From an uncultured archaeon (lineage in GTDB: Archaea > EX4484-52 > JAADEF01), in the NCBI GenBank assembly GCA_964407715.1, contig CAYOWP010000001.1, forward strand, positions 62,652 through 126,651: DNA of 64,000 nt. The letters run 5' to 3'. A model generated the notes under the pieces. That model was given only the letters and a program-made list of their open reading frames with translations. It was not told where the DNA came from and ran no database searches. The position numbers and the translations under genes were made by a program. Shown here in pieces: positions 1-64,000 of this stretch. The stretch's first letter is position 1. Every line of letters starts with the position of its first letter.

Positions 1-186
1 AATCAATAAAGAAGCGCTTACCTGACTTATTACACATCCTTTTCCATCAAAACATGCATCCACAACAGTATCATTATGCACATCCAAAAATATCTCAACC
101 TCATCCCCACACAGATTGTTAGTATCTTTTGCGTGATAATCCCATATTTCTTTTCGTCTTTTATTTTTCTTTATTAACTCTTCCAT
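1..186 (-). CDS. SufU/IscU-like Fe-S cluster scaffold (runs off window edge)
   Basis: Manual translation from ATG 186: MEELIKK...TNNLCGDEVEIFL...FDGKGCVISQVSAS, the NifU_N-type CGD and GC.IS motifs. Confidence 0.8.
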   Translation of the reverse strand, partial: MEELIKKNKRRKEIWDYHAKDTNNLCGDEVEIFLDVHNDTVVDACFDGKGCVISQVSASLLI

Positions 187-284
187 TTAAACACCTCTGA
201 TATTTATCTTGGAAGTACTATTTTCAAAAATTTTTTAAAATCAAAAATTTTTAATTTTTATTAAAAACTAAAAAGGGAATCTAT

Positions 285-788
285 ATGGAGGAAAAAGAAT
301 TAGGTTTAAAAGTTTTATCCTTATTAGAAAAAATTGCTAAGCAATGGGGCTTAGGAAAACCTGTTGGTAGGGTATGGGGTTTTTTGGTATTTGAATCAAA
401 ACCTGTAACTCAAAAGAGAATAGAGGAATGTGTAGGATATAGTAGAGGTTTGGTTAGTATATGCTTGAAGAAGTTGAGAGAAGTAGGGCTAATCAATGTA
501 AAAAAAGAAGGTAAGGAAATGCTATATGAAGCAAATACATCTTTAATTGATGGATTTGAAAAGGTAGTGATGTATTTTCTTGAAAATGAGATTAAACCTT
601 TAATTAAGTATCTCTCTGATAACATAGATAAGATAAAAGATCCTGCATTAAAATCCAGAGCAAGTAATGCGATTCAGGAGTATGAAAAATTAAAGATAGG
701 AATCATGATTTTCTCGCGTAAAATGAAAAAGGTTTCTTCGTTTAGTGTTGAAACCTTAAAAGACATAGCCAAACTTCATGATCAATAA
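285..788 (+). CDS. GbsR/MarR-family winged-helix transcriptional regulator
   Basis: WGLGKPVGRVWGFL and SRGLVSICLKKL wHTH; heads an ABC exporter operon. Confidence 0.75.
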   Translation: MEEKELGLKVLSLLEKIAKQWGLGKPVGRVWGFLVFESKPVTQKRIEECVGYSRGLVSICLKKLREVGLINVKKEGKEMLYEANTSLIDGFEKVVMYFLENEIKPLIKYLSDNIDKIKDPALKSRASNAIQEYEKLKIGIMIFSRKMKKVSSFSVETLKDIAKLHDQ

Positions 789-803
789 AAGGAGGTGTTA
801 AGG

Positions 804-1973
804 ATGAGGGAAAGTAAAGAAATGTTGCTCAAGGGAATGGTGGTGCTAATAATAGCAGTGGCATTTTTTGGGTGTCTTTCCATGCATACAGCATATGCTG
901 ATACTGAAGATTATGGAGATGCTGATATAATTGTCGAGGACATATATCCTAATATCATATATCCTGGAGATATGTTTGATATCTATTTTAGGATCATCAA
1001 TGAGGGCACGGATGACATTACTTTAAAAGATGTGAACATTACTCTTCCTGCAGGATTTGAGGTAATCTCCAAGGATCCGCTGGATGTTTCAAGGGTTTTG
1101 TGTGGTAAATGTTCATTACAAATGCATTACTCTCTTAAGACCTTGCCTTCAATAGATGTTGGCAAGCATACCATTGAATTTAATATCATCACAAAGGATT
1201 ATACTTTAAAGAAGGAATATCTCATTGAGATACAAGGCGATGAAGACATTTTTGTGAGTGTGTTATCTGCAAAAGGAAAAATTAATGGAGATGGAGAGAT
1301 AGAGTTGGTTTTGTCTAACATAGGAGATGTTGATTTAAAGGATATTAAAGTTTATATTAATGATGCGAACATCAAAATAAAGAACGCATCCTTCATTTAT
1401 ATACCTTTACTTAAAAAAGGTGAAGAAAAAAGAATCGTTATACCTGTTACTTTAACAAAAGACGTTAAAGAAGGAAAATATCATTTAAATATGAACATTA
1501 CATATAAAGGAAGAAAACTTAATACCAACATATATTCCATATCTTTTAATGTTTTGCCGAATGTTGAGCTGTATGTCTCTTCTATTTCTTTGGTGGAGAG
1601 ACCAATCATAGGAAAAAGTACAGATTTGGTTATTAGGGTAGAGAATACTGGATATGGAAAGGCAAAGAACATAAGAATTTTGCTTGAAGGAGATGTAGAA
1701 ATGGTGCAAAATGAATATTACTTAGGGGAACTTGAAAGTGAAGAGGATTCTTCGGCTGTGTTTACTATTACACCTTTAAAGAGAAAATCTACACTCACTT
1801 ATAAGATAGTGTATAAGGAAGGTGATGAAGAGAAATCATTTGAGGGCACATTTACATTTAATTCTTTTATAGAGAGCCGTACCATATTTTGGATTGTTAT
1901 AGGAATAGCTTTAGTGATTGTGCTATTGATTGTCTATAAGATATATAAACATAAAAAAGAGGAAAAGGAATAA
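804..1973 (+). CDS. COG1361-like S-layer/CARDB-domain exported protein with C-terminal TM helix
   Basis: Signal peptide, repeated Ig-like motifs (NIGDVDLKDI, NTGYGKAKNI, YLGEL), C-terminal TM plus basic tail; ATG 804 follows GGAGG. Confidence 0.7.
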   Translation: MRESKEMLLKGMVVLIIAVAFFGCLSMHTAYADTEDYGDADIIVEDIYPNIIYPGDMFDIYFRIINEGTDDITLKDVNITLPAGFEVISKDPLDVSRVLCGKCSLQMHYSLKTLPSIDVGKHTIEFNIITKDYTLKKEYLIEIQGDEDIFVSVLSAKGKINGDGEIELVLSNIGDVDLKDIKVYINDANIKIKNASFIYIPLLKKGEEKRIVIPVTLTKDVKEGKYHLNMNITYKGRKLNTNIYSISFNVLPNVELYVSSISLVERPIIGKSTDLVIRVENTGYGKAKNIRILLEGDVEMVQNEYYLGELESEEDSSAVFTITPLKRKSTLTYKIVYKEGDEEKSFEGTFTFNSFIESRTIFWIVIGIALVIVLLIVYKIYKHKKEEKE

Positions 1974-1996
1974 CAAATCTTTGAAAAGATAAGAGG

Positions 1997-3223
1997 ATGA
2001 AGAGCATGGCATATAAATATAGAAAGGATTTAAGAGTTGCTGCATTTTTAGCATATAAAAGTTTATTATTCAACAAAAAAAGTTTGTTTTTAATTTCATG
2101 TATAATAGGGCTAACATATTTGAGCGGTATATTTATTGGTGGTGTGATATATGGTATGAAGTTACGTGTAGAAAGAGAAGCAATAGATACTACATTAGGG
2201 AATATTATGCTTTTACCAAAGGAAAAAGAGGAATACATATATGATGTTGATGAAATATTGAAGAAGCTAACAGGAATTCCGGGGATTATTGCTGTCTCTC
2301 CAAGATTTATAATGCCTGCAACATTAATGGATAAGGATGGAAAAACAACAACAGTATTTCTAACAGTGGTAGAGCCTGAAAAGGAAAGGAAGGTTAATTA
2401 CGCGTTTGATAACATTATTGAAGGAAAGTGCCTCTCTAAAGGAACACAAGATGGCATAATGATAGGAGGAGTAGTAACAAAGAAATATGGTATTTTTGAA
2501 TCTGTTGAGAAGATAGATGTTTCTGCTGGGGATAAAGTTAAGGTAATTACTCCTTTTGGTGAGAGAGAAATGAAAATCTTGGGTATTTTTAAAGCAGATT
2601 TGATGGATGTAGAGCTATATACCTATGTTAATAAGGAGCAAGTAAGAAGAGTATTTAATTTAAATCCTGAAGACTTAAATGTTGCTACGCAAATAGTAAT
2701 CAAGACAGGAAAAAATGTAGATGAGAAGAAAATGGTAAAGATTCTTAAGCAATTAGGGATAGATGCTAGGATACATACATGGAAAGAAGAATTGGGTATA
2801 TTGGATCAGTTTACAGGTAGTTTGATGATCATGAATAAAATAGCAATAATTGTTAGTATTATTGTTGCTTTTGGAACAATATATATTATAATGTATATCA
2901 ATGCATTACAAAAGAGATCACAACTAGGTATTCTAAAAGCTGTGGGAATAAAGAGCAATGTTATTATTCTTTCATATACACTTCAAGCATTTATATATGG
3001 GTTGTGCGGTATATTAGCAGGGCTTATATTGATAAAGTTGGCAGTTAAATACTTCACTTTCTATCCTATTCATACTCCAATTGGAGGAGTAACTCCAGTA
3101 ATCCAAATGGATGTTATGTGTTTTAATGCCTTATTTATATTACTTTCCAGTATATTTGCTGGATATTTTGCCTCGAGAGGTATTGTTCATGAGAGAATAC
3201 TTGATATGATATTCAAAGGATGA
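1997..3223 (+). CDS. ABC transporter permease, FtsX/LolE/MacB type
   Basis: N-terminal TM, large extracellular loop, LGILKAVG motif and three C-terminal TMs. Confidence 0.85.
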   Translation: MKSMAYKYRKDLRVAAFLAYKSLLFNKKSLFLISCIIGLTYLSGIFIGGVIYGMKLRVEREAIDTTLGNIMLLPKEKEEYIYDVDEILKKLTGIPGIIAVSPRFIMPATLMDKDGKTTTVFLTVVEPEKERKVNYAFDNIIEGKCLSKGTQDGIMIGGVVTKKYGIFESVEKIDVSAGDKVKVITPFGEREMKILGIFKADLMDVELYTYVNKEQVRRVFNLNPEDLNVATQIVIKTGKNVDEKKMVKILKQLGIDARIHTWKEELGILDQFTGSLMIMNKIAIIVSIIVAFGTIYIIMYINALQKRSQLGILKAVGIKSNVIILSYTLQAFIYGLCGILAGLILIKLAVKYFTFYPIHTPIGGVTPVIQMDVMCFNALFILLSSIFAGYFASRGIVHERILDMIFKG

Positions 3224-3942
3224 TGATTATGCAAAAAGGGAAAACTAAGGAAAATGTTATTGTTAAGGTACGTAATTTAAAAAGATATTATGGTAAAGGT
3301 AGCGCCTTAACTAAGGCCTTGGATGGAGTTGATTTTGAGATTTATAAAGGAGAGTTTTTAGGGATCATGGGCCCTAGTGGTTCTGGCAAATCTACTCTTT
3401 TACATTTATTAGGCTTATTGGATAAGCCTACGGATGGAGAGATTTATTTTTTAGGAGAGAGAATTGATACATTACCTGAGCATAAAAAAACAAGATTTAG
3501 GTTGGAAAAGATTGGTTATGTTTTTCAACAATACCGATTGATACCAGAGTTAAGGGCATATGAGAATGTTATGCTTCCTTTTGTTATGCGAACAGGAGAT
3601 TTTATAAAAGCCAAGAAATGCGCGATAGAGATATTAAAGAAAGTAGGTATTGGATATGTGTGGGATCACTATCCATTTGAGCTTTCAGGTGGTGAACAGC
3701 AAAGGGTTGCTATAGCAAGGGCATTGGTTAATGATCCTGTTATTATATATGCGGATGAACCTACAGCAAGTCTTGATACGAATTCTGGTGAAATAATAAT
3801 GAATCTTTTTATGGAAATAAATAAGAAGTATAATCATACTGTAGTGGTTGTAAGTCATGAGCCAGAGCACAAACGATATTTTGATAGAATCATCTACATT
3901 AGAAATGGTAAAATAGAGAGGATTGAGAGGAGAAAAGGATAG
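3220..3942 (+). CDS. ABC transporter ATP-binding subunit, LolD/MacB type
   Basis: GPSGSGKST, LSGGEQQRVAIARAL, ADEPT, SH switch. Confidence 0.92.
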   Translation: MMIMQKGKTKENVIVKVRNLKRYYGKGSALTKALDGVDFEIYKGEFLGIMGPSGSGKSTLLHLLGLLDKPTDGEIYFLGERIDTLPEHKKTRFRLEKIGYVFQQYRLIPELRAYENVMLPFVMRTGDFIKAKKCAIEILKKVGIGYVWDHYPFELSGGEQQRVAIARALVNDPVIIYADEPTASLDTNSGEIIMNLFMEINKKYNHTVVVVSHEPEHKRYFDRIIYIRNGKIERIERRKG

Positions 3943-3991
3943 CCACTTCTTTTCACGAATCTATTAAAAATTATCTTATTAAACTAATATT

Positions 3992-4503
3992 ATGGTGCGA
4001 ATTTTGATTTTTGGAGATAGTATAGCATATGGAGCTTGTGATAAAGAGGGAGGATGGGTTCAAAGGTTAAGAAAATTTTTTGATGAAAATTATGAAGATT
4101 ATCTAATTTATAATTTAAGTATTTCTGGCGATACTACAGAGGAGTTAATTAAAAGATTTGAATTTGAAGCAAAACAACGATTAAAGGAAAAAGATGAAAC
4201 AATTATAATTTTTGCTATTGGGATAAATGATTCTCAGTTTGTTCATAGTAAAAATAAAAATAGAATAGCATTGGAAAAATTCAAAGAAAATCTTCGAAAA
4301 TTAATTCAACTTGCTAAGAAATTTTCCTCAAAAATTATTTTTGTTGGTTTGACTCCTGTTGATGAAACAAAAACAACACCAATCATTTGGGATATAAATA
4401 AATTATACAAAAATGAATACATTCAAAAATAAATTCAGAAGGGCATCAGAAAATTTTTGAAATTGTAAAGGATTTCATGGTTGAAAGATTACTTTCTTCA
4501 TAA
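3992..4503 (+). pseudogene. SGNH/GDSL hydrolase with an internal deletion and frameshift
   Basis: FGDS and IGIND blocks present; stop at 4432; C-terminal NSEGHQKIFEIVKDF...* resumes in another frame (4432-4503); catalytic DxxH missing. Confidence 0.75.
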
Positions 4504-4585
4504 TCGCTATGAAGTGTTAAACCGCTATAAGTGCTATTTGCGTGTTATGTTTCCGCTTAACAATAGAGAATTATTGGACAATGCC
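4504..4585. mobile_element. MITE-family right end (solo TIR plus arm)
   Basis: 4521-4585 is a near-identical reverse complement of 17472-17536 and ends in GAATTATTGGACAATGCC. Confidence 0.8.
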
Positions 4586-4641
4586 TTTTTGAACCTTTAT
4601 CTAAAAAAGTTATAAATATTTTCATTAATAAAATTATTTTT

Positions 4642-5496
4642 ATGCCTAAGAAAATTGCATTTAAAAAGGTGAGATTTGGGACTGCAGGTATACCTTTGAG
4701 TACAGAAAATCCCTCTACTGAGAGAGGAATTGAAAAGGTAAGAGAATTGAATCTTGATGCCATGGAGTTAGAGTTTGTGAGAGGCATAAATGTTACAATA
4801 GAGAAAGCGAAAATTATAAAGAAGATAGCAGAGGAAAATGATGTAGTTCTTACAGCACATGGTCCATACTATATTAACCTTAATGCAAGCGAGGAAAAGA
4901 AGTGGTATGCTAGTATTGAGAGAATAATCAACTCTGCAAAAATTCTGCATTATGCTGGTGGATACAGTGTGGTATTTCATCCAGCATATTATATGAAAAG
5001 CACAAAGGAAGAAGCTTATAAAAAGGTTAGGGATGCATTAAATATTGTGGTTGAAACCATAAAAAAAGAGAGATATGATGTTTGGATTAGACCAGAAACA
5101 ATGGGAAAGCCAACACAATTTGGTGATCTTGATGAACTAATTTCTTTAAGTAAAGAACTTGAAGGTTATGTTTTACCAGTAATAGATTTTGCTCATTTGC
5201 ATGCAAGATACAATGGATTTTTCAAGAGTTATGAGGATTTTGCTAAGATATTTGAGAGATTGGAAAATGAGTTGGGAAAATATGCATTAAAAAATATGCA
5301 CATCCATATTTCTGGTATTGAATACAATGAGAAAGGAGAAAAAAGACATCTAAATCTCAAAGAAAGTGATTTGTTGTATAAGGCATTTGTGGAGGCTTTG
5401 ATTAATTATGATGTTAGAGGAGTTGTGATAAGCGAATCTCCAAACATAGAGGGAGATGCTTTGTTACTTAAAAAGGAATATGAATCATTACTTTAA
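4642..5496 (+). CDS. nfo: Endonuclease IV (AP endonuclease family 2)
   Basis: HGPYYINL, VVFHPA, PETMGK, DFAHLHAR, HIHISG, RHL metal ligands. Confidence 0.88.
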   Translation: MPKKIAFKKVRFGTAGIPLSTENPSTERGIEKVRELNLDAMELEFVRGINVTIEKAKIIKKIAEENDVVLTAHGPYYINLNASEEKKWYASIERIINSAKILHYAGGYSVVFHPAYYMKSTKEEAYKKVRDALNIVVETIKKERYDVWIRPETMGKPTQFGDLDELISLSKELEGYVLPVIDFAHLHARYNGFFKSYEDFAKIFERLENELGKYALKNMHIHISGIEYNEKGEKRHLNLKESDLLYKAFVEALINYDVRGVVISESPNIEGDALLLKKEYESLL

Positions 5497-5508
5497 GGGT
5501 TTGATATC

Positions 5509-6879
5509 ATGAGTATATATGCGTTCTGTGTTACAGAAAAATTGGAAATAGATTGGATTGATGACGAGGAGATTAAGAAAAAAATACGATGGTATTTCTC
5601 AAAAATTGTAAAAAGAAAAAGCATAGAGATATTTGAAAGCGCGGAAAATGTTTATGTAATTGCATATATAGAAAAGTTAAACACCATATCTTTGATGAAG
5701 AAATTTGGGGAGCTTGTGAGATTTGTTGATGGAAAATTTGAGGAAACACCAAAAATAGTGATAGATAACTTGGATGTGGATAAAGATTTTATTTATGAGA
5801 TTGTTCAGTTGAGTAGATACAAATACTTTTCAAATAAAAGAGAAATCATACCTCTCAAGATAATACTAAAAAACGGCTCTCCATACAGGAATAAGGAGAT
5901 AGATAATATTGTGGAGTGTGTATATAGAGCCAGAGATATAGTGAACCTTTCTTTGGCTGAGAAGTCTCCTTTAAGGGTTGTTGAAGAAGTAAAAAAGGAT
6001 ATTCAAGGACTATCCAACATAAATATAAAGATAATTCGTGGAAAGGAATTGATAAAGGAGAAGCTTAATTTAGTATATGAGGTGGGCAAAGGAAGCGATA
6101 ATGAGCCATGCGTTTTAATTTTGGAATATTTACCTTTAAAAAAGAATGAGGTGGATTTTGCTATTGTTGGTAAAGGAGTGGTATTTGATGCAGGAGGATA
6201 TAACATCAAACTAAAAATGATGGAGGAAATGAGATTTGATCTCTCTGGAGGAGTAGCAGCGCTCTATTCATTAATTGGTTTGGCAAGGAAAGAAATTAAG
6301 AAGAACGTTATATGCGCAGTACCTCTTGTTGAAAATCTTGTTTCTGGAGGGAGCTATAAGCCTGGAGATGTTCTTTTTGCATATAACGGAAAATCTGTTG
6401 AGATAGCAAATACTGATGCAGAGGGAAGGCTAATACTTGCTGATGTCATTGCATATGTGCAAGAGAAATATAGGATTAGGTGCTTGATTGATATTGCATC
6501 TTTAACGCTTGCATGCATGATTGCATTAGGTAGAGATATTGCAGGTATAATGGGTAATGATAAAGAACTAATCAAAAAGTTTATGGAAGTAGGGGAGAGA
6601 ATAGGAGAGAATGTTTGGGAATTTCCATTGATAGAGGAATATTTTGCGAATATGCTTGAGAGCAAGATTGCTGATATAAGAAGCTTACCATATGATCCAT
6701 GGGCAGGGTCTATAATAGGAGGTATGTTTTTGAAATTTTTTGTTAATAAGAATATAAGATGGGTGCACTTAGATATAGCAGGACCTTGCTATACAACAAA
6801 ACCAAAATTTATATATTCTGCAGGTGCAACAGGTTTTGGAGTGAGATTATTAACAAAGGTTATTGAGGAGGAAAGGTAG
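5509..6879 (+). CDS. pepA: Leucyl aminopeptidase (M17)
   Basis: VGKGVVFDAGG, NTDAEGRL, WVHLDIAG motifs. Confidence 0.92.
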   Translation: MSIYAFCVTEKLEIDWIDDEEIKKKIRWYFSKIVKRKSIEIFESAENVYVIAYIEKLNTISLMKKFGELVRFVDGKFEETPKIVIDNLDVDKDFIYEIVQLSRYKYFSNKREIIPLKIILKNGSPYRNKEIDNIVECVYRARDIVNLSLAEKSPLRVVEEVKKDIQGLSNINIKIIRGKELIKEKLNLVYEVGKGSDNEPCVLILEYLPLKKNEVDFAIVGKGVVFDAGGYNIKLKMMEEMRFDLSGGVAALYSLIGLARKEIKKNVICAVPLVENLVSGGSYKPGDVLFAYNGKSVEIANTDAEGRLILADVIAYVQEKYRIRCLIDIASLTLACMIALGRDIAGIMGNDKELIKKFMEVGERIGENVWEFPLIEEYFANMLESKIADIRSLPYDPWAGSIIGGMFLKFFVNKNIRWVHLDIAGPCYTTKPKFIYSAGATGFGVRLLTKVIEEER

Positions 6880-6886
6880 AGGTTTT

Positions 6887-8269
6887 ATGGGCAGTGAGCA
6901 TTTTAGTTTGTCTTTTATTTTCTTTATTATTGTGATAATGATAATGCTTTTTATAGAGAAAAAGAACTTTAAGAGAGAGGGAATAGTGTTTCTAAGAAGG
7001 AGCTCTAAAGGTTTAGCATTTTTGAAAAAACTTTCTAAGAAGTATGGGAGAATAATAAATTATCTTGGCGATTTTGCCGTGGTTTTGAGTTATGGTTTGT
7101 TCTCATGGAGATATATATTCAAAGAAAGCAAAAATAAGAGATATGCCTTTTGCTTATTAGCAATATATTTCTTTATAGCGTGGTTGGTGTATGATCACTT
7201 TAAGTTCTTGGAATCTGCCATACTTGGGATATGGAACTCAGAAAGATATTCCTCCTTAATTATTAATATATCAAGATTATTTGGATATGGGCTTGGAATA
7301 GGAGGTTTAGCTTTTTTCTTACTTTCAATAGGCTCTTTCTCCATTCTTTACAATTCTTTGTTCCTCCTTAAAGAGGTGCAACCTCCTCTTCAAATAGTTC
7401 TTCCTATAAGTGTTCCATCAAAATACAATCTTCCAGTCCTAAGCGTGCCATTTGATAAATGGCTTATAAGTGTGGTTGTGCTTGTAATAGTGCATGAATT
7501 CGCTCATGCGATAATGTCAGCATCCAACAATATTAGGGTTAAGAGTGTTGGTTATGGATTTATGCTGTTTTTGCCTTTAGGATTTGCAGAGCCTGATGAG
7601 AGACAATTAAAAAAGAGCAAACTCATTAATAAGCTCCGCGTCTATGCTGCAGGGAGTTTCTCAAATTTTATTTTTGCATTAATATTTGGCCTTCTTTTTA
7701 TTCCTTTTAATTTTGGGTTAAAGCATATGGATGTATATGAGTTTCAGGGAATATGCTATAATGGACTTGTAAAGTGGACCAATGCACCATCAGTATTGCC
7801 TGTTAATGGAACTATAACCCACATTGATGGAGTACAATTGCATAATTTCACTCATTTTGCAAAAGTTTTGAATTCATATCATCCTGGCGAGAATATAACA
7901 CTCACAATAAATGGCACCAACTATACTGTTACCTTATGTGAAAGTCCTAAGAATTCATCTTTGCCTTTTATAGGGATAATGCATGTAGGAGAGAGATATG
8001 AGATGAAGGAAGATGTAAAAAACAATCTTCTTAAGAAAATAACCTTCTATCTTCTCCTTTATTTTGGTTCTTTATTTATGTGGATAAGTCTGCTCAATTT
8101 AGGTATAGGAATCGCGAACTTACTTCCATTAATACCACTAGATGGAGGGCTTATGATTAAGGAAATGTTGGAAAGGCATAGAGCAATATATCTTACTATC
8201 TTTATCTTGACTTTCCTTCTATTAGTCTTTTCTTTGTTTGGTAAATTTATCATCAAGATATTCCTATGA
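6887..8269 (+). CDS. Site-2 membrane metalloprotease (M50) with PDZ-like insert
   Basis: HEFAH, AGSFSN, NLLPLIPLDGG; multiple TMs. Confidence 0.88.
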   Translation: MGSEHFSLSFIFFIIVIMIMLFIEKKNFKREGIVFLRRSSKGLAFLKKLSKKYGRIINYLGDFAVVLSYGLFSWRYIFKESKNKRYAFCLLAIYFFIAWLVYDHFKFLESAILGIWNSERYSSLIINISRLFGYGLGIGGLAFFLLSIGSFSILYNSLFLLKEVQPPLQIVLPISVPSKYNLPVLSVPFDKWLISVVVLVIVHEFAHAIMSASNNIRVKSVGYGFMLFLPLGFAEPDERQLKKSKLINKLRVYAAGSFSNFIFALIFGLLFIPFNFGLKHMDVYEFQGICYNGLVKWTNAPSVLPVNGTITHIDGVQLHNFTHFAKVLNSYHPGENITLTINGTNYTVTLCESPKNSSLPFIGIMHVGERYEMKEDVKNNLLKKITFYLLLYFGSLFMWISLLNLGIGIANLLPLIPLDGGLMIKEMLERHRAIYLTIFILTFLLLVFSLFGKFIIKIFL

Positions 8270-9703
8270 AGGCCTGGGTATTCGTGCTCCTTCATCTCTT
8301 AAGTGCCTCAATATCTCAATACCATAACGATACACAAGATTATTTAAAAGTGCTTCTGAGTTGTCCATCATCTTAATCTCTTCCTTTATGATTTTTGGAT
8401 CAACATATCCAAAATAATCCAAGGCTATTTTTAATTCTTTATGTTTTTTGGCATACTTTGGAAGAGCAATACATTTTGCTATTGCATCTGCTGCCTGTCT
8501 AAAAGACTTTGCCCCTCCCTCCACACCTAATGGATGGCCATGTACTCCACCACCTCCTTGAAATACAAAATCTTTGCCATGAATAACACTCAAAGCATCC
8601 CCCTTGCCGGCATCTAACCCACCAGATGCTACTGGCATGACAGGCTTAATATGAGGAGAATACTTAAAATCCAAACATCCCAAGTATGGTATTTTTCTAA
8701 CTTTTCTGTTTACTGCTAACTCATGAAGATATGATATGTATTTTGATGACCCCTCCATTTTGCCAACGCCTGTACCAATATGAAGCTGATCAACACCAAG
8801 CATTCTGTATATCTTAAGCAAAATCTTGAAATCATATCCATACACTCCTCTATGCATAGCAGCATATCCTGCTCTATGTGCATGAACTATCAATCTTTTC
8901 TTATGCGCATATTTCACAAGCTCATAAGTTAAAGCAAACCCTAACATGAACACATCAAGCATTACACATTTTCCTCCTCTTTCTGCAATATAATCTATTC
9001 TCTCGTACATTCTATGAATGTCTTGATCAGTGATATTGCTTGCGTAGAGCTTCCTCTCGCCGGTTTTGTTCTCGGCTTTTGACATCTTATCAAAAACCAA
9101 ATCAAAGCGATCCCTCCATCTGCAAAAATCTTGATCAACTAAATTCTCATCATCCTTTACAAAATCCATGCCATTAACATAGCATTTATATGCCACGTCA
9201 CTCCATTCCTCTGGACTTAATCCAACCTTTGGTTTAACAATCGTACCAACATGAGGTCTCCTTGTTTTTGTTGTGCCTATATACTTTCTAATACCATCTA
9301 ATCCATATTTTGGACCCGGAAACATATTTTGGAATCTTTTTGGAAACTTTATGTCAAGAATCATCAATTCCTCTATTTCTTTTAAACCATATACATTGCC
9401 CAAGACAGAGGCAAGGAATTGTAAGAGATTCTTGCTATCAAAATGCTCGTATGGATATGCAAGATAAACAAAACCACTATTATTTTTTACATGCACAAGA
9501 TGATACACTCTTGCGCGATAATCACGAAAGATATTCTCGCTCATAGTGCTTATTTTTGTCCACGTACCTACAGAGCTCTCTGCTGCTAATCCCTCTGCCA
9601 AAACCTCCAAGGGAGCATCTCCTTTTACCCATGCCAATACCAAAAAATCGCTTTCTTTTGGTACATAATTTAAATCCAAATAAAGATATCCACCATAACT
9701 CAT
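8264..9703 (-). CDS. rbcL: RuBisCO large subunit, form III-like
   Basis: AAESSVGTW, LGN, GTIVKPKVGL, DFVKDDE, HAHRAG, QLHIGT, GKMEG, SGG, GGG: full catalytic set. Confidence 0.92.
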   Translation of the reverse strand: MSYGGYLYLDLNYVPKESDFLVLAWVKGDAPLEVLAEGLAAESSVGTWTKISTMSENIFRDYRARVYHLVHVKNNSGFVYLAYPYEHFDSKNLLQFLASVLGNVYGLKEIEELMILDIKFPKRFQNMFPGPKYGLDGIRKYIGTTKTRRPHVGTIVKPKVGLSPEEWSDVAYKCYVNGMDFVKDDENLVDQDFCRWRDRFDLVFDKMSKAENKTGERKLYASNITDQDIHRMYERIDYIAERGGKCVMLDVFMLGFALTYELVKYAHKKRLIVHAHRAGYAAMHRGVYGYDFKILLKIYRMLGVDQLHIGTGVGKMEGSSKYISYLHELAVNRKVRKIPYLGCLDFKYSPHIKPVMPVASGGLDAGKGDALSVIHGKDFVFQGGGGVHGHPLGVEGGAKSFRQAADAIAKCIALPKYAKKHKELKIALDYFGYVDPKIIKEEIKMMDNSEALLNNLVYRYGIEILRHLRDEGARIPRPS

Positions 9704-9724
9704 ATATTGCGCCTCCTTAATTAT

Positions 9725-10582
9725 TCATATTAGCTCATCAAGAGGATTCCTAACTTTTCTTAATTCCTCTAAACTAACCTTGGTATATATTTGGGTGGTT
9801 TGTAAGTTGGCATGTCCAAGGAGTTCTTGGATCTTCCTTAAACTTTCACCTTGCTCCAACAAATGTGTTGCAAATGTATGCCTGAGTACATGAGGAGTTA
9901 CCTCTTTTTGAATTGCTGCTTCTTCCCTTAATCTTTGAATAATCTTTTGAACCAATCTAACAGAAATGTGGTTTCTTTTATGCTTGGAAAAGAACACATA
10001 ATCTTCGCCAACAAGATTATGCTTGTTGAAGTATCTTCTTAGAAGATCAACAATTTTCTCTCCTAAAACGACAATACGATCTTTTTTCCCTTTTCCTCCC
10101 CTGACCCTTAAGATTCTTTCATTCAAATCAAAATCTTTAACTTTAAGATTAACCAATTCACTCACTCTTAAACCAGTGGAATAAAGGAGGAGGCATATCA
10201 TTTTGTCTCTGTCTTTTTCAGCAGTATTGATGAGCCTTTTAACCTCTTCTCGCGTTAGCACTATTGGTAGCTTTTTGTCTCTTTTTGGTGTAGGTAAATC
10301 CTCTTCGCTAATTCTAAGGTTTTTGATTCTTTTTAAGTAGAAAACGATTGCTGCTTTAACTGCAGCAATGCTTGATGGAGTATAGCCTTCTTCATCTATA
10401 AGATATGATAGAAATCTCTTTGCAGAATCTACAGATATCTTTAATCCTTTCTTTTCAATGTATCTAAGATACATATTCACATGAATAAGATATGACTTCA
10501 AGGTTTGCTCGGTATATCCACTCAACAAAATCTCTGACCTAAGCTTCTCCAATTCCTGCTGAATCCTTTTATTTGTTTCCAT
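9725..10582 (-). CDS. xerA: Tyrosine recombinase XerA
   Basis: SAM-like N-domain; TGLRVSEL, GKGKKDR, HVLRH, LGH, TTQIYT; no integron-integrase insertion. Confidence 0.88.
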   Translation of the reverse strand: METNKRIQQELEKLRSEILLSGYTEQTLKSYLIHVNMYLRYIEKKGLKISVDSAKRFLSYLIDEEGYTPSSIAAVKAAIVFYLKRIKNLRISEEDLPTPKRDKKLPIVLTREEVKRLINTAEKDRDKMICLLLYSTGLRVSELVNLKVKDFDLNERILRVRGGKGKKDRIVVLGEKIVDLLRRYFNKHNLVGEDYVFFSKHKRNHISVRLVQKIIQRLREEAAIQKEVTPHVLRHTFATHLLEQGESLRKIQELLGHANLQTTQIYTKVSLEELRKVRNPLDELI

Positions 10583-10585
10583 ATT

Positions 10586-11590
10586 TTATGGCACCTCTAT
10601 CCTTTCTAATATTTCATCAATTATGGTGTCTGTGTTCAATCCTATTGCCTTACCTTCATAGTTCAATATGATTCTATGTCTCAAGACATCATGAGCCACA
10701 TATCTCACATCTTCCGGCAAGACATATGGTCTTCCCTCTAAGAAAGCCTTTGCTTTTGCAGAGATGTATAGAGCAATATTGGCTCTTGGAGATCCTCCCC
10801 AGGCAATGTATTTTCCATATTCTATGCCATAATTCTCAGGATTTCTTGTTGCATCTACTATATCAACAATATATTTTTTGATTTCATCTGATGCATATAT
10901 TCTTTTTGTAATTTCTTGCATCTTTGGAAAATCTTCTTTATTAAACACTGGCATGATTTGAAAACTCTCAAATTTATGAATAGTAGTATTCTTATCAAGA
11001 ATGATTAATTCTTCCTCTTTTGTTGGATAATACACATATACTTTAAAAAGAAACCTATCAACTTGAGCTTCTGGTAATGGATACGTACCTTGCTGCTCTA
11101 TCGGGTTTTGAGTTGCCATCACAAAAAAAGGTTCCTCTAAAGTAAAGATTTCCTTACCTATAACCACCTGTCTCTCCTGCATAACTGAAAGCATAGCACT
11201 CTGCACCTTAGGCGGTGCTCTGTTAATCTCATCTGCTAAAATGAAATTAGCAAATACAGGTCCTTTAACAACATAAAATCCCCTGTTTGGATCATAAGCA
11301 GTTATACCTGTGATATCTGCTGGCAAAAGGTCAGGGGTAAACTGGATTCTTTGAAATTTTGCATTCCTAACAGTTCTTGCTATTGTCATAACAAGCAGCG
11401 TTTTGGCTAATCCAGGTGCTCCCTCTAAGAGAATATGCCCTCTTGATAGCATTGATAAAATAGCAGCTTCAAGCACTTTTTCCTGTCCAACAAAAACTTT
11501 TCTCACTTCCTTTTTGAACATATCTATTTTTTCATTATAAAACTCAATTTCCTCTGAGATTTCTCTCATCATTGCAGAAAGCTGTACCAT
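10586..11590 (-). CDS. moxR: MoxR-family AAA+ ATPase (MRP type)
   Basis: GAPGLAKT, RIQFTPDLLPADITG, ADEINRAPPKVQSA, ATQNPIE, LPEAQVDRF. Confidence 0.92.
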   Translation of the reverse strand: MVQLSAMMREISEEIEFYNEKIDMFKKEVRKVFVGQEKVLEAAILSMLSRGHILLEGAPGLAKTLLVMTIARTVRNAKFQRIQFTPDLLPADITGITAYDPNRGFYVVKGPVFANFILADEINRAPPKVQSAMLSVMQERQVVIGKEIFTLEEPFFVMATQNPIEQQGTYPLPEAQVDRFLFKVYVYYPTKEEELIILDKNTTIHKFESFQIMPVFNKEDFPKMQEITKRIYASDEIKKYIVDIVDATRNPENYGIEYGKYIAWGGSPRANIALYISAKAKAFLEGRPYVLPEDVRYVAHDVLRHRIILNYEGKAIGLNTDTIIDEILERIEVP

Positions 11591-11657
11591 AATTTATATA
11601 TTAATTAAGGAAACATATATTATTTATCTATTATTTGATGTCTATAAAGGTGATAAT

Positions 11658-11954
11658 ATGCCTGAAGGAGAAGAAAAAGATATCATGGAAATTTTTAGAG
11701 AGATAAAAGAGAAGATTGCGAAGATAAATGAGGAAAAGAATGAGCTTGAAAGGAAATATCACGAGATACAGGAACAATTAAAACAAGTTCAAGCAAAAGA
11801 GATAGAGCTTAGGGATGCAATTGCAAAGTTTGCTCAAAAGGAAAGTGAATTGAACGCGCAAAGAATCTCTATTGAAAAAAAATTAAAGGAAATAAACGAT
11901 AAACTTGAGAAATTAATGAAAGTTCAAAAAGAACTTAAGGAAATATGGGGATAA
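11658..11954 (+). CDS. Small coiled-coil protein
   Basis: Heptad E/K-rich 98 aa ORF after GGTGA SD. Confidence 0.65.
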   Translation: MPEGEEKDIMEIFREIKEKIAKINEEKNELERKYHEIQEQLKQVQAKEIELRDAIAKFAQKESELNAQRISIEKKLKEINDKLEKLMKVQKELKEIWG

Positions 11955-11976
11955 TGCATAGAGCAAGGTAATTACA

Positions 11977-13281
11977 ATGTCTGGAACTCAAGTTATTACA
12001 GAGAAAAATATTAAGAAAAATGTGATAGTAACAGAAAAGAATTTGGAAGCTGAGAATATCTTAAAAGATTTGGAAGAGAGCTATAAAGAGGGGTTAATAT
12101 CAAAAGAGACATATGAAAAAGCAAAACGTTCTGTTTTGATGAATAAAGAAGATAAAAGTGAAAAGGAAGAAGTTCAAGAGGTTAAGGAGAAGAAAAAGGA
12201 TAGAAAAAAAGAAGAGAGAGATAAGAAAATCTCTTTTATAAAGAGAAGACATGTAGAAGAACTTAAAAAGATGAAGGAAAATTGGATAAAGGATCTCGAG
12301 TCTCTAAGAAGTTTGTATGAGCATGGCGTAATCTCTGAGGAAGAATATGAGAGAAGTAAAATAGATATCGAGGAAAAAATTGGTAAGATAGAGGAGATAA
12401 TAAAAAAGGAATTGGAGGTTGAGGAATTAGAGGAATTAAAAGAGAGAATCGAGAAAGAAATAAGGGAGGCATTTGATAAAGGGATATTTAAAGAAGAGGA
12501 AAGTAAACTAAAAAAGGATCTTGAAGCATTGGATTCGCTATTTGAAAGAGGTCTAATTTCCAAAGAGGAATACCAGAAAAAGAGGGAACTTATAGAAAGC
12601 CAACTTGAGAACTATTCTAAGTTAATAGATTTAATTGATGCAATATTTGATAAATTCATTGAGGAAATAAATCAGAAGATTGAAGAAAACAAGGAAGCCA
12701 CAAAACAGAAAGAGATTGAGGAACCAAAAGAAGGAGAGGTAAAGAAAGAGGTTAAAAAATATCCTTGGTATCTCAAACTTCTTCATATACTTGGATTATA
12801 TGAAATAAAAGAAGAGGAAATAGCAGAGATAAATGAGATAGAAGAGCAAATCAAAAAGGCATATAAGGAGAGTGAGATGAGATTCAAAATAAGCAATATG
12901 GCTCTTGTTATAAAGAGGAGAGTTAAGGAAATAATGAATATAGATAAGGCATTAACCTATAAGGAATTAATAGATTATATAGATAAATCTGACAAATTTG
13001 ATGAGAATATTAAGGTAAAGCTTAGATCCTATTTCCAAGCTGTAATGCTTAAGGAATATCTTGAAAAGGAAGATGAGAAAGATATTGAAAACATCTATAA
13101 AGAGAGTTTAGAGATTGCTAAGTTATTAAGCAATATAGAGGAGAAAAAGAGAACTCAGAAGAAACCTGAAAAAGAGAAATCTATTGAAGAAAAAGGAAAA
13201 GAAGAGGTGGAAGAGAAAAAAGAAGAAAAAGAGAAAAAGAAAGGAATTTTTGAGAGGATAAATGAGTTCTTTGGTGTGTAA
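11977..13281 (+). CDS. Charged coiled-coil protein with three SHOCT-like motifs
   Basis: LEESYKEGLISKETYEKAK, LRSLYEHGVISEEEYERSK, LDSLFERGLISKEEYQKKR. Confidence 0.7.
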   Translation: MSGTQVITEKNIKKNVIVTEKNLEAENILKDLEESYKEGLISKETYEKAKRSVLMNKEDKSEKEEVQEVKEKKKDRKKEERDKKISFIKRRHVEELKKMKENWIKDLESLRSLYEHGVISEEEYERSKIDIEEKIGKIEEIIKKELEVEELEELKERIEKEIREAFDKGIFKEEESKLKKDLEALDSLFERGLISKEEYQKKRELIESQLENYSKLIDLIDAIFDKFIEEINQKIEENKEATKQKEIEEPKEGEVKKEVKKYPWYLKLLHILGLYEIKEEEIAEINEIEEQIKKAYKESEMRFKISNMALVIKRRVKEIMNIDKALTYKELIDYIDKSDKFDENIKVKLRSYFQAVMLKEYLEKEDEKDIENIYKESLEIAKLLSNIEEKKRTQKKPEKEKSIEEKGKEEVEEKKEEKEKKKGIFERINEFFGV

Positions 13282-13283
13282 TA

Positions 13284-13892
13284 ATGAGATATATTAGCGA
13301 GGGAAGATATGATATTTTGTTCATAATTGGCATATGCTTATATCTTATCTTTAGTAGCTATATTGTGCCTTTTACACATGAAGCAGGACATGTGCTATTC
13401 TTAAAGCTTTTTCACTGTCATTACTGGGCACATCTTGAGTATGGGTTTTTTAATTCATTTTATGGTGTTATATATGAAAAATGTGATTTAACGCAAAGAG
13501 AATTGGCATTGGTGTATATTGGTGGAGTATTGCTTACCTTTATTATTGGTATTTTTTTGCTTATTCTTGAGTATATCCTTCACAGAAAGCACAAGACAGA
13601 AATAGCCGTCCCAATCTTGTTTGTTTCGTATTCATATCTTCTTGACATTACAAATTATCTCTTTTTTAAGGAAGGAGACATTGTAGAGTTCATGAGGACT
13701 GTTGGATTGGAAGAAAAAATAAGATATCTTCCATTGCTTGGTATACTTATCGTGGTGTTATTGTTAACATATCTTTATGTGGATCTTCAAAGAGAACTTC
13801 ATGTAATCATCGAAGAGGAAGAGCATCTCTTAAAGAGAATAATCAAAAAAATTAAGAAGCATCTTCGTTCAAAAACCTCGTCTCACAAATAA
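13284..13892 (+). CDS. Membrane zinc metalloprotease-like protein (M50B-like)
   Basis: THEAGH after a TM, YIGG motif, several TMs. Confidence 0.65.
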   Translation: MRYISEGRYDILFIIGICLYLIFSSYIVPFTHEAGHVLFLKLFHCHYWAHLEYGFFNSFYGVIYEKCDLTQRELALVYIGGVLLTFIIGIFLLILEYILHRKHKTEIAVPILFVSYSYLLDITNYLFFKEGDIVEFMRTVGLEEKIRYLPLLGILIVVLLLTYLYVDLQRELHVIIEEEEHLLKRIIKKIKKHLRSKTSSHK

Positions 13893-13904
13893 GAAGATTA
13901 TGCG

Positions 13905-14565
13905 TTTAACCTTAAAAAGCGATTTGAAACAGATAACCTTTTTAAAGCAGTTAGCTGCTTAAAAAACCTTTGTGTTATTGAGATTTTCCCGTTAACAAAT
14001 TAAAAATTTTTAATAAAAATGGTTAACGGGAAGATATCACTATCACAAGCACATTACAGCATGCTACCCTCTTAAAAAAGGTTAGCTGCTTGAAAACGCT
14101 AAATGAAAGGGTTATGCTTCCCGTTAACAAATTATTTAAAAAATAAAAAATGGTTAACGGGAGGAAATCGCTATCATATAAAGTTTTGCAAGCATGCTAA
14201 CCTCTACAAAAGGTTAGCTGCTTCTTAACCGCTTTAGAAAGGTTAGCTGCTTCAATACGCCAAATGAAAGGGTTATGCTTCCCGTTAACCAATTATTTTA
14301 AAAATAAAAAATGGTTAACGGGAGGAAATCGCTTTCTCAAGGCACATCGCAGCATGCTAACCTCTTTTCAGGTTAGCTGCTTCAAACCGCTCGAGAAAAG
14401 GAGCTATGCTTTGATGCGCTATTGATAAGGTATGCTTCCCATTAACAATTTTTTAAATAATTTGGTTAACATGAGACCTCTCTTATCAATAGCACATTAA
14501 AGCATGGCATCCTTTCTTGAGCGGTTTGAAGCAGCTAATCTTTTAACCCTTAATTTGGTTAATAT
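13905..14565. repeat. Tandem array of phased palindromic modules
   Basis: Units TGGTTAACGGGA...CTTCCC(G/A)TTAAC at 14020-14130, 14151-14291 and 14312-14448 with central GCATGCTAACC-N-GGTTAGCTGC; AT linkers; partial units at both ends. Confidence 0.92.
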
Positions 14566-14636
14566 GCCGCAACTTACAGATTGACAAAAAAATTTGATAT
14601 AATTTTAAAAAATTATTTTTACATAATATAATCTTT

Positions 14637-15242
14637 ATGGTTAATTCCAAGATTTTTGATTTGCTTATTCAGGCAAACGCAATAGAGTTGGGAGGGCATT
14701 ATGAGATATTTCCAAATACATATTCTCCAATATATTTCGATTTTAGGAAATTCTTTGAGAATCCAAGATTGTTTGATATCTTGACAGATTTACTTGCTGA
14801 TGTGACAAGAGAAATCAATCCAGAAAAGATTGCCGGTGCTTTTACTTCAGGCATTCCATTAGCTACTGCTATCTCTTTAAAAACCAACCTACCTATTGTT
14901 TTTGTTAGAAGACAGCCAAAGGAATATGGAAGCAGGGCAATGATAGAGGGTACGGTAAAAGAGGGAGAGAATGTGATGATAGTGGATGATATCTTTTCAA
15001 CCTTAAAAAATAATGAAGCATATATAAACGCGCTAAGATCAGCAAAGGCAAATGTAAGATACTTTTTGGTTATATTTGATTATGGCATGACACCACCAGA
15101 AAAGCTATTAGAGGCTGGGATAGAGGTTATCTCTCTTATCACTGCTAAGGATTTGCTAATAAAATTAGAGAAATGGGGCAAGATAACAAAGGAGGAAAGA
15201 ATGGAGTATATGAGGATACTAAAATATTCCAAGGTGTTCTAA
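14637..15242 (+). CDS. pyrE: Orotate phosphoribosyltransferase-like PRTase
   Basis: SPIYFDFR, SGIPLA, VRRQPKEYG, IVDDIFST PRPP loop (divergent). Confidence 0.75.
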   Translation: MVNSKIFDLLIQANAIELGGHYEIFPNTYSPIYFDFRKFFENPRLFDILTDLLADVTREINPEKIAGAFTSGIPLATAISLKTNLPIVFVRRQPKEYGSRAMIEGTVKEGENVMIVDDIFSTLKNNEAYINALRSAKANVRYFLVIFDYGMTPPEKLLEAGIEVISLITAKDLLIKLEKWGKITKEERMEYMRILKYSKVF

Positions 15243-15261
15243 GATTGGAGGAAGAGCAAAT

Positions 15262-15837
15262 ATGGTGGGATTAGCTTATAGCGATCTAAAGGAAAAGATA
15301 TTAAAGGAAAAAATGATAGAGGGATATGAAGATATTGAAAAACAATTGACGCCAAATGGTTTTGATGTAAGAGCCTGTACAATTATTGAGGTAAAAGAAG
15401 CAGGAGAAGTTGGGATATCAAAAGAGGAAAACAAATCTCCTATTTTAGGCAAGGCATATGTACTTGAAGGACACGAGAAGATATTGGAAAATTTAAACAT
15501 AGAGAAAATAATTACAATGAAATATGGAGAAAAACTTCCTTTATATAGGCTAAAACCATATCTTCTAATAACATGTGAGAAAATAAATACTCCTGAGGAT
15601 TTATATTTCAAAATTGAGATAAGAAGTACTTTGTTCAGATATGGACAGATGATACTGGAAACTGCGTTTGGAGATGCAGGTTATAAAGGAAGGCTAACTT
15701 TTTTGTTATTGCCAACATTAGATACCAAGTTGGCATTGGGTTGCAGAGTTGCACAAATATCTTTTGTTACTTTAACATCAAGAGCACATTATGAAAACCA
15801 AAAAGAATGTGGTTATCAAGGTGGAAAGATTTTATAA
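15262..15837 (+). CDS. Trimeric dUTPase/dCTP deaminase family protein
   Basis: QLTPNGFDV, RSTLFR, DAGYKG, RVAQ, YQG motifs. Confidence 0.8.
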   Translation: MVGLAYSDLKEKILKEKMIEGYEDIEKQLTPNGFDVRACTIIEVKEAGEVGISKEENKSPILGKAYVLEGHEKILENLNIEKIITMKYGEKLPLYRLKPYLLITCEKINTPEDLYFKIEIRSTLFRYGQMILETAFGDAGYKGRLTFLLLPTLDTKLALGCRVAQISFVTLTSRAHYENQKECGYQGGKIL

Positions 15838-15861
15838 AAATAGAGCTTTTTCTTAACTCTT

Positions 15862-16554
15862 ATGAGAGTAGGAGTATTATTTTCTGGAGGAAAGGATTCT
15901 ACTTTGGCATTGCATCTTGCTAAAGAACAGGGGTTAAAAATTGAATGCTTACTTTCCATTATTCCAAAAACACCAGAAAGCTATATGTTTCACTATCCTA
16001 ACATGCATCTGGTTGATGTACAAGCAAAGGCGATGGGCATACCGATAATAAATAGAATCACAAAAGGAAATAAAGAAGAGGAGCTAAAAGATTTAAAGTA
16101 TCTATTGAGTAAAGCTATCTCAAGATACAACATAGAAGGAATAGTAACAGGAGTAATAAGATCCTCATACCAAGCAACAAGAATAAAAAGAATCGCTAAG
16201 GAATTATCTTTGAAGGTATTTAATCCCTTGTGGTTAAAAGATGATGAGGAAGTATATTCCATGTTATCCGAAAGGAATTTTAGAGTGATTATTGTTGGAG
16301 TATATGCTTATCCTTTATCAGAGAAATATTTAGGTGAAGAATTGAGCAAAGAGGTGTATGAGGAGCTGCTAAGATATAAGAAAGAATATGGCATTAGTCT
16401 TGTTGGAGAGGGAGGAGAATTGGAAACCTTTGTTGTGGATGCCCCTCTTTTTAATTTTATGATTGAAATAATAGAATGCTCTAAGGAATATAAGAGATAT
16501 GAAGGAACATTAAAAATAAAAAAAGTGAGATTGGTAAAAAAGGATAAAAAATAA
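15862..16554 (+). CDS. Diphthine--ammonia ligase (Dph6 family)
   Basis: LFSGGKDS, SYMFH, PLW, GEGGELET. Confidence 0.88.
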   Translation: MRVGVLFSGGKDSTLALHLAKEQGLKIECLLSIIPKTPESYMFHYPNMHLVDVQAKAMGIPIINRITKGNKEEELKDLKYLLSKAISRYNIEGIVTGVIRSSYQATRIKRIAKELSLKVFNPLWLKDDEEVYSMLSERNFRVIIVGVYAYPLSEKYLGEELSKEVYEELLRYKKEYGISLVGEGGELETFVVDAPLFNFMIEIIECSKEYKRYEGTLKIKKVRLVKKDKK

Positions 16555-16628
16555 GCCCCAGGCGGGATTCGAACCCGCGGCCTCCACCTTACCAAGGTGG
16601 CGCTCTAACCAGGCTGAGCTACTGGGGC
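16554..16628 (-). tRNA. tRNA-Thr(GGT)
   Basis: GCCCCAG acceptor stem, anticodon arm CCACC-TTGGTAA-GGTGG, GGTTCGAATC T-loop; CCA not encoded. Confidence 0.96.
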
Positions 16629-16637
16629 AAACAACCT

Positions 16638-17390
16638 TCATATTTTACTGAATAACTCTCTAAGAATAAAGTACTTTTTGTTTATCTCCTTATTGCTCTT
16701 TCTTATTTTTTCTAAGCGTTTTTCCAGTTCCTTCACTTTCTCTTCAATCTTTGCCGGATGCTTTCTGATGTCCTTCTCTATGGCTTTTATAATTTTTATC
16801 TCTTTAATGATTTTTTCCTTTTCCATTTCAAATTCTTTAAATGCATTTTCTAAGCTTTCCAACTTTTTCATTCTTTTGTCAATGATATCTGTAACGTTTT
16901 TAAGATCCTTCTCCAACTCTGCCTCTTCTTCTTTTATCTTATTGAATACCTCAAGGATCTCTTTTTCCTTCTCTCTTATTCTTTTTAACAAATCCTCCAT
17001 TTCCTCCCTTTTTTTCAAGTCTCTCTCTAACACATTTTCCAATTCTTTAAGTATCTCTATTTCCTTTTTCAATACCTTTTCCTTTTCTTGAACATTATAC
17101 TCAATCTCTTTAATCGTTTTTTCACTGTCATCATATAATTTTTGAGTTACTTCCTTTGATTTTTCTTCTACATCATGCGGGAGAGTTACATAAATTCTTC
17201 CAAAGGAGTATTCCAAGTTCACTAAGCCCTCTCCTTCCAATGCCTTAGCCCATTTCTCCACTACCTCTATTGGAAGAGAGAGAGCATTGGATACTTCTTT
17301 AATACTTACTTTACCTTTTGTGGAAACAATCTCTAAGAATTTATCTATATCGCTTCCTTTTTTTATCTCCTCTAATATCTCTTTAGCCAT
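16638..17390 (-). CDS. N-terminal wHTH plus long coiled-coil protein
   Basis: VSIKEVSNALSLPIEVVEKWAKALEGEGLV then E/K heptads. Confidence 0.6.
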   Translation of the reverse strand: MAKEILEEIKKGSDIDKFLEIVSTKGKVSIKEVSNALSLPIEVVEKWAKALEGEGLVNLEYSFGRIYVTLPHDVEEKSKEVTQKLYDDSEKTIKEIEYNVQEKEKVLKKEIEILKELENVLERDLKKREEMEDLLKRIREKEKEILEVFNKIKEEEAELEKDLKNVTDIIDKRMKKLESLENAFKEFEMEKEKIIKEIKIIKAIEKDIRKHPAKIEEKVKELEKRLEKIRKSNKEINKKYFILRELFSKI

Positions 17391-17471
17391 ATATTATCCA
17401 ACCTCTTTATGATAATAAATTAAATATTAAATTTGAAATTTTTTATATCTTTATGGTTCTAATGGCTTTAT

Positions 17472-17619
17472 GGCATTGTCCAATAATTCTTTATTGTTAA
17501 GCGGAAACTTAACGCGCAAATAGCACTTATAGCAGTAATCGCATTAGCTCCATAAGGTTAGCTTTCTCTGATGCGCTTCTTTGAAATGTTACTTTCATAG
17601 GGAATTATTGGACAACACC
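17472..17619. mobile_element. Complete 148-bp MITE with 18-bp TIRs and 9-bp TSD
   Basis: Left GGCATTGTCCAATAATTC, right GAATTATTGGACAACACC; flanks TGGCTTTAT (17463-17471) and CGGCTTTAT (17620-17628). Confidence 0.88.
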
Positions 17620-18135
17620 CGGCTTTATTTCTATCTTAGTGTTGCATCCTTTGACATCTTCTCCAAATAAATATCCCAACCATAAACGAGGATATCCGAG
17701 ATAAGGTATTCTATAGATTACTTTTCCCTCTACATTCTCAATTGGTATTAGCCAAGGGTCAGGTTGAGAGTTATTATCTCCCCATGCAACCACATATTTA
17801 TGCGAATCTTCAAGTAATTTCTTATATGCTCTATGAACTATCAACCTATCCTGAAGAGGCTCATAATATACAATAATTGTAGAATTTGGATCCTTCCATT
17901 TTTCATTAGCAACAATCTCATCCCACGAGACACCTTTAACAATGATTACATCTCCTCTCTCCAATGTTGGTACCATTGAACAAGACACCACAACTAACAT
18001 TGGATAATCTGTTCCCAAAGCCAATCCCAAACCTTTATAAAGACAAACTGCTAAAATAAAAGCGATTATTACATCCTTAAGGTTTTCCCAAACATATGCT
18101 TTTAGAAACCTTATGATCTTTTTTCTTTCTGACAT
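17605..18135 (-). CDS. sec11: Signal peptidase I, archaeal/Sec11 type (S26B)
   Basis: VVSCSMVPTLERGD, IVHR, WGDNN, GKV, IPYLG; last four codons and stop come from the MITE. Confidence 0.88.
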   Translation of the reverse strand: MSERKKIIRFLKAYVWENLKDVIIAFILAVCLYKGLGLALGTDYPMLVVVSCSMVPTLERGDVIIVKGVSWDEIVANEKWKDPNSTIIVYYEPLQDRLIVHRAYKKLLEDSHKYVVAWGDNNSQPDPWLIPIENVEGKVIYRIPYLGYPRLWLGYLFGEDVKGCNTKIEIKPGVVQ

Positions 18136-18240
18136 AATTTTACATATGGTGTAGAATATATTTAAAACTTTTAAATAACCTAAATATTTTTAAATTTTTA
18201 TTTTCTTAAATTATATATCGATGTCAAAATGGTGATTTTA

Positions 18241-18519
18241 ATGCGAAGATCAAAGGGGTTAAGGAGAGGTACAAGAAAATCTCTTCAGTCATATAAGAGA
18301 CTTAAAATAACAGATATCATAAGGGAGTTTAATATAGGGGATAAGGTTGCCATGGTAATAAATCCTTCATATCATAAAGGTATGCCATTTAGAAGGTTTC
18401 ATGGTAAGGTTGGTGAAGTAATTGGTAAAAGAGGTAATGCTTATATTGTTAAGTTTAAAGATGGGAACAAAGAAAAGATTCAAATTGTCATGCCTGCACA
18501 CCTTAAAAAGGTTGCTTAA
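18241..18519 (+). CDS. rpl21e: 50S ribosomal protein L21e
   Basis: SKGLRRGTR, GMPFRRFHGKVG, AHLK. Confidence 0.95.
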   Translation: MRRSKGLRRGTRKSLQSYKRLKITDIIREFNIGDKVAMVINPSYHKGMPFRRFHGKVGEVIGKRGNAYIVKFKDGNKEKIQIVMPAHLKKVA

Positions 18520-18536
18520 ATAAAAGGTGATCTACT

Positions 18537-18860
18537 ATGAAAATCATTGAGGAAAAGACAATTCCGAATTTTGAGGTGAAAAAGATCTTAGAAAACTTTA
18601 AGGATGAGGAATTGATTTTTGATCAAAAAATCACCAAAGATTTTCTAAATAAATATTATGATATTGATGAAAAGATATATGCTGAGGTAAAGAAAAACCT
18701 ACAAGAGAGAGGATTTCCTGAGCACATTGTTTCTATGATACTTAACGTCTTACCAGAGTATGAGGAGCAACTTGTTGCTATATTTGCAAAAGAAAGAAAT
18801 AAGCCATCAGCAGAGGATATAAAATTCATTTTGGATGAAATAGCGAAAATAATAAAGTGA
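18537..18860 (+). CDS. rpo4: RNA polymerase subunit Rpo4 (RpoF)
   Basis: Conserved L21e-RpoF-DUF655 synteny; ILNVLP and IFAKER motifs. Confidence 0.82.
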   Translation: MKIIEEKTIPNFEVKKILENFKDEELIFDQKITKDFLNKYYDIDEKIYAEVKKNLQERGFPEHIVSMILNVLPEYEEQLVAIFAKERNKPSAEDIKFILDEIAKIIK

Positions 18861-18908
18861 TCTTTTTCTTATTGCTTTTTTATATTTCATTGAGAGGAGG
18901 TGTTTCTC

Positions 18909-19553
18909 ATGACAAAGATTAATCCAACCAAACCAGAGAGTAGAATCAGAGAGAAAAAAGAAAGAAGAGATGAATATGCCATAATTTTGGATTTCTTACC
19001 TCGTGGATATGCAAAAAGTAAAATTTCCATGCCTATTGCACAAGCAATAGCAACTACAACATTAACTTTGCTTGAGTTAAAATCAAAGCCTAATGTTTCT
19101 CTTGCTATAGGTGAAAAAGTATACATAGGAAGTGGGGAGAGAGATAAGATAGAAAGCATATTAAGGAGATTATATTATAGAAATCTCACAGCGACAGCAC
19201 AGAAAGAGTTGGAAAGGGCTTTACAAAAAATAATAGAGGAGAATGAGTTACATTTTGTTGAATTTTTCAATAAGGCAGAGAGCATAAATATACGTGAACA
19301 TCAATTGGATTTGCTTCCTGGTATGGGTAAAAAAACACTATGGCAGATTCTTGAGGAAAGAAAAAAAGAACCTTTCAAGAGTTTTGAGGATATCAAGAAT
19401 AGAGTTCCTTCTATGATAGATCCAAAAAAAGCAATAATTAAAAGAATCATTGAGGAATTAAAGGGAGAGGAAAAAATTTATTTGTTTACAAGACCTCCAT
19501 ATAGAGGAACCAGAAGAAAAAAGATGATGAGAAGATTTATGAAAAGAAGATGA
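18909..19553 (+). CDS. DUF655 putative RNA-binding protein
   Basis: AIILDFLP, FFNKA, HQLDLLPGMGKK, PFKSFEDI. Confidence 0.88.
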   Translation: MTKINPTKPESRIREKKERRDEYAIILDFLPRGYAKSKISMPIAQAIATTTLTLLELKSKPNVSLAIGEKVYIGSGERDKIESILRRLYYRNLTATAQKELERALQKIIEENELHFVEFFNKAESINIREHQLDLLPGMGKKTLWQILEERKKEPFKSFEDIKNRVPSMIDPKKAIIKRIIEELKGEEKIYLFTRPPYRGTRRKKMMRRFMKRR

Positions 19554-19628
19554 TGTTTAAATTTTCCCAAGAGATTATAGGAGCAAGCGCATATTTATTT
19601 TGGAAAAATTTTAGAAAGGTTTAGAATT

Positions 19629-19826
19629 CAGTTAACAGAAAACATATCCAATTCATCAGGAGGATTTTAGTGTTGTAATACTTAAAAAGCGGTTAGGAGC
19701 GGGTATCCTTTTACATGGATCATCCTGCTATAATATCCTAATGATAGAGATATTTTCCTGTTAACTATTTTATTAAAGAATTTGTAACCATATCAAAAGC
19801 ATTCCGTATAGCAGTTAACCTTTTAA
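19629..19826. repeat. Degenerate phased palindromic module(s)
   Basis: CAGTTAACAGAAAACATA...GATATTTTCCTGTTAAC, internal GCGGTTAG, trailing GCAGTTAACC. Confidence 0.6.
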
Positions 19827-19835
19827 GGAAATGAG

Positions 19836-19862
19836 GGCATTATCCAATACTTCTTTATTGTT
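19836..19862. mobile_element. MITE remnant (left TIR only)
   Basis: GGCATTATCCAATACTTCTTTATTGTT flanked by direct AAATGAG (19829-19835 and 19863-19869). Confidence 0.65.
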
Positions 19863-20045
19863 AAATGAGATCTATAAGATAACATTATTTTCATTTTATA
19901 TTCTCCATTATATATTTTTAAGTATATTAACATAATTATGTTTAATCACTACAATATATATTTTGAAATGTTAAAATCACTTAAAAGTAGTGAAAAGGAA
20001 TTTTGTGGCTCCTTTATCTTTCATATGTTTATGCGAACAAAAATT

Positions 20046-20590
20046 CAGTTAACGAAAAAATGTGCTTCTTGATATCTCTCAGGTTTGCAGCATGGTAATC
20101 TCAATAAAGGGTTAGCTGCTTTCTAACCGCTTCGGAAAGGTTAGTATGTTCTGATATGCTATTGATAAAGTACTCTTCCTGTTAACCAATATTTTATTTT
20201 GAACCCTCTCGCAGCATACTACCCTCTACAAAAGCCATCAATGTGTTCGCATAAGGTTTATTATGCGAATTTTATTACTTGGTTAAGGGAAAGCATAGCC
20301 ATATCCAAAAACCACTTTCAAGCAGCTAACCCTTTATTGAGGTTACCATGCAGCAATGTGGTTGTGAAAGTGATTTCCTCCCATTAACCATTTTTATTTT
20401 GGTTAACGGGCAGCATAACCTATTCATTCAGCATATCGAAGCAGCTAACCTTCTTAAGCGGTTAGTATGCTGCAATGTGCCTTAAAGAGGTGATATCCTC
20501 CCGTTAACCTTTTATTTTAAATAAAAATGGTTAAGGGGAAGAATCCCTTCTTAAAAAAAGTGTATCGAAGCAGCTAACCTTTATAGAAGG
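20046..20590. repeat. Array of phased palindromic modules surrounding the dif-like site
   Basis: Unit 20046-20188 and partial 20211-20234 in one orientation; 20280-20390, 20400-20510 and half unit 20528-20590 in the other. Confidence 0.9.
20244..20271. other. Candidate dif (Xer recombination) site
   Basis: TGTTCGCATAA-GGTTTA-TTATGCGAATT: 11-6-11 layout, symmetric arms resembling the E. coli dif XerC arm GGTGCGCATAA; xerA is 10 kb away. Confidence 0.8.
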
Positions 20591-20674
20591 AATTGTTCGC
20601 ATAAAAATATTTCCTTTAAGATATATTTTGCAGTGTATTAACATATTTTTGTTGAAATACTATGAAATATATAT

Positions 20675-21007
20675 TTGATGATATATAATTGGGGACATAG
20701 AAATCGTAAAAATTTTAAAACTTTTCTATTTAAAGAAAAAATAAATATTCCTACATATTATGGGATGTTAGAATATAAAGGACATTATTTTCTTATCATG
20801 GAAAAAATAAATGGAATAACTTTAGCAGATCTCTATAACGACAAGGAGATTCAATATAAGATAATAAGAAACATTGAAAAGAAACTAGAAAAGATCCCTA
20901 AAATAAAAGAAGTTAAAGACAGACATGCATATAATGTTATGATAAATAACAAAAACAAACTTTATCTTATTGATTTAGAAGGAATAAAGATAAATGATTT
21001 CGCATAA
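20675..21007 (+). pseudogene. Truncated protein-kinase-like (RIO/APH-like) ORF
   Basis: IPTYYG, LIMEKING.TL, DRHAYNVM, LYLIDLE; N-lobe ATP-binding part and ATG start missing. Confidence 0.55.
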
Positions 21008-21088
21008 CCTGAAAAAATAAAATATATATTAGAATATATACAATATTGAATAGAAATATTTTTAAAATGTAACTACTATATAATAATT

Positions 21089-21655
21089 ATGGATGGAAAT
21101 TATAAAAAGAAAATATCTCGTAGGGAGTTTTTAGAGAGGTCTTTGATTTTAGGGGGAGCATCCTGTGTTGCATTGAGTGGACTTTATAATATTGCCAAAC
21201 AATTTTTTCCTTCACTATCACATATTTATTATGAAAATCAATTCAACAATATCATCAAAAAGAGTGAAAGAAAATATAATTATGTCCGTTTATCTAACAT
21301 TAAAAGTGCTAAAGAAATGTTAAATAGGATCTATATGGAAAAGAATATGATACTAACCATCTATGCAAATGCCAAAGATGTTAAAGAGAAAGGGATAATA
21401 GAGAATGTTTATAGATGTATAGTAAAAGAAGTATACAAGCAAAATCCCAAATTAGTAATAGATTATGCAAAACAAATGCTAAATAAAGATCCTTTTAAAA
21501 ACCATGATATTTCTTTATATTTTGTGATTAAACCCAACAAGTCATCAAATCTTATAATGTATGATTCTTATAAAAATAAGGGAGTTATCATAAATGCTGC
21601 GAATCTCTCTAAAACCACTTATATTATTTCCTATTCTGTTTTTTCATTAAGATAG
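21089..21655 (+). CDS. Hypothetical protein with twin-arginine-like signal
   Basis: ISRREFL followed by a hydrophobic stretch. Confidence 0.6.
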   Translation: MDGNYKKKISRREFLERSLILGGASCVALSGLYNIAKQFFPSLSHIYYENQFNNIIKKSERKYNYVRLSNIKSAKEMLNRIYMEKNMILTIYANAKDVKEKGIIENVYRCIVKEVYKQNPKLVIDYAKQMLNKDPFKNHDISLYFVIKPNKSSNLIMYDSYKNKGVIINAANLSKTTYIISYSVFSLR

Positions 21656-21678
21656 TTGCCGGTTGTTACAAAAACCTT

Positions 21679-22920
21679 TTACAGTTTATACCTCAAAATA
21701 GCCCCAATACCTGAGAACATACAAAATTGTTTTCCTTCTGGAGATTCATCACTTATTACATAAACCTCTGTTCCATAGAGATTTGCTTGCTCTTTAATCA
21801 ATTTGAGATAATGCTCCTTCTCATAACTAACTTCATCACTTCCACAAAATGGACATCTCAAAGAGATGCTCTCCCCTTTTCTTATTATCCTATAGAACTC
21901 TCCACCACAAGCATTGCACTTTGCTTTTATGCCTTCAAAATCCGCATTTCCTGAAATAAGAAGCTTCCCCACAGCTCCTTGTTCCAATGCTTCCATTACA
22001 TCATCAAACCCATACCTTACCAATGCCTCATTTTTGTTAAGCATAGAAAAAAATTCATTAACAACCTTTTTTTCTTTAAGATACTCACTTTCCCTAATAA
22101 GTTCCTCCCCTCTTTCAATAGCCTCTTTCAAGCCAGGTTCACCAGCATAGCCAGTATCAACAAGCCCTAAAACCTTTCTCTTAAGATTCTCAGGAAGATA
22201 GTTTCCATCATAAAACTCTTGTTTAAGAGGACCTGGCCCGCCAATAATAATGCCTTTTAGATTCTCTACACCTTCAAAAATTGATTTTGCAGTTTCTCCA
22301 AGTTCTTTAAGATAAGCATTTAATAACCCCTCTCTTACACGCATAAACCTTTGAGCACTTTGTCCTCCTTTTGCTGTTTTACCTGGCACTAAACTTTCGA
22401 TTCTCTTAATCATCTCTATCCTTTTGCCTTTAAGAAAACCTATTGCAGCTTCTTGTCTATCCAACGAGATAATCCCATAAACATCCTTGCTTTCTAAAAG
22501 AGATTCCAAGATATCAGTTACAAATACCTGGTCACATCTATATAGCTTCACATTTATGGGATCTGGAGGTTCAATCTTCCAAATTCTAATATCCTGTGAT
22601 CCTTCTTTTTCTGATACATTTCCTGCAAAGATTACCATGCCATTTTTTGGGGTTTGATTAAAATACTTTAATGCGTTTGCTATCTTAGATAGCGCACTTA
22701 TCACATTGTTTCTTGTGGTCTTTGATTTGATATTTTGCGCAGTACTTATCTCCTTAGATACCATATCTTTAATCTCATTAATATTATATCCTGCAGGTAT
22801 GTAAATACTAACTAGCTCAGTATGTCTACCCCTAATTGATTTCAAAAAATCAAGAAGATATCTTAACTCATCCTTGTCTGGTCTCAATATGCTTTCTTCA
22901 TATATGTTAAATAATATCAC
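21679..22920 (-). CDS. prf1: Peptide chain release factor aRF1
   Basis: NIKS, YRCD, GGQSAQRF, CxxC-CxxC minidomain, GIGAILRY. Confidence 0.96.
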   Translation of the reverse strand: MILFNIYEESILRPDKDELRYLLDFLKSIRGRHTELVSIYIPAGYNINEIKDMVSKEISTAQNIKSKTTRNNVISALSKIANALKYFNQTPKNGMVIFAGNVSEKEGSQDIRIWKIEPPDPINVKLYRCDQVFVTDILESLLESKDVYGIISLDRQEAAIGFLKGKRIEMIKRIESLVPGKTAKGGQSAQRFMRVREGLLNAYLKELGETAKSIFEGVENLKGIIIGGPGPLKQEFYDGNYLPENLKRKVLGLVDTGYAGEPGLKEAIERGEELIRESEYLKEKKVVNEFFSMLNKNEALVRYGFDDVMEALEQGAVGKLLISGNADFEGIKAKCNACGGEFYRIIRKGESISLRCPFCGSDEVSYEKEHYLKLIKEQANLYGTEVYVISDESPEGKQFCMFSGIGAILRYKL

Positions 22921-22923
22921 CTC

Positions 22924-23382
22924 TTAATAAATCCAATCCTCATCAATTCTTTTGTATTCTATGATTTCATTTATATTGAAAAATAAATCGATCTCCCTAT
23001 CTGCAGATTCTTTGCTATCAGATGCATGAATTATATTTTTGCCGATATGCAATCCATAATCATGTCTTATAGTTCCAGGTAATGCTTCCTCTGGATTTGT
23101 TGCACCAACCATTTTTCTCACATTGGATATAGCATTTCTTCCTTCAACTACAAACACAACAATGGGCCCAGAAGTAATAAATTCAACCAATTCTTTATAG
23201 AAAGGTTTATCTTTATGCTCAATATAATGCTTTTCAGCCAATTTTGGGTCAACTTTCATCATCTTTAACCCAATAATTTTAAATCCTTTTTTCTCAAATC
23301 GTGAGATTATTTCTCCCATAAACCCTCTTTGAATGGCATCTGGTTTCAAAATAACCAAAGTTCTCTCTATATTTCCAGCCAT
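22924..23382 (-). CDS. ndk: Nucleoside diphosphate kinase
   Basis: ERTLVILKPDA, PGTIR, NIIHASDS. Confidence 0.97.
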   Translation of the reverse strand: MAGNIERTLVILKPDAIQRGFMGEIISRFEKKGFKIIGLKMMKVDPKLAEKHYIEHKDKPFYKELVEFITSGPIVVFVVEGRNAISNVRKMVGATNPEEALPGTIRHDYGLHIGKNIIHASDSKESADREIDLFFNINEIIEYKRIDEDWIY

Positions 23383-23389
23383 GTTTTAC

Positions 23390-23620
23390 TCAACCTCCTT
23401 TAATTCTTTTTCTAAGAGGATTTTTGTGTTTGATTGTTTTTAAGTGTATTTCCTTTGCTTTCCTATATTTCTTTGTCCATTTTACTTTTGCAGGATTTCT
23501 CATATGAAAGTTCGCATAACATTTATGAGAGCAGAAGTAAAATACTTCTCCATTATTTTTTACAAGCATTATTCCTTTACCCTCTTTCACATTATTACCA
23601 CAAAATGCACATATAAACAT
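23390..23620 (-). CDS. rpl24e: 50S ribosomal protein L24e
   Basis: CAFCG...GKGIMLV...FCSHKC...KVKWT. Confidence 0.93.
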   Translation of the reverse strand: MFICAFCGNNVKEGKGIMLVKNNGEVFYFCSHKCYANFHMRNPAKVKWTKKYRKAKEIHLKTIKHKNPLRKRIKGG

Positions 23621-23636
23621 AAAGCATTACCTCCCT

Positions 23637-23834
23637 TTATTCTATAACTCCCGCAACTTCCATAGCAACCTCTTTAATCATAACAATATCTCCTACCTTA
23701 ATTGGTCCCATCACATTTCTTATCACAATCTTATCTTTATACTTTCCCTCAAGGATCTTGCATCTTACTCTTTTAACTCCTTTAGTACCTGCAATATCCA
23801 ATATTGCAATTACCTCTGCAGGAACAGCACTCAT
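23637..23834 (-). CDS. rps28e: 30S ribosomal protein S28e
   Basis: PAEVI, VRCKILEG, RNVMGP.VGD; synteny. Confidence 0.92.
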   Translation of the reverse strand: MSAVPAEVIAILDIAGTKGVKRVRCKILEGKYKDKIVIRNVMGPIKVGDIVMIKEVAMEVAGVIE

Positions 23835-23849
23835 CTATAACACCTCTTT

Positions 23850-24215
23850 TTATTTAGTTAGTTCCTCAAATTTTTTTAGAAGAGCCTCAAATTCTTTTTT
23901 TGCTCTTCCAATATCTATTACAGCAACAGATGATGCATTAACATCTATTCCTGCGGCTTTTCCTAATTGTTCTTTACTCTTTACAGGAATTAAAGGTACA
24001 TTTTTCTCCTTAGCTAATGCGGGTAAATGCATCACTATTTCAATAGGATCAACATCTTCAGCAACCACAACAAGTTTTGCAAAACCTCTCTCCAAGGACT
24101 TTGTGGTTTCATTAACACCTCTTTTTATTTTTCCACCTTTTTCTCTTACGGTTTCAAGGAAATCATACACCTCCTCGCTAAATTCCTCTGGAAGTTCCTT
24201 ATCTATAATCTTCAT
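23850..24215 (-). CDS. rpl7ae: Ribosomal protein L7Ae
   Basis: GVNETTK, AEDVDPIEIVMHLP, LGKAAGI. Confidence 0.95.
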   Translation of the reverse strand: MKIIDKELPEEFSEEVYDFLETVREKGGKIKRGVNETTKSLERGFAKLVVVAEDVDPIEIVMHLPALAKEKNVPLIPVKSKEQLGKAAGIDVNASSVAVIDIGRAKKEFEALLKKFEELTK

Positions 24216-24261
24216 ATTTCATCTCCTCCATTTGCTTTTTCATTGTCATTGATCATCAAAA

Positions 24262-24334
24262 CGCCCCGGCCAGGACTCGAACCTGGGACCTCGTGGTTAA
24301 CAGCCACGCGCTCTACCTACTGAGCTACCGGGGC
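24262..24334 (-). tRNA. tRNA-Asn(GTT)
   Basis: Anticodon arm CGTGG-CTGTTAA-CCACG, GGTTCGAGTCC T-arm. Confidence 0.96.
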
Positions 24335-24349
24335 TTAGCATTTATTATA

Positions 24350-24423
24350 TGGACCCCGTGGGATTCGAACCCACGGCCTCCCGCTTGCAAGGCGGGCGTT
24401 CTACCAGACTGAACTAGGGGCCC
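24350..24423 (-). tRNA. tRNA-Ala(TGC)
   Basis: Anticodon arm CCCGC-CTTGCAA-GCGGG; G3:U70 identity pair. Confidence 0.96.
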
Positions 24424-24520
24424 TCAATAAACCTCTAACAAAAATAGATAACCATACCTATCATATCAATTTAAATAAAACACATATAATTTTAAAAATA
24501 TTTCCATATAAAATTTTAGT

Positions 24521-25210
24521 ATGAAAGAAAAAAGCAAAGGAACTCTAAGTATCCAATTTATCCTTGGTACAACATTTTTTGTATTGGTTGTAATATTTTC
24601 GATTATGATTCTTGTAGTATATTCTTTCAAATATTTCTCATATATGTATAAAAAAGAGCTTTATTTAGAAGGTTTAAGAATCATAGATAACTTCTATTCT
24701 TTAGCATACTTACCCAATAACACATTAAATTCAACCTTCTTTAATATGATTCAAAGATGCGAATCTTCTCCTTTTTTTGATCCTACAATAGGGATCAATA
24801 GAGAGTATATTCAACTTGTGAATATGATTTCAAAAGAGAAAATTAATTCTATGAGTATAAAAAGAGAAATTTATCTTGTATTATACGCTCCTTATATGTA
24901 TAATTTCACATCACATATAGGAAAATTCAATCATACAATTGAAATAAGAATAGAAAGAAAAGATTCAGAACATCCTTATGAATATCTCTATTTTGATAAC
25001 AAGTATTATAGATCAGGGGATCTCATAAATTATAAAAATAAGACATTTATCTTGGATTATATTGATAAGGATGGTTATGTTGCATTTTTAAAAACTAACA
25101 TATCATATATTTGCGGTCCAAAACTTCCAAAAGATAAAGAAATAATATCCCTTAGTTTATACATAGATAGATATGGATATTTAGAAAAATATATATTTTA
25201 TATATGGTGA
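24521..25210 (+). CDS. Membrane-anchored protein with class III (pilin-like) signal
   Basis: KSKG|TLSIQF plus hydrophobic helix. Confidence 0.55.
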   Translation: MKEKSKGTLSIQFILGTTFFVLVVIFSIMILVVYSFKYFSYMYKKELYLEGLRIIDNFYSLAYLPNNTLNSTFFNMIQRCESSPFFDPTIGINREYIQLVNMISKEKINSMSIKREIYLVLYAPYMYNFTSHIGKFNHTIEIRIERKDSEHPYEYLYFDNKYYRSGDLINYKNKTFILDYIDKDGYVAFLKTNISYICGPKLPKDKEIISLSLYIDRYGYLEKYIFYIW

Positions 25211-25216
25211 AATAAA

Positions 25217-27175
25217 ATGAAAAAAAATAAAAAGATAATTAAAGGATTAATATATGGATTTGAAGCTATGTTTGCAGGAATACTTATAATGCTTTATCTT
25301 ACAATGATGATTAAAGATTTTAAGGAATATTCAGGGGAGGAAGAAAAAATTCTTTTATATAGAAAATCTATAATGTCTTTTGAAAGATATCTCTCTCAAT
25401 CAGAAGATTTCAGAAATTTGCTAAATGAAGGTGAGGAAAAAGTGTTGCCTATATTTAATTATTTTTTATCTCCAATCTCAAGTTACGATGTTTATATTTA
25501 CAAAAAACCTAAACATAAGCCAATTATTGGTATATATACATATAAGAATAGATCAATAAGAACAAACTTCTCAACATTATACTTCTTAAATATAAGTGAA
25601 TGTAGAAAAAAAGTCTCAATAACTTTACCAAACAATACAGAATGTAAAGAAGGATATTCGTCAAAAATAGATTTTTCATATTTGTTATTGAAGATAAAAG
25701 ATAAAAGGACTTTTATATATTTTCTATTTATCGATAAAAATAAAGATGGAACTTATCAACCACAATATCAAGAGGGTCCCTTTGTTGAAGAAAATATTGT
25801 TACTATAGGAAATACTTCCATTTATGTAGATGAATTAACGGAAGATGATAATGTATCATTTATGTATGTAATGGATAATAAAGAAAAAGCCTTGTTATAT
25901 TTTATTCGCAATACTTTTCTTCAAAAAATAGATAATGTATCTTTTATTCCTAGAATTTCATTTCTTACAGAAGAAGGAAATCTTGATAGGTTTGATGTAG
26001 TATTTCTGAATAAATCATTCCAATCCACTGCATTCCCAGATAAATTATATTCATATTTTTTAAATGGAGGAAATATTATAATATCAAAAAATAGGAACCT
26101 TATTCCTTTCCTTACAAAAGTTGGATTTAAAAATTTATCCTTATATTACGTTATAGATAATGAATCTTCAAATGGGGCTTATGGATATATAAATAATAAG
26201 ATAGAGGAAAACATAAGAAAATATCAGATATTAGGATATTATAATAACACTCCAATTAAACTTAATCTCTATCATCCTTCTTCTTCATGTAGTTATAATT
26301 CGCTACAACCTTATGATGCATTAAAAATTGCCTCATTAAATTTAACAAAAAGATATTTTATTGCTGTAAAATGGTATAATAATAGTATAGAAATCTTTGT
26401 GGATTATGATGGAGATTGCAATTTTGATGAATCTCCAGATAATCAATCTTTATCAGTAGGAGATAATTTTAAAATAGAAAAGATTCTTTTTGAAATTTAT
26501 TCTGTAAATAGCGAACATATCACTTTAAAGATTGTAAATGGATATATAGGATTGATAAATGTTCCGCTTTATGATCTCATGATATATACTAATAAAGATA
26601 CTACAGAGAGAAATTATAATGCATTGTTATCTATTAAAAATGTTTACCTTGCACTTTCTGATAGTTATAAAATAGGAGATAATATTGATATTCCTCTCAC
26701 TAATGTAAGTACAAATTTATGGAAGGGAGTTTTAAATTTAAATATCAATCATACCTATATATTTTATGTTGAAAAAAAAGGAGATGACGAATATTTATAC
26801 TTTGAAAACAACCCTCTCCTTAAATATAGATCAGGAGATTTTATGAGAATAGATACAGAAATCTTTGTAGTAATGTTTAATACTACTTTATCTTCAAATG
26901 TTAGATTTGTATTAGCTGAGAGAAATGAGGTGCCTATAGTTACAGATATAAGAAATAATATGGGAGGAGATGTAATATATTACTATGCAAATATTAATAA
27001 ACTCTCTGAAAAAACATTACTTGTTGATCTTTTATTTTTTGTATTAAATAATGAAAAAATAGAGATATATAGATCAGATAAAAAAGAGGCGAACACAGGA
27101 TTAGTATTATATCCTATAAAAATGGGAAAAAATACTAAGAATACATGTTTAATAGGAATAAGGAGGTATGTATAA
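25217..27175 (+). CDS. Large exported protein with class III-like signal
   Basis: IKG|LIYGFEAM plus hydrophobic helix; N/Y/I-rich extracellular region. Confidence 0.55.
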   Translation: MKKNKKIIKGLIYGFEAMFAGILIMLYLTMMIKDFKEYSGEEEKILLYRKSIMSFERYLSQSEDFRNLLNEGEEKVLPIFNYFLSPISSYDVYIYKKPKHKPIIGIYTYKNRSIRTNFSTLYFLNISECRKKVSITLPNNTECKEGYSSKIDFSYLLLKIKDKRTFIYFLFIDKNKDGTYQPQYQEGPFVEENIVTIGNTSIYVDELTEDDNVSFMYVMDNKEKALLYFIRNTFLQKIDNVSFIPRISFLTEEGNLDRFDVVFLNKSFQSTAFPDKLYSYFLNGGNIIISKNRNLIPFLTKVGFKNLSLYYVIDNESSNGAYGYINNKIEENIRKYQILGYYNNTPIKLNLYHPSSSCSYNSLQPYDALKIASLNLTKRYFIAVKWYNNSIEIFVDYDGDCNFDESPDNQSLSVGDNFKIEKILFEIYSVNSEHITLKIVNGYIGLINVPLYDLMIYTNKDTTERNYNALLSIKNVYLALSDSYKIGDNIDIPLTNVSTNLWKGVLNLNINHTYIFYVEKKGDDEYLYFENNPLLKYRSGDFMRIDTEIFVVMFNTTLSSNVRFVLAERNEVPIVTDIRNNMGGDVIYYYANINKLSEKTLLVDLLFFVLNNEKIEIYRSDKKEANTGLVLYPIKMGKNTKNTCLIGIRRYV

Positions 27176-27537
27176 TGAAGAAAAAAAAGAAAGGAGAATT
27201 TTTTATGATTTCAAGTTTTATAGTAATATTTTTGATGTATTTGTTTAGTATAGCAATTATAAAACAAGAATCTTTATCATATAGAGATTTAGAATATTTG
27301 GAAAAGAGCGAGGAAATTCTATTTTATGTTAATAGCACAATGAAGAAAATAGATTTGACAGACAAAAATGATACTTATATTTTGTTGCTTAATTTGCAAC
27401 ATGATCTCAAATTAATCTCAAAATTAAACAATATGGAGAAGGTAAAGTTAGATTATGTATATGATGAAAGTATTGGTAAATGGAATGTTACTTTAAAAAT
27501 TGATAATAAGTATATTTATATTGAAAAATCATGGTAA
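27175..27537 (+). CDS. Small pilin-like protein
   Basis: MKKKKKG|EFFMIS plus hydrophobic helix (ATG 27175 after GGAGG). Confidence 0.55.
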   Translation: MKKKKKGEFFMISSFIVIFLMYLFSIAIIKQESLSYRDLEYLEKSEEILFYVNSTMKKIDLTDKNDTYILLLNLQHDLKLISKLNNMEKVKLDYVYDESIGKWNVTLKIDNKYIYIEKSW

Positions 27538-27553
27538 AAGGAGGTGCAATAAC

Positions 27554-27823
27554 ATGGGAAGAAAAGTATTGATAACATATAAAGTAATGCCAGCAGATGT
27601 TGATGTAAATCTTGAGGAATTGAAATCAAAGATAATCGAAAGCATATCTGATAAATGCGAGATAAAAGACACTAAAGAAGAGCCAATAGCATTTGGATTA
27701 AAGGCTTTAAAAATTCTTGTAATGATAGAGGAAAAAGAGGGTCTTGCTGAGAAAATAGAGAACAGCATTCTTAATATTGACAAGGTTGAATCTGTGGAAG
27801 TAGAAAGTCTAACATTAATATGA
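27554..27823 (+). CDS. ef1b: Translation elongation factor aEF-1 beta
   Basis: KVMPAD, EEPIAFGLKAL, VESVEV; ATG 27554 after GGAGG. Confidence 0.93.
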   Translation: MGRKVLITYKVMPADVDVNLEELKSKIIESISDKCEIKDTKEEPIAFGLKALKILVMIEEKEGLAEKIENSILNIDKVESVEVESLTLI

Positions 27824-27824
27824 C

Positions 27825-28502
27825 TCAAAATAATCTTTTTTGTTTTATTTTTCCTTTTATATTATAGATAGTGCTCCACATTGTCCTTGCCTCTTCTGGA
27901 AATTTTTTGTTCTCCTTGAAAAAATTTTCCAAGAATGTAATTGTTCTTCTATCAGAAGGATACCCACTGCCAATATCACCATACTTTTCATATTTTTTTC
28001 GTATTGCATCCATTTCCCTCTCGCGATAATACTTTGCAATTATGCTCGCAGCAGATACAACTTCATATTTACTATCTGCTCCATGCTCCACCACAAAAAC
28101 CTTTTTTGGAAACTTATCATTAAATGCAACCTTTAATTTATTTGCATTTGGATAAAAGGCATCTATAAAGATTTTTGATGCCTTAGTTTTTTCAATCAAT
28201 TTTGAGAATCCTGCATACTCTATCTCATTTAATGTGTTAAACATCATATAAGCATTAATTTTGTATGGATCAATAATCTCTACAAATACGTTATTTGCGA
28301 TTTTCTTTATTTGCTTAAAAAGAAAACTTATGTTATTAAAAGAAAGCTCTTTGCTATCTCTAACATTGATTTCCCTTAGAAGTTCTATATCTTTTTCGTA
28401 TATCTCAACCCCTGCAATAATCAACGGCCCAAGAACAGGACCTCTACCTGCCTCATCTATGCCAAAAATCATATTATTTCTTTTCATATTCTTTATTTTC
28501 AT
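27825..28502 (-). CDS. rnhB: Ribonuclease HII
   Basis: GIDEAGRGPVLGP, RDSK, VSAASIIAK, GSGYPSD. Confidence 0.95.
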   Translation of the reverse strand: MKIKNMKRNNMIFGIDEAGRGPVLGPLIIAGVEIYEKDIELLREINVRDSKELSFNNISFLFKQIKKIANNVFVEIIDPYKINAYMMFNTLNEIEYAGFSKLIEKTKASKIFIDAFYPNANKLKVAFNDKFPKKVFVVEHGADSKYEVVSAASIIAKYYREREMDAIRKKYEKYGDIGSGYPSDRRTITFLENFFKENKKFPEEARTMWSTIYNIKGKIKQKRLF

Positions 28503-28821
28503 TTTTTCTTTTTAAAATATTATATATCCTCCGAATTGGTGAGGAAATAATCAGAATCATCTCCCTTATCACCTCATATACATTAACAAAAAGATTTAGG
28601 AACTCAAATAAGGCATATATCAAAAACACAAATGCCAAGAGAATCAAATAATGAATTATGGAGAGATTTAATGAAAAAACCCTTTCAACAATAAACAAAA
28701 CGATTAACGCAGAAATAGCAAGAATCATAAGATTTCTAAGAATATTAAATAAATAAAACAAAATCAAAATTGCTATTAAAATAAGAAATAGATAAAGAAA
28801 ATTTATTTCCATAATTCTCAT
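28474..28821 (-). CDS. Hydrophobic membrane protein
   Basis: Three TM segments, coupled with neighbours. Confidence 0.55.
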   Translation of the reverse strand: MRIMEINFLYLFLILIAILILFYLFNILRNLMILAISALIVLFIVERVFSLNLSIIHYLILLAFVFLIYALFEFLNLFVNVYEVIREMILIISSPIRRIYNILKRKNENKEYEKK

Positions 28822-29525
28822 CCTATTTTGGCTGGAGTTAATAACACATCTGTCTTTATTATTCCTTCTCCTTTAAATACAATCTTGTTTCCTTTTAAGG
28901 TAAGGGTACCTTTTATCCTCAGAATTTTTACATCTTTATTTGATGTAACATATGAAATTTTATCATTCTTTATTTTTATATTTATATTGCCTTTGAATCC
29001 CTTTAACTCTATAACATCTTGAGTTATATGCTCTAATTCCATTTTCTCTAAATCAGTAATAGAAGAATTGCAAAGTATTTTTCCTTCTTTCTCTATCTCA
29101 AAGCTTGCAGAAGGTAAAATAAGCTTTTTTACTTTTCCTTCAAGAATGAAAGTATTCATTTCAGGATAATAAAGAACATCACCGCTATAATTGATAAGAT
29201 TTACCTCTTTTTGTACATTTAATTTTCCAGAATCTAAGGAAATGTTTATAGGAGCGTCTTTCTTATATATAGCAATATTTATGTTATCGACTTTCATTCT
29301 TATATCTCCGTGAAAGCTGCCATTTAATTCTAAGAAAGCATAAATATACTCATTATCCTTCTCCTTAAATTTTGTTAAAAAACCAGAAGGAAGAGAATTA
29401 ACAAATCTTAAATCTGCAATAGAATCAAAATTGATATTTTTTTCATTAAAAAAGAGATATCCTGAAAGTAAAATGGCTGAGATGCCAAGTATCATAAAAG
29501 CTAATGCTCGATGAATTGCAGCCAT
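28818..29525 (-). CDS. Membrane-anchored hypothetical protein
   Basis: N-terminal TM, beta-rich remainder. Confidence 0.6.
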   Translation of the reverse strand: MAAIHRALAFMILGISAILLSGYLFFNEKNINFDSIADLRFVNSLPSGFLTKFKEKDNEYIYAFLELNGSFHGDIRMKVDNINIAIYKKDAPINISLDSGKLNVQKEVNLINYSGDVLYYPEMNTFILEGKVKKLILPSASFEIEKEGKILCNSSITDLEKMELEHITQDVIELKGFKGNINIKIKNDKISYVTSNKDVKILRIKGTLTLKGNKIVFKGEGIIKTDVLLTPAKIG

Positions 29526-29581
29526 AAGAATTATATTATTATAATAAACTTTTTAAATTTTTCTATACCGCAAATAATAAT

Positions 29582-29752
29582 ATGGTAAGATTAAACAAGA
29601 AATTAAAGAAGTACTTACCACAAACAACAGCAGGATTAGTAAGGTATTATGAAGAGGATCGCTCTAAGATTCAAATAGATCCAAAAACACTCATAGCTGT
29701 TTCATCTGCCTTAATTGTGATAGGAATTATATATCATCTCTTATTTTTATAA
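29582..29752 (+). CDS. secG: Preprotein translocase subunit Sec61-beta (not in ORF track)
   Basis: MVRLNKK...PQTTAGLVRYYEEDRSKIQIDPK plus C-terminal TM, 56 aa. Confidence 0.88.
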   Translation: MVRLNKKLKKYLPQTTAGLVRYYEEDRSKIQIDPKTLIAVSSALIVIGIIYHLLFL

Positions 29753-29764
29753 GGGAGATTTCCT

Positions 29765-39815: not shown

Positions 39816-40178
39816 TCATTTTGAAATCACTTCAAATACAACAAAAGATTTTGTCTTGCTAATAGGTCTTGTCTCCCCTATTCTTACTACATCTCCTTTC
39901 TTCACTTTAATGCAATCAGGCAAATGCGCTGTTATCTTTGTTTTTGCTCTCATATATCTTTTATATTTTCTTACCTTCTTAATGTATTCCCATTGCACAA
40001 CAACTGACCTTTGCATCTTTGTTGACACAACCACCCCTTCAAATATCCTTCCTCTAATCTTTGCATGTCCATGCCAAGGACAATGAGGATCGTTGCATCT
40101 TGTGGTTGGAGGAGTAGCATCTATACCAATATCTCTATAATCCACTTTTCCTTTACCTTTTCTGTTTTTGTTTACCAT
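39816..40178 (-). CDS. rps17: 30S ribosomal protein uS17
   Basis: DPHCPWHG, RGR, GETRPISKTK. Confidence 0.96.
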   Translation of the reverse strand: MVNKNRKGKGKVDYRDIGIDATPPTTRCNDPHCPWHGHAKIRGRIFEGVVVSTKMQRSVVVQWEYIKKVRKYKRYMRAKTKITAHLPDCIKVKKGDVVRIGETRPISKTKSFVVFEVISK

Positions 40179-40187
40179 GATATCCCC

Positions 40188-40490
40188 TCAATATCTATAC
40201 CTCCATTTCTTGGGATATTTTTTTATAAGTCTTTTATGCGGTTGAACAATAATCATGTCACCATAAACCTTGAATTTCTTCCCCTCATAATCAAATAAAA
40301 ACCATGTTCCTTTTTTTGCAACCCTTATAACATGATGCTTGTTATTCTTCTTTACTTTTATTAAAAATGTATTCTTTGTTTCATCTATAACTATGCCCTC
40401 AACACCAATAAGCGTCTTATCACTTGCATCTACTATCTTCACATTTAAACCTATGAACTCTATCCTCAATAAATCCTTATCCCTTATCAT
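40188..40490 (-). CDS. rnp1: Ribonuclease P protein subunit Rpp29
   Basis: EFIGL, GIVIDETKNT; conserved operon position. Confidence 0.9.
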   Translation of the reverse strand: MIRDKDLLRIEFIGLNVKIVDASDKTLIGVEGIVIDETKNTFLIKVKKNNKHHVIRVAKKGTWFLFDYEGKKFKVYGDMIIVQPHKRLIKKYPKKWRYRY

Positions 40491-40491
40491 T

Positions 40492-40803
40492 TTATCCTAT
40501 TTCTATGCTATCTTCCTTAAATCCTTCTTCTATAAGTAATTTCTTAACCTTTAAAACATGATTGCCCTGCAATTCAATTCTTTTCTCCTTATAAGTACCT
40601 CCACATGCTAACTTGCGTTTTAATTTTTTAAGCAATGATTTTACATCAAAGTTTTTGTCATCAATGCCTTCTATTACTGTCACAACCTTTCCAAAACGCT
40701 TGTTCTCAGCATAAATCTTTATTCTTTGTGTTTCTTTTGCCAATCTATCGCAAATACAAAGCTCCTTGGGCAAACCACATACACTGCAAATCTCTTTATT
40801 CAT
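40492..40803 (-). CDS. sui1: Translation initiation factor aIF1 (SUI1)
   Basis: CGLPKELC, LACGGT, IELQG. Confidence 0.95.
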   Translation of the reverse strand: MNKEICSVCGLPKELCICDRLAKETQRIKIYAENKRFGKVVTVIEGIDDKNFDVKSLLKKLKRKLACGGTYKEKRIELQGNHVLKVKKLLIEEGFKEDSIEIG

Positions 40804-40833
40804 TTTAATCTCTCACCCCATACATAAAAGATT

Positions 40834-41043
40834 TCAAATATTATAATGATACTTGTTTTTTAAAATAAATTTGATTCTTGCAATCTTTCTCCTAACATTT
40901 TTAATAAATGAGGTATTCTCACCACTAACACCAGAGCTTATCTTTGCTCGCTCTGACATTAATTTCTTTTGTAAATCAAAGAGCATGTTTAAGAGCTCAT
41001 CCTTGTTTTTCTTCTCCAGCTCCTTCATTATCTTTGTGCTCAT
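40834..41043 (-). CDS. rpl29: 50S ribosomal protein uL29
   Basis: IKNVRRKIARI; position after uS3. Confidence 0.88.
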   Translation of the reverse strand: MSTKIMKELEKKNKDELLNMLFDLQKKLMSERAKISSGVSGENTSFIKNVRRKIARIKFILKNKYHYNI

Positions 41044-41764
41044 CTATTTCACCTTTTGCATTGTTTTCTTGATCCTCTTCTTCATTTGTTGCTGCTATAT
41101 CTTCATCCTCTTTTGTCTCTTCCTCATCACCATACTCCTCATACACAACTCCAGAAGGTTGAGCAGAACTCTCTCCCCTGATATTTTTCTCCAATAGCGA
41201 AACCTCAGGTAATGAGACCATGATAGATACTTTTATCCCAATCTTTCCTGGCTTAAGCACTACAAAATCTTGAGCGCTATCAACATTTTCCCTTGCGGGA
41301 TGACCACACTTCTTTATATATCCAGCCCTGAACATCTCGGATCTTGCTCTTTCACCACTTAATTTTCCGCTAATTCTTATCTCTGCTCCATATGCCCCAG
41401 CTTCCATTATTCTTCTTAAGAATCTCTGTGCAACAACTCTATATTTTCTACCCCTTTCTATTTCCTCAGCAATTCTTCTAGCAACAACAGCAGCATCTAA
41501 CCATGGGTTTTCTACAGGTCTAACATCAACATATGGCTTAAACAAACCAAAATCCTTCTCCAACATCTTTGTTAGATTCTCTATTATTCTTCCTCCCCTA
41601 CCAATAATGGCACGTGGATTTCCACAATACACAACAACCCTTGTATTTAATGGAGTTCTTTGAATATCAATAAAGCTTATCTGAGCTTTTTTATAGTTCT
41701 CTCTTAGGAATTCCTTTATTCTCACATTTACCATTGCATTCTTTATTATTGTCCTCTCTATCAT
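40997..41764 (-). CDS. rps3: 30S ribosomal protein uS3
   Basis: IIGRGG KH domain, GAEIRISGKL, GKIGIKV; acidic tail overlaps uL29. Confidence 0.95.
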   Translation of the reverse strand: MIERTIIKNAMVNVRIKEFLRENYKKAQISFIDIQRTPLNTRVVVYCGNPRAIIGRGGRIIENLTKMLEKDFGLFKPYVDVRPVENPWLDAAVVARRIAEEIERGRKYRVVAQRFLRRIMEAGAYGAEIRISGKLSGERARSEMFRAGYIKKCGHPARENVDSAQDFVVLKPGKIGIKVSIMVSLPEVSLLEKNIRGESSAQPSGVVYEEYGDEEETKEDEDIAATNEEEDQENNAKGEIDEHKDNEGAGEEKQG

Positions 41765-42207
41765 TATGACTTCACCTCACTAAGTATATAAATGTTTGTA
41801 CTTTTTGCTCTTTGTGGTCTAAACCTGATCCTTCTCGGCCTATAAAAGCGATATCCTTTAGATACAACAAAATACTTTATATATATCTTTTCAACATCCA
41901 TTCCTCTATTCTCTGCATCTTTGATTATGCTCTTTAACAATTTAAGTATTTCCTTTGAGGCATTAACTGGATATCTTCCACCGCCTTTAATTCCCTTTTT
42001 ATGTGCCGCACCCTCAGTGTATCTTCTAAACTCCACTGGTTGTTCAAGTTTGATAACCCTCTCAAGGAATCGGATAGCATCCAATACCCTCTTATTTTTT
42101 ATCATTCTCCCTATTTCCCTGCTATCCTTCATGCTTATCCTTCTATTGTGTGTTATTGTCAATATATGCTTCTTCTTATTATATATTCCTACAAAAGGAT
42201 GTGCCAT
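41764..42207 (-). CDS. rpl22: 50S ribosomal protein uL22
   Basis: ISMKDS, GRYPVNAS; operon position. Confidence 0.9.
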   Translation of the reverse strand: MAHPFVGIYNKKKHILTITHNRRISMKDSREIGRMIKNKRVLDAIRFLERVIKLEQPVEFRRYTEGAAHKKGIKGGGRYPVNASKEILKLLKSIIKDAENRGMDVEKIYIKYFVVSKGYRFYRPRRIRFRPQRAKSTNIYILSEVKS

Positions 42208-42228
42208 ATAAATGTCCCTCCATCAAAT

Positions 42229-42615
42229 TTACTTCTTCCCTATATGCTTTGTTGATCTCGAAGCACCAATTCCTGGACCAGAGTGCTTTGGATATTTACG
42301 TGTTAAAGAGAACTCCCCTAATCTATGACCAATCATCTCAGGTTGAATCTTCACAGGCACAAATTCCTTGCCATTATACACACCTATTGTTTTTCCAACA
42401 AAGGAAGGCAAAACAATCATGTCTCTAAGGTGCGTCTTTATAAAATCCTTTTCACTTGCCTTTTCAACCTTCTTAATAAATTTCAACTCGTTCTCAGTGA
42501 ATCCTCTTTTAATTTTTCTTCTTACTCTTGTCTTAAACAAATTGGCAAGCTCTTCCAAACTCATCTTTTTTAACTCATCTAATGTCTTTCCCCTATACAT
42601 GAATACCCTTGCCAT
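42229..42615 (-). CDS. rps19: 30S ribosomal protein uS19
   Basis: YRGK, KTHLRDM, EMIGHRLGEF, GIGASRS. Confidence 0.96.
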   Translation of the reverse strand: MARVFMYRGKTLDELKKMSLEELANLFKTRVRRKIKRGFTENELKFIKKVEKASEKDFIKTHLRDMIVLPSFVGKTIGVYNGKEFVPVKIQPEMIGHRLGEFSLTRKYPKHSGPGIGASRSTKHIGKK

Positions 42616-42652
42616 AAATATCACATATAACGCATTTTTTTATAATAATTAA

Positions 42653-43384
42653 TCATTGTTGTTTCTCAGTTTGAGTTCTTGTTTTTCTTATTCCAGTTCT
42701 TCTTGCACCAATACTTCCAACTTTCCTTCCAGGTGGTGCATTTTTGCTTACGGTCTTTGGAACTCCAAAACTGCTACCACCAAACTTGTGATCTATAGCG
42801 TTCATTGCTGTCTTTGATGTTATTGGATACAACTTATTTCTTGCCTTCATTGCATGATACTTATTACCTGCTTTAACAAATGGTTTTGTATCTCTTTCAC
42901 CACCCGCGACAATACCTAAAGTAACTCGTGAGTTTGGATTTATCTCCTTCAATTTTCTTGATGGCATCTTAACAACCGTCTTGGTGTGATCATGAGATAA
43001 CACCACCCCATAACTGCCTGGGGATCTTATTAGCTTGCCACCATCATAAGGATCTATTTCTATGTTGTATATGGGATATCCCTCAGGCACATTTTTAATG
43101 GGCATTATATTTCCAGGTTTAATCTCTTTGTGATTTCCCATCTTGATTTTCATTCCGACATATGCTCCTTCATGTGCAATGTTAAGCATTTCACGTCCAT
43201 CTTCAAGCTTTATAACACATAATGGGGCATCCCTTCCAGGATCATGGATAATATCCACTATCTCTCCCTCAATAACATCTTTATCTATAAATAAATATCT
43301 TGCTTTTCCTGCATATCTATGACTTGGCGCCTTGTATGTAGGACTGCCCTTTCCTCTTCTCTGCAAAATAATTCTTTTTCCCAT
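42653..43384 (-). CDS. rpl2: 50S ribosomal protein uL2
   Basis: MGKRI, HDPGR, AMNAIDH, PGRKVG. Confidence 0.97.
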   Translation of the reverse strand: MGKRIILQRRGKGSPTYKAPSHRYAGKARYLFIDKDVIEGEIVDIIHDPGRDAPLCVIKLEDGREMLNIAHEGAYVGMKIKMGNHKEIKPGNIMPIKNVPEGYPIYNIEIDPYDGGKLIRSPGSYGVVLSHDHTKTVVKMPSRKLKEINPNSRVTLGIVAGGERDTKPFVKAGNKYHAMKARNKLYPITSKTAMNAIDHKFGGSSFGVPKTVSKNAPPGRKVGSIGARRTGIRKTRTQTEKQQ

Positions 43385-43406
43385 AATTATGCACCTAACA
43401 TCATCT

Positions 43407-43775
43407 TCACATCATACCTAACTGGGTTGCAATATCTATAGCATTGTGCTCAGGTGATAACTTCACATATGCCTTCTTTCTTCCTTTTCTGTCTATAAGC
43501 GTGTTTACCTTTTCAACCTTCACATTAAATATCTTCTCAACCTCTCTTTTTATTTGCGGTTTTGTTGCTCTCCTATGCACTATAAAAACCAAGGTATTTT
43601 TAAGGTTGATATTATCTATTCCTTTTTCTGTCAATACCAAATGATTTATATATCTAAAATACTCCAAACCAACCTTTCTTTTTTTGGTTTCCTCCTTTAC
43701 TTTTGATTCTTGCTTTTCCACTACTTCTTCTGATGTTCTCTGCGTATCCTTTTTTTCATCTTTTTTCTTTTCCAT
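43407..43775 (-). CDS. rpl23: 50S ribosomal protein uL23
   Basis: TEK, FNVKVEKVNT, KKAYV; charged N-extension. Confidence 0.94.
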   Translation of the reverse strand: MEKKKDEKKDTQRTSEEVVEKQESKVKEETKKRKVGLEYFRYINHLVLTEKGIDNINLKNTLVFIVHRRATKPQIKREVEKIFNVKVEKVNTLIDRKGRKKAYVKLSPEHNAIDIATQLGMM

Positions 43776-43784
43776 ATGCCATCA

Positions 43785-44600
43785 CTAAACATACTCCTTG
43801 TATTTCTCATCCAATTTTTTCAAGGCATCTTCTGTAAAAATTGCCAACCTAGCGTATTGTCCTGATGGAGATAAATGCTTTATGTTTAGATGATCATAGT
43901 ACACAACATCTACGCCAGGAATATTTGATGCTGATTTGAATAACTTGGAATTGAGATTAGCGGTAACTATTAATGGGCCAACCTTTTTCTTATATCTTCT
44001 CCCTCTCATCTTACCCTTTCCTGCCCTTACGGTTCTCTTTTTTACCCTTTCCAATTCATAGCTCAATCCTATCTTCTCAAGCAATGATAACACATCTTTT
44101 GTTTTTGCAATGTTATCAATCTCTGATGTAAACACAATAGGAAGAATCATGTTCTTGCTGACTCTATGACCTCTCATCCTAACAAACTCTTCTTTTGCTG
44201 TGGTTGCAATAGCAGAAATAATTGCTTTTATTCTCTCCTTTATGTTTATCTTTTCTTCCCATATTCTCTCAGCTTTTGGTGGATGGGCTTTTCTACCTTT
44301 CACTGCCTGAGGTACAAATCTAGCAACCCCTGTCATGTGTCCTGATCCCCATCTTATTCTCTTTGTTCTATGCAATCCTCTGTTAATCCAAGAACCATAT
44401 GCTCTCCTTCTTCCTCCATAAGATGCAGATGTCCTTTTACCAGCCATAGGATCAGCGCCATATGGTTGTCTTATATGGCTCATAAACGCTAAAAATGCCC
44501 TTTTTATGAGATCATATCTATAAGGATAATTAAAGATATCAGGTAATGTGATTTCCTTTATCTTATTTCCACCAACATCATATACAGGCACTTTCTTCAT
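43785..44600 (-). CDS. rpl4: 50S ribosomal protein uL4
   Basis: QPYG, GRKAHPPK, RAGKGKMRGR. Confidence 0.96.
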   Translation of the reverse strand: MKKVPVYDVGGNKIKEITLPDIFNYPYRYDLIKRAFLAFMSHIRQPYGADPMAGKRTSASYGGRRRAYGSWINRGLHRTKRIRWGSGHMTGVARFVPQAVKGRKAHPPKAERIWEEKINIKERIKAIISAIATTAKEEFVRMRGHRVSKNMILPIVFTSEIDNIAKTKDVLSLLEKIGLSYELERVKKRTVRAGKGKMRGRRYKKKVGPLIVTANLNSKLFKSASNIPGVDVVYYDHLNIKHLSPSGQYARLAIFTEDALKKLDEKYKEYV

Positions 44601-44613
44601 GTTTCTTCACCTA

Positions 44614-45585
44614 TCATAGCAATAATTTTTCTATTTCTACTCTATCATAATCACCCTTTACATGTCTTACTGCTGGGCGCATCATTACAAGTCTTTTTAT
44701 GGCTCCTGGAACACTTCCTTTAAGTATAACATATTTTGATCTTATAACTCCATAATGCATCCATCCAGATGGCTTATTAACTCTTTCAGTATCGCTTCCT
44801 ATCTCTAAAATCATCTTATTGTATTCTGTTCTTGTATGAAATCCCATTTGACCATGTTGAGGAACTCGCCATGATGTCTTTGCTGGATGCCAAGGACCTA
44901 AGGTACCTACTCTCCTTGCAACCTTATCTGTTTTGCCTCTTTTTTGTATTTTAACACCAAATCTTTTCACAGAGCCTTGAAATCCTTTTCCCTTTGTTAC
45001 AGCAGAAACATCTATGAAATCTCCTGCTGTAAACACATTATCTATGCTATATTCCTTTCCAAGATTTTCTTTTATAAAAGAGAGTATATCATCAAAATTT
45101 CCATATAGAGGAACCTCAAATATCTCTGGTGTCTTCTTGTTTATTCCTGCTTTCCAAGGCTGGGTGCATACCAATGCCCTTATATGATAACTTTCATCCA
45201 ATTTTAAATCATCAATAGTTTTTGAATATTTCTTTGGCAGTTTTATCTTCCTGCTCAAATATCTCTCTACAGGCTTATAACTCCAAACCTCCCCAACACA
45301 TCTATAACCATATGCCAATGGTTCATATGCTCTTACCCCAAAGATAAATAAATCAGGAACCTCTAAGATAGTAGCAGGTACCACAACTTCTTTACCATAA
45401 TTTACACTACCTTTTTTGTTTTCTATCATCTTAACGCTTAACATCCCTACTTTGTATCCTGCAAACCCATTAAATACTTTCTCCTTATGAACAGGTTTAA
45501 CCTTTAGTTTAGGGTAAATCCTTCTTGCTCTTTTTCTCGGAGCAAATTGTAAGCTCCCTCTTCGTGGTTTTGATGTCTTGCTCAT
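44614..45585 (-). CDS. rpl3: 50S ribosomal protein uL3
   Basis: PRRGSL, GYKVGM, TKGKGFQG, GQMGFHTRT, KGSVPG. Confidence 0.97.
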   Translation of the reverse strand: MSKTSKPRRGSLQFAPRKRARRIYPKLKVKPVHKEKVFNGFAGYKVGMLSVKMIENKKGSVNYGKEVVVPATILEVPDLFIFGVRAYEPLAYGYRCVGEVWSYKPVERYLSRKIKLPKKYSKTIDDLKLDESYHIRALVCTQPWKAGINKKTPEIFEVPLYGNFDDILSFIKENLGKEYSIDNVFTAGDFIDVSAVTKGKGFQGSVKRFGVKIQKRGKTDKVARRVGTLGPWHPAKTSWRVPQHGQMGFHTRTEYNKMILEIGSDTERVNKPSGWMHYGVIRSKYVILKGSVPGAIKRLVMMRPAVRHVKGDYDRVEIEKLLL

Positions 45586-45675
45586 CTTACACACCTACAA
45601 ATATATTGATAGGTTTGTATATCTTATGTTTATACGAGTTAATTTTAAAAAAGTAATGGAAATATTTTGAAATCT

Positions 45676-45778
45676 ATCATTTGTTAAGCTAAAACATAAC
45701 CTCATAGCAGTAAACTATTTGAATAGGGTTTTGCTTCCCGTTAACAAAATTTCTCAAAATATATTATTGGGCAATGCC
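45676..45778. mobile_element. MITE with eroded left TIR and perfect 9-bp TSD
   Basis: TTGAAATCT at 45667-45675 and 45779-45787; right end TTATTGGGCAATGCC; internal GCTTCCCGTTAAC. Confidence 0.8.
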
Positions 45779-45853
45779 TTGAAATCTCACAATTTCCAAA
45801 AATTTAAATAATTTTTTAAATATATCATAATTTATCAAGAGGTGGAGAAAAGT

Positions 45854-46150
45854 ATGATTGTATTGATATTAGGAGCACTTGATATCATAGCAGCATTATG
45901 GTATTTTCTTGATATCTCTTTTTTATCCTTTACCTTAGGAATTATCATTTTGCTAAAAGGTATTAGTAGTTTTCTCTCTGCTATATACTCAAGATATTAT
46001 TTTGATTGGATGGGAATAACAGACATACTTTCAGGAATAATTCTTCTCTTTCATTCGTATTCCATTCATTTCTCTTTTGGAAATTATATAATTGGTTTGT
46101 TAGCTTTTAAAGGGGCATATTCTATATTTAGATGGCTTATACAGGTTTAA
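45854..46150 (+). CDS. Small four-TM membrane protein
   Basis: Hydrophobic, internally duplicated (GALDII/GITDIL...KG). Confidence 0.6.
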   Translation: MIVLILGALDIIAALWYFLDISFLSFTLGIIILLKGISSFLSAIYSRYYFDWMGITDILSGIILLFHSYSIHFSFGNYIIGLLAFKGAYSIFRWLIQV

Positions 46151-46151
46151 A

Positions 46152-46880
46152 TCAAAAATGATTGACATTTTCTTCTCTCTCACTTTTATAAATCAACTTT
46201 TTTATTGCTCTTCTTAAATTTTCCAAACCCTCTTTTTCTTTATCATAGTTCTTATGTATATAACATTGTATTCCATGTTGAAATGCCTCTATCGCAAAAT
46301 CAATACCCTCAATACCTGTATAGATGATTATTGGTGTTGTTATTCCTTTTTCTCTCAATTTTTTGGCGACAACTATCCCATCAACATTCTCATATATTCC
46401 CTTCCTAACATCATGAGTTTTCTCAGGACCAAATAAACCATCTGTAATTATTAAATCATACTTATCCTTTTCCCCTTCTTTTATTAAATCCTCCACATTA
46501 TCAACTTGTGTTATTTTATATTTAATATCTTCCAATTTCTTCACTCTTTCTCTATATAGTGCACTATCATCTCCATGTAAAATATTTATTTTTGGAATCA
46601 TCTTTTCTAATTTCACTTCTTCATTTTCAATCTCATAACCACAACTTTCATTTATTAACTTATACTTCTCTGTTTCAGGATCTATTTTATAAACCACATA
46701 CTTATACTGCTCTCCTTTCGGAGTAGGAAAATCAATGTGTGCTTTTATAAGTACATAAACCTCTTTGGTTATCGGATCTTTATATTCCTCTGTTACTTTT
46801 GGTTCTACATGTATGCCTTTCCTTGCATGTTTTTCACATAATTTTTTAATTATATTGTACAAATTGTTCTTTTCTTGCAT
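46152..46880 (-). CDS. Protein with C-terminal response-regulator receiver domain
   Basis: ILHGDD, DLIITD, DG, PIIIYTG, YIHK. Confidence 0.8.
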   Translation of the reverse strand: MQEKNNLYNIIKKLCEKHARKGIHVEPKVTEEYKDPITKEVYVLIKAHIDFPTPKGEQYKYVVYKIDPETEKYKLINESCGYEIENEEVKLEKMIPKINILHGDDSALYRERVKKLEDIKYKITQVDNVEDLIKEGEKDKYDLIITDGLFGPEKTHDVRKGIYENVDGIVVAKKLREKGITTPIIIYTGIEGIDFAIEAFQHGIQCYIHKNYDKEKEGLENLRRAIKKLIYKSEREENVNHF

Positions 46881-47005
46881 TTGATCCCCTCTTTAATTTT
46901 TATTTCTCTTTACTATTATATAGTAAAGACATAATTTTTAAATTTTTCTTTATAAACTCAAACAATTTTTCAAGAAAATCAAGGATTGTTGAAAATTTTT
47001 CTCAC

Positions 47006-47566
47006 TCATATAGAATCAGAACCACTATCAAAATCCTCTTCTTTGATATCTCTCTTAGCAAAAAATTCCCTTAACTCATTCTCATTCTTTAATCCAAAGT
47101 ATCTTAAAAATTTCTTTGTAATTCTAAGTACATTATAGTTCCCAACCTTCTCAACGCTCACAAACCCTCTATTAATAAGCTCCTTTATTTGTTCATATGC
47201 TCTGTGTCCTCTTATTCTTACAACTTCTTTTTGTTTTATGGGGGATCTATATGCTATCAATGCCAATGTTTGTAATGTTGCTCTAGAGAAATCTTTATAA
47301 GGTGCTAAGTGCTCCACATACTTAAGATATGCTTCTCTTATTGTTAAATCATAAGATTCATTAGGAAGTTTCCTTATTGAAAAAGGCAAATTATTCTCCT
47401 TAAATTTTTTATCTATGCTTAAAAGCAAACTCTCTATATGATCTTTTGTTAGTTTCTTTGATGAATTCTTATTATTGAGCACATTATATAGCTCATGAAC
47501 CTTAAGCGGATTCTGAGAAACAAATAATGCAGAAATTATTATGCTCTCAATTTCATCAAACATCAT
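47006..47566 (-). CDS. scpB: SMC-Scp complex subunit ScpB
   Basis: SALFVS, TLALIAYRSP, RIRG, TKKFLRYFGL. Confidence 0.92.
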   Translation of the reverse strand: MMFDEIESIIISALFVSQNPLKVHELYNVLNNKNSSKKLTKDHIESLLLSIDKKFKENNLPFSIRKLPNESYDLTIREAYLKYVEHLAPYKDFSRATLQTLALIAYRSPIKQKEVVRIRGHRAYEQIKELINRGFVSVEKVGNYNVLRITKKFLRYFGLKNENELREFFAKRDIKEEDFDSGSDSI

Positions 47567-48321
47567 CCATCCTCCTCCTTAAAAGGATATATTTTTATCT
47601 CATCAAATGGCCTTTCTTGAACACATCTTATTCTCTCCTCATTGTTCAGATGTAACACAGCTTCTAAAGTAATTATCTTATCATAGGCATCTCTTTTTTC
47701 AAGTAATTTGGAAAATATGGCAACATGATTTACATTAAACATCTTAATTATCTTCTCATATGTCTTCTCTATCATTTCACGTATATCAAATTTGTTCATC
47801 TCAAATATGAATTCCTCATCTCTAATGGCTTTTCTTCTTGATTTCAATGCCTTCTCCAAGGCATCAATGAGCTCGTGAAGAGTAACCTTGCGTTTAATAG
47901 GTTTTTTAATTGGCAAAAAGATTGGAGGGAGATTTATAATCCTAACATTCTCATTACCTTCATTCAACAATTGATTTAGCATTTCAGAATTTATTTCAAT
48001 ATGCTCCCCATCATCCTCGGATGCTTGGCTTTCATGATCTTCCTTAAAGAATTCTGACTTCATTCTATATATTAAGGCAGCAATAAGTATCATTTTAGCG
48101 GGTATTTTGAGATCTCTACACCTAAGCTCCTCTAAACATCTTAGAAATCTTTCATTAAGTAAAGTAAGGTCAATATCCCAAGGATCCATATCATGTGTAA
48201 GATGCTCAATAACATCTCTCCATTTTTCATTTAAAATCATCTGGAGAATCTTTTCATGAACATCATCACTATTTTCGCATAACTCTTCATATCTATGCTT
48301 GGATATGCCTATAGGTATCAT
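47563..48321 (-). CDS. scpA: Kleisin ScpA
   Basis: MDPWDIDL, AALIYRMKS, RKVTLHELI, QERPFDEI. Confidence 0.9.
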   Translation of the reverse strand: MIPIGISKHRYEELCENSDDVHEKILQMILNEKWRDVIEHLTHDMDPWDIDLTLLNERFLRCLEELRCRDLKIPAKMILIAALIYRMKSEFFKEDHESQASEDDGEHIEINSEMLNQLLNEGNENVRIINLPPIFLPIKKPIKRKVTLHELIDALEKALKSRRKAIRDEEFIFEMNKFDIREMIEKTYEKIIKMFNVNHVAIFSKLLEKRDAYDKIITLEAVLHLNNEERIRCVQERPFDEIKIYPFKEEDG

Positions 48322-48364
48322 TTTTATCTACCTTTTAAAAAATAAAAAGAATGGTAATACAAAG

Positions 48365-48616
48365 CTAATCTTCTTTGCTTATCCACCAGAGAACTCTCTT
48401 ACCAATCCCTAAACGTGCCTTTTCCTCTTTGCTTATCAATTTCCCTTCTGCTTTTAGTTTATGACAATGTATGTTTGCTGTGCTCCAACTTATCCCCAAT
48501 GCCTTTGCGATTTCATATGTCGTCATAGGCTTTCTATGCTTCTTCAATACATAGATAGTAAGCTCATCTATAGATTTTAAATCCTTTATTTCATCCATTT
48601 TTCTCTCAATTTTCAT
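48365..48616 (-). CDS. Small winged-helix DNA-binding protein
   Basis: MTTYEIAKALGISWSTANIHCHKLKAEG. Confidence 0.75.
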   Translation of the reverse strand: MKIERKMDEIKDLKSIDELTIYVLKKHRKPMTTYEIAKALGISWSTANIHCHKLKAEGKLISKEEKARLGIGKRVLWWISKED

Positions 48617-48750
48617 TTTATCTCCCTCCGTTTTATCTCCCTTCTAAATGTAATAAAAACAATCAGTATAAAATTATATAGTTATAGTGATATAAATACG
48701 TTACTCTATCTTCATACATTGATATGTCAATATTTAAATAGTTTAATATG

Positions 48751-49674
48751 TTAACATATTATAACATATAGCCACCTTGTTAATGATTTATGTACATAAA
48801 AAGAGGTTTTGTACTCAACATCAATTTTATATCTCTTCTCGAGATCACTAATATCTGTAAGTACTACAACTCTTTTTCCTTTTTTAACAACTCTACACAT
48901 CTCATTAAAGAATTTAGTATAAAGCTCCTCTCTATTCTCAAGTTTTGTTGCTCTTCCATAAGGTAAATCGCTTATTATCGCATCAAACATTTTTTCCTTA
49001 AATGGCATACATGTTGCATCTCCCAATACTAAGTTATTGACGCTATTTAAATAATACTTTAGATTCACATACGCCTTTTCACATACTTTCTTATATTTCT
49101 CCAAGCATATTCCTCTTATACCTATAAGTTCTCCCTCAATTATAGTGCCAGCAACACCACAAAAAGAGTCAAGCACCACATCATCATCCTTAACCATAGC
49201 TAAATTATATAGTGCCTTGGATAACCTTGGATGTAATGAAAAAGGCATAAATCCAGGTTTGTTCTTTGTATCTCTATCCAAGAATTCCTTTTCCCTTACT
49301 TCTTTTATTAGTTCATAAACAATATCTTTATAACACTTTGCAAAGGTTGTTGCTTTTATATCAAGAATAAAACCTCTCTTATCTAATATCTCTAAAACTC
49401 TCTTTATATTTTTGCACGGCAAAACTCTTATAGGATAATGAGGTAGATGATATACATCATCATCTTTCATAAGCACAATACCAACCTCCTTATTATATGC
49501 TATCCTCTTTTTAAGAAACTCAATCTCTTTCTCATTCAGAGCATCCGTTTCTATCAGAAGATATCTTCTATAATTTTCAATTTTGTAATTTTTTCTTAGC
49601 ATCAACATCAAACATTCGGCCTCTTTTATAGAGAAACTCTCATTCTCAAGATTCTTTTTTATAAAAAGAAGCAT
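48751..49674 (-). CDS. tRNA (guanine-10-N2) methyltransferase, Trm11-like
   Basis: SLHPRLS, LDSFCGVAG, GDAT, SDLPYGR, VHKSLTR. Confidence 0.8.
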   Translation of the reverse strand: MLLFIKKNLENESFSIKEAECLMLMLRKNYKIENYRRYLLIETDALNEKEIEFLKKRIAYNKEVGIVLMKDDDVYHLPHYPIRVLPCKNIKRVLEILDKRGFILDIKATTFAKCYKDIVYELIKEVREKEFLDRDTKNKPGFMPFSLHPRLSKALYNLAMVKDDDVVLDSFCGVAGTIIEGELIGIRGICLEKYKKVCEKAYVNLKYYLNSVNNLVLGDATCMPFKEKMFDAIISDLPYGRATKLENREELYTKFFNEMCRVVKKGKRVVVLTDISDLEKRYKIDVEYKTSFYVHKSLTRWLYVIIC

Positions 49675-49687
49675 CTTTATCCCTTTT

Positions 49688-50380
49688 TTATTTTCCAAAT
49701 CTCCTTTCCTTTTGTTTAAATTCCTCTATAATTTTTAAAAAGTCATCTTTTGTTATCTCAGGCCAGAATTTGTCCACAAAGAATATCTCCGCATATGCAA
49801 TTTGAAATAATAAGAAATTACTTATCCTCGTTTCCTTTCCTGTTCTTATTAAAATATCCACATCATTTTGTACCCATAAATATTTTTTGAAATCTTCCTC
49901 ATCACCATCCTTAAATCTCTTTGCAGCATAAACAATCTCTTTTCTTCCTCCATATCCTAAAAGCAAATGTAATTTTTTCTTTTTAGTATCCCTTTTTGAA
50001 TACTTTTTAAAATACTTCTCTAATTTCTCTATTGTTTTCTGTACAATTTCCTTAATATCTTCTCTTTTAAGAAGGATTTCTTTTTTGTAATGTAGATGTA
50101 TATCATATGTGCTGTTCAAGTCCTTATAAATCTTCGGTATCATCTCTTGAGCAATCTTTATTAATCCTTGCAATTCCTCTTTTTTTCTTTTAGCAATATT
50201 CTCGCTTGAGAGAAGAAATATACTAACCTCATTAATCTCGTCAATCTCGCTACACCATCTTATGAAATCTATAATTCTCTTAGCACCTTCTTTATGTCCT
50301 GCAGTTACGCTTAATCCTCTCTCTTGAGCCCATCTTCTATTTCCATCTGGTATCAAAGCAACATGCATAACTAATCTCAT
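49688..50380 (-). CDS. uppS: cis-prenyltransferase (UppS family)
   Basis: HVALIPDGNRRWA, SSEN, YGGR, LIRTG, RISNFL. Confidence 0.93.
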   Translation of the reverse strand: MRLVMHVALIPDGNRRWAQERGLSVTAGHKEGAKRIIDFIRWCSEIDEINEVSIFLLSSENIAKRKKEELQGLIKIAQEMIPKIYKDLNSTYDIHLHYKKEILLKREDIKEIVQKTIEKLEKYFKKYSKRDTKKKKLHLLLGYGGRKEIVYAAKRFKDGDEEDFKKYLWVQNDVDILIRTGKETRISNFLLFQIAYAEIFFVDKFWPEITKDDFLKIIEEFKQKERRFGK

Positions 50381-50420
50381 ACAAAACCCGTTTTAAAAAA
50401 GTTTAATATAAGTTCTGGAT

Positions 50421-50905
50421 TGGTTAATGGGAAGCATAACCCATCAAGAGAGCATATCAAAGCAGCTAACCTTTTGTAGAGGTTAGCATGCTGTAATATG
50501 CTATTGAAAAGGAGATTTCTTCCCGTTAACCATTCATTGAATAAATAAAGAATGGTTAACGGGAAGTATAGCCATATCCAGAGCATATCAAAGCAGCTAA
50601 CCTTTTGTAGAGGTTAGCATGCTATAATTTGGCTTTGAAAAGCGATTTCTTCCCGTTAACCATTTTTTATTTAAATAATAAAAATTGGTTAAGGGGAAGA
50701 ATACCTTCTTTAAAAAGCATATCAAAGCAGCTAACCTTTTGTAGAGGATTAGCATACTGTAATGTGGAGTTATGAAGGCAACATCTTCCTGTTAACCATT
50801 TGTCTCGCAGCAGCTAACCTCCTATAGAGGTTAAGAAGCAACTAACCTTTTAAAGCTGTTACTATACTGTAAAACCTTTATAGGAAGGATATCTTTCTGT
50901 TAACT
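50421..50905. repeat. Tandem array of phased palindromic modules
   Basis: Units 50421-50532, 50553-50662 and 50686-50798 (period 132-133 bp) plus partial 50807-50905; central GCAGCTAACCTTTTGTAGAGG(A)TTAGCAT in all three. Confidence 0.95.
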
Positions 50906-50921
50906 TTATCAATAGAGATTG

Positions 50922-52124
50922 TTATAAAAGGAGGATTTGAGTCATTATATGCTTAATTTGTTTCTTTAGGAAGGATTTGTCAATTACATTATACAGAAAA
51001 TAATCGGCCATTGCAATGGGAAAGCATTTATTTAACTTTTTAAGTTCTCTCAAATCACGAGCATAGGTATCTTCATAGCTTAATCTCCTTTCTTTCCTAT
51101 TTATTAATCTGAAATATCTTTGATTTTTATGAGATATCAAAGAAATTAAAATAATCTCCGCATCACATATATTTTCTTTCAAAAATAAATATTCTTCCCA
51201 ACTGTATAACCCATCTATTATTATCACACGACTCTTTTCTAATAGCTCACAAATTCTCTGAAAGTTTAGCTTGGCAAAGGCTTCCATCCCATATTTCTCT
51301 CTCAATAATTCCCTTATTTTTCTCTCGCTCTCTTCATTTTTTTCCATATTCTTCTTTTTTATATACTCATCAGTGATATCCCCAAATCTAATATAAGGAA
51401 ATCCATAGATCCCTGTGATAATATCTCTTGCTGTTGTTTTTCCGCTTCCGGGCATACCAACCAAAGCAATAATTATCTTTGTAAACAATCTCTTTAACTC
51501 TGTAATAGAATATATTAATGGAAAATTATTTTCAAAAGCACATTTTTCATCTAAGCAGCTTCCGCATATGCCTATAAACCTTATACCTGCATTTGATGCC
51601 ATCTTATAATCAAGAACGCCATCACCAACAAATATTATTTCATCACATGAAAGGTTATATTTTTCCTTAATATAGTTGATGGCATCTGGTTCAGGCTTTT
51701 CTTTGAATCCATCTTCTTTTGTAGATATTATCTCCAAAAAATATGAGGATATGCGATTCTCTTCAAGTACATTTTTCATTATCTGTTTATTACTTCCGCT
51801 AATAATGAACAATAACACTCCCTTTTCTTTAAGAAACCTAAGAATTTCCTTTACTCCTCTTTTTATTTTTATTTTGGAAATGAATTCATCGTTTCTAACA
51901 TTTTTCAGATATTCCTTTACTATTTCCTCGTATTTATCACAATTTTCCCCAACAACATCTCTAATGATCTTTGTATAAGTATAACCCAACATGTACATTA
52001 TTTTCTTTTTTTCAACATTAAAGCCATATTTTTTAAAGACAGAGTAAAATACATCAACATATGCATCTACACTCTCAACCAATGTGCCATCAAAGTCAAA
52101 AATGATGGCTTTTATTTCTGCCAT
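50922..52124 (-). CDS. HAD phosphatase fused to a P-loop nucleotide kinase (UPF0200/dephospho-CoA kinase-like)
   Basis: FDFDGTL, KPEPD, VGDG..D, then VGMPGSGKTT, FGD, IDG, RD..E. Confidence 0.82.
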   Translation of the reverse strand: MAEIKAIIFDFDGTLVESVDAYVDVFYSVFKKYGFNVEKKKIMYMLGYTYTKIIRDVVGENCDKYEEIVKEYLKNVRNDEFISKIKIKRGVKEILRFLKEKGVLLFIISGSNKQIMKNVLEENRISSYFLEIISTKEDGFKEKPEPDAINYIKEKYNLSCDEIIFVGDGVLDYKMASNAGIRFIGICGSCLDEKCAFENNFPLIYSITELKRLFTKIIIALVGMPGSGKTTARDIITGIYGFPYIRFGDITDEYIKKKNMEKNEESERKIRELLREKYGMEAFAKLNFQRICELLEKSRVIIIDGLYSWEEYLFLKENICDAEIILISLISHKNQRYFRLINRKERRLSYEDTYARDLRELKKLNKCFPIAMADYFLYNVIDKSFLKKQIKHIMTQILLL

Positions 52125-52180
52125 ATTTTATGATTTAGTTTTTAGAAATTTATAAAGGATTATAGATAAAAATTAAGAGA

Positions 52181-52430
52181 AACATTGTCCAATAACTCTC
52201 TATTTGTTAAGCGGAAAAGTAACCTCTTAAAGAAGCATATTAGAGCAGCAAAGCTTGTAGAGCTAATGCGATTGTAAGGACGAGTTTTCTCATTAACAAA
52301 CCCTCATCAAAAAATTATTTGACAATTTGTTAACGGGAAGCATAGCCCTATTCGAAGGGTTAACTGCTCTCATGCGCTTCTTTGAGAGGTTATGTTTCCG
52401 CTTAACAATAAAGAATTATTGGACAATGCC
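52181..52430. mobile_element. 250-bp MITE with about 70-bp imperfect inverted ends
   Basis: Left AACATTGTCCAATAACTC..., right ...GAATTATTGGACAATGCC; internal TTGTTAACGGGAAGCATAGCCC; no TSD seen. Confidence 0.85.
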
Positions 52431-52476
52431 CATAATATACAAATTTAAAAAAATTTCAAAACCTAAATTTAAATAT

Positions 52477-53145
52477 ATGATTACATTCAAATATATAAGA
52501 GAGATTTATGAAAATGAAAAAAAACATAGAAATCTTCAAAAATTGGATGATGATTTTATCAAAAAAATTAATGATTATTTACAAAGAAAGGAGAAATTAA
52601 TAGAAAAGTCTTCAAAGACAGTGATGGATTATTCCGTTATTAATGAGGTAGAAAACTTCAGGAGCCTGCTTAGGAACTTGTTAGAGTTAAGAAAAAAGAA
52701 AATCTTGTTGTTGGCATTAAATCATGCTTTATCTCCACCATCAACATTTGATGAAACTATATTTTTAGACTTTGAAAAGAAGTTATATGAGAAAATTATA
52801 GATGAATTAAAGAATTTTAATGATGAAGTTGAGCATGTTTTCAGTACAGAAGCAAAAGATAAAGAAAAAGTAACAGAAAAAGAGAATGAGAAATCTCAGG
52901 AAAAAAAAGAAGAAAAAGAAATGGATAAAACTTTACTACATCAAACAAATAAAACTGAAATCATGGAAGAAAAGAAAGATTCGAAGTATATGGTTGAAGC
53001 AACAGAAAATATTCCCTCTTTCCTTACCTATAAAAAAGATTTTCTTGGGCCATATATGAAAGGAGAAAGATTTATATGCGACAAAAAAATTGCAGATATG
53101 CTGAAAAAATTGAATAAGATAAAGATTCTATATGAAATTGAATAA
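52477..53145 (+). CDS. GINS complex subunit (Gins15/51 type)
   Basis: ITF...EK...LQKLDDDF, RKKKI, C-terminal B-domain IPSF...GPY..G; upstream ORF extension lies in the MITE. Confidence 0.78.
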   Translation: MITFKYIREIYENEKKHRNLQKLDDDFIKKINDYLQRKEKLIEKSSKTVMDYSVINEVENFRSLLRNLLELRKKKILLLALNHALSPPSTFDETIFLDFEKKLYEKIIDELKNFNDEVEHVFSTEAKDKEKVTEKENEKSQEKKEEKEMDKTLLHQTNKTEIMEEKKDSKYMVEATENIPSFLTYKKDFLGPYMKGERFICDKKIADMLKKLNKIKILYEIE

Positions 53146-53154
53146 ATTCAAAGA

Positions 53155-56100
53155 TTATATAGAATACAAATCCTCATCCATCTCTATTTTAGGTTTTGAA
53201 GAAGAATATTTGATCACAACATACACTACTATCACCATTAAAATTACCAAGAATAAGAAAATAGCCAAATATTTGCCATAAGGTGGTTTTCTCTCTGGCA
53301 TAGAAAGAAATTCCTTATAATATTGCAACTCATCTATGCCTTGTTTATATACATCTAAATCTCCAACAGATGCTATAGAGAGATATTCTTCATAGAAATT
53401 ACATATATTTTCATAATCAAGCACATCTTGTCCACTAAGATGGCTTCTTATCTTTTTTACATTTTCTTCATTTACGCATATCTCATTATATAAGGACTCA
53501 AACCTCTCCTTTAGCTCTTCATATGTAGAAAGATAATATTGCGTATAATTGCATCTTTTAAGTTCTCCTCTATAAGTAGTTGCGTTCGCATAAAGCTCAT
53601 TTAAGGTTTCTCTTGATTCAATATCTATCAAATCTATTGTTCTTCTTTTTTGTTTAGCGCTTGGCAACCAGACTTCACATATCTCTGAGATATCCAAATT
53701 CTCACAACTTTTATTATTAAGAATATCACAAAGATACTCTATCTCATCCAATATCTCATCCAATTCCATCAATTTATCTTGAAGAGGTGATTCTTCAACT
53801 TTCTTTATGCTTGCTAATGTTTCATAAGTTAATATCACAAATGAAACATCATATTTTGTACGTAACAAAATGAATGTAAGTGTCACATTTTTACCGCATT
53901 TTCCTAAGATGTCATTTCTTATCTCAATTGGTATTCTATAATTCCCAGGTTCTGATATTACATATAACTCTTTATTTTCATATATTGTGTGAGGACTACA
54001 CATCTCAGATGATATCCTAATCTTAAGTCCTATTGTGCCCATATTATCAACATTGGTAAGCATATTTAAGGTTCCTGAACCAATGCCTTTATTTTTATCA
54101 TATAAAATAACTCTATCATCTAATGATAAAGATATATCCCTATTTGCTGAAATTATTTTTTTACGTATTGTAAAATTAATTAATGTTTTATCACCATACC
54201 CTATCGTTACTTTATTGCTTGAATTCAAATTCGCTCCAAATAGATATAGGGTTAGCATATATTCTTCTCCTGAAGAGAACATATTCTCGTTGTTATCTTT
54301 ATCTAATACAGGTTTAATATTTATCATGGCAGGATTATTATTTATTAATACCTTAAAATAGTCCATATTAAGATTTTGATCCCCTATATTTTTTAGATAA
54401 AGGTTTATTTTCTGAATATCATATATGTTATCAAACTCAATATCTATAATTTCGTTTTTCCTTAGTTTTCTCTTAAAACCTCTATCAGAAATATATGCTG
54501 TTAAGTGCATTCCGCTTAATCTTTCAAGAATCTCTATGCACTTTTCAAATACAGCAAGATAGTCATTTATTGTGTACTCAAAAGAAAGGCAATTAAATCC
54601 ATACTCAAAGATATAATTTGATGGTATCTCAAAAGTGGTATTTATAGAGTACATATCATTATGTGATGTATAAGAAACCTCAACACTCTCTTTATCTTTT
54701 AGAGAAGTGTATATTTTTGCATCTTCAAGAGATCCTGTTATTGGCTGTGAAAATAAGCTAATAACCTCTGCTCCCTCTCCCTTAAAGAATTCAGTAGAAG
54801 AGATATAAGTATATGAAGGTATAATCATAAAATCAAGGGGGATAGAAATTCTTTTATGTATGATTTCTCCATTTACATTTCCATCTATCTCCAAATTAAG
54901 CATAGGAGTGGTTAAAGAGCAAGTGATATTTGGAGGCAATCTAATCAAATATCCCGTAATTCTTCCATTATTGTCTATCATATAATTCTCGCTAGTTATT
55001 TTTTCTATAGAAAGATCATCAATGTTGCAATTATTATCTCCTATATTTAGAATCTCAACAGTAAGGGAATTATCATATACAACATTGCCATGTTTATCTT
55101 CAAGATAAGGAACAAAAAAAGCCAGAATATCACTACCCGCAAGATATGCCTCTGGGTGTATATGCTCCACATACTCTCTAACTGATGTGATGGTATAATT
55201 TAACTTAACATTGTATGCAAATTCATCAGAGATTTCAATCTCTCTTGAGGTATTATATTCTATTATATCTCCATATCCATTCCTATATTTTACCACATAT
55301 ACAATACCTATTGATTTACCAGAAAATGATTTATCTATCGCATACACCATTTCATCATCATTTTGTGGATTATAAGGTATTGTACTTAATATTTGTCCAT
55401 TATCCCTATCAACAATCTGAAAATATCTCTCCTCTATTGTTCCGCTATCCCCAATATCATATTCATCATAATTTTCCATTTTTATTGTTAAGTTCTGCCC
55501 ATAATAATATCTTCCATCCAAATCTTTAATACCCTCTATTATCAAATCTCCAGAATATACTTTTGGATAAAACAATACAGATTTTGATATACAATTATTT
55601 GATGTATCACCTCTACAATACTCTGCTAAAGATACTCCTTGAGGTAATTCTCCCATCACAATTAAAGGAGATATGAGCAATGATTTCTTTGGAGTTCCTG
55701 TTCGTGGGATAGCAATATCAAACAAAAAGCACGTTCTATCTTCACATAAATTCTCAGAAATTTCTGATGATATGAAGTGAAGCGAATACGTCTCTCTCAT
55801 ATATAATATGCTCATCGGATTTTCTAATGATGAAAGATATATTGGATGTTGGGTATTGATATCAATCACATATAATTTAAGCAACATATTTTCTCCAGGT
55901 GATTTTGAGGTATAGTAAACAGAATCTGCATAACCTCCAGATAATCCGCTATATTTTTTGATGATGTCAGAGCTTTCAAATAAAATATCATAATAATTGT
56001 TTTCTGATAACACATAATCAAGTTTATCTTTTAAGTTCACTCCACAATAAAGGTATATGATGCCGGTACTCACTATATTCTTTGTATCAACACAATATAA

Positions 56101-56430
56101 GCCTGCAATATTATTGTAAGGAATAAGATTTGGAGCATTATTATTGCTATCTCTAATGTTAAAGTTATTACATGTAGCTCTAAAGCATATGTACTTATTT
56201 TGTTGTGCAATAGAGGAAACCTGCGTAATTATAGCATTATTTGTAAGCTCATCAGTACCTCCATATATGATTGATGGAATACCAAAAACCTCAATACCTG
56301 TAGAGGAGTTATAATACACATCATTTTGAGGAATTTCAGAGCTTGATATTCCAAAACTTAAAGAAAAGTATGAAATCAAAAATAACACAAATGAGAACAC
56401 AAACCTTAAACTCTCTTTTTTCTTAACCAT
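53155..56430 (-). CDS. Large cell-surface protein with signal peptide and C-terminal TM
   Basis: 1091 aa; beta-rich Cys-containing body, helical stalk, TM near C-terminus. Confidence 0.7.
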   Translation of the reverse strand: MVKKKESLRFVFSFVLFLISYFSLSFGISSSEIPQNDVYYNSSTGIEVFGIPSIIYGGTDELTNNAIITQVSSIAQQNKYICFRATCNNFNIRDSNNNAPNLIPYNNIAGLYCVDTKNIVSTGIIYLYCGVNLKDKLDYVLSENNYYDILFESSDIIKKYSGLSGGYADSVYYTSKSPGENMLLKLYVIDINTQHPIYLSSLENPMSILYMRETYSLHFISSEISENLCEDRTCFLFDIAIPRTGTPKKSLLISPLIVMGELPQGVSLAEYCRGDTSNNCISKSVLFYPKVYSGDLIIEGIKDLDGRYYYGQNLTIKMENYDEYDIGDSGTIEERYFQIVDRDNGQILSTIPYNPQNDDEMVYAIDKSFSGKSIGIVYVVKYRNGYGDIIEYNTSREIEISDEFAYNVKLNYTITSVREYVEHIHPEAYLAGSDILAFFVPYLEDKHGNVVYDNSLTVEILNIGDNNCNIDDLSIEKITSENYMIDNNGRITGYLIRLPPNITCSLTTPMLNLEIDGNVNGEIIHKRISIPLDFMIIPSYTYISSTEFFKGEGAEVISLFSQPITGSLEDAKIYTSLKDKESVEVSYTSHNDMYSINTTFEIPSNYIFEYGFNCLSFEYTINDYLAVFEKCIEILERLSGMHLTAYISDRGFKRKLRKNEIIDIEFDNIYDIQKINLYLKNIGDQNLNMDYFKVLINNNPAMINIKPVLDKDNNENMFSSGEEYMLTLYLFGANLNSSNKVTIGYGDKTLINFTIRKKIISANRDISLSLDDRVILYDKNKGIGSGTLNMLTNVDNMGTIGLKIRISSEMCSPHTIYENKELYVISEPGNYRIPIEIRNDILGKCGKNVTLTFILLRTKYDVSFVILTYETLASIKKVEESPLQDKLMELDEILDEIEYLCDILNNKSCENLDISEICEVWLPSAKQKRRTIDLIDIESRETLNELYANATTYRGELKRCNYTQYYLSTYEELKERFESLYNEICVNEENVKKIRSHLSGQDVLDYENICNFYEEYLSIASVGDLDVYKQGIDELQYYKEFLSMPERKPPYGKYLAIFLFLVILMVIVVYVVIKYSSSKPKIEMDEDLYSI

Positions 56431-56468
56431 AAAATAATTTATATCTTCCGCATTCTTTATATATTTTT

Positions 56469-57713
56469 ATGGAATTACGACAGAATGTTTATTTCATATT
56501 ATTATATGCTATTATGTTAGGCATGCTTATCATATTCTCCATCTTTATTTATGTAAGGATAAGTGAAATGGAAAAAAATATAAATCTCTACAAAAACATC
56601 TATGATGCTATTCAAAAATCATTGAATGTATATTACTCAGGCGCTTTCTACAAATATAAGAATGATGTTCTCTCAAGTCATGATTGCTTCTCAAGATATG
56701 ATTCAAAAATGAGATTAAGCATATATTGCGATAATAAAAAACTCATACTTTTTTCCATAAATTATCCTCTTTTGTTAAGTATTCATAAAGGAAACAATCA
56801 GATATACATCGAAAGGGGAAGCATTGATTATTTGATTTTCAAATATTTTTATGTATTAGTAACAAACAAAAGAATTATGTTCATTAGATTTAATATTGAT
56901 AACTCAAGCATACAAGATGAAAAATTGGAAAATCTATTGGTATCTTTTTTCTTAAATATTCCTTCCTCCAACATAGTAGCATTCTATGATAAAAACAAAT
57001 ATTTTATAATATGTAATACAAAAGATTTAGAAAAATGTGATAAATACGACTTTATTTCCTCAACTATATTTCGCGAATCCATTATAAGCTCTCTCATAAA
57101 CTACATAAATATAGATTCAAAAGCACAATATTCAACTGATGCAATACATAAGCTAAGGAGAGATTATGAAAAATATGATCCTATATTTGTGGCTATTGTT
57201 GATGATGAACATAAATGCGGCATTAACGAGAATTGCTTGGTCTATAAAAAAGATGAAGAGGATTATCCTTTAAAATATGTATATGTTAATGAGGATGGAA
57301 CGAAAATAGAGAAAAAAATAAAAGAGGGCTACGAAATTATGCTTTTAACCTTATTTAAGGAAATGTATGGAAGATATAACAAAAAGACAGGACATTTTAT
57401 GGTTGAGGATGATATTTATAGAGAGATGTGGATAGATTATATCTCATTTTATGCACCTATATTGAGCCAAAGATATGCGCTTTTAAAAGAGAAAAAAGAA
57501 TATAGCTATGAATCTTATGAAGTATGCAAAGACTATTTTGAGCAAATCTCACAACTGTTATGCAACTCAACCCAACAAAACTTATGTAATGCAGCAAATA
57601 AGAAAGAAGATAAAGAGGAGAAGATAAATGAGATTTATGATATCTTGCTAAAGATAATGGAAGTAGGTAAAAAAATTATAAAAGAAGGATGTGAAGAAAA
57701 GGTGTTTTCATGA
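56469..57713 (+). CDS. Membrane-anchored exported protein
   Basis: N-terminal TM, paired Cys. Confidence 0.55.
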   Translation: MELRQNVYFILLYAIMLGMLIIFSIFIYVRISEMEKNINLYKNIYDAIQKSLNVYYSGAFYKYKNDVLSSHDCFSRYDSKMRLSIYCDNKKLILFSINYPLLLSIHKGNNQIYIERGSIDYLIFKYFYVLVTNKRIMFIRFNIDNSSIQDEKLENLLVSFFLNIPSSNIVAFYDKNKYFIICNTKDLEKCDKYDFISSTIFRESIISSLINYINIDSKAQYSTDAIHKLRRDYEKYDPIFVAIVDDEHKCGINENCLVYKKDEEDYPLKYVYVNEDGTKIEKKIKEGYEIMLLTLFKEMYGRYNKKTGHFMVEDDIYREMWIDYISFYAPILSQRYALLKEKKEYSYESYEVCKDYFEQISQLLCNSTQQNLCNAANKKEDKEEKINEIYDILLKIMEVGKKIIKEGCEEKVFS

Positions 57714-58192
57714 GATATAAAAAATCTCAAGGTAAATTATTAGAGCTTATCATAGGAGGGATTTTCATAGTGTTTATACTGATATCAATATACTCCTTTT
57801 ATTATTATCATCATCTAAAAGAGATAGAAAGCTTAGCAAGGCAAAGCGCATATCAGGTTGCCTTAAAATCATATAAAATTATACAGTGTGATCAAGCCCT
57901 GTCCATATCATCTAAGGATAAAGGCTTTCTTGATCTCGCAAAATTGGAGGGTATAAAAAGAATGGGCAATGATGAAGTAATTTGCGAATATCTTGAAAAT
58001 ATTACGGGATCAAAGATATACATTTATATAGAGGATCTTGAAAGCAAAAACTCATCAGAGATGAATAAGATTGAGATTTGCAAAAAAAGAAAAAACAAAA
58101 ATATGTATTTCTTTGATATGTATGTAAATGTATATGATCCCTATTACAATGAGATTCATATAGGATATATAAAGATTGGGGTATTGTCATGA
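57710..58192 (+). CDS. Pilin-like protein (class III-like signal)
   Basis: KKSQ followed by LLELIIGG hydrophobic helix. Confidence 0.55.
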   Translation: MRYKKSQGKLLELIIGGIFIVFILISIYSFYYYHHLKEIESLARQSAYQVALKSYKIIQCDQALSISSKDKGFLDLAKLEGIKRMGNDEVICEYLENITGSKIYIYIEDLESKNSSEMNKIEICKKRKNKNMYFFDMYVNVYDPYYNEIHIGYIKIGVLS

Positions 58193-58740
58193 GCAGAATA
58201 AAACTTAAAAGAGTAAAGATGCAAGCAGGAATCACATTGGCTGTTATTCTTTTATTGATTTTTGGAGTGCTTGTGCTTCTTGCTAAAAAAGAAACTATTA
58301 AAGAGGAATCATTTGAGTATGAAGATGATTATGCACATAGCATCCTTTATTCTGTCTTAAGAAGCACTACTAATAGCACAGATATAAAATGTAGAACCAC
58401 GAAAGACATTGCATACAAACTTATGCTACCTATATTAAAAGAAACATATTGCTGCGGAATTTATGATATTAATTGTTATGATTTCATAACAAAAACTTTG
58501 ATAGAGAAATTGGATAAGATAAATAAAACACTTAAAAAATCTTATCTCTTCTATTTTGAAATAGGAATAAAACAAAAAAATAATGAAGAAAAAGTGCTTT
58601 TCTGGTATGGAAACAAAACTTTAAAAATATGTAAGGGCAATAAAATATCTGCTATTCAATATCTTACAGAAGGTAAAACCACAGCTAAAATCTATGCTAA
58701 GGTATTGCTTATGAGAAGAGGAGAGATATGTTTGAAATAA
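58189..58740 (+). CDS. Pilin-like/exported protein
   Basis: Basic N-terminus, KMQ, hydrophobic helix, Cys pairs. Confidence 0.5.
   Translation: MSRIKLKRVKMQAGITLAVILLLIFGVLVLLAKKETIKEESFEYEDDYAHSILYSVLRSTTNSTDIKCRTTKDIAYKLMLPILKETYCCGIYDINCYDFITKTLIEKLDKINKTLKKSYLFYFEIGIKQKNNEEKVLFWYGNKTLKICKGNKISAIQYLTEGKTTAKIYAKVLLMRRGEICLK

Positions 58741-64000: not shown

Follow-up and report, generated by a model that had tools for sequence, protein, structure and literature searches.

The gene for archaeal signal peptidase I in the window, the 64,000-nucleotide stretch of DNA analyzed here, has its last codons inside a small repeat with inverted ends. The most convincing reading, in which we place good confidence, is that a non-autonomous miniature inverted-repeat transposable element (MITE) of 148 bp inserted into the end of this gene, with an enzyme of the IS903 group as the likeliest mover. 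The insertion replaced a three-residue tail with a four-residue tail supplied by the element, which belongs to a family that is old and has left 9-bp scars throughout the very small genome of this vent archaeon.

The element occupies positions 17472–17619 of the window, is non-coding, folds back on itself, and was delimited by sequence inspection and a repeat search. Its left terminal inverted repeat (TIR), GGCATTGTCCAATAATTC, is 18 bp long (17472–17489, plus strand) and recurs as 37 exact copies in the genome, and the right TIR (17602–17619, minus strand) reads GGTGTTGTCCAATAATTC and agrees with the left one at 16/18 positions (2 mismatches). On either side lies one copy of a 9-bp target site duplication (TSD), TGGCTTTAT on the left (17463–17471, recognized by sequence inspection) and CGGCTTTAT on the right (17620–17628), the latter encoding residues I-K-P of the present protein. 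The two copies are alike at 8/9 positions, with the consensus (T/C)GGCTTTAT, and the repeat search returned GGCTTTAT as an exact 8-nt direct repeat with a spacing of 157 that flanks the 148-bp element, together with the inverted arms. Coordinates and letters of the element, its TIRs, and its 9-bp flanking repeat were all confirmed as they had been given in the initial annotation.

Folded as single-stranded DNA, the element reaches −22.4 kcal/mol (z = −4.28), and 0 of 200 shuffled sequences were as stable. No match was found among 4227 Rfam families at E ≤ 1, and the only open reading frame (ORF) of at least 40 aa that overlaps the element is the end of the signal peptidase gene. TIR matches are strongly overrepresented in the window (8 at up to 3 mismatches, compared with 0.15 expected), a count of 8 being reached in 0 of 100 shuffles. 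Shorter than approximately 500 bp, Rfam-negative, and multi-copy, with TIRs, a 9-bp TSD, and no transposase found in the genome, the element at 17472–17619 shows all the tested hallmarks of a MITE, the class to which it had been assigned at the outset.

The affected gene (17605–18135, minus strand) encodes a Sec11-type protein of 176 aa that was assigned by its match to the TIGR02228 profile, sigpep_I_arch (84.5 bits, cut-off 51.85), over residues 22–150; Pfam returned no match for this ORF. The protein currently ends in ...KIEIKPGVVQ*, and its last four codons and stop (17605–17607) lie within the right TIR, which provides the codons GGT GTT GTC CAA TAA. The displaced former 3′ end lies downstream of the element, at 17451–17462 on the minus strand, as codons for L-E-P followed by the stop TAA. 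Scripted removal of the element together with either flank copy yielded a 175-aa ORF ending in ...KIEIKPLEP*, exactly the restoration of EIKPLEP* in place of EIKPGVVQ* that had been predicted.

The end of the ORF has therefore been replaced as described, but the phrase used in the initial annotation, that the element “rewrote the C-terminus,” is too large for a change from LEP to GVVQ in a tail that lies beyond the profile match and is different in every relative. Because the profile match stops at residue 150 and the tails of 29 orthologues from relatives all differ, the exchange is most likely neutral; the peptidase domain is untouched. An orthologue ending in GVVQ without the element would have spoken against an insertion, and 0 of the 29 orthologues has this ending.

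A corresponding empty site, for which sec11 of relatives had been proposed as the place to look, was seen neither in the 41 other genomes of the order nor in metagenome contigs nor in two public runs. Within the order, the closest orthologue is 63% identical and carries a different tail, ...RIEVNIND*, and a protein-guided scan of metagenome contigs recovered two loci only, at 38% identity. The two runs that hold the locus are X1, which may be the source sample, and X2, which comes from another sample and study. In both runs, contigs extend from within the element into the gene; record 14 of X2 covers 17486–18161 at 5 differences. No joint that skips the element was found in the contigs of either run; these contigs end within the repeat, and rare variants would not be visible in them. 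The element is thus present in two independent samples. As a separate observation, the signal peptidase gene is immediately followed downstream by a 250-aa Lys/Glu-rich ORF (16638–17390, minus strand) that contains K/E-rich repeats and appears coiled-coil-like by eye; Pfam gave no match for this ORF at E ≤ 0.001.

The copy in the signal peptidase gene is one of many. The genome, represented by an 898,521-bp assembly that is 92% complete, contains 100 matches to the TIR at up to 2 mismatches, compared with 0 for the reversed control. Paired copies were defined by plus and minus TIR ends no more than 450 bp apart, each with up to 3 mismatches; 45 such elements were obtained, and their lengths cluster at approximately 135–160 bp and 247–263 bp. 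Conservation within the element is highest in the TIRs, inverted symmetry extends approximately 65 nt inward from each end in many copies, and the 250-bp form consists of half an element fused to a complete short one via an internal TIR-like site. No paired TIR ends with a gene in between were found in this genome. Solo or truncated MITE ends, with one TIR or with a partner that is too decayed, were noted in the window at 4476–4585, 19836–19864, 31079–31232, and 45679–45778.

Flanks of the paired copies match over 9 bp, with at most 1 mismatch, in 19 of 45 cases, whereas 4 of 45 match at 10 bp and 0–2 at other lengths. When left and right flanks taken from different elements were compared, 0 of 1980 comparisons matched at 9 bp. 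A clean 9-bp TSD is missing from 26 of the 45 copies, and the mismatches of the 8/9 TSDs are scattered over all positions, as expected from age. The difference between 19/45 and 0/1980 indicates that TIR-bearing copies moved by staggered-cut transposition; TSD enrichment at other copies, whose absence the initial annotation had named as grounds for abandoning its reading, is clearly present. In one nested insertion, a 302-bp copy sits within the TIR of another copy and is bounded by a perfect 9-bp TSD, GCATTGTCT (contig C13, 20753–21054, with the locus extending to 21071).

These data also bear on the view that no insertion occurred, that is, that the ORF always ended where it does and that the element is adjacent by chance or its flank match coincidental. 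Such a view would account for a flank match of 8/9 rather than 9/9 and for the lack of an empty site among the relatives, contigs, and runs searched. We nevertheless consider it extremely improbable, since excision restores an in-frame stop three codons on, the 8/9 match falls at the exact TSD length of the family, for which the control rate is 0/1980, and the last four codons are TIR sequence common to approximately 100 other sites.

It is important to note that the TIR-bearing elements are part of a wider repeat family. By blastn, this family comprises 183 clusters that span 40.1 kb, or 4.5% of the genome, with a TIR in 69 of the clusters and none in the other 114; the motif GTTAACGGGAAG lies near a TIR in 18 of its 290 matches. 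In the window, TIR-less clusters of the same palindromic modules are found at 13927–14382, 20279–20543, 50408–50758, and 63834–63998. Because a TIR is present in only 69 of the 183 clusters, the transposition scars speak for the TIR-bearing subset and not for the TIR-less arrays. The claim that the repeat family had directly been shown to move by DDE transposition is accordingly upheld in one part: TIR-bearing copies did move with staggered cuts, but the DDE step is read from the scars, which are not direct evidence of it, and the 114 TIR-less clusters are beyond the reach of that evidence.

The same modules give some standing to a spread that did not involve a DDE enzyme, either by a REP/RAYT-type single-strand HUH mechanism or by recombination of palindromic modules, with the flanking repeat being incidental. 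The element interior is indeed built from palindromic modules that also form the TIR-less arrays (114/183 clusters, with GTTAACGGGAAG near a TIR in 18/290 matches). HUH/RAYT systems, however, make no target duplication, in contrast to the 9-bp TSD of 19/45 TIR-bounded copies. In addition, no other part of the element is as well conserved as the inverted ends, which have 37 exact copies; no Y1_Tnp (PF01797) was found in the genome, and the element does not classify as a REP/RAYT member. A non-DDE route is therefore very improbable, and staggered-cut transposition is retained as the mode of movement of the TIR-bearing copies.

The family shows the signs of age. Full-length copies reach at most 93.2% identity to one another, and the signal peptidase copy is 80.8% identical to its closest full-length match, its top partial match being 92% over 111 nt (contig C1, position 10227). 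The family is old, and it is probably inactive or immobile now. TIR matches number 0 in the genome from the same genus; of the other 41 genomes in the order, 3 have a single match each. With a 250-bp copy as a DNA query, 98 matches were obtained in its own genome; of the 12 nearest relatives, 2 gave one marginal match each, of 30 nt. Among the genomes searched, the MITE family is confined to this species.

Within the genome, effects on genes are scarce. Of all 45 paired elements, the signal peptidase copy alone supplies the stop of a clear ORF of at least 90 aa; a second ORF with a stop from a MITE (114 aa, contig C15) is of doubtful reality, and seven further overlaps between ORFs and MITEs are upstream extensions to alternative start codons. 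This scarcity of gene-ending copies fits selection against gene insertions in a compact genome, and the sole insertion tolerated within a gene altered a non-conserved tail. Small repeats that alter or extend the 3′ ends of protein genes have been described in bacteria, including RUP, BOX, BRE, Correia, and ERIC elements, as listed in the accessible portion of Delihas 2011 (PMC3184786). The signal peptidase insertion resembles the cases in that portion (PMC3184786) in that a small non-coding repeat alters the end of a gene, and it differs from them in its archaeal host and in the exchange of three residues for four.

To assign a likely mover, the TIR was compared with the ends of known insertion sequences. 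IS903B is an element of enterobacteria that belongs to the IS903 group of the IS5 family. In the passages available from PMC10569121, its IRL and IRR both start with GGCTTTGTTGAATAAATC and are accompanied by a 9-bp direct repeat. The left TIR matches this printed repeat at 14/18 positions, so that IS903/IS903B shares with the MITE an 18-bp end starting with GGC, 14/18 identity, and a 9-bp TSD; the IS903 repeat given in the initial annotation, its TSD length, and the 14/18 agreement were thereby traced to print and recomputed (PMC10569121). Among shuffled TIRs, 0 of 200,000 reached 14/18 to IS903B, and 28 of 200,000 did so with the leading GG fixed. The corresponding value for ISKpn26, of the IS5 group, is 9/18.

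Another DDE family that makes 9-bp duplications, such as IS1, IS4/IS10-like, or IS256-like elements, might have moved the MITE instead. No parent element was found, and parentage therefore rests on an 18-nt resemblance and on TSD length; according to the same passages, ISKpn14 of the IS1 family likewise has a 9-bp direct repeat and GGT ends (PMC10569121), and the TIRs of archaeal IS903-type elements reach just 8–11/18 to the MITE TIR. The TIR resemblance nonetheless favors IS903B, at 14/18, over ISKpn14, at 7–9/18, and the shuffling result points in the same direction. IS903-type elements with 9-bp TSDs also occur in the same order, and a search of this genome for IS1 and IS256 transposases gave no match. 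On balance, a mover from another DDE family is unlikely, although it is the most credible of the competing explanations, and an IS903-group enzyme remains the preferred one.

A transposase of the expected type was sought at several levels. Profile searches of the 92%-complete genome detected no PF01609, PF13737, NF033579, Y1_Tnp (PF01797), IS1, or IS256 transposase, and seven IS903-type proteins from relatives, used as tblastn queries against the genome, reached an E value of 0.84 at best. The IS5/IS903-group transposase bounded by this TIR, for which the initial annotation had suggested a search, was thus found in the genome neither by profiles nor by tblastn; because the assembly is 92% complete, its absence is not proven. 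In the 42 genomes of the order, no gene was found enclosed by a pair of these TIRs.

Wider scans yielded no such element among the matches listed. An exact 17-mer scan of all species, from which the records of this genome were left out, produced at least 88 single matches at scattered sites, the majority of them in genomes of bacteria, and among the matches listed none had a second end (up to 5 mismatches) in the right orientation and at the right distance. A 16-mer scan of viral contigs produced at least 18 single matches. Two viral loci with a second weak TIR match were rejected as elements, as they lie inside genes of a phage of 44–45% GC and their ends face outward; similarly, a TIR-like match near a contig end in genome G003 was set aside, its adjoining sequence being unrelated and devoid of a transposase-like ORF. 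Across 401 genomes of a Woesearchaeota-type DPANN phylum, 52 single TIR matches were recorded (one of them in an unpublished genome, G376), compared with 8 for the reversed control, and none of these genomes was multi-copy or contained a TIR pair enclosing a gene.

As none of these searches uncovered a transposase flanked by this TIR, both DDE transposition and IS903-group parentage are inferences from the scars, and the element is filed as IS903-like rather than as a derivative proven to come from the IS903 group. Descent from the IS903 group of the IS5 family is well supported and is the explanation that the data favor most, as distinct from a demonstration. In the ISfinder classification, IS903-group elements typically measure approximately 1.05 kb. 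The MITE, at 148 bp, is unlike IS903 in this respect, as well as in having no transposase gene, a DPANN archaeal host, and an interior of palindromic modules unrelated to IS903.

Potential relatives of the mover are present in related archaea. NF033579-type transposase matches occur in 14 of the 42 genomes of the order and in 0 of 4 other genomes of the same family. Three complete elements illustrate the type: L149 in genome G035 (1083 bp, ends GGTGCCGTCTCATAAC and GGTGTTGTCTCAATAC, TSD AAGATTTGG at 9/9), L195 in G010 (942 bp, TSD 9/9), and L196 in G011 (1097 bp, TSD 8/9). The L149 transposase scores 181.6 bits against NF033579 (cut-off 140) and also matches PF01609 and PF13737; NF033579 and PF13737 are what we take to be marks of the IS903 group in the ISfinder classification. 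These archaeal elements are like the MITE in their GGC- or GGT-initial ends and 9-bp TSDs, and the first nine bases of the right end of L149, GGTGTTGTC, are identical to those of the right TIR of the signal peptidase copy. They are 942–1097 bp long and have NF033579/PF13737 transposases. They are unlike the MITE in showing no shared subterminal sequence and in their TIRs, which agree with the MITE TIR at 8–11/18 positions in an ungapped comparison whose script the end pair of L149 was too dissimilar to pass.

Based on these data, a simple model would suggest the following history. A transposase supplied in trans would have recognized the 18-bp inverted ends, the target would have been cut with a 9-bp stagger, and repair would have duplicated (T/C)GGCTTTAT. 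The TIR, read inward as GGN NTT GTC CAA TAA, would then have caused the ORF to end in G-V-V-Q-stop instead of L-E-P-stop. The mover would most likely have been an IS5-family enzyme of the IS903 group (NF033579 or DDE_Tnp_1_5 type), as carried by the insertion sequences of approximately 1 kb in related archaea, and it would since have been lost from this assembly. The family itself would have undergone a burst in this species lineage and then decayed.

The scar in the signal peptidase gene is real but ordinary, the trace of a known kind of selfish DNA. High MITE densities reported for DPANN archaea include 146 per Mb in Altiarchaeum and 105 per Mb in a Woesearchaea genome, according to the accessible text of a prokaryotic MITE census (PMC11602168), compared with at least 45 paired copies in 0.9 Mb here; the present family is not described in that text. 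One review (PMC8944449) had nothing on IS5 subgroups, and the passages found in another source (PMC13343696) made no specific mention of IS5 or MITEs in DPANN. What the analysis provides is a clean, quantified MITE family in a very small DPANN genome, with 9-bp scars, IS903-like ends, and no surviving transposase, restricted to one species. Annotators should treat the end of this gene and the many TIR-bearing repeats as mobile-element scars and not as functional sequence, the gene in question being that for signal peptidase I.

The insertion itself opens no new biological question, and a more interesting lead is offered by MITE-bounded toxin–antitoxin composites. Two such loci, each a ParE toxin and antitoxin between MITEs, lie outside the window, on contig C7 of genome G000 (54162–55078, corresponding to L214 163–1079) and on contig C15 (14144–15152). 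The cassette combines an 85-aa ParE-family toxin (PF05016, 47.3 bits) with a 63-aa ORF upstream that overlaps it by 8 nt; the PF05016 match was obtained with the full ParE-like ORF, the first 50 residues alone giving no Pfam match. The two cassettes share 78.6% identity over 512 nt and have opposite orientations. In both composites, each of the two inner TIR ends directly adjoins the 9-mer AACATCAAA, so that the inner junctions are the same, and an outer 8-bp direct repeat, TCAGTTCT, is found at the C7 composite and none at the C15 composite. This arrangement suggests that MITE pairs may once have moved a toxin–antitoxin cassette as a composite transposon that was copied as a unit.

A more far-reaching and frankly speculative scenario, which we regard as possible without favoring it, would connect these observations. 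In this scenario, a single IS903-type element would have entered a genome-reduced DPANN lineage after its split from the nearest sequenced relative and would have spawned first the MITEs and then the TIR-less arrays, which now account for 4.5% of the genome; MITE pairs acting as composites would have copied the ParE cassette, and the transposase would then have been lost. If true, the repeats would constitute a fossil record of a full burst-and-extinction cycle in a 0.9-Mb symbiont genome. Finally, contigs C8 and C9 carry the same two TIR matches, in both cases 20,194 bp apart and on opposite strands; given this matching spacing, the two contigs may overlap as reverse complements, reflecting redundancy in the assembly.

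Follow-up and report, generated by a model that had tools for sequence, protein, structure and literature searches.

Strictly oriented solitary dif arms around a probable chromosomal dif site of an uncultured archaeon

In archaea, chromosome dimers are resolved by XerA alone, without FtsK. XerA of Pyrococcus abyssi is reported to bind and cleave single-arm half-site substrates in vitro (PMC3646895), and a ChIP-seq study of Thermococcus kodakarensis XerA reports signal at dif only (PMC11840125). In the account given by the latter study, an SMC boundary is located at dif in T. kodakarensis and is independent of both XerA and dif; SMC-dependent boundaries at dif regions are described for several euryarchaea (PMC11840125; PMC11894783). 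The same two papers state that in Bacillus subtilis XerD unloads Smc-ScpAB at XDS sites (PMC11840125; PMC11894783). AIMS, as presented in their source, are defined for bacteria (PMC5993296), and Cortez et al. present their ASPS as skewed words of 4 nt, which are unrelated to dif arms (PMC2958812).

The locus compared here with these systems lies in a window of 64,000 nucleotides, which corresponds to positions 62652-126651 of contig C1 in an assembly from an uncultured archaeon (GCA_964407715.1, CAYOWP010000001.1). Coordinates are those of the window unless they carry the prefix C1. The assembly (G000) has 16 contigs that total 898,521 bp, a G+C content of about 32%, and an estimated completeness of 92%. 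Over 43.7 kb, C9 matches part of contig C8 at 100% identity, which brings the non-redundant size closer to 855 kb. The window contains archaeal markers, namely the genes for L21e, L24e, eRF1, an Rpb4-like subunit, diphthamide synthase, and a RuBisCO large chain. The analysis took in five family members (G000-G004), of which G001 belongs to the same genus as G000 and G002 to another genus. The order-wide comparison covered 42 genomes.

The core site is found at 20244..20271 and has no strand. It reads TGTTCGCATAA-GGTTTA-TTATGCGAATT, an 11-bp arm, a 6-bp spacer, and a second 11-bp arm, as could be read directly from the sequence. The arms are palindromic at 9 of 11 positions, and the whole forms a 28-bp imperfect inverted repeat with the 11-6-11 layout of archaeal Xer/dif sites. 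A search with a tolerance of up to three mismatches in the arms and with spacers from 4 to 10 bp found a single full site in the 898,521-bp assembly; the two other candidates for a second dif, each with three arm mismatches and the wrong spacing, were rejected. With exact arms, the full site occurs as one copy in 6 of the 42 genomes of the order, with a different spacer in every one. At two mismatches or fewer, the site was recovered from 13 of 41 relatives, and one family has the arm variant GTCGCATAA. The palindromic core is present in at least 119 GTDB contigs, mostly bacterial, which indicates a common Xer-type core. Extra arms of any kind accompany 29 of the 122 full-site loci listed, and the arrangement of a minus-strand arm on the left with plus-strand arms on the right appeared, among the loci listed, only in the family's own L009, L010, and L050.

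The site is located in an ORF-poor region of 1.1 kb (19554..20674, no strand), between a DUF655 gene and a kinase-like fragment. No RNA family was detected in 19554-20674 by Rfam at the gathering threshold. The three tRNAs that Rfam found in the window all lie outside this region, and an RNA gene was therefore discarded as an account of the ORF-free DNA. The region does contain palindromic repeat units. One unit is found left of dif (20046..20187, minus strand), and those on the right occupy 20281..20592 on the plus strand, comprising two full units (20281-20389 and 20401-20509) and a truncated one (20529-20592), spaced 119-129 nt start to start. The local array is a cluster of a dispersed palindromic repeat with about 110-130 nt per unit; the 10-nt core of this repeat has 195 copies and is present on all 16 contigs. 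The content of these slots is variable in the family. Between the inner arms (see below) and dif, G000 has repeat units, whereas G001 and G003 have small ORFs that are unrelated. A comparison of the small ORFs beside dif in G000, G001, and G003 found no homology among them, and Pfam gave no match for four small dif-adjacent ORFs.

The base composition of C1 changes at this site. On the left of dif the raw GC skew is +0.066, and on the right it is -0.111. After correction for gene orientation, GC3 skew in 20-kb bins along C1 takes the values +0.065, +0.061, +0.038, +0.045, -0.056, -0.173, and -0.209; the sign switches in the bin that contains dif (-0.056), which fits a terminus. A further skew calculation gave the same contrast between left and right. 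Genes converge weakly on dif, with 46 on the plus and 32 on the minus strand on the left, and 20 and 27, respectively, on the right. Orc1/Cdc6 genes are located away from the dif contig, on C2 and C7. The skew profile of the orc1 contig C2 is flat, with no switch, and skew does not place the origin in this fragmented assembly. The full site is single, its arms are kept in relatives with a varying spacer, the XerA gene is single, and the skew changes sign. On these sequence features, the 28-base site is very probably the chromosomal dif, situated at the terminus. The skew and site features also fit a terminus dif as Cortez et al. define it in their report (PMC2958812).

The only tyrosine recombinase gene of the assembly is xerA (9725..10582, minus strand). 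Its product matches Pfam Phage_integrase with E = 5.4e-48 and the NCBIfam model recomb_XerA_Arch (NF040815) with 261.2 bits, where the cut-off is 220. PF00589 and PF13495 each have one match in the genome, which is xerA in both cases; thus, the PF13495 profile search found no second protein with a XerA-type N-terminal domain. C1 encodes Smc as well as ScpA and ScpB. The scpB gene (47006..47566, minus strand) and scpA (47563..48321, minus strand) lie in the window, and smc is found outside the window on the same contig as dif (C1:2891-5434). No FtsK was found in G000: PF01580 has no match above the cut-off, and an FtsK gamma domain is absent. The two weak PF01580 matches are a HerA helicase, which the genome does encode, and a T2SSE-type ATPase.

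An earlier note on this DNA, made from the sequence alone, had described an 11-6-11 site inside a repeat array, regarded it as the chromosomal dif, and listed three extra arms around it. The site and the array are both real, although the array belongs to a repeat that is dispersed through the genome. The note's view of the site as the chromosomal dif is well supported by the genome-wide count of one full site, the conservation in relatives, the single XerA gene, and the skew. The three arms are also present. The inner left arm lies at 20028..20040 on the minus strand (TTTATGCGAACAA on the plus strand), and the inner right arm, TTGTTCGCATAAA, lies at 20593..20605 on the plus strand, adjoining the truncated repeat unit. 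As the note had claimed, the two are perfect inverted copies over 13 bp; a longer version extends to 18 nt at 94%. The third arm, ATTTCGCATAA (20997..21007, plus strand), provides the TAA stop codon of ORF 20675-21007, as had been proposed; the similarity of this ORF to Bud32/ABC1 kinases is weak and sub-threshold. Sequence inspection revealed no partner arm at 6 bp from the inner solitary arms; for the left one, the match at that spacing is 3 of 11 positions, by eye. The inner 13-mers are identical in G001 and lie on the same sides of dif there, and the outer partner arms are absent.

The tally of three arms proved to be an undercount. There are 10 solitary arms in the window and 16 on C1. 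Left of dif, further arms were found on the minus strand at 3584..3592 (in ORF 3220-3942, antisense) and 17798..17806 (in the signal-peptidase gene 17605-18135, sense). Right of dif, further arms were found on the plus strand at 23511..23519 (in the gene for ribosomal protein L24e, 23390-23620, antisense), 35651..35659 (in ORF 34201-36582, sense), 48274..48282 (in scpA, 47563-48321, antisense), 53585..53593 (in ORF 53155-56430, antisense), and 61170..61178 (in ORF 60442-61584, sense). The 9-mer that these arms share, TTCGCATAA, has 12 copies in the window against 0.31 expected, and the maximum in 100 shuffles was 2. Across the genome it has 27 copies, 18 of them on C1. The solitary copies number 25, of which 16 are on C1, a contig that makes up 14% of the assembly (C1 versus the rest, p = 1.4e-8). 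Markov models of order 1-4 predict 0.9-1.9 copies for C1, i.e., the enrichment is 10- to 20-fold. A degenerate motif was ruled out, as all 27 one-mismatch variants lack both enrichment and polarity. A longer shared motif or a dispersed element around the arms was likewise rejected, because the flanks of the 27 copies are unrelated.

The solitary arms of C1 are strictly polar. All nine on the left of dif (C1 2991 to 82680) are on the minus strand, and all seven on the right (C1 83247 to 123821) are on the plus strand. When the 2551 9-mers that have at least eight copies on C1 were compared without bias, the arm 9-mer was the most polar, at 16:0, just short of Bonferroni significance; it had been named in advance by the earlier note, ahead of the scan. 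The G-rich strand of each replication arm reads TTATGCGAA, and thus the orientation flips exactly at dif. The G-rich strand carrying TTATGCGAA is presumed to be the leading strand. Six other contigs of G000 contain copies of the motif; on five of them its orientation agrees in sign with the corrected skew, and one contig is neutral.

Most of these arms are part of genes. On C1, 14 of the 16 solitary arms are inside ORFs (called crudely, by taking the longest ORFs that do not overlap, with a minimum of 90 aa), including the genes of L24e, smc, and scpA; nine are antisense to their host gene and five are sense, and all 14 are consistent with the orientation relative to dif. This placement in both senses under one dif-relative orientation indicates that polarity tracks the replication arm, not the gene. 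The codons that produce the arms are rare: GCG accounts for 7% of Ala codons and TCG for 3.2% of Ser codons. To control for protein sequence, all peptide positions able to encode the 9-mer without a change of the protein were collected, and their use was counted. Among dif-consistent positions on C1, 12 of 28 are used, against 0 of 30 in the opposite orientation (Fisher, 3.4e-5) and 6 of 234 on other contigs (consistent versus other contigs, 2.3e-9). Within C1 the use is flat with distance from dif (5/9, 4/9, and 3/10) and shows no gradient. These synonymous choices argue strongly that the solitary arms are a polar motif kept by selection at the DNA level. The test can be applied to any genome in which the dif arm is known.

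The enrichment recurs in the family. The numbers of 9-mers versus those of the reversed control are 27/11 in G000, 25/7 in G001, 34/5 in G002, 28/9 in G003, and 11/5 in G004, counts that are not independent because the five genomes are kin. The dif contigs of G001 and G003, both short, carry a minus-strand arm, dif, and then one plus-strand arm in G001 and three in G003. Family contigs that have two or more copies and no full or near-full dif carry all copies on one strand in 19 of 20 cases, the exception being contig C16 of G004, with a minus-strand copy and then a plus-strand one. In G002, the motif bases were masked and all 89 contigs were each oriented by their corrected GC3 skew. Here, 28 of the 9-mers obey the skew rule of G000, three violate it, and the contigs of the other three are ambiguous (p = 4.6e-6); of the synonymous opportunities, 22 of 83 are taken at consistent and 3 of 61 at inconsistent positions (p = 6.5e-4). 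The motif in G002 is apparently spread genome-wide. Turnover of individual sites is quick. Of 21 solitary sites in G001, 13 align to G000 and eight do not, and none of the 13 is kept there; several of the aligned sites differ from G000 by synonymous changes alone. Beyond the family, the polar arm pattern fades. In f2, the arm is enriched in G005 (18 vs 7) and G017 (15 vs 5), but polarity is broken by one arm on the dif contig of each. G010 shows no arm enrichment. In f3, enrichment is about twofold for that family's own arm variant and absent for the f1 arm.

Which protein reads the arms may be considered from their sequence. To our knowledge, XerA is the only protein known to have this arm specificity, and it is somewhat more likely than not to be the reader of the solitary arms. 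XerA monomers would bind the solitary arms, and a bound monomer would mark the terminus and the direction for a machine that tracks along DNA, since a bound XerA monomer is asymmetric and could thereby convey direction. In the preferred reading, the response would be an orientation-dependent stalling or unloading of Smc-ScpAB when it reaches the terminus region. That SMC is the responding machine is proposed tentatively, by analogy; stalling or unloading is preferred on the precedent of XerD at the XDS sites of B. subtilis. The possibility that in this FtsK-less DPANN family XerA monomers on gene-embedded, oriented arms act as CTCF-like, direction-dependent barriers for Smc-ScpAB or for forks is given clearly less than even odds. 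For the explanation as a whole, i.e., a terminus dif as the target of XerA, selected polar solitary arms, and the proposed reader and machine, the chances appear evenly balanced. A fork trap and a KOPS-like guide fit the geometry of the arms as well as SMC stalling or unloading does; SMC is ranked first, at well below even odds.

The polar arms could instead be a KOPS-like code that steers a translocase, HerA or an unknown pump, to dif, thus replacing FtsK and KOPS, while XerA shares the recognition sequence or serves as the adaptor. The flip of strand polarity at dif and the enrichment on the terminus contig match the definition of AIMS/KOPS as given in its source (PMC5993296), and HerA, which is encoded here, was raised as a possible FtsK analogue in the report of Cortez et al. 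(PMC2958812). Moreover, the apparently genome-wide polar spread in G002 agrees better with a KOPS- or Chi-like code than with unloading sites confined to the terminus. G000 nevertheless has neither FtsK nor an FtsK-gamma domain, and it lacks a second protein with a XerA-type N-terminal domain. Its 25 solitary copies compare with hundreds or more for AIMS/KOPS words, according to the same source (PMC5993296). On balance, this code seems unlikely. We know of no translocase that reads the arm of a recombinase.

The arrangement of sites also resembles a polar fork trap, in which arm-bound XerA, or another protein, would admit replication forks to the terminus and block their exit, as Tus-Ter and RTP-Ter do. 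The traps of Escherichia coli and B. subtilis have a geometry of opposed groups of polar sites. On C1, opposed low-copy polar groups of nine and seven arms flank dif, the inverted inner pair lies a few hundred bp away from it, and in G000 the set is restricted to the terminus contig. The apparently genome-wide spread in G002 is unlike a local trap, however, and we know of no tyrosine recombinase that arrests forks and of no archaeal fork trap. A trap of this kind is judged quite unlikely.

The earlier note had offered two readings of the extra arms, either as scars of Xer-mediated insertions or as additional XerA binding sites. The first treats the arms as scars or junctions of elements such as IMEX, pdif modules, or integron-like cassettes. 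It draws on the stretches that separate the inner arms from dif, which are wholly different among G000, G001, and G003, and on the several ORFs that end at or against an arm. Variable cargo is found solely in the slots adjoining dif in these three genomes, and the full or hybrid sites in non-coding DNA that characterize IMEX, pdif modules, and cassettes are not what the arms of G000 represent. The 14 arms within ORFs include those of housekeeping genes in sense and antisense, the arms arise from synonymous codons in one orientation, the inner arms lack a partner arm at 6 bp, and two species share the same inner 13-mers although the outer partners are absent. Arms of a single orientation that are made of codons of the L24e, smc, and scpA genes indicate that insertion scars cannot explain the arm set, and as a general account the scars are very unlikely. 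A junction origin is possible for the small number of arms that lie no more than about 1 kb from dif, three to five at most. Additional XerA sites were the better half of the earlier reading, which had missed the contig-wide, strictly polar set of these putative sites.

Finally, it is highly improbable that the pattern has no function and is a by-product of skew, codon usage, gene orientation, or assembly, or that the switch point is an origin: one strand of the motif carries a single G in excess of C, there is a weak convergence of genes on the site, the orc1 contig shows no skew switch, and MAG assemblies can be chimeric, but the 10- to 20-fold excess over Markov expectation with flat one-mismatch variants, the uniform dif-consistent orientation of in-gene sites that are mostly antisense (9 of 14), a codon test that controls for protein sequence, and the replication of the result in another genus (G002) all speak against a by-product, the skew sign and gene convergence fit a terminus, and an artificial fold-back is excluded because nothing is common to the two sides of C1 except dispersed repeats (no longer than 411 bp and no more than 74% identical), a family that also ties C1 to all other contigs.

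If XerA-bound arms do act as direction-dependent barriers for Smc-ScpAB or for forks, this would be the first archaeal sequence-defined system for terminus organization or for the direction of dimer resolution. A polar motif identical to the XerA arm opens the direction of dif recombination, and its confinement to the terminus, to tests that need one protein and a single 9-mer. The arm code would also link archaeal Xer to the organization of SMC activity by Xer and the dif region. The polar arms suggest a built-in direction signal for the end region of the chromosome, without the usual bacterial reader. A full-text literature search, judged by titles and the openings of abstracts, returned no description of polar solitary dif arms in archaea.

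Compared with the known systems, the core site is closest to archaeal XerA/dif as reported for P. abyssi and T. kodakarensis (PMC2958812; PMC3646895). It shares with them a single-copy 28-bp site of 11-6-11 layout, one non-adjacent XerA gene, and a skew inversion. The dif of T. kodakarensis is described in a 1.9-kb intergenic region (PMC11840125), and that of G000 likewise lies in a large intergenic region. Unlike the dif of P. abyssi and T. kodakarensis, the G000 site has an arm of the widespread bacterial-type core and is accompanied by polar solitary arms through the flanking genes, which the reports consulted on those species do not describe. With IMEX, pdif modules, and integron cassettes, the locus has in common a variable content beside dif and arms that abut the ends of ORFs; in contrast to these elements, its arms are single rather than full sites, and most are in conserved genes tens of kb away. 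The likeness to Tus-Ter and RTP-Ter is one of geometry alone, i.e., opposed low-copy polar groups that flank dif, whereas the sites of G000 are the arms of a recombinase.

The closest parallels of the solitary arms are bacterial. AIMS/KOPS, as characterized in their source, show the same bias to the presumed leading strand, flip at dif, and quick turnover (PMC5993296). As for a rise in abundance towards the terminus, the solitary arms are concentrated on C1 in G000, with no gradient inside that contig, and are apparently genome-wide in G002. AIMS/KOPS differ in that no FtsK was found in G000, its 9-mer occurs in tens rather than hundreds of copies, and the motif is identical to the recombinase's own arm. 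Like XDS sites, the arms are solitary, here putative, Xer sites that stand apart from dif; they lie in the terminus region, and the genome has genes for Smc-ScpAB. For G000, the likeness as Xer sites is one of sequence. The arms are distinct from XDS in belonging to an archaeon with one recombinase, in being exact copies of the dif arm, in lying mostly within genes, and in their strict polarity, and in one relative they are apparently spread genome-wide. In sum, the dif site itself is ordinary and the polar arm code appears to be new. Judged by their sequence and placement, the solitary arms look like AIMS/KOPS in distribution and like the XDS sites of XerD in kind.

Beyond the family of the source archaeon, six contigs among the matches listed from the scan of GTDB contigs carried the full dif site with additional arms beyond it, on the minus strand at +32 and on the plus strand at +88/+89, namely loci L012, L016, L026, L058, L095 and L118. 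The record titles shown for these loci spanned Prevotella, Actinobacteria and Sarcina as well as an archaeon of horse-faecal origin. The six loci probably represent one widespread mobile element that bears several Xer arms.

Unusual arrangements were also found among the relatives. In G004, a genome of the same family, a minus-strand arm is followed 25 kb further on by a plus-strand arm (G004:C16:3300-28307), and a search of this genome returned no dif at up to two mismatches; the interval between these opposed arms may harbour a variant of dif that escaped recognition. In G002, which belongs to another genus, one arm of the top dif candidate (G002:C26:4277-4300) is degenerate, with 2 mismatches. 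Despite this degenerate candidate, the arm motif is more strongly enriched in G002 than in any other genome of the family, and the true dif may be absent from the assembly. In G017, from family f2, four same-strand arms lie within about 450 bp (G017:C13:13642-14090), a cluster that may reflect a repeated gene or an array of the cassette type.

Within the source assembly, contig C9 is redundant: it is 100% identical to contig C8 across 43,696 bp, in reverse orientation. Across the whole of contig C1, which contains the window, an orientation bias around dif was also observed for the dispersed palindromic repeat, examples of which occupy window positions 13903-14570, 20046-20592 and 50421-50905; the repeat word AAGCAGCTAA showed an 18:2 orientation split on this contig. 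On contig C3, the orientation of the repeat was out of step with that of the arm motif.

The terminus contig C1 carries all three of smc (C1:2891-5434), scpA and scpB (both within window 47006-48321). A single solitary arm occurs in smc (C1 2991) and another in scpA (window 48274); by a rough estimate, with approximately 0.4 such matches expected, they are not significant. The xerA gene is flanked by genes for a RuBisCO large chain and a MoxR-type AAA ATPase, all three on the minus strand (window 8264-11590). A TrmB-family regulator is encoded 10 kb from dif (window 30137-30988, minus strand); it scored 56.6 bits against the TrmBL2 model, far under the cut-off. In the dif region of T. kodakarensis, the SMC roadblock is TrmBL2 (PMC11840125).

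Follow-up and report, generated by a model that had tools for sequence, protein, structure and literature searches.

An apparently lineage-specific family of long palindromic repeats arranged in tandem arrays in the small genome of an uncultured vent archaeon

Structure and surroundings of the array

A tandem array of long imperfect palindromes was found at positions 50421-50905 of a 64,000-nucleotide stretch of DNA from an uncultured archaeon (GCA_964407715.1); this whole stretch is referred to as the window. The array consists of three full units (112, 110 and 113 nt) and a degenerate fourth, and it lies between two genes that are both encoded on the minus strand. The start codon of the left-hand gene, a member of the undecaprenyl-diphosphate (UPP)-synthase family, is 40 bp from the left edge of the array, which is thus located upstream of it. 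On the other side, the stop codon of a gene fusing a HAD hydrolase to an AAA-type kinase-like domain is 16 bp from the right edge. The features are as follows:

49688..50380, minus strand: flanking gene of the undecaprenyl-diphosphate-synthase family (Pfam PF01255, E = 1.9e-54; open reading frame)
50421..50532, plus strand: unit 1, a 112-nt imperfect palindrome with left end, left arm, core stem-loop, right arm and right end (HMM positions 1-110)
50533..50552, no strand: linker 1, 20 nt, A/T but for one or two G/C
50553..50662, plus strand: unit 2, 110 nt (from sequence and HMM)
50663..50685, no strand: linker 2, 23 nt, A/T only and nearly palindromic itself
50686..50798, plus strand: unit 3, 113 nt, a decaying copy (from sequence and HMM)
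50799..50905, plus strand: degenerate unit 4, without left end and left arm, with two tandem core hairpins, a right arm and a worn right end (HMM positions 39-108)
50922..52124, minus strand: flanking gene, HAD hydrolase fused to an AAA-type kinase-like domain (PF13419, E = 1.2e-35; PF13238)

Unit starts are 132 and 133 bp apart, with linkers of 20 and 23 nt between the units, and Tandem Repeats Finder returned a period of 131, 2.6 copies and 83% matches for the array. Both the coordinates and this search agree with a first-pass annotation of the window, in which units of about 110 bp had been described every 132-133 bp with A/T linkers of 20-23 nt. Each unit begins with TGGTTAA(C/T/G)GGGAAG and ends with CTTCC(C/T)GTTAACCA. 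Its conserved core is formed by AAGCAGCTAACC, a loop and GGTTAGCATGCTG, and is flanked by two variable arms. The loop had been given as 11 nt and measures 9 nt (TTTTGTAGA). A conserved one-base bulge, which had also been noted, was recovered as an asymmetry of the core, with AAGCAGCTAACC on the left versus GGTTAGCATGCT on the right, and the column concerned is 80-89% conserved family-wide. The 14-mer unit end, allowing at most 2 mismatches, was found 24 times in the window versus 0.15 expected, and none of 100 shuffles contained as many.

In public DNA contigs, the array is tiled exactly in the probable source run. Contigs from two other vent samples cover the left junction (50114-50489 and 50324-50474) and have no differences there, the repeats being too fragmented in them for unit counts. 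The UPP-synthase and methyltransferase genes are syntenic in two genomes of the same family, where the upstream gene abuts without a spacer. As this upstream gene is a different gene, neither genome provides a clean empty site.

Size and distribution of the repeat family

An HMM of the three array units was refined by one iteration over the full assembly (898,521 bp in 16 contigs, 92% complete). This gave 453 non-overlapping matches, covering 37.5 kb at 136 loci, of which 96 hold at least two matches; 154 matches are full length. Because contig C9 repeats C8:7161-50856 in reverse complement with 100% identity, the non-redundant figures are 428 matches and ~4.1% of ~855 kb. With open reading frames of at least 90 aa as a proxy for genes, only 937 bp of repeat fall inside them, and the family makes up ~27% of the remaining, non-ORF DNA. 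An old repeat of ~4% is a heavy load for a streamlined genome of ~0.86 Mb, which does not sit easily with a selfish repeat.

Within the window, the HMM gave 23 matches at 9 loci with a total of 1,887 bp, less than the roughly 11 loci and 3 kb that had been estimated at first pass. Besides the array, these include:

13912..14573, no strand: family loci at 13912-14411 (5 matches) and 14512-14573 (1 match)
19681..20590, no strand: family loci at 19681-19765, 20048-20188 and 20280-20590, with the strongest 10-bp signal at 20400-20527
31104..31230, plus strand: family locus with 2 partial HMM matches
63774..63995, plus strand: family locus truncated where the window and the contig stop, with a right-end/linker/left-end junction 89% identical to 50509-50569

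The core motif is present in 121 copies in this genome and was found in none of 60 other genomes, among them one of the same genus (87% complete). A blastn search of 40 relatives returned a single match of 26 nt (E = 5.4e-4, in genome G030). When 10-60 kb of each of four related genomes were sampled, self-matches numbered 0-4 versus 243 in 60 kb here, these samples being small and the assemblies fragmented. An exact scan for the core motif in a collection with one genome per species gave six single, unrelated matches in Rheinheimera and no Methanocaldococcus record, and the motif had no match in viral contigs. The metagenome scan recovered contigs of the same species (L032 and L033, 99-99.9% identical) and one single match. 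No Rfam family reached its threshold on the repeat, the best score being 27 bits versus cut-offs of 60-140. Within the limits of the Rfam, genome and viral motif searches, these results agree with the initial impression that the element matches no described archaeal family, and the repeat family is, as far as the sequence collections searched can tell, lineage-specific. A CRISPR array was also considered and rejected: homology extends to the variable arms, which share local haplotypes across copies, and the linkers are alike and A/T-only.

Genomic placement

Repeats were unevenly distributed over the intergenic gaps, being present in 53 of 142 divergent, 43 of 442 co-directional and 14 of 143 convergent gaps (chi-square p = 2e-15). 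The distance from an array edge to a start codon had a 5th percentile of 43 bp and a median of 99 bp (n = 174). Stop codons can be directly abutted, with a 5th percentile of 4 bp (n = 87). No orientation bias relative to neighbouring genes was seen, as 25 arrays run in the same direction and 28 in the opposite one. This placement could result from purifying selection that leaves only promoter-distal space available, from preferential insertion into DNA rich in A/T, or from a function between divergent promoters. The strength of the divergent-gap bias is an observation that runs against a selfish repeat. The window also contains gyrA (34201-36582), and the genome encodes a histone (C5:34813-34980).

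Hairpin potential and covariation

As single strands, intact units have a strong folding potential (z = -7 to -8). Single-stranded DNA folds of -26.2 kcal/mol (z = -7.0) and -26.4 kcal/mol (z = -8.2) were obtained for units 1 and 2, respectively, while most of the fold is lost in unit 3 (merely -15.1 kcal/mol, z = -2.7) and in the degenerate unit 4 (z = -0.4). A fold as good as that of a unit was obtained for the stretch 50486-50617, which has a linker at its centre (-29.7 kcal/mol, z = -8.4). It follows that the array is better described as a chain of alternating palindromes than as a row of discrete hairpins.

Several measures of covariation were applied to the family. Arm pairing in 118 full units was 5.15 with the unit's own partner versus 5.20 with the partners of other copies, which is no gain. 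Among 107 distinct rows, 74.6% of cells were paired versus 75.8% in partner-shuffled controls, and 119 double changes were counted versus 159 in the controls. Common variants were uncompensated, such as G at column 8 (40 of 107 rows) and C at column 66 (29 of 107). Linkage between columns was local, with a mean -log10 p of 1.60 within 5 nt and 0.34 beyond 20 nt, and nothing was seen at mirror positions (mean 0.41). As pairing, double changes and mirror linkage were all null, they reveal no upkeep of the hairpin in individual copies. We conclude that the hairpin, whether of RNA or of DNA, is not maintained copy by copy. Covariation had been proposed as a means of separating a hairpin from a bending constraint, and the tests that bear on this distinction supported neither.

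Periodicity of G/C and A/T steps

G/C dinucleotides had been reported to recur about every 10 bp in unit 1. The eleven positions listed are genuine, but they represent only 11 of the 15 clusters in the unit; those at 50422, 50434, 50465 and 50486 had been left out. Spectral power of the G/C track, averaged over 123 full units, was 4.4 at 10.0 bp and 5.2 at 5.8 bp, versus ~1 in coding, other intergenic and shuffled DNA. A power of at least 3 at 10.0 bp was reached by 93 of the 123 units versus 8.9% of shuffled units. The proposed 10-bp phasing exceeds the background as a spectral component, but it is second to the 5.8-bp line and leaves the autocorrelation near zero at lags 10 and 20.

In the spectrum of the whole array, the top peak of the SS track lies at 10.25 bp and was reached by 7 of 500 dinucleotide shuffles, a figure that is inflated by the tandem repetition. 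The WW spectrum was reached by 80 of 500 shuffles, so the A/T steps claimed to run in antiphase are not significant over the array. For the three units taken singly, the 9.5-11 bp band was reached by 15-39 of 500 dinucleotide shuffles for S and SS, and by 21-87 of 500 for WW. The strongest period in the nine unit-by-track tests (S, SS and WW) was 5.9-6.0 bp in five and 10.1-10.3 bp in four. A second locus had been cited as phased in the same way, and this was borne out: 20400-20527 has a clear 10.0-bp peak, much stronger than that of the array, which was reached by only 0-6 of 500 shuffles.

For the family profile, the 10-bp component gave p = 0.0025 by column permutation, p = 0.009 by run-length permutation, and p = 0.07 when the run-length permutation also preserved the palindrome, a comparison with shuffled palindromes having been named in the first-pass annotation; significance thus varied with the null model. 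Analyzed separately, the left and right halves gave p = 0.06 and 0.008 at 10 bp, and p < 0.001 at 5.8 bp. The autocorrelation over arrays, likewise proposed at that stage for SS and WW, has peaks at lags 11 (0.12), 29-30 (0.07-0.08), 41 and 58-59, but none at 10 or 20; values were ~0.02 at lag 10, -0.02 at lag 20 and ~0 at lag 50. This pattern points to a possible sub-structure of ~29 bp. The lines at 10 and 5.8 bp may therefore be harmonics of such a sub-structure, set by the spacing of GGTTA/TAACC blocks, which have a density of 29 per kb in the repeats versus 1.7 outside.

It had further been suggested that the phasing persists where the sequence diverges. The variable columns are indeed in phase with the conserved blocks at 10 bp (-0.55 and -0.58 rad; arms-only permutation p = 0.0076), but the minority bases do not follow the wave, as their S fraction was uncorrelated with it (Spearman 0.13, p = 0.43; and 0.28, p = 0.34). 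G/C polymorphic columns such as column 80 belong, at least partly, to local arm haplotypes. The shared phase of variable columns and blocks is among the observations that a selfish repeat would not lead one to expect. Linkers across the family (n = 135) have a modal length of 18-21 nt, a range of 7 to 24 nt and a mean GC content of 7%, and no quantisation of their lengths by helical turns was seen. The frequency of A/T-only pentamers was 0.047 in units and 0.72 in linkers, versus 0.141 genome-wide.

The 10-bp signal sits in the ancestral consensus. Since all copies descend from one ancestor, the periodicity is effectively a single observation. The rhythm is real but weak and secondary, inherited from the founder, and carries no detectable signature of maintenance.

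A related sub-family with insertion-sequence ends

A related sub-family was identified in which one or two modules lie between 19-nt inverted ends of the GGCATTGTCCAATAATTCT type. These ends gave 142 matches at no more than 4 mismatches and could be paired into 41 elements, the interiors of which match the unit HMM over positions 3-108. The 9-bp flanks were identical in 7 of the 41 paired elements and had one mismatch in another 10 (17 of 41). The ends resemble, we presume, those of IS903. One such element lies close to the array:

52181..52430, no strand: composite sub-family element, with IS-type inverted ends around two relatives of the palindromic module; its flanks differ at 4 of 9 positions

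IS-type ends were found at 22 of 40 loci with one HMM match and at 22 of 32 loci with two, and 53 of the 64 loci with at least three matches have no GGCATTGTCCAATAATTCT-type ends. The array termini are sharp (TGG...CCA) and are embedded in A/T-rich flanks. Among 29 arrays with intact termini, just one has a flanking direct repeat of at least 5 bp that could represent a target duplication. The spread by transposon that had been suggested is thus supported for the sub-family, with its IS-type ends and 9-bp duplications, but neither feature is seen in the long arrays, and searches of the assembly for four transposase families gave no match.

In the 92%-complete assembly, no transposase domains of PF01609 (DDE_Tnp_1) or PF13737 (DDE_Tnp_1_5) were detected, and no HUH or TnpB-type domains of PF01797 (Y1_Tnp, RAYT) or PF07282. 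Family matches lie no more than 300 bp from 10 of the 32 contig ends, and in a short-read assembly of this completeness the absence of a transposase is therefore weak evidence. The 18-mer end had seven single matches in viral contigs, about the chance level. That arrays are present at 60 or more loci, yet neither a mobilising enzyme nor a target duplication was found for them, is awkward for a selfish repeat.

Two models of insertion were tried and rejected. A mobile unit that would span one core to the next, its 9-nt loop representing a 9-bp target duplication, disagrees with the arrays, which start and stop at TGG...CCA, and with the uninterrupted cores of the sub-family. Insertion into GGTTAACC with duplication of TTAA would require sites like the empty target; TGGTTAACCA occurs once and GGTTAACC nine times in the genome, and none of them resembles an empty site.

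Divergence, mosaicism and conserved blocks

Non-redundant copies are considerably diverged, with a median distance to the nearest neighbour of 0.21 and a minimum of 0.10. The nearest neighbour is an array-mate in only 15 of 112 units (88 of the 112 have an array-mate in the set), and the relationships of left and right arms are uncorrelated (Spearman 0.03). In unit 2, the left arm is nearest to the unit at C1:16285 (4% different), 97 kb away, and the right arm to the unit at C1:38484 (5% different). As its two arms are closest to different units, unit 2 is a mosaic. The units of an array are mostly arranged head-to-tail: orientation is uniform in 25 of 31 arrays, and 80 of 86 strand-resolved units follow the majority. 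The head-to-tail order and the uncorrelated arms fit arrays that arose by duplication of units in tandem and whose copies later exchanged short tracts. In another metagenome, a contig of this species matches the flanks of the array C11:1330-2169 at ~99-100% identity and has approximately one extra unit and clustered substitutions within the array. This difference is suggestive of recent recombination, both assemblies being built from short reads.

Divergence from the consensus was 0.133 in the conserved blocks versus 0.349 in the arms, i.e. 2-2.6 times less in the blocks. Uniform decay, simulated with the same detection, gave 0.29 in blocks versus 0.38 in arms. The smaller gap in the simulation indicates that detection bias does not explain the conservation of the blocks. 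In pairs of copies sharing a local arm haplotype, divergence was 0.15-0.19 in blocks versus 0.28-0.31 in arms. These data are the best argument that something reads the blocks, either a past mobilising machinery or a host factor. Element-level selection or a host function could account for the conservation, and the simulation and the haplotype pairs fit both alike. The lower divergence of blocks than arms, beyond simulated decay, is also a feature that a selfish repeat does not readily predict.

Relation to known repeats

The nearest known things are REP/BIME/REPIN clusters and IS-derived MITEs, and in layout the family comes closest to the former. REP units are ~35-40 nt long, and REP/BIME elements are classically located at 3' ends of genes; binding of gyrase, IHF or Pol I is a further hallmark of this class. 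Shared with them are the short imperfect palindromes in intergenic DNA, the hundreds of copies of lineage-specific sequence, and the mosaic clusters of half-palindromes that alternate in orientation with short specific linkers. In the vent archaeon, however, the unit of 110 nt is about three times longer, the RAYT/Y1 transposase (PF01797) was not found, divergent gaps rather than 3' ends are favoured, and the host is archaeal and encodes a histone.

The sub-family, with its inverted ends, 9-bp duplications, sizes of 90-390 bp and non-coding nature, resembles MITEs of the IS5 family (IS903 group) and archaeal MITEs such as SM1-SM4 of Sulfolobus. Terminal inverted repeats, as in MITEs, are present in both the units (14-nt ends) and the sub-family (19-nt ends). 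Unlike MITEs, the long arrays are tandem and head-to-tail, 53 of 64 loci are without IS-type ends, target duplications are missing from them, and a partner transposase was not found in the assembly. Suyama, Lathe and Bork (2005, FEBS Lett) are said to have described MJRE1-3 in Methanocaldococcus jannaschii as old, diverged palindromic intergenic repeats with a noticeable share of the extragenic DNA, reportedly roughly 1% of the genome. By this description, MJRE1-3 would be similar in being old, diverged, palindromic, intergenic repeats of an AT-rich hyperthermophilic archaeon, whereas copy density is higher here (~4% versus roughly 1% of the genome). MITEs as such are known from archaea, according to a review (PMC10969869).

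A further comparison is with DNA positioning codes. According to two reports (PMC3691661, PMC6379681), such codes for nucleosomes and gyrase combine a ~10-bp alternation of G/C and A/T, linkers that are A/T-only and excluded, and a period of ~130 bp. The latter also describes a gyrase motif of E. coli spanning 130 bp, with a 36-bp centre and two periodic 47-bp flanks, and states that BIME-2 binds gyrase and is enriched for gyrase cuts (PMC6379681). The repeat has a weak alternation of this kind, A/T linkers and a similar period. It differs in that its 10-bp component is second to that at 5.8 bp and was inherited from one ancestor, and its array autocorrelation lacks the pattern of peaks at 10, 20 and 30.

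Origin of the arrays and alternative explanations

Beyond the demonstrated anatomy, abundance, distribution, mosaicism, placement bias and lack of covariation, we lean, with somewhat better than even confidence, towards the array being a lineage-specific, non-coding selfish repeat of the REP/BIME/MITE type that has since been remodelled by recombination. The module, being common to a MITE-like sub-family with 9-bp target duplications, would trace back to a DDE-type insertion sequence that is gone from the assembly. Growth of the long arrays would then most likely have involved unequal crossing-over or tandem duplication, with the 110-nt unit being copied along with an A/T linker of ~19 nt. Short-tract recombination among the hundreds of copies would subsequently have scrambled the decaying arrays. 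They would persist where they are least harmful, mainly in divergent gaps and at least ~45 bp from start codons. Finally, the 10- and 5.8-bp rhythms and the hairpin potential would be a legacy of the founder, carried by the spacing of the GGTTA/TAACC blocks and not kept in individual copies.

It is unlikely, in our judgement, that the arrays instead represent a domesticated architecture of double-stranded DNA, in which units of ~131 bp would be wrapped or bound by histone, gyrase or a reader of GGTTA(A/G)C blocks, the A/T linkers would act as protein-free spacers, and the arrays, where they lie between divergent promoters, would help to organise chromatin or to buffer supercoiling. The 10.0-bp G/C component, with power of at least 3 in 93 of 123 units and variable columns in the phase of the blocks, speaks for such a role, yet the top period is 5.8 bp, the autocorrelation is ~zero at lags 10, 20 and 50, palindrome-preserving shuffles gave p = 0.07, WW is not significant in the array (80 of 500 shuffles), minority bases are off the wave, and descent from one common ancestor makes the periodicity a single observation. 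The scarcity of A/T-only pentamers in units and their abundance in linkers would fit archaeal nucleosome rules as laid out in PMC3691661; the linkers, however, vary from 7 to 24 nt without helical quantisation. The 131-133-bp period, with a core of ~38 bp and two flanks, likewise resembles the 130-bp gyrase motif of E. coli in PMC6379681. Gyrase sites would be expected downstream of genes, and convergent gaps are poorest in arrays; the divergent-gap bias itself is in favour of an architectural role, as are the conservation of the blocks above detection bias, the density of GGTTA/TAACC (29 per kb in repeats versus 1.7 outside), gyrA in the window and the histone gene in the genome. Unit number varies between near-identical strains, and the family was not found in the genome of the same genus or in 59 others. 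In an elaborate version, the 110-bp segments, which are richer in G/C, poor in A/T-only pentamers and have GGTTA-type blocks in roughly 10-bp register, would be wrapped by histone or by gyrase, the ~130-bp footprint of the latter matching the 131-133-bp period. Separated by protein-excluding A/T linkers, they would insulate divergent promoters or absorb transcription-driven supercoiling in a tiny thermophilic genome; we hold this version to be quite improbable. The DNA-architecture element proposed in the first-pass annotation found no support in the tests of minority bases, linker quantisation and presence in the same-genus genome, nor was it refuted by them. Overall, the observation reported there was largely right and is partly confirmed, and its interpretation was right in part and is partly supported.

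We are doubtful, too, that the family is a REPIN-type hairpin transposon that is still active. Its palindromes would then travel in single-stranded form through an HUH or another transposase, encoded in the unassembled 8% of the genome or in a partner organism, and would insert without target duplication beside existing copies in A/T-rich DNA. Sharp TGG...CCA termini in A/T-rich flanks, no target duplication in 28 of 29 arrays, and the strong hairpin potential of intact units (z = -7 to -8) would be in keeping with such an element, and the closeness of matches to 10 of 32 contig ends suggests that repeats, and perhaps insertion sequences, are under-assembled. However, the assembly contains no PF01797 and no PF07282, all non-redundant copies have diverged by at least 10%, the uniform head-to-tail order is unlike independent insertions of a palindrome, and nothing seen keeps the hairpin intact. 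The hairpins might also encode structured RNAs, either as genes for small RNAs or as transcript elements such as terminators or mRNA stabilisers, and A/T-rich linkers could hold TATA-like boxes of archaeal type. Despite the stable predicted hairpins, this is very improbable: no Rfam family reached threshold (27 bits versus 60-140), compensatory changes are absent, the arrays have no orientation bias relative to genes (25 same, 28 opposite), and they are mostly upstream of genes rather than at 3' ends.

Significance

Recognition of the repeat is useful for annotation, as it breaks assemblies and creates spurious small open reading frames. The present analysis adds tests of periodicity, covariation, mosaicism, placement and detection bias. 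Read as a selfish element, the family provides a well-characterised case of palindromic repeats invading a very small archaeal genome, and it bears on the tolerance of repeats in streamlined genomes of the symbiont type. If the conserved blocks and the divergent-gap bias do reflect a host function, the arrays would be an archaeal counterpart of BIMEs, linked to wrapping by histone or gyrase.

Internal periodicity of the repeat unit

Across the family of ~110-bp imperfectly palindromic intergenic repeats, as well as in the window array at 50421-50798, G/C periodicity was found to be stronger at 5.8-5.9 bp than at 10 bp. The shorter period was significant in each half-unit (p < 0.001), and the autocorrelation of G/C in the family peaked at lags 29-30 and 58-59. 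Taken together, the period and these peaks hint at an ancient sub-repeat of ~29 bp within the unit. GTTAAC (HpaI-type) sites were also recorded, 405 of the 591 genome-wide falling in the repeats.

Repeats, assembly and related loci

A family match was located within 300 bp of 10 of the 32 contig ends, which indicates that the repeats limit the assembly. Contig comparison revealed that C9:262-43957 is the reverse complement of C8:7161-50856, the greater part of C8 (100% identity over 43,696 bp); this duplicate makes ~44 kb of the assembly redundant, and genome-wide counts are too high unless C9 is left out. A different metagenome contained a 7,743-bp contig of this species (L032), which matched C1:1-927 and C11:1-3076 and linked the starts of these two contigs via ~3.6 kb. 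The C11 array was longer by about one unit in L032, with clustered substitutions.

In two genomes of the same family (loci L046 and L047), the UPP-synthase and methyltransferase genes were adjacent, as they are here. The upstream gene lay immediately next to them in both, without a spacer, in contrast to the 541-bp array-bearing gap in this genome, although that gene differs from the one here, and the loci are accordingly not clean empty sites.

Gene content and habitat

Genes identified in the window (the first two) and on contig C5 were:
34201-36582, + strand, DNA gyrase subunit A gene of full length (PF00521, E = 4e-164), with six repeats at the C-terminal end
47563-48321, - strand, ScpA-like gene
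C5:34813-34980, the genome's one histone-fold gene

Two ORFs had no Pfam match at an E-value of 1e-5 or better:
53155-56430, - strand, 1,091-aa ORF
52327-53145, + strand, 272-aa ORF

The 5' end of the latter may be spurious, since its start lies inside the composite element at 52181-52430, a related sub-family copy.

The sequencing runs containing this DNA were labelled as hydrothermal vent metagenomes. Three tRNA genes were present in the window:
16554-16628, - strand, tRNA gene
24262-24334, - strand, tRNA gene
24350-24423, - strand, tRNA gene

Their high G+C content (66-67%), set against 32% for the genome, suggests that the host is a thermophile.
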